The position numbers and the translations under genes are program-made. A stretch of DNA of 32,000 nucleotides from Planctopirus limnophila DSM 3776. GTDB lineage: Bacteria; Planctomycetota; Planctomycetia; Planctomycetales; Planctomycetaceae. The stretch is from positions 3,360,001 through 3,392,000 of the forward strand of contig NC_014148.1 of the NCBI RefSeq assembly GCF_000092105.1, written 5' to 3'. The notes beneath the pieces were generated by a model. It ran no database searches. It saw only the letters and a program-made list of their open reading frames with translations, and was not told the DNA's origin. Below are positions 1 to 32,000 of this stretch, piece by piece; the stretch's first letter is position 1, and the number at the start of each line of letters is the position of its first letter.

Positions 1-761
1 TGTTCGTCCCCCCCGAACCAACTCCGCTCGAAATCCTGTTTGAAGACGACTCCCTGCTCGTCATCAACAAGCCTGCAGGTCTCATTGCTCACCCGACTGG
101 CGAAATCCCTGATGGTACGCTGATTAACGCTGTCCAGCATTATCTCGACAAACAATCGACTCATCCCGGCCTTGAGCGACCCGGGATTGTCCACAGGCTG
201 GACCGCGATACCAGCGGTGCCATGGCCATTTGCAAAGAACATCTTTCCCACCGCTTACTCTCGATCCAGTTCCAGCTGGGCCGAATTTCCAAAAGTTATC
301 TCGCACTCGTCGAAGGTGTCCTCACAGACGATCAACTGGTCATCGACCTTCCGATTGGCAGGGCACCAGGTTGCTCCAGTGCGCTCATGTCTTGCCGGGC
401 CGATGCTCTCGAAGCCCAGGCCTCGAAAACCTCTCTTCGAGTAGTGGAACGGTTTCCGCAACACACTCTTGTCGAGGCCAAACCCCGCACAGGCCGTATG
501 CATCAGATTCGTATTCATCTGGCAACCATCGGGTTCCCCATTGTGGGAGACGAGTTCTACCTCAAAGGAGGGGAAATCCGGCCACTCGTCTGGCCAGAAA
601 GTGAACGCGTGCAGGTCTCTCTTCTCATCAATCGACAAGCCTTACACGCCGCATGCCTTTCCTTCGCCCACCCGCTCACCAACGAGTGGCAAGACTTTCA
701 AGCTCCCTTGCCCGACGATCTGCGCCAAGCCATCGAACTCGCCCGCCTTGGCCAAACTTGA
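1..761 (+). CDS. RluA/RluD-family pseudouridine synthase, 5' end cut by window edge
   Basis: Frame 3 is open from nt 3. It reads FVPPEPTPLEILFEDDSLLVINKPAGLIAHP...GIVHRLDRDTSGAMAI...KSYLALVEG...GRMHQIRIHLA. These are the HRLDxxTSG catalytic-Asp motif, KxYxAL and HQIR motifs typical of RluA-family synthases. Stop TGA 759-761. Confidence 0.9.
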   Translation, partial: FVPPEPTPLEILFEDDSLLVINKPAGLIAHPTGEIPDGTLINAVQHYLDKQSTHPGLERPGIVHRLDRDTSGAMAICKEHLSHRLLSIQFQLGRISKSYLALVEGVLTDDQLVIDLPIGRAPGCSSALMSCRADALEAQASKTSLRVVERFPQHTLVEAKPRTGRMHQIRIHLATIGFPIVGDEFYLKGGEIRPLVWPESERVQVSLLINRQALHAACLSFAHPLTNEWQDFQAPLPDDLRQAIELARLGQT

Positions 762-1279
762 AAAAGCGGTTCAGCAAAGAACTCCACTCTGTCGGATAGA
801 AGTTCAAAAAATCATTGAACAACGCCCGACGGCCGACTGAGTTTCGATCACTCGGAAGCTGCTCTTAATGAGCATCAGCAACAAATGCGGCAAACGCCTG
901 CAATTCCGTTTGCGCCAGCAAGAATATCTGCCAAGTCATCGCTCAACCTGCAAAGATCATCAGGATCTCACGCGAGTAAACTTCAAGTTCAGACTTTCAA
1001 TTTCCAAAGTCCTCGGCTAGGAAAAGATCAGCCAAATCAAGTATGAAATTTTTGCGGAACTTCGAAAAGTCTCTGAACATTTACTTTCTGAGATTTAAAT
1101 TTCAGTCATCAATGAATCTGATCGTCGTGCCAGATACTTCGATGGCCAGCAGGTCAATTCCCTGTTCATGAATGCATTTCGCTCTCAATAAATCGGCCCA
1201 AGACAAAACATTCCCACTCAATCGCATTTAAAGTTCACTCAACATTTTCCACAAATAGCACCCACCCGAAAGACTCGTC

Positions 1280-2182
1280 ATGATTCACGACGATCAACGA
1301 AAGCCATCAAGGCTAATAATTAACCAATCACTAAAACTCACTCGAATTTTAGGCTTCTTGCTGATCCCTTTAATTGCACCGTTATCTTTATCCGCACAGT
1401 TCTCCTACCCACCCGAATTCAAAGAGGCTCGAGTCGAGACCTACCGAAAAACAGGTTCGACAGAATTGAAGCTCTGGATCTTCGGGGAGTCTGATCCTAA
1501 AACTACTAAGCCCGCCATTGTGTTTTTCTTCGGCGGTGGCTGGAATTCCGGATCACCAGCACAATTTGAAAATCAGGCACGGCACTTTGCTAAACGAGGC
1601 ATGATTGCGATTGTGGCCGACTACAGGGTCAAATCCAGACACAATGTGCAAGTTGTTGAATGCGTAAAGGACGCCAAGGCTGCTATCGCCTGGGTTCGAG
1701 AAAACGCCAAGCGATTAGGCGTTGATCCTGACAAGATTGCTGCTTCAGGAGGCTCTGCCGGAGGCCACCTTGCAGCCTCAACCGGCACCATCAGTGGTTT
1801 TGGCAGTGATGAACGTCCCAACGCCATGATTCTCTTCAATCCTGCCTGCACTCTCGCACCCATCGCTGGTTGGCAACCCCCAGGAGCCAGAGCAAAACTC
1901 AGCACTGAACGATTCGGCGTCGAGGCCACAGCCATCTCACCGGCTCATCACGTCGGTCCGCAGACTCCACCAACCTTGATTCTCCATGGCACGAAAGACA
2001 GCACAGTTCCCTACGCTTCGGTCGTCGCATTCGAAGCTGAGATGAAAAAAGCCGGCAGACCCTGCAAGTTAGTAGGCTACGAAGGTGCAGAACATGGCTT
2101 CTTCAATCGAGGTGAAAACTATGACAAGACTCTCACTGAAGCTGACAAATTTCTGGTAGACCTCGGCTGGATCAAAAAATGA
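1280..2182 (+). CDS. Secreted alpha/beta-hydrolase (esterase/lipase-type, fold-3 / BD-FAE-like)
   Basis: 300-aa ORF with an ATG start. N-terminal hydrophobic signal-like segment (ILGFLLIPLIAPLSLSAQ). Oxyanion-hole-type FFGGGW motif, nucleophile elbow GGSAGG (GxSxG), and C-terminal HGTKD and EHGF His. Confidence 0.8.
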   Translation: MIHDDQRKPSRLIINQSLKLTRILGFLLIPLIAPLSLSAQFSYPPEFKEARVETYRKTGSTELKLWIFGESDPKTTKPAIVFFFGGGWNSGSPAQFENQARHFAKRGMIAIVADYRVKSRHNVQVVECVKDAKAAIAWVRENAKRLGVDPDKIAASGGSAGGHLAASTGTISGFGSDERPNAMILFNPACTLAPIAGWQPPGARAKLSTERFGVEATAISPAHHVGPQTPPTLILHGTKDSTVPYASVVAFEAEMKKAGRPCKLVGYEGAEHGFFNRGENYDKTLTEADKFLVDLGWIKK

Positions 2183-2366
2183 GACCCTGCACATCAAAAA
2201 GTTGAATGACCCCATCAATACAGTAAGAAATCAGACATTTCGTTGATTTCTGAGAGCCCTTGAATCAACTTCTTAAGTGACCTTCGCGAACTTCCTGATC
2301 TTTATTGGAACCGAAGCCCTATACATTTCGCGTTCCAAATGATTCAAGGCTCGTCAGCAAATACTG

Positions 2367-3005
2367 GTGACATTCGCGAACAACTTATTGACGCGACCCA
2401 CAAACCATGCCTTTCGATCTGCGTCCTGGTCAGATGTCAGAACTCACTGGGCACTTTTGCAATTTCACCACGTTTCAGGATTTGTCGTGACAGAGCTCTA
2501 TGCATCGCCAGCTGCCTGGATCATCCCTTTTTGCGATGCCGCCACCGAAGTTTTTCTCTGCATGCTTCAAGCCACTTGTCAAATTCAATCCATTTGTCCT
2601 CCAGATTCAGCACCACCACTGGAATCCATCACAATTGCCATCGACCTCACGGGGACAGCACCTGGGCGAGTCATCTTGAGTGTTGCAGAATCTGTCGCTG
2701 ACCAGTTTGTCGAGCGGCTCACGGGCTTCGGTGCCGAAGGCGATCTGGGTTTGTTGCGGGATATCGTCGGTGAGGTAGCCAATATGGTGGCAGGTTCCGG
2801 CAAAGGGAACCTGCCACAGTTGGGCTTTCTCATTGGCACACCCCGACAGCTCACTGCCGAGGAGTTGGTCAATTTGTCGGCAAACTGGCCTTTGAGGCAG
2901 ACAGCCACTTTGGAGACTTCATTCGGCTTATGCCTGCTGGATGTGAGCTGGAATTTCCAGTTCGCGACTCCTTCAGCAGATACACCTCTTCCAGAAGCTG
3001 TCTGA
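2367..3005 (+). CDS. CheX/CheC-like chemotaxis phosphatase-domain protein (start uncertain)
   Basis: The segment IIPFCDAATEVFLCML...ITIAIDLTGTAPGRVILSVAESVADQFVERL...LRDIVGEVANMVAGSGKGNL follows the CheX pattern (N-terminal helix, hIxhxGxxxGxhhL, D..gE.aNhhaG). An in-frame GTG at 2487 would give about 172 aa, closer to CheX size than the 212 aa from ATG 2367. Confidence 0.6.
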   Translation: MTFANNLLTRPTNHAFRSASWSDVRTHWALLQFHHVSGFVVTELYASPAAWIIPFCDAATEVFLCMLQATCQIQSICPPDSAPPLESITIAIDLTGTAPGRVILSVAESVADQFVERLTGFGAEGDLGLLRDIVGEVANMVAGSGKGNLPQLGFLIGTPRQLTAEELVNLSANWPLRQTATLETSFGLCLLDVSWNFQFATPSADTPLPEAV

Positions 3006-3948
3006 TATTTCGAGGCTGCTGGAGTTCTTCCGGGAAACCCACCACGGAACCCATCGCCAGAATCTGCGGGTGCCAGGTTCGCCCCATGGCATCGCACCAG
3101 AGCTTCCCGCACTCATCCGATTCAATACCAACTTTGCCCAGATCAAGGTCCGCCGTCACACCGACTTCTGTCTGGCAGGAAACGACGGTCTGCACCAACA
3201 CACGTTCCCCGCTGCAGATCTCCACTTCGCAATAATCACCGCGTGGCCTCAATCCGCGAATCCCGGCGCGAAACTCTTGCCATTCAGTCGATTTCTGCCT
3301 TTCGGGCAAACGCCGCCCCAACAGCAGAACATCACTCCCCAACCTGCTGTAGATCTTCGCCACCGCCTGGGCCCAGCGATTACTCCCCAGCACCACCATC
3401 GACTTTGGAGTCGACCTCGCCAAAAACAATTCTCCCAGTGAAAATGGCAGCGAACTTTTGCTATTCAACGATTCATGCGGAACTTGAGGCGAAACACCAT
3501 GGCGGACAGGAGCCACCATAGATCCCGTCGCCACAATCAGCAGATGTGTCATCAGGAGTGGCCCGTCAACAACCGGCTGCTTCACCGATGGATTTGCAGC
3601 ACTCATGGGCATCACTGCAATCGAGGCGCCATCGGCCCCCACGACCTTCGCCGCACCGGGGAAACAATCAACCCGGGCCTCCCTCAAGAGCGTCTGCTGG
3701 CGTTCCTGCTCTCGTCGGCCAAAAGGAAGCAATCGACGAGCCAAAGTCTGTGAACTCGTTGCTGCGGCAAACTCATTTTGAGTGATCATTTCCAGGAATT
3801 CGGGTGACCACTGTGCCCCGACAGACTCGCTGGAGATTTCCCATGCCGACGCAGGTTCAATCAAAGCAGTTCGTAATCCCAGCCGTGCCGCCGTCGTGGC
3901 CACTTCGACCGCGAGAGCCGTTCCACCAGCAATGGTGCAATCGTACAT
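2869..3948 (-). CDS. Pyridine nucleotide-disulfide oxidoreductase-like protein (dihydrolipoamide dehydrogenase-like fold, motifs degenerate, no dimerisation domain)
   Basis: 359-aa ORF with an ATG start. The N-terminus YDCTIAGGTALAVEVATTAARLGLRTALIE aligns by eye to the FAD Rossmann start YDvvVIGgGpgGyvaAiraAqlG. VVLGSNRWAQAVAKIYSRLGSDVLLLGRR aligns to the NAD Rossmann. ILAMGSVVG aligns to the IYAiGDv FAD motif. GxGxxG glycines and the redox CxxxxC are not conserved. Confidence 0.55.
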   Translation of the reverse strand: MYDCTIAGGTALAVEVATTAARLGLRTALIEPASAWEISSESVGAQWSPEFLEMITQNEFAAATSSQTLARRLLPFGRREQERQQTLLREARVDCFPGAAKVVGADGASIAVMPMSAANPSVKQPVVDGPLLMTHLLIVATGSMVAPVRHGVSPQVPHESLNSKSSLPFSLGELFLARSTPKSMVVLGSNRWAQAVAKIYSRLGSDVLLLGRRLPERQKSTEWQEFRAGIRGLRPRGDYCEVEICSGERVLVQTVVSCQTEVGVTADLDLGKVGIESDECGKLWCDAMGRTWHPQILAMGSVVGFPEELQQPRNIRQLLEEVYLLKESRTGNSSSHPAGISRMKSPKWLSASKASLPTN

Positions 3949-4389
3949 GGCTGGATCCTTTCACGACACGCCTGACGAACCACAGTTCCCCAAACCAACA
4001 CCCGGTCAATTTCCCTCAATTCGTCCGTCCACAAATAGCCCTCGTTTCCATCGGCACAACGAACAAATAAGGGCTATGAGAAGCCTGGGTAAAATATGAA
4101 ACATTCTCTCATTCGGTTCATTTTGACGATAAAACGGATTCTCCCGACTCATTTCGCCTGAAAGCTCAATTCGAATCTCGCGCTAACTGACTCATCAAAA
4201 CCGACCACTGTGATGTGTTTGTCGCACAGCCATACCTGGCCCTTCTCCAGGCCACGCACCCAAACCACAAGACGTTTTTGTCGAAGCTCTTGAACCGTTG
4301 GGCCCGGCTTCCTAGACTTAACTTCACTTTCAGCAGGCAATCGCGGCGTTCATCACTTCAGACGAGAGATCGGAACGGATCATAATTCG

Positions 4390-5541
4390 ATGACTGACAT
4401 CGTTGAGATCCGCCGTTCTGATGATCCGCGAGATGTCATTCACCGGGTGTGCCAGTCTTTGGCGCAAGGTGAATTGGTTGGTCTCCCCACCGAAACCACC
4501 TATACCGTTGCTGCCAGTGCACTTTCTGAAGTTGGTGTCCAGCGGCTGAAGGCTCTAGCCACTGAACTCGCAGTCAATCATCAACCACCCCAGTTCGAAC
4601 TCCTGCTTAAAGCGGCTGACGAAGCACTCGATTATCTGGTCGAGCAGTCGCGATACGGCCGCAAACTCATCCGACGTTGCTGGCCAGGCCCTGTGACGTT
4701 GCGATTCCCAAAATCTCACTGCGGATGGTTCTTCGAACAGCTCCCTGAAACCAGCCGTCATCTCCTCACGGCCCCAGAAAACACGGTCTCTTTCCGTGTC
4801 CCGGCACACACACTCCCGGCCGATATTCTGAATTTGTTGCCCGGCCCCCTGATCGCACTTTCGGAAGCTCAGCCCGGCCGGCCACCGCTCAGGCATGCCC
4901 GGGATGCCGACCAGAGGTTTGGCAACAACCTCGCACTCATTGTCGATGACGGCCCTTCCCGCTACGGCGAACCGGGTACCGTCGTCCAGATCGGCAATAA
5001 CGATTGGAACATCGCATTCCCAGGGGTTGTCTCCGACCGCACGATGGGTCGACTTGCCAGCGAAGTCATCCTATTCGCCTGCACAGGCAACACCTGCCGC
5101 AGCCCCATGGCCGAAGTCCTTTTCCGCAAACTCCTTGCGGAAAAACTGAGCTGCCCCGAAGAAGAACTTGTCGATCACGGTTACGTCATTCTCTCGGCAG
5201 GTTTAGCGGCAGCCATCGGTGCACCTGCCAACCCCGAAGCCATTGCACTGCTTGCCGATGAAGGTCTTGACCTTCGTAATCACGAAAGTCAGCCTCTGAC
5301 CGAGCGATTGCTGCAGCAGGTCGATATGATCTATACCATGACACGTGGACATCGCGACGCCATTCTTGCCGAAAGGCCGGATCTGGCTTCACGCGTGCGA
5401 ACTTTGTCTCCCGCCGGGAAAGACATTGCCGACCCGATTGGTGGGGGACGTGATGTCTATCGTTCCTGCAAGCAAGTCATTGAAACGCATTTGCAACAGA
5501 TTATTCAGGACCTCTTGTCGTTAAGATCCCACCCGTCATGA
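4390..5541 (+). CDS. Fusion protein: L-threonylcarbamoyladenylate synthase (TsaC/YwlC/YrdC domain) + low-molecular-weight protein phosphatase (YwlE-like)
   Basis: N-terminal half has GLPTETTYTVAAS and WPGPVTLR, typical of the YrdC/Sua5 domain. C-terminal roughly 155 aa has the P-loop ILFACTGNTCRSPMAE (CX5R(S/T)) and the DP general-acid motif IADPIGG. Single uninterrupted 383-aa ORF. Confidence 0.85.
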   Translation: MTDIVEIRRSDDPRDVIHRVCQSLAQGELVGLPTETTYTVAASALSEVGVQRLKALATELAVNHQPPQFELLLKAADEALDYLVEQSRYGRKLIRRCWPGPVTLRFPKSHCGWFFEQLPETSRHLLTAPENTVSFRVPAHTLPADILNLLPGPLIALSEAQPGRPPLRHARDADQRFGNNLALIVDDGPSRYGEPGTVVQIGNNDWNIAFPGVVSDRTMGRLASEVILFACTGNTCRSPMAEVLFRKLLAEKLSCPEEELVDHGYVILSAGLAAAIGAPANPEAIALLADEGLDLRNHESQPLTERLLQQVDMIYTMTRGHRDAILAERPDLASRVRTLSPAGKDIADPIGGGRDVYRSCKQVIETHLQQIIQDLLSLRSHPS

Positions 5542-5999
5542 TGAAGATAGCCGTTGCCAGCGATCATCGCGGCGTGCAAATCAAATCCAAAATCCTCGCA
5601 CTGGTGTCCGATCTCGGACATCAGGCTCTCGATTTTGGACCGCAGGATCACGAGAGCGTCGATTACCCCGACTACGGTGCCCGCGTGGCAAAAGCCGTCT
5701 CTCGTGCAGAGGTCGATCGTGGCATCCTCATCTGTGGCACAGGCATGGGCATGTGCATCGTCGCCAATAAATTCCGTGGTGTTCGAGCCGCTACTTGCCA
5801 CGATGACGTCACTGCCGAACTCAGTCGCCGACACAATAACGCTAACGTCATGTGTCTCTCGGGCGATCTTCTCGGCGAGCCATTTGCCATGAGAATGGTC
5901 GAAATCTGGCTCACCACTGAATTCGAAGGTGCCAGGCATGCCCGGCGTGTCGACAAAATCTCTCATTACGAGTCCGAAGAATTTTCATCGAACTCCTGA
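5538..5999 (+). CDS. rpiB: Ribose-5-phosphate isomerase B (RpiB/LacAB family)
   Basis: MKIAVASDHRGVQIKSKI...GILICGTGMGMCIVANKFRGVRAA...SRRHNNANVMCL matches RpiB hallmark blocks. The ATG overlaps the upstream stop (ATGA, 5538-5541). Confidence 0.9.
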   Translation: MMKIAVASDHRGVQIKSKILALVSDLGHQALDFGPQDHESVDYPDYGARVAKAVSRAEVDRGILICGTGMGMCIVANKFRGVRAATCHDDVTAELSRRHNNANVMCLSGDLLGEPFAMRMVEIWLTTEFEGARHARRVDKISHYESEEFSSNS

Positions 6000-6422
6000 C
6001 TCGCATGCCTTCGCAAAAAGTCATGAGCACTGACGATAATCACTTTCTTCCGGGAAGTCGCTTTGACTCGCCCGATCGTCGCGATATCTTGTTGACATGT
6101 CTTGTCGATCTGCAAATGAATCACCGATGGTCGCATTGAGTAACCGGCAGATGTGTTGATCTCTTTTCACAACATCGAGAACAACGCCGACATCTCAGCT
6201 TTACCCAATGAAGAGCGACCATGGCATCCATGAAGCTGTGTCTGACCAGGACATCGATAACCCTGATCACGCTCAAACACATCTTGATGTGACTGCCGCT
6301 TCAACAGCAGAGATCGACACGATTGACCACACGAGCAGTATTTCTCGTGGGCAATTCCAAAACCTGACGACTAAGATCATTTGATTTCTTTGACAAAAAC
6401 TTTCCGGAAGGATGCGACGTTC

Positions 6423-6809
6423 ATGGATTTGGCGGCACTTAAGTATGCAAAGACTCATGAATGGGTCGCGATTGAAGGTGATGTTGCAACTGTCGGAATT
6501 ACCGATTTCGCCGTTCAGCTCTTGAGCGACCTGGTTTACATCGATCTGCCCAAGCCCGGCAAAGCTCTCAAAGTCGGTGAGTCCTGTGGCGAGGTTGAGA
6601 GCGTCAAAGCCGTCAGCGATGTCTATGCCCCACTCGCCGGTGTCGTCACAGAAACCAACCCCAGTCTCGGCGATAATACCGAGCCACTCTCCAGTGATCC
6701 CTTCGGCAACGGCTGGCTGATCAAGATGAAAGTCTCAGATCTGTCAGGTCTGGAACAACTCCTAGATCGAGCTTCCTACGAAAAACACTGCGAGTCCGAA
6801 GCTCACTAA
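6423..6809 (+). CDS. gcvH: Glycine cleavage system H protein
   Basis: MDLAALKYAKTHEWVAIEGDVATVGITDFA...GEVESVKAVSDVYAPLAG carries the lipoyl-lysine ESVKA motif. The ORF track starts at TTG 6381, but ATG 6423 matches the usual GcvH N-terminus. Confidence 0.92.
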   Translation: MDLAALKYAKTHEWVAIEGDVATVGITDFAVQLLSDLVYIDLPKPGKALKVGESCGEVESVKAVSDVYAPLAGVVTETNPSLGDNTEPLSSDPFGNGWLIKMKVSDLSGLEQLLDRASYEKHCESEAH

Positions 6810-7017
6810 GTCGGCAAGGCGAGGATCTTCCCGGCTGATCCGCACACTGCGAAGATCTGTCAAATTACTGTCATCGATGGACTATTCTCACGAGTGCCTA
6901 TAATTCTTCGACCTCGTGATGAAACCAGTAAAATCTGTCGAATTTTCAAGCATTTTTAAGTTCGCTCTCTCGCTCTACTGAGAGGCGGTCATTTTTACCA
7001 GGGTAGGATTCCCACTC

Positions 7018-8373
7018 GTGAGCTATTTGTTCGCTACGGCTACCGAAGAGCAGGCGATGCTTTCTCGGATTGGTGTTGATTCGATTGATCAACTTTTGCA
7101 GCAGATTCCAAAACCGCTGCAGCTCGACAAACTGCTCGATCTCCCGCCTGCTCTCAGTGAAATGGAACTCGAGCAGCATCTCCGCCAGCTCGCTTCACAA
7201 TCCAGCGGCGCAACCTCTCGCATGTGCTTCCAGGGTGGTGGTGCTTACGATCACTACATTCCCAGTGTGGTCGACGAAATCACTGGTCGCGGCGAGTATT
7301 ACACTGCCTACACTCCTTACCAGGCAGAGGCTTCCCAAGGAACTCTGCAGGCGTTCTTCGAATATCAGACCATGATCTGCCAGCTCACAGGCATGCAGGT
7401 CTCGAACGCCTCTTTGTACGAAGGTGGAGGATCTGTCAGCGAAGCCACTCTCATGGCGATGCGTACGACGGGCCGCACAGGACGGGTGGTCATCGCTGGT
7501 GCGTTGCACCCCGAATATACACAGGTTCTGCGGACCTACGTCGGGCACACTTCCACCGAAGTGATTCACATTCCCGTCGGATCCGATGGCACGGTCGATT
7601 TGACAAAGCTCGCCGGAGCGATCGACGAGAACACGGCAGCTGTTATCGTTCAAAATCCGAACTTTCTGGGAAACATCGAAGATCTCGCTGCCATTGCTGA
7701 CTTGACTCATGCCAAAGAGTCATTGATGGTTGTCTCGACGGATCCAATCAGTCTGGGCCTGCTCGCCAGACCCGGCGAACTGGGTGCAGATATCGTTGTT
7801 GCCGAAGGCCAGTCACTCGGGATTCCCTTACAATTCGGAGGCCCTTATCTCGGAATTCTTGCCTGCCGCAACGACTTCATCCGCCGCATGCCAGGCCGAT
7901 TGATTGGGGAAACGATTGATCGCACCGGGGGGCGTTGCTTTGTTCTCAGCCTGCAAGCTCGTGAACAGCACATTCGCCGCGATAAAGCGACCAGTAACAT
8001 CTGCACCAATCAGGGATTAATGGCCCTCCGGGCAACGATGTTTATGGCCCAGATGGGTCCTCAGGGTTTCAAAGAGACTGCCGAATTGTGCCTGCAAAAA
8101 GCTCATTACGCAGCCAGGCAAATTGCCGCTATCCCCGGCTACACAATTCTCTTCAGCGAAACACCCAAGTTCAAAGAGTTTGTCATTCAGGCTCCCCAAA
8201 GTGCACCGACGCTGATTGAAAAAGTTGCTAAAGCGGGTGTGGATATCGGCCCCGCACTCAGCCAGTTTGCACCGATTCCCGGTATGCCCGATACCGAAAA
8301 TCTCTTGCTGGTTGCCGTCACGGAACAAAGAACAAAAGCTCAGATCGATCATCTGGTCAACCTCCTCAAGTAG
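7018..8373 (+). CDS. gcvPA: Glycine dehydrogenase (decarboxylating) subunit 1
   Basis: 451-aa ORF with a GTG start. YLFATATEEQAMLSRIGVDSIDQL...FQGGGAYDHYIPSVV...YTPYQAEASQGTLQAFFEYQT is characteristic of the split P-protein alpha subunit. Confidence 0.93.
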   Translation: MSYLFATATEEQAMLSRIGVDSIDQLLQQIPKPLQLDKLLDLPPALSEMELEQHLRQLASQSSGATSRMCFQGGGAYDHYIPSVVDEITGRGEYYTAYTPYQAEASQGTLQAFFEYQTMICQLTGMQVSNASLYEGGGSVSEATLMAMRTTGRTGRVVIAGALHPEYTQVLRTYVGHTSTEVIHIPVGSDGTVDLTKLAGAIDENTAAVIVQNPNFLGNIEDLAAIADLTHAKESLMVVSTDPISLGLLARPGELGADIVVAEGQSLGIPLQFGGPYLGILACRNDFIRRMPGRLIGETIDRTGGRCFVLSLQAREQHIRRDKATSNICTNQGLMALRATMFMAQMGPQGFKETAELCLQKAHYAARQIAAIPGYTILFSETPKFKEFVIQAPQSAPTLIEKVAKAGVDIGPALSQFAPIPGMPDTENLLLVAVTEQRTKAQIDHLVNLLK

Positions 8374-8518
8374 GGCAGCAGAAGTAGGGCAGGCTCCCGC
8401 CTGCCATTGATCCAACCCGCCTGTTTTGCCGTGTAATTTTCACATCAGCAGGCTCTTCTACCGAACAATTTTGCAACGAAAAGCACAGCGAAAAAAAATT
8501 CCGCCAAAAGGTTTTTGG

Positions 8519-9994
8519 ATGCGTAACACCCTCGCAACTCAATTGATTTTTGATCTCTCGAGCCCAGGCCGCAGAGCGGCTCGACTACCTCAGTGCGATG
8601 TTCCCAACCGAGCGGTTGAGGAACTCATTCCCGCAAAGTTTCTCGCCCAAAAACCACTTCCACTCCCGGAAGTCGCCGAGCCCGATATTGTTCGTCACTA
8701 TGTCAATCTTTCTACCTTGAATATGTCGGTGGATACGCACTTCTACCCGCTGGGGAGTTGCACGATGAAATACAACCCCAAGCGTCATGAGCGTCTTTCC
8801 AAACTCGGCGGCATTGTAGACGTTCACCCTTATCAGCATGCAGACCGTATGCAGGGCCTGCTCGCGATTCTGTACGAAATGCAGAACATGCTGGGTGAAA
8901 TCGCGGGGCTGCCTGCTGTTTCCCTCCAGCCCGCCGCTGGTGCTCAAGGTGAACTCACGGCCTTGATGGTGGCTGCCGCCTACTTCCGTGACAAAGGTGA
9001 AAACCGCCGCAAGGTGCTATTTCCCGCCAGTGCCCACGGAACGAATCCAGCCAGTGCTGCCATTGCAGGTTTTGACTGTGTCCAGTTGCCAGCCACTGCC
9101 AATGGCCTCATGGATGTCGAAGAACTGCGAAAGCATGCCGACAGCTCGACAGCCTGTCTCATGGTGACCAATCCGAATACGCTCGGCCTTTTCGAAAAAC
9201 AGATCGCTGAAGTGGCCAAGATCATTCACGATGTGGGCGGTCTCGTTTACATCGATGGTGCCAACATGAATGCCATCATGGGCATCACCCGCCCCGGTGA
9301 CTTCGGCGGCGACATGATGCATTACAATGTCCACAAAACATTCACAGGCCCACACGGAGCCGGTGGACCAGGGTCAGGCCCGATTGCTGTCCGCGATTTC
9401 CTGAAGCCTTACCTCCCGGCACCAATCATCGAAAAATCGACTGCCGAAAACGGCCAGACTGTCTATCAACTCGTCACGCCCGAGAAGACCATTGGTAAAG
9501 TCCGTACCTTCTTCGGAAATGTCGGCATCCTTATTCGAGGCTACTGCTACTTAAGAACTTTAGGCCCAGAAGGTGTTCGCAAAGCTGCCGAACACGCCAT
9601 TCTCAATGCCAACTACCTCAAAGCCATCCTGAAGGACATTCTTCCTGCCGCTCATGGCGAATACTGCCTTCACGAGTTCGTCGCTTCCGCCTCCAAACTC
9701 TCCAAAGAAAAGCACATTTCGGCCATGGATATCGCCAAACGCCTGCTCGATTTTGGCTTCCATGCACCGACCGTCTATTTCCCGCTCGTCGTGCCTGAAG
9801 CTCTGATGATGGAACCGACTGAGACGGAATCCAAAGCCACACTCGATGCCTTCGCCGAAACTATTCGCAAGATCACCGAGGAATCCGCCGAGTTCCTGCA
9901 CGATGCTCCACATTCGCTGCCAGTCAGCCGCCCCAACGACGTCCAGGCGGCCCGGCAGCCAGTCCTCTCCTGGAGTCCGAAAGTTGGAGTGTGA
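8519..9994 (+). CDS. gcvPB: Glycine dehydrogenase (decarboxylating) subunit 2
   Basis: MRNTLATQLIFDLSSPGRRA...FYPLGSCTMKYNPK...NLHKTF-type PLP-lysine block (HYNVHKTFTGPHGAGGPG). The track ORF begins at TTG 8426; ATG 8519 fits the usual N-terminus. Confidence 0.93.
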   Translation: MRNTLATQLIFDLSSPGRRAARLPQCDVPNRAVEELIPAKFLAQKPLPLPEVAEPDIVRHYVNLSTLNMSVDTHFYPLGSCTMKYNPKRHERLSKLGGIVDVHPYQHADRMQGLLAILYEMQNMLGEIAGLPAVSLQPAAGAQGELTALMVAAAYFRDKGENRRKVLFPASAHGTNPASAAIAGFDCVQLPATANGLMDVEELRKHADSSTACLMVTNPNTLGLFEKQIAEVAKIIHDVGGLVYIDGANMNAIMGITRPGDFGGDMMHYNVHKTFTGPHGAGGPGSGPIAVRDFLKPYLPAPIIEKSTAENGQTVYQLVTPEKTIGKVRTFFGNVGILIRGYCYLRTLGPEGVRKAAEHAILNANYLKAILKDILPAAHGEYCLHEFVASASKLSKEKHISAMDIAKRLLDFGFHAPTVYFPLVVPEALMMEPTETESKATLDAFAETIRKITEESAEFLHDAPHSLPVSRPNDVQAARQPVLSWSPKVGV

Positions 9995-10186
9995 TCCAAA
10001 TAAGTTTTGATCTCTGAACTAAAAATTTCACCTGAGCCCTGCTCATGTCAACCCCTGTCATTTGATCCCAAGCGACGACGACATCTGCCGGGCTTCTTTT
10101 ATTCCAGTGGGCAGGTCGAACGGATACCAGGCAAAGAGACTCAGAAATTCGCCCCGCTCAGTCCCCAGCCTGGGGTCACCCTATCA

Positions 10187-10933
10187 ATGACAATGTCCCC
10201 CATGCGCCAACTCGAACACTGCCATATCATTCTCGAACCACAGCCACTTTCGGGGTTCGAGAATATGCGCCGGGATGCCTTACTCTTGAGCGGCGCAGCG
10301 ACGAGCCAATGGCCAGAGCAGGCTGGTATTCTTCGATTCTACGCCTGGAATGAACCCACGCTCTCCATCGGCTACTTTCAGAAACTCGAAGCCATTGTTG
10401 CCACTCCCCGCTGGCAATCTCTGCCAGTGGTTCGAAGGCTTTCAGGTGGTGGTGCCATTCTCCATGACCGCGAATGGACTTACAGCCTGACAGTCCCCCA
10501 TTGGCCACAACTCGTCGAAAAGCCGCACGAACTCTATGCCACAATTCATCAACCCATTGTTGATGTCCTGAACTCCATCGGCATTCCCGCACAGTTCCGT
10601 GGGGTCACCACTCACTTGCCAATGGAACCTGATCTCTGCTTTCTCCGCACGGACGAAAACGACCTCGTCATCGGGCATCAGAAAATCCTGGGAAGTGCCC
10701 AGCGCAGGCGAAAAGGCTCACTCTTACAACATGGCAGCCTGATTCTCAGCAGCTCGCCAGTGACTCCCGAAATCCACGGCGTCAGCGATATCTGTGGGAC
10801 ACAATTCAACGAGTCTCACCGTTTGGTACTCGCCACAAAAATCGCCAGCCACATCAGCCAGCAGGTTCACATTCACAACGACTGGCCCGCCGAACTGAGT
10901 TCTCTCCTGAATGAAGCCGAGACATCCGCCTGA
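10187..10933 (+). CDS. Lipoate-protein ligase / octanoyltransferase family protein (BPL/LPL catalytic domain only)
   Basis: FENMRRDALLL...LRFYAWNEPTLSIGYFQ...VVRRLSGGGAILHD...HQKILGSAQRRRKGSLLQHGSLIL follows the LplA/LipM/LipL catalytic-domain pattern (RRxSGGGAV-H, K-hxGxAQ). It lies directly after gcvH-gcvPA-gcvPB. Start set at ATG 10187 (track: TTG 10007). Confidence 0.75.
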   Translation: MTMSPMRQLEHCHIILEPQPLSGFENMRRDALLLSGAATSQWPEQAGILRFYAWNEPTLSIGYFQKLEAIVATPRWQSLPVVRRLSGGGAILHDREWTYSLTVPHWPQLVEKPHELYATIHQPIVDVLNSIGIPAQFRGVTTHLPMEPDLCFLRTDENDLVIGHQKILGSAQRRRKGSLLQHGSLILSSSPVTPEIHGVSDICGTQFNESHRLVLATKIASHISQQVHIHNDWPAELSSLLNEAETSA

Positions 10934-11352
10934 TCCCGCACGAGCCACAGCAACCACTCACACTGGAATTCTCACTTAGAAAAGCGATGGCACGCCAAAC
11001 TCTTTCTCCATCAAGAAGACATCCACTGTGGTAATATCTCCAACTTCATGACCACCAGATTTTGAATAGCCAAAAACACAAGCTCATGTTCAAAAAAACA
11101 ACGACAAACCATTGACCTTTGAACACATCGAGAAAGAATTCTAATTCAGTTCGAATTCAGAAACTTCATTGATTGACGCTCTCGCCGTTGACTGGTAGCG
11201 TGAAACAATCAAGGAATTGCTAACGGTAATTGTTTTTCATTTGTTACGTCTCGACTGCATATCGCAAAACGTATCTAAATATTTCGTCTTCATTCTCCCC
11301 TTGTCGTCAGCCATTGTTCATCGTCTCAGAGAATCCATCATCGGGGTAACCG

Positions 11353-11373
11353 TCTTTTGAATGATTCAAAAGA
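11353..11373. promoter_or_regulatory. Perfect 10+1+10 palindrome TCTTTTGAAT-G-ATTCAAAAGA, candidate operator
   Basis: Read directly from the sequence. It sits about 50 nt upstream of the FHA-gene ATG, inside a roughly 490-nt AT-rich intergenic region. Confidence 0.3.
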
Positions 11374-11422
11374 TTCCTGCCCGGCAGATTTCATCCGGTA
11401 AGATCCTGGGAGCAGCCAACTC

Positions 11423-12475
11423 ATGCTCAAAGCAGAGTTAAAAATCCTCGTTGGTAAGCATCAGGGAAAAGTCATTCCCCTGGCAGCGAGAAAGTTTCTC
11501 GTTGGCCGTGAACAGGATTGCCACTTGAGGCCCAATAGTGATCTTGTCAGTCGGCACCACTGTGTCTTCACCATCGACGATTATGCCGTCCGCCTGAGAG
11601 ACTTAGGCAGTACTAACGGCACACAGGTCAATGGTGAGAACATTCGCGGAGAAGTGATTCTCAACGAAGGTGATCAGGTCACCATTGGCAAACTGGAACT
11701 GCAACTGCTCCTCAAAACGGAAGCCAGTATCGAGACACAATCCGCAGCGGAAGCTCGCCAAGGCACCGCAGCATTAGGCACTGCTGTCCATGAGGAAAAT
11801 GCTGCCCGTGCGACTTTGGAACTGGCCAACTTCTCGATGGCCTTGCCTGTGGATACAGCAGCTCAAGACACCAGCTATGAAATGGTGGCTTACACTCCAG
11901 AGGTCACTCCTGTCGCCACTGGCGATACAGCCATTGTGGGGAGTCCTCCTCCGCCTTTAGCCCCTGCACCTCCTCCGGGCTACGCCAACGTCGGAGCACC
12001 TCCGCAAGGTTATCCCCCCCAGCCATACCCGGCTGGCATGCCCCAGTACCAGAATCCTCAATACCCCGGCATGACCAATCCTGGCATGGGTTACCCAAAT
12101 GCAGGCTATCCTGCCGCCAGCTATCCACCGGCTGGCTACCCACAGGGAATGTATCCCGCCGGCTATCCCATGCCGGGCTACCCTCAGCAGGCCTATCCGG
12201 GGGGGCCAGTTTATCCAGGACAATCTCCCGCATATCCACAAACGGCGCCCATGCCCGGCTATGCCCCTCAACCGGTGGAAACACCTCAGGCACAGGGGCC
12301 TTCAGCCGGTGTCGTCCCGCCACCGATCAGGCTCCCCAATCCTGAAGAGACCGGCGCTGTCGAAGTCGCACCACCTCCTGCTGCTGGTGGCCCTTCACCT
12401 TCTAAAACGGAAAAACCTTCAGATAAAGCGGGCGATATCATCAAGCAGTACTTGAATCGACGTGGTGGTCGCTGA
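11423..12475 (+). CDS. FHA-domain protein with long Pro/Tyr/Gly-rich low-complexity C-terminal region
   Basis: The N-terminal 100 aa contain FLVGREQDCHLRPNSDLVSRHHCVF...LRDLGSTNGTQVNGENI (FHA G-R...S-xx-H...S-T-N-G signature). Residues from about 170 to 300 are reiterated (G/A)YP(P/Q/A) units. Confidence 0.85.
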   Translation: MLKAELKILVGKHQGKVIPLAARKFLVGREQDCHLRPNSDLVSRHHCVFTIDDYAVRLRDLGSTNGTQVNGENIRGEVILNEGDQVTIGKLELQLLLKTEASIETQSAAEARQGTAALGTAVHEENAARATLELANFSMALPVDTAAQDTSYEMVAYTPEVTPVATGDTAIVGSPPPPLAPAPPPGYANVGAPPQGYPPQPYPAGMPQYQNPQYPGMTNPGMGYPNAGYPAASYPPAGYPQGMYPAGYPMPGYPQQAYPGGPVYPGQSPAYPQTAPMPGYAPQPVETPQAQGPSAGVVPPPIRLPNPEETGAVEVAPPPAAGGPSPSKTEKPSDKAGDIIKQYLNRRGGR

Positions 12476-12704
12476 TTTCTGGGCTCTCGCTCTTTGATCA
12501 TCCCCAAGAGATCATCCCCAAGATTCTCAACCTAAAGTCTTTTCAGCATTCATCCCGGCTCTTGGAAGGAATGAGTGAAATTCTGATTCAAACTGAGACT
12601 CAGATCTTGACCTCGCCCTGCAAAATGCCCAGAACAATTGTGTCTGAGCATTCATTGAACAGGATATCGCCTGGCTCCACTCTTCGGCTTGCTGGAATCT
12701 TTTT

Positions 12705-12914
12705 ATGAGCACTGCGGATACCAATGCTGCTGAACAGCAGAGACGTTACCGGGAATTTCTCGACCTGATGCCTCTCACCTTATCCCTGGCCGGGCTCCCG
12801 CAAAGCGACTCCGGGAAATACTACACGGAAGAGCAGATCGAAGTGCGTGCCTTTGCCGTCAGGCACGCCTACAAAGTCGCTCGGCAACTGGTTCGCGAAG
12901 CTGTCAATCGTTAG
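12705..12914 (+). CDS. Small hypothetical protein (69 aa)
   Basis: ATG-initiated ORF that fills the gap between the FHA and sigma-factor genes. Amino-acid composition looks protein-like and helical. No recognisable motif. Confidence 0.4.
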   Translation: MSTADTNAAEQQRRYREFLDLMPLTLSLAGLPQSDSGKYYTEEQIEVRAFAVRHAYKVARQLVREAVNR

Positions 12915-13001
12915 CGATTTTCCGACCCATGGATGCGGGTCGTCGGCAGGTTTCAGCATTTTGAAACCACACCCCAGACAAGCGGGTATTTTCAAACAGG
13001 G

Positions 13002-13580
13002 ATGCATGGAATGACTGAAACGTCGGAAATCCAGCTTGTCGATCGTTGCCTCGAGGGTGAACCTGACGCGACAGTTCTCTTCGTGCGCAAATTTGAGCGA
13101 CTCGTCTATTCCATTGCAATCCGCATGCTGGGACATCATCAGGATGCGGAAGATGTCACCCAGGAATCACTCACGCGGGCCATCAGGCATCTGGGTAACT
13201 GGAATCCCGCACGTCCGCTGAAACCCTGGCTGTTAGCGATTGTCGTCAACCGCTGCAAATCCAGACTGAGCTTGAAATCTCGTCCGCAGGGATCTTCCCT
13301 CGAAGAGCATTCGGCACAGCACCTCAGTGTCCCGGCAACTCAGACGCAATCGGCCATCCAGGCAGAGACCGCACTTCAAATTCAAGTGGCTATGGAGAGC
13401 CTTAAGCCCGAATATCGACAGGTCTTTGAATTGTTTTACAAAGAAGAGCGATCTGTCGATGAAATCTCTCAACTCCTGAATGTTCCTGAAGGAACCGTCA
13501 AGACCTGGCTCCATCGCGGTCGCAAGGCTCTCGCAACAATTCTCAAAGAGCGACAACTCATTTCCGAATCCTCAAAATGA
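13002..13580 (+). CDS. RNA polymerase sigma-70 factor, ECF subfamily
   Basis: Region 2 (LVDRCLEGEPDA...FERLVYSIAIRMLGHHQDAEDVTQESL) and region 4 (YRQVFELFYKEERSVDEISQLLNVPEGTVKTWLHRGRKAL). Alternative in-frame ATGs at 12933 and 13011. Confidence 0.85.
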   Translation: MHGMTETSEIQLVDRCLEGEPDATVLFVRKFERLVYSIAIRMLGHHQDAEDVTQESLTRAIRHLGNWNPARPLKPWLLAIVVNRCKSRLSLKSRPQGSSLEEHSAQHLSVPATQTQSAIQAETALQIQVAMESLKPEYRQVFELFYKEERSVDEISQLLNVPEGTVKTWLHRGRKALATILKERQLISESSK

Positions 13581-13648
13581 GCTTCAGGCAATGTGAAACC
13601 TCTAGGGATTCCATTTTTAGGGATTCCATTTTTGATCATGGGTGAATC

Positions 13649-14620
13649 GTGGATTGCCATCAATTTCATACAGAACTGGACAGCCTGAATTCTGCCAACA
13701 CCGAACTTGATCATTCCTTGTTGAGCGAACCCGCCCGGAAACATTTGCTCAATTGTCCGGATTGCCTGACTCACTGGCATGACGAAACACAGCTCAGCGC
13801 AGCCATCTCAACCTGGAAAAATTCAACCTCGAAAAAGTCCTCCGCTGCGCCTCTCCAGAGTCGAGTCAGTCGCAAATCCCCAACCAACAGCACAGCAACC
13901 CGGCATATTCAACAAGGCCGCTACATCACTCGCTGGGCCATCACCACCATTGCAGCCTGCCTTGTGCTGGGAGTGCTCGCATTTCGTGCACCTAGCTCCA
14001 TTGAAATCGTTGTTTCAACCTTCGATACCCATCGTCCGGCGGCAACTTCCGCACCACTATGGATCACCGCTGCGACATTATCGGCCAGCCAGTTCTCAGC
14101 CAGCCAGTTCTCAGGCGGTTCATCTCCTGACCAGACAGTCAGATTCTCACCTGCTTCTCAAACGAAGGCTGGGACTTCAGAATTCCACACAGCAGCGATG
14201 CAACCCTCGGATTCGATACCTGCAGCAGGTTCAACCAGCCGGCCGGAGTTGACCACCTACCTGTCATTGAGCCAGCCGGCGCTCCCTCTGGCGAAGCTGC
14301 GAGAACCGGTCGAGGCCTGGAACTCCAAACTTCAGCAAAAGCATCAGGGTCCATTTCTGGAAACTGTCGGCGGGCTTTATGTCCCTGTCCCTGCTCCACC
14401 CGTCGAGCAATGGCAGCAGGTCGCAGTCACTGTCGCTCCACTCAGCCAACACCTGGCTGATGCCTTTGCTGTCCTCTGCTCCCCCTTCCGGCAGTCAGAA
14501 GCGGAGCCTGTGGATATCCCCGGGGCATACAACGTCCCCTCATCCACCTACGAGTTTTCTCCACTGCCTTCCAGCAACAAACTCTCTCCTTATGGAAATC
14601 CAGCCTCCAGCCTGAGTTAG
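13649..14620 (+). CDS. Putative anti-sigma factor (ZAS-type HxxxCxxC N-terminus, one TM helix, Ser/Pro-rich extracytoplasmic part)
   Basis: GTG start 69 nt after the sigma gene. The N-terminus MDCHQF...ARKHLLNCPDCLTHW contains H-x3-C-x2-C. Hydrophobic segment WAITTIAACLVLGVLAF. The position immediately downstream of an ECF sigma gene also fits. Confidence 0.6.
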   Translation: MDCHQFHTELDSLNSANTELDHSLLSEPARKHLLNCPDCLTHWHDETQLSAAISTWKNSTSKKSSAAPLQSRVSRKSPTNSTATRHIQQGRYITRWAITTIAACLVLGVLAFRAPSSIEIVVSTFDTHRPAATSAPLWITAATLSASQFSASQFSGGSSPDQTVRFSPASQTKAGTSEFHTAAMQPSDSIPAAGSTSRPELTTYLSLSQPALPLAKLREPVEAWNSKLQQKHQGPFLETVGGLYVPVPAPPVEQWQQVAVTVAPLSQHLADAFAVLCSPFRQSEAEPVDIPGAYNVPSSTYEFSPLPSSNKLSPYGNPASSLS

Positions 14621-14666
14621 TTCTGCGCCAGCAAGTGCATTTCACTCGAACTGACCGAGCATGTCT

Positions 14667-16760
<2,094 letters not shown>

Positions 16761-16871
16761 TTGACGCTCGTGAGTTTTTCAGGGTGCTACTGCTGGCTGG
16801 CCAGCAGTGCTCCTTGCCTGAACCAGAAGTTGTTATTCTTTGAACAACACCGCCCAAAAACCAACAACTCC

Positions 16872-16892
16872 CGGAGTCTGCCTCAGACTCCG
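16872..16892. terminator. Candidate bidirectional intrinsic terminator between convergent eno and prenyltransferase-like gene
   Basis: 9-bp perfect stem CGGAGTCTG / CAGACTCCG with a 3-nt loop. It is followed by AGAGTTTGCGTTTCATTT on the + strand and by GAGTTGTTGGTTTTTGGG on the - strand. Two weaker hairpins lie nearby (about 16789-16810 and about 16833-16853). Confidence 0.4.
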
Positions 16893-16952
16893 AGAGTTTG
16901 CGTTTCATTTCGACCTACTGACAACCGTCCACATTGTTCGTGACCGCGGCAC

Positions 16953-18101
16953 TCATTTTCTTCCCACACATCGATTGAGTGCCACCAGCGCATAAGCTGT
17001 CGCCAGATTCGGGTCGCCTTCCATCCATCGGCTCGAACGATCATTCAGCCAGTTTCCATTGGCTTTCTGGAGTGCAATCAACTGAAGAGCCAGCTCATTC
17101 CTCCAGTTATGTTTTGCTCCCTTGGCATCAGTAAACTCATTGACACCATTTGCTTCCATCGCCTTGGCAAACAGATAGTAATAGTAGTAAAGACCACCCG
17201 CGCCCAGCCCCGGATTCTCTTCCAGCGTATAGTTTTTACTGATCCAGTCGAGGGCCGCTTTAACTCTCGGATCATCCGCCTTTAAGCCTGCATAGAGCAT
17301 GCTCTTAAATCCGGCATAAGTCATGCTTCCATACGACCGCAAGCCCCCTTCATCGGATTGTCCCGCAGGCGAAACACCGGGGCCATTGGGGTTGTAATAG
17401 AAACCTCCGTCATTAATCTTGGCAGCTTGCGGAGTCGTATTATGCTCAGATTCCAGGTTCTGACATCGCGACAGAAAAACCAGGGCCTTCTGGACGGCCG
17501 GGTCTTGTTCAGTCGCGCCTGTCGCCTTGAGAGCATCCAGAAAAAAGACCGTGTTGGACAGATCGGGCTTACCACCGCCCGCTTTGTAGCCCGCACCGCC
17601 GTAGGCGATGTCGGCTTTGTCGGTATTGTTCGCCTCACTATATTGAGCGCCACGCAAATACTGCTCCGCCTTTTTGATGATCTCCGTGAACTGTCCCTCG
17701 GCATTACCAGCAACTAACGCCATCACGGAAACCGAAGTTTCATAACTCGCATGCGGGCTGCCAGGGGCGGCAATTTCTCCCGTTGGCTGGGCATAACCTG
17801 CGATCCGCTGTAATCCCTTAGCCACCACAGGATCAGTCACCGGCACACCCGCATCAATCAACGCATAAACCACGAGAGCCGTAATCCCCGAGGTACGCGG
17901 CGTCGTCCAACTCCCATCCTTCATCTGCGAAGTTTTCAGGAATTCGATCGCCTTGGCCCGTGACTGATCAACGTTTGCGGCGAGCCCCTCCTCCGCCCCT
18001 TCACAAGTCGACGAAACAGGATGCACAATGTCACTCGCCTCGAACGACACCGGTAAAACGAAACAACCCGCCATCAGCGCTGCCCAACAGATTCCCCGCA
18101 T
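16953..18101 (-). CDS. Secreted prenyltransferase / squalene-oxidase-repeat (terpene-cyclase-like alpha-alpha toroid) protein
   Basis: 382-aa ORF with an N-terminal signal-like segment (WAALMAGCFVLPV). Periodic repeats contain DGSW / DGGFYY / ANGNW aromatic-Gly motifs and Ala/Leu-rich helices, as in PF13243/PF13249-type repeats. Confidence 0.6.
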   Translation of the reverse strand: MRGICWAALMAGCFVLPVSFEASDIVHPVSSTCEGAEEGLAANVDQSRAKAIEFLKTSQMKDGSWTTPRTSGITALVVYALIDAGVPVTDPVVAKGLQRIAGYAQPTGEIAAPGSPHASYETSVSVMALVAGNAEGQFTEIIKKAEQYLRGAQYSEANNTDKADIAYGGAGYKAGGGKPDLSNTVFFLDALKATGATEQDPAVQKALVFLSRCQNLESEHNTTPQAAKINDGGFYYNPNGPGVSPAGQSDEGGLRSYGSMTYAGFKSMLYAGLKADDPRVKAALDWISKNYTLEENPGLGAGGLYYYYYLFAKAMEANGVNEFTDAKGAKHNWRNELALQLIALQKANGNWLNDRSSRWMEGDPNLATAYALVALNRCVGRK

Positions 18102-18475
18102 GCTCGAACTCCTTCCCTAACCCGGCCATCTCACCACAATCTTTGCGAATACCGATTCTACTGGCTGCAAGAGATGTTCCAGAGAGAAAAGTTTGCCACA
18201 AGGTCGCAGAGAGTCGCTTTTGAACATCGGCAAAACCGAATCTGCCAGCGTCTTGCATCACCCGAACCGACACCTTGTCGCACCAAACACAGAACCGTCG
18301 CGCGTCACGCCAACCGTGATATCATTTTGGTTGAACTCTGACCCACCCGACGAAATTCTGCAGAACCACGATTCCCCAACATTCGGGAAGGTTGGGCAAA
18401 CTTCGCTGCTCGCTTGGACCACGCGGAAAATTTTCGCTCCTTCTCCCAAAAGAAGTTTTCCGCTCGCTCCCCTCG

Positions 18476-18495
18476 GAGTGTAAGCTCATACACTC
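18476..18495. promoter_or_regulatory. Inverted repeat GAGTGTA-agctca-TACACTC upstream of gene A
   Basis: 7-bp perfect arms with a 6-nt spacer, read directly. It lies about 40 nt upstream of ATG 18536, so it could be an operator or a 5'-UTR hairpin. Confidence 0.25.
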
Positions 18496-18535
18496 AGGTG
18501 CCAGTGGCCAAATCGACATCTTTGCGGGTCAGCCA

Positions 18536-19513
18536 ATGTCCACGACTTCGCCAGTTGTTCTCACTTCCCAACTGATCATTGCCCGTCTGCTAATCCCGCA
18601 GGCCAAGGCCCCCACACCAGCCACGCTCGCCAAGAGTCTCGCTCCTCTCTTCACCCAGCAGTACTCCGCCGGTGAATGGCGCGCCCTGTTCGACGAAGCC
18701 CTCGCCGCCACGCGTGCGGCCGGTCATGTGGAAGCGATCAAACTCATCCTTACCCCCGAGGGAATGGCCGCTGCCCTCGAGTTCTGCGGCTTCACCCGCG
18801 AGGAAGCACTTCCCAAGAACCTCCGCTGGAAACAACTCCTCGACAAGTACATCACGCCCCGGCTCTGCGGCTTCGCCCCGCCCGGCCCGAAAGCCAAACA
18901 CGCGGATCATCTCCTCATCGAGTTCCTCAAGCAGAGCCATCAACTCGCAGGGCCGATCACATCACTCAGCCAACTCCTCGTGGCCCTTGCCTGGAAGGAG
19001 CTGGGCATCGACTCACGGAAGAAGTTCACGCCAGCCAATGTCCTCGCCAAAGTCTCCCTGAACACCGACCGCACGCTGACGACCGCCCCCCTCGCCAAGC
19101 TGCTCTCCCAACAGTTGCTGGGAGACTCCGGCAAAGATTTCGCCCAATCACTGATCCGCCAGAAGATCCGGCAAGCCGCCACCACTCCCTCAGGCCACGT
19201 TCCGCACGCATCGCCCAACTTCACTCTGGCCGACATCCACGCCGCCCTCCCGCAGATTCCCGCCGGCCCGCTCGGCACGCACCGGGTTTTCATCCGCGAC
19301 CTGTGGCAACACCTCCCCCCAGATCGACGGGGCACGCTCGACGAATTCCGCCCGGCGCTGCTCGCCCTCCACAAGAGCCAGCAAGTGCGACTCGTCCGGG
19401 CCGACCTCACCGACCGCCTCGATCCGAGGGCCGTCGAAGAATCCCGCATCGAGGATGGCCCAGCCACATATCACCTCCTTGTGAGGGAAATCAAACCACC
19501 AGCCACCCCTTAA
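18536..19513 (+). CDS. Hypothetical protein (gene A of candidate two-gene NTPase system); no recognisable motif
   Basis: Long open frame with protein-like, Ala/Leu-rich helical composition. ATG at 18536; the track extends to TTG 18392. It ends 60 nt before the co-directional large ATPase gene. The alternative-frame 363-aa ORF is Arg/Pro-rich junk typical of off-frame GC-rich DNA. Confidence 0.7.
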   Translation: MSTTSPVVLTSQLIIARLLIPQAKAPTPATLAKSLAPLFTQQYSAGEWRALFDEALAATRAAGHVEAIKLILTPEGMAAALEFCGFTREEALPKNLRWKQLLDKYITPRLCGFAPPGPKAKHADHLLIEFLKQSHQLAGPITSLSQLLVALAWKELGIDSRKKFTPANVLAKVSLNTDRTLTTAPLAKLLSQQLLGDSGKDFAQSLIRQKIRQAATTPSGHVPHASPNFTLADIHAALPQIPAGPLGTHRVFIRDLWQHLPPDRRGTLDEFRPALLALHKSQQVRLVRADLTDRLDPRAVEESRIEDGPATYHLLVREIKPPATP

Positions 19514-19573
19514 GCACCCTCTACGTTTCCTATTTGTCTATTAGCCAACATTCTTACCTCAAGGCCTTACGAC

Positions 19574-22500
19574 ATGCCCGCCGACACCGAAACACAACTC
19601 CCCCCTCAAGCTGCCAGCCCCCTACCTGTAGTGGATCCTTACCTCCAGGCGCTCCTCTCCCCCCGGGGCGAGGAAGTCCTCCACGCCGTCTGCCAGAAGG
19701 ATCAAATCTGGCGGCACGACAACTTCGATGTCTTCGACATCCACGAGACTGCCCGCCTGCAGTTTGACAACCTCCTTCGCCGCCTAAAGGCCGAAGGAGG
19801 TGCCCCTTACGGCCTGATCCAACTGGTGCTGGGCGAGGCGGGAAGCGGCAAAACGCACCTGCTCCGGTTTTTCAGAAACCACGTTCACTACAGCAACGAT
19901 GGGTTCTGCGGCTATTTGCAGATGACGACGGGCACCCAGAACTATCCACAGTATGTCCTTTCTAATCTCATCGATTCGCTCGACGAGATTTACTTCGAAC
20001 CCGATGGCGACGAGACCGGATTGATGCGGCTCGCCGACGCCGTTGGTCAACAAGTGGAACTGTTCCTCCCCAAAGAAATACAGCGTCTTCGCGAAGACGA
20101 TTTGACCCACGATGAACTGGCCCAGCTGACCAATGAACTGGCCGACGCCCTCCAGTCCCGCCCGGGCAATCGCACGTTGGATGCGGGTGTGATTCGCGCC
20201 CTGCTCTCGCTGATTCCCCGCCATCCCAAAGTCCACACGCGGGTGCTCAAGTACCTCCGCTGCGAGCCGTTCTCCTCGTTCGACGAGAAGATCCTTCCGG
20301 AGATGCCACGTTGGACAGCCGACGATGCACCCACCCACATGATTGCCGCCCTCGGCAAGATCATGCGCCAGCTCACCAACAAGACGCTCGTCATCCTCGT
20401 CGATCAACTCGAGGAGATGGCCAATTTCGACGAAGACCCCGCCCGACTGGAACACCGCTTCCGCCACGCCATGCAGGCGATCTCCTCGCTCGTGGGCGGG
20501 ATTCCCGGCGCGCTCTGTGTCGTGGGCTGTCTCGCCGACCTCTACCACCTCATGGAGCCGCGACTTCCCGCGCCGGTTCTCGCGAGGGTCGCCACCGATC
20601 CCCGCTCGATCCAGCTCATCGCCAGCCGCACCCGCCACGAGGCGAAGCAGATCATCGAGACCCGCCTGAAATCAGTCTACGAACAAGCAGGTCTGGAGAA
20701 CCCCGAAACCATCGCCCCCTTCACGGAAGAATTCATCGACGGCCTCGAAGGACTCACCGCCCGCGACATTCTCTTCGCCTGCCGCGCGTTCCGGGATCGA
20801 CTAGCGACAGGAGAGCCTGTCGAGACGCCACCTCCTCCACCACCACCGGCGATCGCCTGGCCACAGGAATGGAATGACTTCCGCGCACGCCACACGCCCG
20901 TTATCCCGGAAGATGCTGAGCAGCAACTACGCTTGCTGCACTGGGCCATCGAACAATGCACTCTCGAACGACAACCCGCCGCCGAATGGTCGACCGATCT
21001 CCACGACGATTCGTTGCTCATTGGGGCCACCATCGGCGGCGTCACCCGCTCTTCCAAACTTCTGGCTGCGTTCTGCGATGAAAACCCCCAGGGCGGAAAG
21101 CTGCAGAAGCGAATCGAGTCCATCGTCAAACTGGCGGGCGACCAATCGGCGGCCCTCTTGCGGAATACCGCTTTCCCGGCTGTCAAAAAGGGAACCAAGA
21201 TCGGCGAACTGCTCCTCTCGCTCCCCAAGGACAAGTTCAAGCGGATCATCTGGGAAGACAGCCACTGGCGATTCCTCACCACTCTTCGCGCCTTCCACGA
21301 GCAGCATTCCATCCAGGGCCAGTATCTGGAATGGCGCACTTCCAGCCGCCCATTGAACGACGTGAAGCCTTTGGTCGATCTCCTCAACCTCGACCAGATT
21401 CCGCTGACTCCCACACCTCCGAAAATCAAGCCTCTTCCACCGGAGCCGCCAATCCCACCCGCTGCGAAGTCGCCAGTCCCACCGGCAACCAAAACGCCGT
21501 TCGAAATACCCCTGGGTTTTACCCAAGGTTTGCGACAAACTCCGGTCGTGCTCAACTCTGAAATCTTCAAAAGGCATGCGGCATTCGTTGGTGGTGCCGG
21601 GAGTGGCAAGACAACGCTCGCCCTCAATGTCATCGAGCAACTATTGCTCGCCGGCATCCCGGCAATCCTCATTGATCGCAAGGGTGATCTCGCCACCTAT
21701 GCTTCGGACGATTGGGGCACGCCCAACGAACCCGCCCTCCTCAAACGGGCCACTATCCTCAAGAAGCAACTCGACATCCGCGTCTACACCCCCGGCGACC
21801 CCACCGGCCATAACCTCCTGTTGCCGCTGATTCCCGAAGGCGTGGGGCAGATGCCGGACAATGAGCGTGAAGCCGCTCTGGAAGCAACGACAGCCAGCCT
21901 GTTGAAAATGCTCGGCTGCTCAGAAAACCAATTCAGGGAGTACCAGCCGATCCTGTTGACTGCACTGCAGGTGATCCTTGATACCACACAGGGCGAAGTC
22001 ACGTTGGAGTGGCTGGAAGAGGTGATCGGCAAGAAGGATCAGGAACTGGTCAAACATCACCGCTGGACACAACCCACGGTCTATCTGAAACTCGCCAGGG
22101 CACTCAGCGACCTGCGAATCACCCGCAGGTTGCTCCTCTCCACAGAGGGAACACCGCTCAACATCCCCCGGATGCTCTCCCCCACTGCCGATGGCCGTAC
22201 ACCCTTGTCGATCATCAGCCTCAAGTCGCTGGTCGATATGTCGGCCATCCAGTTCTGGATGTCGCGGTTCCTCATGACTCTGGGGCGCCACGTCAGTGCC
22301 ACACCCTCAGCGACATTACAGGCGGTGATCCTCCTCGACGAGGCCGATATCTACGTCCCCGCAACCAGCAAACCCTCCACCAAGGAGCCGCTGTTGAACC
22401 TGCTCAAGCGGGCTCGCTCCGGCGGACTGGGCGTCTTCCTGGCCACACAAACCCCGGGTGATCTCGATTCCACTTGCCGCAGCAACTGTGCCACCTGGGC

Positions 22501-22726
22501 CATCGGTCGGCTCAACGACAATGTGTCGATCAACAAAGTGAAATCCATGTTCAGCGACACGCCGCAACTTCTGGATCGCGTTGCGCAGCAAGGTCAGGGC
22601 GAATTCGCCCTGGCCTCCGATGGCCTGACGACCCAGTTCAAAGGCGACCGCAGCGCCATGAACACCCGCCAGCTCTCCGAACAGGAAATCTTGACCCTGG
22701 CCCGCGCGAACCGAAGCGTCGAATAA
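19574..22726 (+). CDS. 1050-aa double P-loop NTPase: N-terminal AAA/ORC-like ATPase module, central unknown module, C-terminal HerA/FtsK-superfamily (DUF87/DUF853-like) ATPase module
   Basis: Walker A no. 1 is LVLGEAGSGKTHLL (nt 19832-19858), with Walker B-like TLVILVDQLEE. Walker A no. 2 is AAFVGGAGSGKTTLAL (nt 21590-21616), followed by PAILIDRKGD, Walker B AVILLDEADIYVP (about nt 22325-22350) and GVFLATQTPGDLD (HerA/FtsK hhhhTQRPxxh-like). Poly-Pro linkers sit at about nt 20827-20849 and 21401-21500. Confidence 0.85.
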   Translation: MPADTETQLPPQAASPLPVVDPYLQALLSPRGEEVLHAVCQKDQIWRHDNFDVFDIHETARLQFDNLLRRLKAEGGAPYGLIQLVLGEAGSGKTHLLRFFRNHVHYSNDGFCGYLQMTTGTQNYPQYVLSNLIDSLDEIYFEPDGDETGLMRLADAVGQQVELFLPKEIQRLREDDLTHDELAQLTNELADALQSRPGNRTLDAGVIRALLSLIPRHPKVHTRVLKYLRCEPFSSFDEKILPEMPRWTADDAPTHMIAALGKIMRQLTNKTLVILVDQLEEMANFDEDPARLEHRFRHAMQAISSLVGGIPGALCVVGCLADLYHLMEPRLPAPVLARVATDPRSIQLIASRTRHEAKQIIETRLKSVYEQAGLENPETIAPFTEEFIDGLEGLTARDILFACRAFRDRLATGEPVETPPPPPPPAIAWPQEWNDFRARHTPVIPEDAEQQLRLLHWAIEQCTLERQPAAEWSTDLHDDSLLIGATIGGVTRSSKLLAAFCDENPQGGKLQKRIESIVKLAGDQSAALLRNTAFPAVKKGTKIGELLLSLPKDKFKRIIWEDSHWRFLTTLRAFHEQHSIQGQYLEWRTSSRPLNDVKPLVDLLNLDQIPLTPTPPKIKPLPPEPPIPPAAKSPVPPATKTPFEIPLGFTQGLRQTPVVLNSEIFKRHAAFVGGAGSGKTTLALNVIEQLLLAGIPAILIDRKGDLATYASDDWGTPNEPALLKRATILKKQLDIRVYTPGDPTGHNLLLPLIPEGVGQMPDNEREAALEATTASLLKMLGCSENQFREYQPILLTALQVILDTTQGEVTLEWLEEVIGKKDQELVKHHRWTQPTVYLKLARALSDLRITRRLLLSTEGTPLNIPRMLSPTADGRTPLSIISLKSLVDMSAIQFWMSRFLMTLGRHVSATPSATLQAVILLDEADIYVPATSKPSTKEPLLNLLKRARSGGLGVFLATQTPGDLDSTCRSNCATWAIGRLNDNVSINKVKSMFSDTPQLLDRVAQQGQGEFALASDGLTTQFKGDRSAMNTRQLSEQEILTLARANRSVE

Positions 22727-22789
22727 TCTGCAAACGGTACCAGTTTGTATTGAGGCAACAGATTTTGTTAAGGGGAGGCCTGTGTTAAA

Positions 22790-22822
22790 GGGTGGCTGGG
22801 GTTGAGTCTTCGAACCCCCAGC
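22790..22822 (+). repeat. REP-like palindromic element, copy 1 (GGGTGGCTGGGGTTGAGTCTTCGAACCCCCAGC)
   Basis: Its exact reverse complement is present at 23593-23625. It contains an internal hairpin CTGGGGTT...AACCCC(C)AG. Confidence 0.8.
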
Positions 22823-22850
22823 ACTTTTTGCTCGTATAGAAGTGTTTTGG

Positions 22851-22888
22851 GGGTCGCTGGGGTTGAGCGTCCTCGCGAACCCCCCGGC
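22851..22888 (+). repeat. REP-like element, diverged copy 2 in direct orientation (GGGTCGCTGGGGTTGAGCGTCCTCGCGAACCCCCCGGC)
   Basis: Shares GTGTT-(A/T)3-GGG..GCTGGGGTTGAG...CGAACCCCC with copy 1, about 60 nt downstream of it. It has the same hairpin potential. Confidence 0.65.
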
Positions 22889-22932
22889 TCTTGTTGCTAG
22901 TGAAAAACGGCGCTTCATTGAAGTCATCGAAT

Positions 22933-23580
22933 ATGCCACGTCGATCAAAACTACCATCGAAAGTATTTGATACGAATCAGATTGCGATTTCTGCTCCCTC
23001 CGAGAGTGAGCCCTCCAGGATGTCAATTCCTCATCGGCGCAATTACAACCTGCCGGGCCATGCCCACGAACTGACATTTTCATGCTATCTCGGTTTTCCA
23101 TTTCTCAAATCGGAAAGAGCCTGTCGATGGCTGGCGGAATCGCTTCACGAGGCACTTTGTCGGCATGATTATTCACTCTGGGCCTATGTCTTGATGCCGG
23201 AACACGCTCATGTCGTGGTGTGCCCAAGACAGAAAGCCTATCGCATTGAAGAGTTTCGAAAGTCCGTTAAGGAACCGGTTGCCCGTCATGCGATTCGATG
23301 GCTTGAACATCATGCTGTCGAGTGGATTCCCAGGATCACGCGAACTCGTGGCGCAAAAACGGAGCGATTGTTCTGGCAGTCAGGTGGCGGGTATGACCGG
23401 AACATCACGGAAAGTAAAACATTGTTACGAATGATCGATTACATTCACCTCAATCCGGTACGTCGTGGGCTTGTCGAGCGGGCGGCGGACTGGGAATGGT
23501 CAAGTGCGGCTTGGCATGCAGAAGGAAAGCCGTCGCCCATTCGAGTGGATGCAATCCCGCCGGAATGGCTTTGTCAATGA
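22933..23580 (+). CDS. REP-associated tyrosine transposase (IS200/IS605-like Y1 HUH transposase, PF01797-type)
   Basis: HUH motif in LMPEHAHVVVCP. The C-terminal catalytic-Tyr block is IDYIHLNPVRRGLVERAADWEWSS (the YIhxNPV..GLV signature of RAYTs). Start uncertain (TTG 22891, ATG 22933, ATG 23020). Confidence 0.85.
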   Translation: MPRRSKLPSKVFDTNQIAISAPSESEPSRMSIPHRRNYNLPGHAHELTFSCYLGFPFLKSERACRWLAESLHEALCRHDYSLWAYVLMPEHAHVVVCPRQKAYRIEEFRKSVKEPVARHAIRWLEHHAVEWIPRITRTRGAKTERLFWQSGGGYDRNITESKTLLRMIDYIHLNPVRRGLVERAADWEWSSAAWHAEGKPSPIRVDAIPPEWLCQ

Positions 23581-23592
23581 TTGTTGTCAAGA

Positions 23593-23625
23593 GCTGGGGG
23601 TTCGAAGACTCAACCCCAGCCACCC
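23593..23625 (-). repeat. REP-like palindromic element, copy 3 (perfect inverted copy of copy 1)
   Basis: GCTGGGGGTTCGAAGACTCAACCCCAGCCACCC is the exact reverse complement of 22790-22822. It starts 12 nt after the RAYT stop codon. Confidence 0.8.
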
Positions 23626-23731
23626 GTCATTAACTTACCACAGGCCGTACTTGGCTTGGAGGAGACAGGTGGATTCGGCCCCTTTTGAGCACATGATCTT
23701 CGGAGAACGGCGACGGGTGTGATTGCCATAA

Positions 23732-24178
23732 TTATGGGATGCCATCCGGATAGACGACCGACACCATGGCACAGATTGCCAGCTTTCCCGACCTTTGATT
23801 GCAACCTGGGCATATTGCTGTCTTTTGCCCTTCTATCTCCAATTCGAGCAATGTTTGGCAACGAGGGCATGGGATCTCGGGCAATTCAACCTTAACGGGC
23901 GCATACCACGGACCATTAGAAACCATGCCTGAGATTGCTTCACAGACATGTCTTGCAAAACGAGACCGCGTTAAAAACTCCTCGTTTGACCGCAGCCATC
24001 GTACCCAGGCATTGCGGTCGATTGACTGCACACAATGAAGCTCAAGCATGCACTGGGGGCACCATAGCGACCTGAGATTGTCCTTTTGGTAGTCGATTGG
24101 ACCGATGCGATAAGTCAGCGAGATGGTCTCCCATCGATGGCCGCATGACTCGCAATCTCCTTGGATCTCGGCGGGCAT
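23732..24178 (-). CDS. Hypothetical double zinc-ribbon protein (four CxxC pairs)
   Basis: The ORF carries CESC...CPQC and CPRC...CPGC, i.e. two Cys4 ribbon-like units. ATG at 24178; the track ORF starts at TTG 24235. No other recognisable motif. Confidence 0.5.
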   Translation of the reverse strand: MPAEIQGDCESCGHRWETISLTYRIGPIDYQKDNLRSLWCPQCMLELHCVQSIDRNAWVRWLRSNEEFLTRSRFARHVCEAISGMVSNGPWYAPVKVELPEIPCPRCQTLLELEIEGQKTAICPGCNQRSGKLAICAMVSVVYPDGIP

Positions 24179-24316
24179 CGTCCTGGCTCCCAGCGATCGA
24201 GGTTCCTGTGGCAGAACTCCTGTTTCCCATATCAAACTGTATGAAAAGTACCCGACGGCATTCGTCCGTCAATCTCAACAGCTCCAGTCGGCCTTGTCCC
24301 GTTTCTACAGGTTCAA

Positions 24317-25411
24317 TCACGTCTCGATCGTCACAGATTCAAATCCCATCTGGCCAACCTTCTCTCGGATGCGGGCTTTGACCTGTTCGACCTCTTCGAA
24401 GGTCGCTGGCGAACAGGTCACGCGCATCGTCAGCACATGCCGCTCACCATCGAGTGTCCACGCATGGAGATTTTCGACCTTCTGGACACCTGCTATCGAT
24501 TGCACCATCAACTCCAGCGCTTTCGCATCCATCCCTTCCGGGAGTGCCTGCAAAAACAACTCGCCCACTCGCCACAGATTTCGGCTCACATTCCACAACA
24601 CGAAGACCGCCAGACCAATGGCCAGCAGTGGATCGAGGAGCGGAACATGCCAGATCGACATGATCGCACCACCCACCAGCACTGCGGCCCAACCGAGTGT
24701 ATCTTCCCACAAGTGCCAACTCGCCACCTGCTCATTGAGTGTCATCCCTCCATGCAGTCGCCAGGCAGCAAACCCATTAAATGCCAATCCTAAAATCGCG
24801 ATCAGCACCACCTTCTCGCCTGCCACAGGTTGTGGATCCCACAATCGCTGTACCGATTCTCCCGTCACATAAATCAACCCGAAGATCAGCACGATGCCAG
24901 TGAGAAAGGCCCCCAAAGGCGACAATCGCCCCATCCCATAGGTGAACCGCAGACTTCGTGGTTGCCGTGAAATGATCTGCAGCCACCACGCGAGGCCCAG
25001 CGACAGGCAATCACCCAGGTCATGCACGGCATCTGTCGTAATCGCAATGCTGTTCGTCCAGTAACCCCCTGCAAACTCGATGATCGTAAACAGCAGGTTC
25101 AACCCAAACGCAATCCCCAGATTGATACTGGCCCCATGAGCATGGAGATGCCCGTGCCCATGCCCGTGCCCATGACCATGACCATGACCACACGAACGAA
25201 CCGGCACGGTTGGCAGCCCCTGCTGCACAGCACCTGACCGATGGTCATGCCGGTGACCATGGTCATGATCGTGGTCGTGATCATGTCCACAACCAGCCGA
25301 TTCACAATGGTCAGCAGGAGAGTTTGGCTGGTTGTGGACTTCAGGTTTATTCAACAACGCGAACCATCCCCTCACATGGCGAACATCCCGGCAACAGGTA
25401 CCCCATCGCAC
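24317..25411 (-). CDS. Cation diffusion facilitator (CDF) family divalent-metal efflux transporter (CzcD/ZitB-like) with His-rich N-terminal extension
   Basis: Six predicted TM segments. CDF motifs SIAITTDAVHDLGD (TM2 HxxxD) and WHLWEDTLGW (TM5). C-terminal cytoplasmic domain HAWTLDGERHVLTMRV. N-terminal tracts HDHDHDHDHGHRHDH and GHGHGHGHGHGHGHLHAHG. GTG start at 25411 is uncertain. Confidence 0.9.
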   Translation of the reverse strand: MRWGTCCRDVRHVRGWFALLNKPEVHNQPNSPADHCESAGCGHDHDHDHDHGHRHDHRSGAVQQGLPTVPVRSCGHGHGHGHGHGHGHLHAHGASINLGIAFGLNLLFTIIEFAGGYWTNSIAITTDAVHDLGDCLSLGLAWWLQIISRQPRSLRFTYGMGRLSPLGAFLTGIVLIFGLIYVTGESVQRLWDPQPVAGEKVVLIAILGLAFNGFAAWRLHGGMTLNEQVASWHLWEDTLGWAAVLVGGAIMSIWHVPLLDPLLAIGLAVFVLWNVSRNLWRVGELFLQALPEGMDAKALELMVQSIAGVQKVENLHAWTLDGERHVLTMRVTCSPATFEEVEQVKARIREKVGQMGFESVTIET

Positions 25412-25427
25412 TCATCCCCACGGCCTA

Positions 25428-26288
25428 TCAATCGATCAACGTACCCCAGCCCAATCGCTGATCGGTCTTCCAGGGATCTCCACCGCCATTCTTCCCCTGG
25501 GCTTGAGGTTGAAAATCATCCACATATTGAATCGCCTCAATCTGCTTGGCCTTGAGCATGGAATTCAACAGCCCATCTCGCTCACCATCGACATCAGGAC
25601 TGATATGGTGGGTGATCTCTTCCGTCGTATGGCTCAATCCCACCCGCTCATCGAATGTCACACTCCCGATCCAAAAGAGTCTGCCCTGATCGTCTTTTTC
25701 TTCACAGCGCCACAATCGCACATGATGCCGCTGGCGGGCACTCTCTCCCACGGGCAATTCAAAGGCGAGATCCTGCTTACGGCCGAACAGGTACAAACTG
25801 CTCACCGGAGCGACAGCATCCGGACGGTCAAGCACAGTGCTCTCGGCAATCCCCACGCTCGATTTCAGATCAATCTTCTCAGCTTCTGTCCAGCCGATGG
25901 CATGAAAAGCTTTGATTAACTGCTCTTCACTCCCCACAAAACCCACATTCAACGGATCACCGGGAATTCCGAGCTTGGTGTGTGTGAGCGTGGGGGCATT
26001 CGTCAAAGCCGGATGCCGCTTCTCATACCGCCGCCACCCCATGGGCAAAATGACGTAAGCCACAGCCAGATAACCCACGAGCACGACAATCAGCCCGTAG
26101 CGCAACGTCGAAAGCCACTCCCGTCGGCCACCAGCGGGGTGCCTGAGTTTCTCAGAATCGACAGGATGACCCACTTCCTGGCTGACCATGGCCCACCTTT
26201 CAAATCGTCCGGAACTCGCTCTACGACATATCGAACAGCTCAATTTCATCACACGAGCCGCATCGTTGCCCAACATTGAGGACAGCAT
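25428..26288 (-). CDS. LssY-like C-terminal domain membrane protein
   Basis: N-terminal TM helix (YGLIVVLVGYLAVAYVILP) followed by PLNVGFVGSEEQLIKAFHAIGW...SLYLFGRKQDLAFE...RHHVRLW...WIGSVTFD, which matches my recollection of the LssY_C (PF14067) pattern. Alternative ATG at 26189. It ends 17 nt upstream of the CDF gene start. Confidence 0.55.
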   Translation of the reverse strand: MLSSMLGNDAARVMKLSCSICRRASSGRFERWAMVSQEVGHPVDSEKLRHPAGGRREWLSTLRYGLIVVLVGYLAVAYVILPMGWRRYEKRHPALTNAPTLTHTKLGIPGDPLNVGFVGSEEQLIKAFHAIGWTEAEKIDLKSSVGIAESTVLDRPDAVAPVSSLYLFGRKQDLAFELPVGESARQRHHVRLWRCEEKDDQGRLFWIGSVTFDERVGLSHTTEEITHHISPDVDGERDGLLNSMLKAKQIEAIQYVDDFQPQAQGKNGGGDPWKTDQRLGWGTLID

Positions 26289-26444
26289 GTCCTACTCTAG
26301 GAGTCAATTGACTGGAAAAAGCCGTGCAGTGACTTAATTTTTCGATCTTCAGGGCCGCAAATCCCGCATCGACCGAAGTCTCGTTATTCTTCAGTCGCGT
26401 TCACGACCCAAACTGGCCCCTGGAAACGTCTTCGTCGCACTGTC

Positions 26445-27206
26445 TCAGGCATTCCACTCGGGAGTGCGATATCTGTCTCGCGCCAACTGGGCCGTCAGAT
26501 CATAAGGGGGCACAAAGTGCTCATCTTCATGAGCATTCCAGGCAGTGGCAATTGCAGCAGTGAGCTGTTCGCGCGTCGCCGCCAAGTTCATGACAAACTC
26601 ATCATGGCTGCGACCGACTCGATAGTCGGGCTGCCGAGAGGGCATGTTCAGATAGCGACTGATTCTTGGCAGATCAAATCCATACAAAATCGAACCATGG
26701 TGCAACAGCGCATGCCGACTGTACTTCTGGGCGTTCCCGGAAAACTTCCGCTCACCAATGACCAGATCACTCGTCCCTTTGATCTGCACATCACCCACCA
26801 TGGGCCGTAATTGCTTGACGATTCTTCCCAATAACTGACAGGTTGTCGCCGGTACTCCCAGCTTGGAGATCTCTGCCGTAAGTGGCACCACGACCGTGAA
26901 CATCAGGCAGCCCGGGCCAGCCACAACAGTCCCACCTCCACTGCAGCGCCGAAAGATCTCCACCCCATCAGCAGCACAGGCTTCGGCATTAACCTCTTTC
27001 TCACGCGAGTTGGAACGCCCCAGAATGACGGCGTACCGGCGCAGTTCCCAGAACCGCATACAGGCCGCTTCCGGCTCATCGTTCACTGTCAGCAGCAGTG
27101 CTTCGTCAAAGGCCAGATTGTCCGGAGCTGTCGGCAACGAATAATCAATCCGATCCACTTCTGCCGGCCAGAGATCCAGCAGTCGCGTGCAAATATCCTC
27201 CGCCAT
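26445..27206 (-). CDS. Lipoate-protein ligase / octanoyltransferase family protein, second paralogue (catalytic domain only)
   Basis: AFDEALLL...MRFWELRRYAVILGRS...IFRRCSGGGTVVAGPG...GERKFSGNAQKYSRHALLHHGSILY has the same LplA-family blocks as the 10187-10933 gene. Confidence 0.75.
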   Translation of the reverse strand: MAEDICTRLLDLWPAEVDRIDYSLPTAPDNLAFDEALLLTVNDEPEAACMRFWELRRYAVILGRSNSREKEVNAEACAADGVEIFRRCSGGGTVVAGPGCLMFTVVVPLTAEISKLGVPATTCQLLGRIVKQLRPMVGDVQIKGTSDLVIGERKFSGNAQKYSRHALLHHGSILYGFDLPRISRYLNMPSRQPDYRVGRSHDEFVMNLAATREQLTAAIATAWNAHEDEHFVPPYDLTAQLARDRYRTPEWNA

Positions 27207-27252
27207 GTGGCTGGTCTCTCACGAGGGAAATCATCTTTCTCACGTAGCAAGT

Positions 27253-28275
27253 TTAGCCCGCCACGAACTCGTTGCCCACTTTGCGGGCTCTTTGAGGCTT
27301 ATCCACATTCACACCCAGCGCCATGCCGATCTCCACCAGCAGGTTCCAGCCTGCACACAGTTCGACAAACCCCGCCAGACTTCCCCCATCCGGAATCTGA
27401 ATGTTCGGGAACATCGTCTCGCGTGGCGAAATGGTCACGACGGTCAAGCCCACGCCCTTCACCAGCACATCCATGAACTTCTGTTCCGACTCAGCATATG
27501 GATTGATCCACACCACTACATCGTCGGCCTGCATGATCTCTTCAATCCCATGGACAGCATACGTCCCTTCCAGGAAATCGCTGGGCTTACGCGTGATTTC
27601 ATTGGTCTTGAGTGTCAGCTCTTCGGCGACACCATCATTCCGTCCTGCGAAGTAGATCGTCCTGGCCTTGGCCAGTTTCTCGATGATCTCGCGATCGATC
27701 GGCTGAGTCAGCACCTTCTGTACCTGATCGGCGAGTGTCGGCAACTGGCTCTTGAGATTCGACTCACCCGCCACAGCTTCGACCAGTGCCCGCACCACCA
27801 GAGCCTGTTCAATCACACTCTTGGTGGCTGCGACTGCACCTTCTTTACCACACTTCAGGACATGCCCGCGTTTGGCAAGAGCTTCTAATGGCGAAGCAGC
27901 CATCGCCGTCAAACTGTAGAGCGCGGGATGCCCGGCCCCTTTGAGCTGCGTAAACAGCCGGATGACTTCTGCTGTCTTGCCACTATTCGAAGCCGCCAGG
28001 ACTGCCCATTCGTTCAAGGCATAATCCTGCGACTGCCGACCAGCTTCTGTATGCAGCACACATGGCCAACCCTGCTGGCGGGAATACATGATGGCATTTT
28101 TCCCCGGGAAGAGTCGGCTCGATCCTTCGCCTGTCAGCAGCAATCGACCAGCCGAGCGCACTTCCTGGGCAGTCCCACTCACCACTTGAGGATCAAAATC
28201 ACGAATCACCTGGGGCACAGCCAGCATATCGGCCACAAGTCCAAACCCGGCATACGGCTCACGATCAGCAAACAT
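27253..28275 (-). CDS. SIS-domain sugar-phosphate isomerase/aminotransferase-like protein (GlmS isomerase-domain / AgaS-like, two SIS repeats)
   Basis: 340 aa. LLLTGEGSSRLFPG and AASNSGKTAEV (SIS phosphosugar-binding Ser/Thr loops), then a second SIS-like half (IYFAGRNDGVAEELTLKTNEI). Confidence 0.7.
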   Translation of the reverse strand: MFADREPYAGFGLVADMLAVPQVIRDFDPQVVSGTAQEVRSAGRLLLTGEGSSRLFPGKNAIMYSRQQGWPCVLHTEAGRQSQDYALNEWAVLAASNSGKTAEVIRLFTQLKGAGHPALYSLTAMAASPLEALAKRGHVLKCGKEGAVAATKSVIEQALVVRALVEAVAGESNLKSQLPTLADQVQKVLTQPIDREIIEKLAKARTIYFAGRNDGVAEELTLKTNEITRKPSDFLEGTYAVHGIEEIMQADDVVVWINPYAESEQKFMDVLVKGVGLTVVTISPRETMFPNIQIPDGGSLAGFVELCAGWNLLVEIGMALGVNVDKPQRARKVGNEFVAG

Positions 28276-28290
28276 GAAACACCTGTCAAA

Positions 28291-28386
28291 GTAGGGTCCG
28301 CTGTGCGGACCGTGTTAGATATCACCAAAGTTGAAAAAATGTCATTGGTAAACGGCGATGATTATGGTCCGCACAGCGGACCCTAC
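28291..28386. repeat. REPIN-like doublet: two inverted copies of a 21-nt hairpin element GTAGGGTCCGCTGTGCGGACC separated by 54 nt
   Basis: 28291-28311 is the exact reverse complement of 28366-28386. Each arm can itself fold (GGTCCGC-nnn-GCGGACC, 7-bp stem). The right arm overlaps the pfp stop codon (28383-28385). Confidence 0.75.
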
Positions 28387-29594
28387 GCCTTCCCCTTCTT
28401 CGCTGCCAGCACGCTGTAAGTCGGCAATTCGCCCACCAAAGGCTTCGCATAGTCCAAAAAGGCCTTCGTCACATCAAAGCCATCTTTGGAGATAAAGTTG
28501 TCCGGCATCGGACGCTCATGATTGGCAACTTCTCCCAAAGGAATCGTACCAAAACCAATCTGGTACGCGTCGGTCTTCTTCCCGACACGCTGCATCGTCA
28601 CCATCACGCCGCTGGTTCCCGCGAGAGCCAATCGAACAGCCTCTTTACCGCACGCATAGGCTTCATCGAGATCAAGCTTCAGCCCACGGTCTGCCGCACA
28701 CATCTGCAACGATTCCGTCACCTGGAATTCACCACGCCAGCCGAACTCATCCGAAATCATCCGATGGAGCATCATGGCCGCACTGGTTCCGCCCATCGCA
28801 CCAAACTCGACATTGTTAAACTTGTCACGAGTCTGTGAAGCACTGACCGGCTGTCCGTCGGCATCACGGATCCCTTCACCGCAGACAATCGAAACAAACC
28901 CGTGCTTCTCTTGAGCTTTCTTGACCACACTCAAAAATGCATCGCGAACAAAAGGGCGCTCCGGGAAGAGAATCACGTGCGGTGCTGTCAGACCGTTTCC
29001 TCGGGCACATGCCGCCGCTGCTGGCAGCCAACCCGCACTGCGTCCAACCGTCTGGAACACGACAAACTGATCGACGCGCTGCATGTCTTTCGCCAGAAGC
29101 CCACCCTGCAGCACACTCATGGCCACATAACGGGCCGCACTCGGAAAGCCAGGCGTATGATCAGTACCAAACAGATCATTGTCGACCGTCTTAGGCACAC
29201 CCACGCCAATCATCTCATGGCCGTTTTCCCCTGCATATTTCACGACACGGTGGATCGTATCCATCGTGTCGTTACCACCAATCATGAAGTAATAGCGGAT
29301 GTTGTACTTTTTCAGTTGCTTGAGCACTGCCGGAAAATGCTCATCCTTCAGCTTCAGGCGGCTCGAACCGAGTGCCGAACCTGGAGTTCCTCGCAATCCC
29401 TTCAAGACTGCCGCGTCTTCATTGGAAAAATCAACGAGGTGGTCACCCAGGACACCTTCAATGCCAAATCGCATGCCAAACACACGCTGAATGGGCTTGC
29501 TCTTCCGGGCTGTCTCCAGCACTCCCAGAAGCGATGTATTAATCACAGATGTCGGCCCACCCGATTGTCCAATCAGTGCATTGCCTGCGAGCAT
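28383..29594 (-). CDS. pfp: Pyrophosphate-dependent 6-phosphofructokinase (PPi-PFK, diphosphate--fructose-6-phosphate 1-phosphotransferase)
   Basis: IGQSGGPTSVINTSL, MIGGNDTMDT, GVPKTVDNDL and the MGG block identify the PFK-A family. Asp in GGxD and Lys in PKTxDND are the residues associated with PPi rather than ATP use. Confidence 0.85.
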   Translation of the reverse strand: MLAGNALIGQSGGPTSVINTSLLGVLETARKSKPIQRVFGMRFGIEGVLGDHLVDFSNEDAAVLKGLRGTPGSALGSSRLKLKDEHFPAVLKQLKKYNIRYYFMIGGNDTMDTIHRVVKYAGENGHEMIGVGVPKTVDNDLFGTDHTPGFPSAARYVAMSVLQGGLLAKDMQRVDQFVVFQTVGRSAGWLPAAAACARGNGLTAPHVILFPERPFVRDAFLSVVKKAQEKHGFVSIVCGEGIRDADGQPVSASQTRDKFNNVEFGAMGGTSAAMMLHRMISDEFGWRGEFQVTESLQMCAADRGLKLDLDEAYACGKEAVRLALAGTSGVMVTMQRVGKKTDAYQIGFGTIPLGEVANHERPMPDNFISKDGFDVTKAFLDYAKPLVGELPTYSVLAAKKGKA

Positions 29595-29658
29595 TTCGTT
29601 CCAAACCTTCCAGAAACTTCGTTAAGACCCTGAATTCCGACCCATCAATTCGATGCGA

Positions 29659-30429
29659 TCATCGCGTTGATTTGGCGACCCACTCCAGCATCTGCCGGAA
29701 AAACTGCGAATAGAGATTTCCCACTTCGATCGCTCCGGCTCCCGGAGCCTGTGACGTCACACGCTCGTCGCCCCAATCCACCAGTCCACCCACCCAGTGA
29801 GGTGCCACGTCACTGGCAAATGCAGCCACTCGCCCTGTACCCGCTTCTCCAACCACCAGAAGTGGGTGATGATCTGCGTGTTCCCAGGTCGTTTTCCCAT
29901 GCTCCAAGCTGAAAGTCGGCCGCCAGACGCGGGCCATCAGCAAGGTTTGAGCCTTAGCTTTAGCCGCGATGCGATTGAGGCCCCCAATGGTCGGCGGACG
30001 ATCTTCCCAAGGAAGATTCTGCAGAATCGGATGAGATACACTGTTGATCGCTGCTGGAATTGCCAACGTCGGCTGGTCAAAATTGATCCGGTCATCAGCA
30101 GATTTGATGTCCACCGGCAAGACTTCAGCCAATAAGGTCTGGTCCCAGTTCCCACCCAGACCATGGTAGCTTTCCCAGCCACCCAGCATCACCAATCCGC
30201 AGCCCGCCTTGACCATCGTCACCAGTTGATCGATGGCCTGTGCGGTCATTCGTTCCGCAGGATAATCACTCAGAATGACCAGATCTTGCTTTGCCAGCAG
30301 TTCACCAACATCCAGCCCGACATGACTGGGGATATAGTCAAACTCCCATTGCCACGAGGTCATCAGGCCCGCCAGATAACCAGCCGCCGTCTCCAGCGAA
30401 GTATCGCCGCAGTAAAGGACTCTGGTCAC
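29659..30429 (-). CDS. Class-I glutamine-amidotransferase-like fold protein (DUF1355/ThuA-like), function unknown
   Basis: 256-aa ORF with a GTG start. RVLYCGD...DLVILSDYPAERM...GCGLVMLGGWESYHG...VLPVD resembles the flavodoxin-like GATase1-like domain seen in planctomycete proteins. This is a by-eye assignment only. Confidence 0.45.
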   Translation of the reverse strand: MTRVLYCGDTSLETAAGYLAGLMTSWQWEFDYIPSHVGLDVGELLAKQDLVILSDYPAERMTAQAIDQLVTMVKAGCGLVMLGGWESYHGLGGNWDQTLLAEVLPVDIKSADDRINFDQPTLAIPAAINSVSHPILQNLPWEDRPPTIGGLNRIAAKAKAQTLLMARVWRPTFSLEHGKTTWEHADHHPLLVVGEAGTGRVAAFASDVAPHWVGGLVDWGDERVTSQAPGAGAIEVGNLYSQFFRQMLEWVAKSTR

Positions 30430-30893
30430 TGGCTACTACTCCTCATCTCAACAGGGCCGGCATCGATCATGTGGAAAACTTGACCACAGAAAACTGCACT
30501 TCCACCACACTTTTCAAACAGCCCGGAAGTCTAATTCACCAGAGCCGCGCATCGCAACCAAGCAACCGCACAGGGTCTATCAACATGACTTTTCGCACAA
30601 TAAATCTTCCAGAGATCACGCCCAGGAAGACGTTTTTCCGACTCTTTGGTTCGTCATTTGTCTTGAGTTCTCGATTCCGGTCAAAATGACCCCAGTTTTC
30701 CAAGTGGCCGATATGTTCCACGAAGACAAATCCATGAATTCCGCTGGAGTTCTTCCACCGATCAGCATGATCCCCCAGGAAATTCCAGACCTCAGCACCA
30801 TTGAACTACTCAAGTTCAGCAGAACTGGAGTAGAACTGTAACGACAGAATCCAGAGATTCTCCCGGTGGATCTTCTTCGAGTTCGGAGTTGGT

Positions 30894-32000
30894 ATGTGTG
30901 GTGTCGTTGGTTTTTACGCTCCTCAGGCCCCGATGCCGCTCCATGAGGCAGAGCATGTTCTCCGTCAGATGACCAACCGCCTCGAGCATCGCGGCCCGGA
31001 TGACGCCGGTTGCTGGATCGATGCGCAATCAGGCATTGCACTCGGTCAGACTCGACTGGCCATTGTCGATCTTTCACCACTTGGCCACCAACCGATGGAT
31101 TCTGCCAATGGCGAATGGACAATCGTCTTCAATGGAGAAATCTATAACTTTCACACACTCCGCCAGGAACTGGCCTCACTCGGAGTCACCTTCAAAGGCC
31201 ATTCCGATACCGAAGTGCTCGTCGAAGGTTTCAACATCTGGGGGGTTCGCCCCACCATCGAAAAATGCGTCGGTATGTTTGCCATCGCCGCCTGGAACCA
31301 TCGCGAGCGGGAACTCACTCTCGTCCGTGATCGACTGGGAAAAAAGCCCCTCTACTATGGCTGCATCGGTCAAACGTGGTTGTTTGCATCCGAACTCAAA
31401 GCTCTGCACCCTCACCCCCGCTTTGAACCAAGGCTCAACCGAAATGCCATTCCTCTCTACCTGAGGCATAACTACATCCCCGGCCCCTATTCCATCTACG
31501 AACACATCTGGAAACTACAGCCGGGAACCATCCTCACCATCAATGCCCAGGGCCAGTCCACAGGCCCGCAGACTTATTGGAGCATGCGCAAAGATGCCTC
31601 TGCCAAAGGTCTGGCCAATATCTTCCAGGGAACCTTCGACGAAGCCCTCCAGCAACTCGAACAACTGCTCGAGAACGCCATCGCACTGCGCATGATTGCC
31701 GATGTCCCCCTCGGTTCTTTTCTCTCTGGCGGCATCGATTCATCCCTCGTCACCGCTTTGATGCAGAAGGTGTCGTCCAAACCTGTCCGCACTTTCTCGA
31801 TTGGTTTTGAAGACCCAGCCTACGACGAAGCCCCCTTTGCCAAAGCGATCGCCCAGCACTTAAAAACTGATCACATCGAGCATATTGTCTCAGGCCGCGA
31901 AGCCCTGGATGTCATCCCGCTCCTCCCGGAAATGTTCGACGAACCATTTGCCGATTCATCACAAATCCCAACCTACCTCGTCTCAAAGCTCGCCAGACAA
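30894..32000 (+). CDS. asnB: Asparagine synthase (glutamine-hydrolysing), 3' end cut by window edge
   Basis: I translated 30894 to 32000 manually and found no stop. MCGVVGFYAP (Ntn Cys2), RLAIVDLS...QPM, FNGEIYNF, HSDTEVL, then FLSGGIDSSLVTALM (the SGGxDS PP-loop). It is absent from the ORF track only because it has no stop inside the window. Confidence 0.9.
   Translation, partial: MCGVVGFYAPQAPMPLHEAEHVLRQMTNRLEHRGPDDAGCWIDAQSGIALGQTRLAIVDLSPLGHQPMDSANGEWTIVFNGEIYNFHTLRQELASLGVTFKGHSDTEVLVEGFNIWGVRPTIEKCVGMFAIAAWNHRERELTLVRDRLGKKPLYYGCIGQTWLFASELKALHPHPRFEPRLNRNAIPLYLRHNYIPGPYSIYEHIWKLQPGTILTINAQGQSTGPQTYWSMRKDASAKGLANIFQGTFDEALQQLEQLLENAIALRMIADVPLGSFLSGGIDSSLVTALMQKVSSKPVRTFSIGFEDPAYDEAPFAKAIAQHLKTDHIEHIVSGREALDVIPLLPEMFDEPFADSSQIPTYLVSKLARQ

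Follow-up and report, generated by a model that had tools for sequence, protein, structure and literature searches.

A conserved double-ATPase gene pair of Planctopirus limnophila as the probable core of a widespread predicted DNA-capture module that has lost its endonuclease

What might be the role of a gene pair of which one product fuses two ATPases and the other matches no catalogued family? The question is raised by two genes of Planctopirus limnophila DSM 3776, here called A and B, which are separated by a 60 nt spacer in the 32-kb stretch of DNA analysed (the window; Table 1). A preliminary description made from the DNA sequence had presented them as an uncharacterized two-gene system, consisting of an orphan protein and a double NTPase in an accessory context. 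The coordinates bear out two co-directional reading frames at that spacing. The interpretation favoured here, with a probability of about 0.6, is that Plim_2605 and ADG68430 are the A–B core of a widespread N–A–B module, the endonuclease N of which was lost in the Planctopirus lineage, and for which a DNA-capture mechanism is proposed.

The pair diverges from the upstream block, as described, the squalene-cyclase-like gene being on the minus strand. The intervening region, presumed to be the promoter region of an A–B operon, contains no ORF with homologues and no convincing sigma-70-type match, and no terminator-like site was found in the A–B spacer. The REP/RAYT element recognized downstream proved to be genuine: its transposase scores above the curated cut-off and is bordered on both sides by 37-nt REP-like inverted repeats, transposase and repeats lying 65–165 nt 3′ of B. 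This element, a Zn-ribbon ORF and a shift in composition had been read as signs of an accessory context, but in each of three Planctopirus genomes the pair keeps a stable syntenic place among housekeeping genes. P. hydrillae and a Planctomyces MAG, in both of which A–B and its two flanks are collinear, lack any equivalent of window positions 22727–24319; the transposase and the Zn-ribbon ORF therefore lie outside the A–B unit, and the RAYT/REP element is real, variable and unrelated to it. The G+C content of A–B (0.59–0.63, versus 0.53–0.56 in most of the flanks) is weak evidence, since that of the neighbouring enolase gene is similarly high (0.59–0.61).

Table 1. Features of the A–B locus (positions in the window)
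Feature	Residues	Position	Strand	Basis or remark
Squalene-cyclase-like gene		16953-18101	minus	Divergent from A
Intergenic region, squalene-cyclase-like gene/gene A		18102..18535	.	Divergent; presumed promoter region
Gene A (Plim_2605, ADG68429.1), 325 aa; helical multi-(w)HTH partner of the double ATPase		18536..19513	+	ATG 18536 to TAA 19513
A N-terminal winged-helix-like domain	6-83	18551..18784	+	Predicted topology, weak matches
A C-terminal alpha/beta module, ~90 aa	228-316	19217..19483	+	Alignment of A family
Gene B (ADG68430.1 / WP_013110861.1), 1050 aa; fused double ATPase		19574..22726	+	ATG 19574
B N-module, AAA_16/AAA_22 (ORC/Cdc6-STAND type) AAA+ ATPase with helical lid	58-411	19745..20806	+	
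B N-module Walker A, GEAGSGKTH	87-95	19832..19858	+	Alignment
B N-module non-canonical Walker B, D277-Q278-L-E280 (in VDQLE, residues 276-280)	277-280	20402..20413	+	
B middle domain, candidate inactive REase plus HTH	429-604	20858..21385	+	Topology
B proline-rich disordered linker joining the two halves	612-640	21407..21493	+	Sequence TPTPPKIKPLPPEPPIPPAAKSPVPPATK
B C-module, HerA/FtsK-type RecA-fold motor	644-1047	21503..22714	+	Pfam, Foldseek
B C-module Walker A, GGAGSGKTT	673-681	21590..21616	+	Alignment
B helical bundle inserted in HerA/FtsK core	762-850	21857..22123	+	AF2 model
B C-module Walker B, D922-E923-A-D925 (in LLDEAD, residues 920-925)	922-925	22337..22348	+	Invariant in 112 sequences
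B arginine finger(s) R946/R948 and sensor-1 Gln Q959		22409..22450	+	End of core strand 4
REP-associated tyrosine transposase (RAYT)		22891-23580		NF047646, 84.8 bits vs cut-off 80

Gene B, the AF2 model of which has a pLDDT of 89.5, carries two complete P-loop modules, confirming the proposed fusion of an ORC/AAA_16-type with a HerA/FtsK-type unit, each with its own Walker pair and Pfam scores above the curated cut-offs. The N-module matches AAA_16 (39.1 bits, 1.4e-9) and AAA_22 (38.8 bits, 1.4e-9), as well as Pfam nSTAND1 (3.7e-6), and stays below the cut-offs of the NCBIfam Sll1717-family and BrxD models. Across 112 sequences, Walker A residues G87, G90, G92, K93, T94 and H95 are invariant, as are D277 and Q278 of the Walker B motif in all clades, while E280 is almost so; Q278 places a glutamine at the usual position of the AAA+ catalytic glutamate, and the N-module may hydrolyse ATP slowly, in a switch-like manner. 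The predicted core of the middle domain has an REase-like α-β-β-β-α-β topology (helix 448–466, strands 470–476, 481–487 and 496–500, helix 509–521 and strand 525–530 by DSSP) and is followed by a helical bundle. Its conserved residues (W433, C501, G507/508, L510, R530, R566 and W587) are not Asp, Glu or Lys, no acidic/Lys triad is conserved, and comparisons with Pfam, the PDB and by hhalign gave no match; the predicted topology and a published domain description (PMC10853773) are consistent with an inactive REase fold. In the linker that follows, residues 614–637 have pLDDT values below 50.

The C-module, which is devoid of a HAS barrel, matches HerA_C (38.1 bits) and DUF87 (33.6 bits) above the curated Pfam cut-offs, HerA and YjgR among PDB profiles, and mad8 (1.4e-16) and HerA models in PADLOC. 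Foldseek against the PDB retrieved HerA (9x1m, E 2.8e-13), 4d2i, Sir2–HerA (8wod) and the DndH C-domain (7es4, TMt 0.67), and the modelled motor is structurally nearest to HerA and the DndH C-domain. G673, K679, T680 and T681 are invariant. Between core strands 733–738 and 876–882, five helices (762–779, 784–804, 811–819, 823–828 and 834–850) form an insert corresponding to the ‘4-helical bundle insert’ variant of PMC10853773. R946 and R948 are invariant and Q959, next to strand 952–958, is nearly so; an arginine finger with a sensor-1 glutamine is a hallmark of HerA/FtsK proteins (PMC10853773, section 21).

Gene A (AF2 model, pLDDT 78.9) indeed matches nothing in Pfam, PADLOC or NCBIfam, but it is not an orphan, since a profile search recovered 2363 representative protein clusters at E ≤ 1e-3 and A lies upstream of B in all relatives. 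Its N-terminal domain comprises helices 6–17, 28–38 and 45–61, a short β pair and helix 74–83; this predicted topology, together with weak matches to the DtxR/MntR wHTH profile (E 0.017) and, by Foldseek, to PadR, MukF and SSV1 F-93, suggests a winged helix, and wHTH Pfam matches among A homologues are likewise weak and scattered. The best-conserved stretch of the family is the C-terminal module, with the motif G.FG..K.FIS..W ... FK..L..AHR..L.L.RADL ... SE ... FHF and invariant L275, A289, S303 and H313. This module occurs as four tandem copies in the protein P0248 and is therefore an autonomous domain, which may bind DNA or a partner.

The expected co-occurrence of A and B across genomes was found: at 78 of 82 loci, spanning Planctomycetota, Myxococcota, Hyphomicrobiaceae, Gammaproteobacteria and others, the A profile detects a homologue immediately 5′ of B on the same strand, and the four loci with no separate upstream A are contig ends plus L040, in which A is merged in frame to B. 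Pairwise identities of A and B are correlated (r=0.90), A evolving faster (mean identity 31%, versus 44% for B). This linkage supports A and B as a conserved functional pair.

The pair is not, as had been supposed, a two-gene system in origin. In about 30 loci a gene encoding a DUF559/MTES_1575 protein of ~400 aa (N) lies directly 5′ of A, overlapping it by a few bases in the gene calls. The catalytic residues of its DUF559/EDxHD endonuclease domain are conserved, E44, D46, E57, D59 and H63 being invariant, and PDB matches to the C-terminal domain of N include 3hrl (1e-7) and 3r3p, a homing endonuclease. The three-gene N–A–B arrangement is both ancestral and widespread; at least four clades lost N independently while keeping all A and B motifs, and in Planctopirus, the Sorangium group and Hyphomicrobiaceae A and B persist in stable synteny. 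A search of all window ORFs with the N profile revealed neither a nuclease gene nor a remnant of N. The nuclease-less Planctopirus, Sorangium and Hyphomicrobiaceae clades still have all four Walker motifs, and in the three Planctopirus genomes both ORFs are intact and their motifs invariant. Judging from these motifs and from dN/dS values of 0.09–0.18 for both genes (0.14–0.15 for A and 0.09–0.18 for B), the nuclease-less pair is under purifying selection and functional.

According to the proposed mechanism, B would be an ATP-driven DNA machine. Its ORC/Cdc6-STAND-type N-module, with the DQxE Walker B motif, is probably a nucleotide-dependent switch or loader which, together with the degenerate REase-fold and helical domains, would bind DNA and not cut it. 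The proline-rich linker would flexibly tie this head to the C-terminal motor, which is predicted, from its homology to HerA, FtsK and the DndH C-domain, to assemble into a ring and pump dsDNA. The multi-winged-helix protein A, which co-evolves with B, most likely recognizes DNA or a target, or bridges B to its partners, and in complete systems DNA caught and delivered by B would be cleaved by N. As the window encodes no nuclease, restriction as envisaged in the published model cannot proceed in cis here; with no linked nuclease, the Planctopirus pair would employ an unlinked effector, or be limited to capture and translocation.

The distribution of the family bears on this reading from both sides. 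The B tree does not follow taxonomy, intermixing Gammaproteobacteria, Verrucomicrobia, Desulfobacterales and Planctomycetota, and the flanks vary between lineages, being different in every N-containing one. In the Sorangium/Chondromyces/Minicystis clade of Polyangia, the same strand carries, 3′ of B, a NACHT/AAA_16–WD40 gene and an EAD1–trypsin gene; in L040, also from Polyangia, B is followed by a caspase with the Death-like domain bDLD3. These neighbours, the tree and the flanks argue for horizontal spread and a conflict context. On the other hand, the pair is stably embedded among housekeeping genes in Planctopirus, and in about 26–31 Hyphomicrobiaceae species it lies beside cell-wall genes; its position next to CAP-domain, transglycosylase/PBP, D-Ala-D-Ala carboxypeptidase and MoeA genes is conserved in 18–26 species of that family. 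Such a pattern is unusual for defence islands and counts against this reading. So do the absence of full-length B from the 72,556 plasmids, 50,697 phage genomes and IMG/VR contigs searched, and the PADLOC results for the 89 nearest neighbour ORFs, which were limited to generic kinase and repeat matches. Core synteny outside islands, which the preliminary description had regarded as adverse to its proposal, holds for Planctopirus and Hyphomicrobiaceae, but not for the family as a whole. Both conserved positions, the absence from plasmids, phages and viral contigs and the strong purifying selection would also suit a cellular role in DNA maintenance for A–B, perhaps for the whole of N–A–B, either in HerA–NurA-like end processing and repair (a HerA with a nuclease follows the archaeal/bacterial HerA–NurA logic; structural matches 9x1m and 7wrw) or as a chromosome-handling translocase targeted to DNA by A. 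Such a role is nevertheless unlikely in view of the patchy occurrence across phyla, the mixed B tree, the dissimilar flanks of N-containing lineages, the two B copies in genomes such as that of Chondromyces apiculatus (L006 and L021), the rapid evolution of A, the Polyangia neighbours and the nature of N, the DUF559/EDxHD domain of which is typical of restriction and homing enzymes and not of NurA.

The repeated loss of N from loci that kept the A–B motifs, the protease-type genes 3′ of B in Polyangia and the published emphasis on domain shuffling among polypeptides and effectors (PMC10853773) could alternatively mean that effectors were exchanged rather than restriction lost, nuclease-less A–B being a DNA sensor or translocase that serves a nuclease whose gene lies elsewhere, or suicide effectors of the protease type. 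This seems rather improbable: NACHT–WD40 with EAD1–trypsin is a known, self-contained type of conflict system that may be a mere neighbour, and no comparable genes flank A–B in the window or in Hyphomicrobiaceae. The missing nuclease, the nearby transposase with its repeats and weak P-loop matches to TraD, TrwB and FtsK might even suggest an inert, decaying defence remnant, RAYT/REP cargo or machinery, or a pump akin to conjugative coupling proteins. The selection and synteny data largely refute these notions, which have very little probability left: dN/dS is low, the ORFs are intact and the motifs invariant, P. hydrillae and the MAG conserve A–B but lack the RAYT region or have a different one, TraD and TrwB remain below cut-off around Walker A only, and plasmids hold no relatives.

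Comparison with known systems supports the nuclease-less capture-module reading. The pair is distinct from BREX, Sir2–HerA, DUF4297–HerA, YjgR and coupling proteins, the curated models of which score far below their cut-offs; those for TraD (32 bits, cut-off 366) and TrwB cover only ~50 residues around Walker A. The N-module is of the same broad AAA_16/ORC-like P-loop kind as BREX BrxD (DUF2791)/BrxC, and a B homologue (P0089) bears the NCBI name DUF2791/BrxD, but BrxD matches are weak (11.9 bits for B, cut-off 350) and PglX, PglZ, BrxA, BrxB and BrxL are absent near A–B. Mad8 of MADS is the best PADLOC match of B (residues 666–1011 against 26–284 of 314), scoring up to 88 bits in homologues; however, with about 314 aa it comprises a single module, and a MADS call needs MAD6, MAD7 and MAD8 together, the first two being absent from the locus.

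HerA systems (Sir2–HerA, DUF4297–HerA and HerA–NurA) likewise pair an ATPase with an unrelated partner, and their RecA-fold motor is the top structural class for B (9x1m, 4d2i, 8wod, 8xau, 9c1m and 8ziq). B differs in having a whole additional AAA+ module and no HAS-barrel N-domain, A is not Sir2, DUF4297/Cap4-like or NurA, and the NCBIfam HerA_antiphage models give 27.7 and 21.9 bits, their cut-offs being 800 and 850. The best target-length-normalized match of B is DndH of DndFGH restriction (E 2.8e-12), which shares the sensor-1 glutamine with an upstream arginine finger and the logic of joining a translocase to an active or inactive nuclease and DNA-binding modules. DndH is, however, a protein of about 1700 aa with an inactive SWI2/SNF2 domain, β-sandwiches, TRDs, a dead methylase and an active REase, none of which is found in B; the PADLOC DndH model covers only about 80 residues of B (E 0.003), neither DndF nor DndG accompanies A–B, and A has no detectable resemblance to DndG, SspB or FokI in sequence or in fold.

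The closest resemblance is to the Orc/Cdc6–HerA/FtsK capture systems, a computational prediction (Rakesh, Aravind & Krishnan, Nucleic Acids Res, 2024; PMC10853773, restated in PMC12839542) according to which such systems restrict plasmids, phages or conjugating DNA; no experimental work on any capture-system or A–B family member was found in the literature. Their domains (Orc/CDC6, inactive REase, wHTH, HerA/FtsK with a helical insert, active REase and a fast-evolving multi-wHTH protein) are shuffled among polypeptides and effectors (PMC10853773); the domain set had already been described when the architecture was thought to be uncharacterized. The pair differs from them in its stable synteny, in a neighbourhood that is not obviously mobile, and in the lack from the window of the active endonuclease, a usual core domain in PMC10853773. 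B nonetheless follows the same order of ORC/Cdc6-type AAA+, dead REase-like domain, helical/HTH region and HerA/FtsK with a helical-bundle insert, A is a separate, fast-evolving multi-winged-helix protein, and relatives carry an active REase gene. On this match to the published domain description, A–B would represent a nuclease-less version of the predicted capture module.

Genes A (Plim_2605) and B of Planctopirus limnophila DSM 3776 lie on the same strand, separated by a 60-nt spacer in which no terminator-like site was found, and a promoter and terminator scan of 18000-23000 returned nothing exceeding shuffled expectation. The surrounding genes include those for enolase, a riboflavin-synthase-like protein, a cation-efflux protein, LipB and PFK. 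The preliminary description of two ORFs, the second containing two complete P-loop modules, was correct in physical terms, since both modules of B are placed by Pfam and carry Walker motifs that do not vary among 112 aligned homologues. According to its AlphaFold model (pLDDT 89.5), B has five parts, which are listed below together with the other features of the locus.

Features of the A-B locus and parts of protein B (nucleotide positions refer to the window; res, residues of B)
Feature	Position	Strand	Basis or remarks
Gene A, Plim_2605, ADG68429.1	18536-19513	+	ORF, 325 aa
Gene B	19574-22726	+	ORF, 1050 aa; 100% identity to ADG68430.1/WP_013110861.1
AAA+ core and lid	res 58-411		AlphaFold model
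Middle domain	res 429-604		AlphaFold model; alpha-beta-beta-beta-alpha-beta core, res 448-530, then helices, 562-604
Disordered proline-rich linker	res 612-640		AlphaFold model
HerA/FtsK-type core	res 644-1047		AlphaFold model
Five-helix insert in HerA/FtsK core	res 762-850		AlphaFold model
37-nt inverted repeats bracketing RAYT	22790-22826 and 23589-23625		97% complementary; hairpin GCTGGGGTT...AACCCCCAGC in each
Third, partial RAYT-repeat copy	22851-22867
RAYT (REP-associated tyrosine transposase)	22891-23580		NF047646, 84.8 bits (cut-off 80)
Cys-rich ORF, 167 aa	23732-24235	-	Weak Zn-ribbon-type matches (HypA, Zn_ribbon_6, IBR; E 0.006-0.017)

The C-terminal module of B contains the motifs GGAGSGKTT (residues 673-681) and LLDEAD (920-925) within a region, residues 652-1011, assigned by Pfam to HerA_C/DUF87. 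The conserved Arg946 and Arg948, corresponding to the arginine finger, and Gln959, the sensor-1 glutamine at the end of strand 4, are the features that define the HerA/FtsK clade. A Foldseek search with this half of the protein retrieved the HerA hexameric translocases 9x1m (E = 2.8e-13) and 4d2i, the HerA proteins that work with Sir2 or DUF4297 and the C-terminal domain of DndH (7es4, TMt 0.67). The HAS barrel is absent from B, two short strands alone preceding the ATPase core in the model.

[quoted passage not shown] Its Walker B motif reads D-Q-x-E (window 20402-20413, residues 277-280), and the glutamine is invariant in the 112 sequences and in all clades. Replacement of glutamate by glutamine at this position is the change that experimenters make to lock AAA+ proteins in the ATP state, and the natural DQxE motif suggests that this module acts as a slow switch and not as a motor. 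The middle domain displays the order of secondary-structure elements typical of restriction endonucleases, and on this topology it is a candidate inactive REase-like domain: an acidic/Lys triad is conserved in none of the clades, and comparison with Pfam (13 homologues), a PDB profile search and hhalign gave no credible match. A duplication of N, the endonuclease gene found upstream of A in some relatives, was rejected as its origin because hhalign assigned a probability of 0.07% to the match with the N endonuclease domain. In Kofleriaceae, Haliangiales and Polyangiales, the homologues of B begin with an additional conserved helical extension of ~190 aa with the motif LAQLALLDDCLRVAHLAIEADG.I..DE, some 600 nt ahead of the region matching B (loci L018, L020, L024, L028, L032, L035, L037, L038, L041, L046, L062, L072, L076 and L079); it has no Pfam match and resembles TerB by eye only.

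Protein A has no match in Pfam, PADLOC or NCBIfam, including the DndG, DptG and SspB models of PADLOC. Its predicted structure (pLDDT 78.9) is helical and has a winged-helix-like unit at each end, in line with weak wHTH matches (DtxR, E = 0.017; F-93, probability 0.77; PadR/MukF; Mrr_N) and with scattered wHTH Pfam domains in homologues. Foldseek searches of the PDB and BFVD gave nothing at E<=1e-3 and only weak wHTH, MukF and PadR matches, as a consequence of which A is assigned to no specific fold family. Conservation is highest in the C-terminal ~90 residues. A 693-aa protein encoded outside the window (P0248) has this domain in four tandem copies, ~95 aa each, behind a kinase-like N-terminal region, with the repeat motif GRFG..KVFIS.IW...FK..L..ANR..L.L.RADLV...SE...FHF; its recurrence in an otherwise unrelated protein indicates that the C-terminal domain of A is an autonomous, repeatable module. 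A word-indexed search, with six matches for A alone and 17 for its profile, would have favoured the orphan status that the preliminary description attributed to A. This was overturned by locus-based HMM searches and by an exhaustive profile search, in which the number of representative clusters was 2363 at E<=1e-3 and 1434 at E<=1e-10, most members being 330-400 aa long.

The two genes form a fixed pair. Six-frame ORFs from 80 loci encoding B relatives, taken from species-representative genomes, were searched with the A profile, and in 78 of the 82 loci a homologue of A directly precedes B in the same orientation, the other four being contigs that end at B; the co-occurrence across genomes that the preliminary description had left to be checked is therefore established. 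In one locus (L040:6294-10760) A and B share a single long open frame, which is either a natural fusion or a frameshift of metagenome assembly. The pair occurs in Planctomycetota, Myxococcota, a large Hyphomicrobiaceae group, Gammaproteobacteria (Thiocystis, Nitrosomonas), Verrucomicrobia and Desulfobacterales, with two copies in Chondromyces apiculatus. Pairwise identities of A and B are correlated (r=0.90), A diverging faster (mean identity 31%, against 44% for B). Besides A and B, clustering of neighbours revealed no gene common to all loci, conservation being confined to clades. Searches of plasmids yielded three partial matches to B of ~37% and none of full length, and phage genomes and IMG/VR contigs yielded none.

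About 30 related loci contain a match to the profile of N, a protein of ~373-418 aa with a C-terminal DUF559/MTES_1575 domain, whose gene lies directly upstream of A, often with an overlap of a few bases. Among known structures, this domain matches 3hrl, a DUF559 protein (E = 1e-7), and 3r3p, a homing endonuclease of the EDxHD type, and the invariant positions Glu44, Asp46, Glu57, Asp59 and His63 (alignment numbering) argue that N is probably an active endonuclease. In a neighbour-joining tree of B, loci carrying N are scattered over all non-Hyphomicrobiaceae branches, including L001, the sister of Planctopirus, and N is absent from four clades: Planctopirus, Sorangium/Chondromyces/Minicystis, Cystobacter and the whole Hyphomicrobiaceae clade. 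The N profile matched none of the ORFs of the 32-kb window; the probable nuclease effector thus accompanies the pair in about 30 related loci but not within the window. Given this distribution, the window contains an N-A-B operon in a derived form that is devoid of the nuclease, and not the uncharacterised two-gene system initially proposed as a candidate.

Several observations are evidence that the nuclease-less pair is functional: A-B and both flanks are collinear in three Planctopirus genomes, dN/dS values are 0.14-0.15 (A) and 0.09-0.18 (B), and the Walker motifs, arginine fingers and sensor glutamine are all retained in every nuclease-less clade. The sole difference among the three genomes is a 1.6-kb segment (22727-24319) containing the RAYT and the Cys-rich ORF, which P. 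hydrillae and a Planctomyces MAG either lack or have replaced; the Cys-rich ORF does not accompany A-B at the other Planctopirus loci. A second variable spot flanks the conserved block, the gap between the enolase and squalene-cyclase-like genes containing insertions of 2.0 kb in P. hydrillae (L003:5383-7362) and 1.2 kb in the MAG (L004:2204-3397) that are absent from the window (16905-16967). On a larger scale, the family spans phyla, the B tree is at odds with taxonomy and flanks vary among all lineages carrying N. The preliminary description held that the context looks accessory rather than core: a mobile, patchy neighbourhood is seen across the family, whereas the pair in the window is syntenic within Planctopirus.

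In Hyphomicrobiaceae the context is uniform, a CAP-domain gene preceding the pair in 26 loci and a transglycosylase/PBP-like gene coming after it in 18. Downstream of B, the nuclease-less Sorangium/Chondromyces/Minicystis clade has a same-strand gene for a NACHT/AAA_16-WD40 STAND protein of 1040-1280 aa and then an EAD1-trypsin gene (L006, L007, L008, L017, L022, L050 and L052), and the Sorangium loci have YcaO and TfuA genes upstream. A caspase gene with bacterial Death-like domain 3 follows B in L040 (10864-13089), and an Ntox47 toxin-domain neighbour occurs in L015 (5803-7251). NACHT-WD40, EAD1-trypsin and caspase/Death-like genes are typical of conflict systems. The sole clearly defence-island-like context among the N-carrying loci inspected is L085, in which the N-A-B operon lies beside a toxin-antitoxin-like pair of the UPF0175/DUF3368 type (3548-4269) and an AAA_15/AAA_23 ATPase that, together with its 258-aa partner, has a layout resembling Gabija, Septu or PARIS (14399-16396). 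PADLOC matched the 89 nearest neighbour ORFs with generic Ser/Thr-kinase (PD-T4-6, mad6) and repeat models alone, a result uninformative on defence islands.

[quoted passage not shown] It was proposed that the ORC-like module places the apparatus on DNA, while HerA/FtsK intercepts invader DNA and pumps it to the nuclease (PMC10853773), and the description was repeated in a 2026 paper (PMC12839542). The inventory and order of N-A-B, derived independently here, are by domain description those of this class, with the middle domain of B as the candidate inactive REase. Membership of the capture family, with A-B working as a DNA-binding, translocating machine, is the best explanation, at a probability of roughly 0.6. 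B would grip DNA with a head formed by the ORC-like and dead-nuclease domains, the DQxE module serving as a slow switch, and the tethered HerA/FtsK ring would pump DNA; A may provide rapidly evolving recognition of DNA or of a target. In complete systems N would cut the captured DNA, a step for which Planctopirus has no N in cis.

For defence as the purpose of this machine the evidence is circumstantial and mixed, the conserved contexts and the lack of a full-length B on plasmids, phage genomes and viral contigs standing against the incongruent tree and the conflict-gene neighbours, and the odds are about even. The former observations would suit a housekeeping role in repair or segregation, which the latter do not favour and which is considered unlikely. 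Alternatively, the pair may be a sensor whose effectors are unlinked or of another kind, conflict genes adjoining it in Polyangia; this explanation is more doubtful still. A pair lying beside a RAYT might also be a decaying remnant or the cargo of a mobile element, a hardly credible view that selection and synteny largely refute. Three lineages, namely Planctopirus, the Sorangium/Polyangia clade and a large Hyphomicrobiaceae clade, have fixed nuclease-less pairs, which might represent a domesticated or re-wired capture form working without DNA cutting: an ATP-driven machine that would recognise particular DNA and pump or expel it, or serve the host chromosome, or else a DNA sensor signalling to non-nuclease effectors. 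This remains a tentative, rather improbable reading, under which the NACHT-WD40, EAD1-trypsin and caspase genes beside the pair in Polyangia would be candidate effectors and the DQxE module, as a slow nucleotide switch, may gate the HerA/FtsK motor.

If the capture hypothesis is true, the use of an ORC-like loader and a HerA/FtsK pump to seize foreign DNA for a nuclease would be a widespread immune strategy. The clusters of the family number in the thousands and come from Myxococcota, Planctomycetota, Hyphomicrobiaceae and other lineages, about whose defence repertoire little is known and in which standard tools, PADLOC among them, find nothing here. The nuclease-less lineages constitute a natural experiment, in which both ATPases and the winged-helix partner are under selection without the presumed effector, and can therefore reveal whether capture or translocation functions alone or which effector acts in trans. 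A-B is a good target for the first functional test of capture systems, the natural nuclease-less lineages being the most intriguing. Candidate handles are the Walker A residues Lys93 and Lys679, Glu923 of the C-terminal Walker B, Asp277/Gln278 of the N-terminal module, the catalytic Glu/Asp/His set of N and the autonomous C-terminal domain of A.

As the preliminary description had anticipated for Sir2-HerA and DUF4297-HerA, none of the curated models of characterized systems matches the pair from end to end. The PADLOC, NCBIfam and Pfam models of HerA_antiphage, BrxD, BrxC, DndH, DpdH, TraD, CedB/D, EccC and KaiC match B partially and far below their cut-offs. Sir2-HerA and DUF4297-HerA are rejected (HerA_antiphage NF042943, 27.7 bits, cut-off 800; HerA_antiphage_2 NF042944, 21.9, cut-off 850), PADLOC HerA models covering 60-120 residues and A having no Sir2 or DUF4297 match, as are BREX BrxC/PglY and BrxD (NF033438, 11.9 bits, cut-off 350; no BrxC match) and the type IV coupling proteins and FtsK (TraD TIGR03743, 32 bits, cut-off 366; TrwB_AAD_bind, 20.2, cut-off 20.5; FtsK_SpoIIIE, 15.4, cut-off 24). 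HerA_C/YjgR matches extend over only about 70 residues around Walker A. DndH has an eight-domain architecture, of which B resembles only the C-terminal ATPase (7es4), and DndF and DndG were not found; the PADLOC DndH and DpdH models match ~80 (E = 0.003) and ~40 residues (E = 0.009) of B. MADS requires MAD6, MAD7 and MAD8 in one operon, whereas the window has the mad8-like C-terminal module only (59 bits) and neither mad6 nor mad7. HerA-NurA combines NurA with a HAS-barrel HerA, whereas here NurA is absent and relatives have a DUF559 endonuclease in its place. With the capture systems, B has the HerA/FtsK hallmarks and a helical insert in common; their inactive REase before the (w)HTH is resembled by its middle domain in topology, without a sequence match, and their active REase gene is not in the window. 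The proposal of a new system thus stands in that the pair, though no orphan, is distinct from the characterized systems compared, but not in that the class had already been predicted computationally, no experimental test of any member having been found in the literature. A-B is not categorically new: it is the nuclease-less form of this predicted class.
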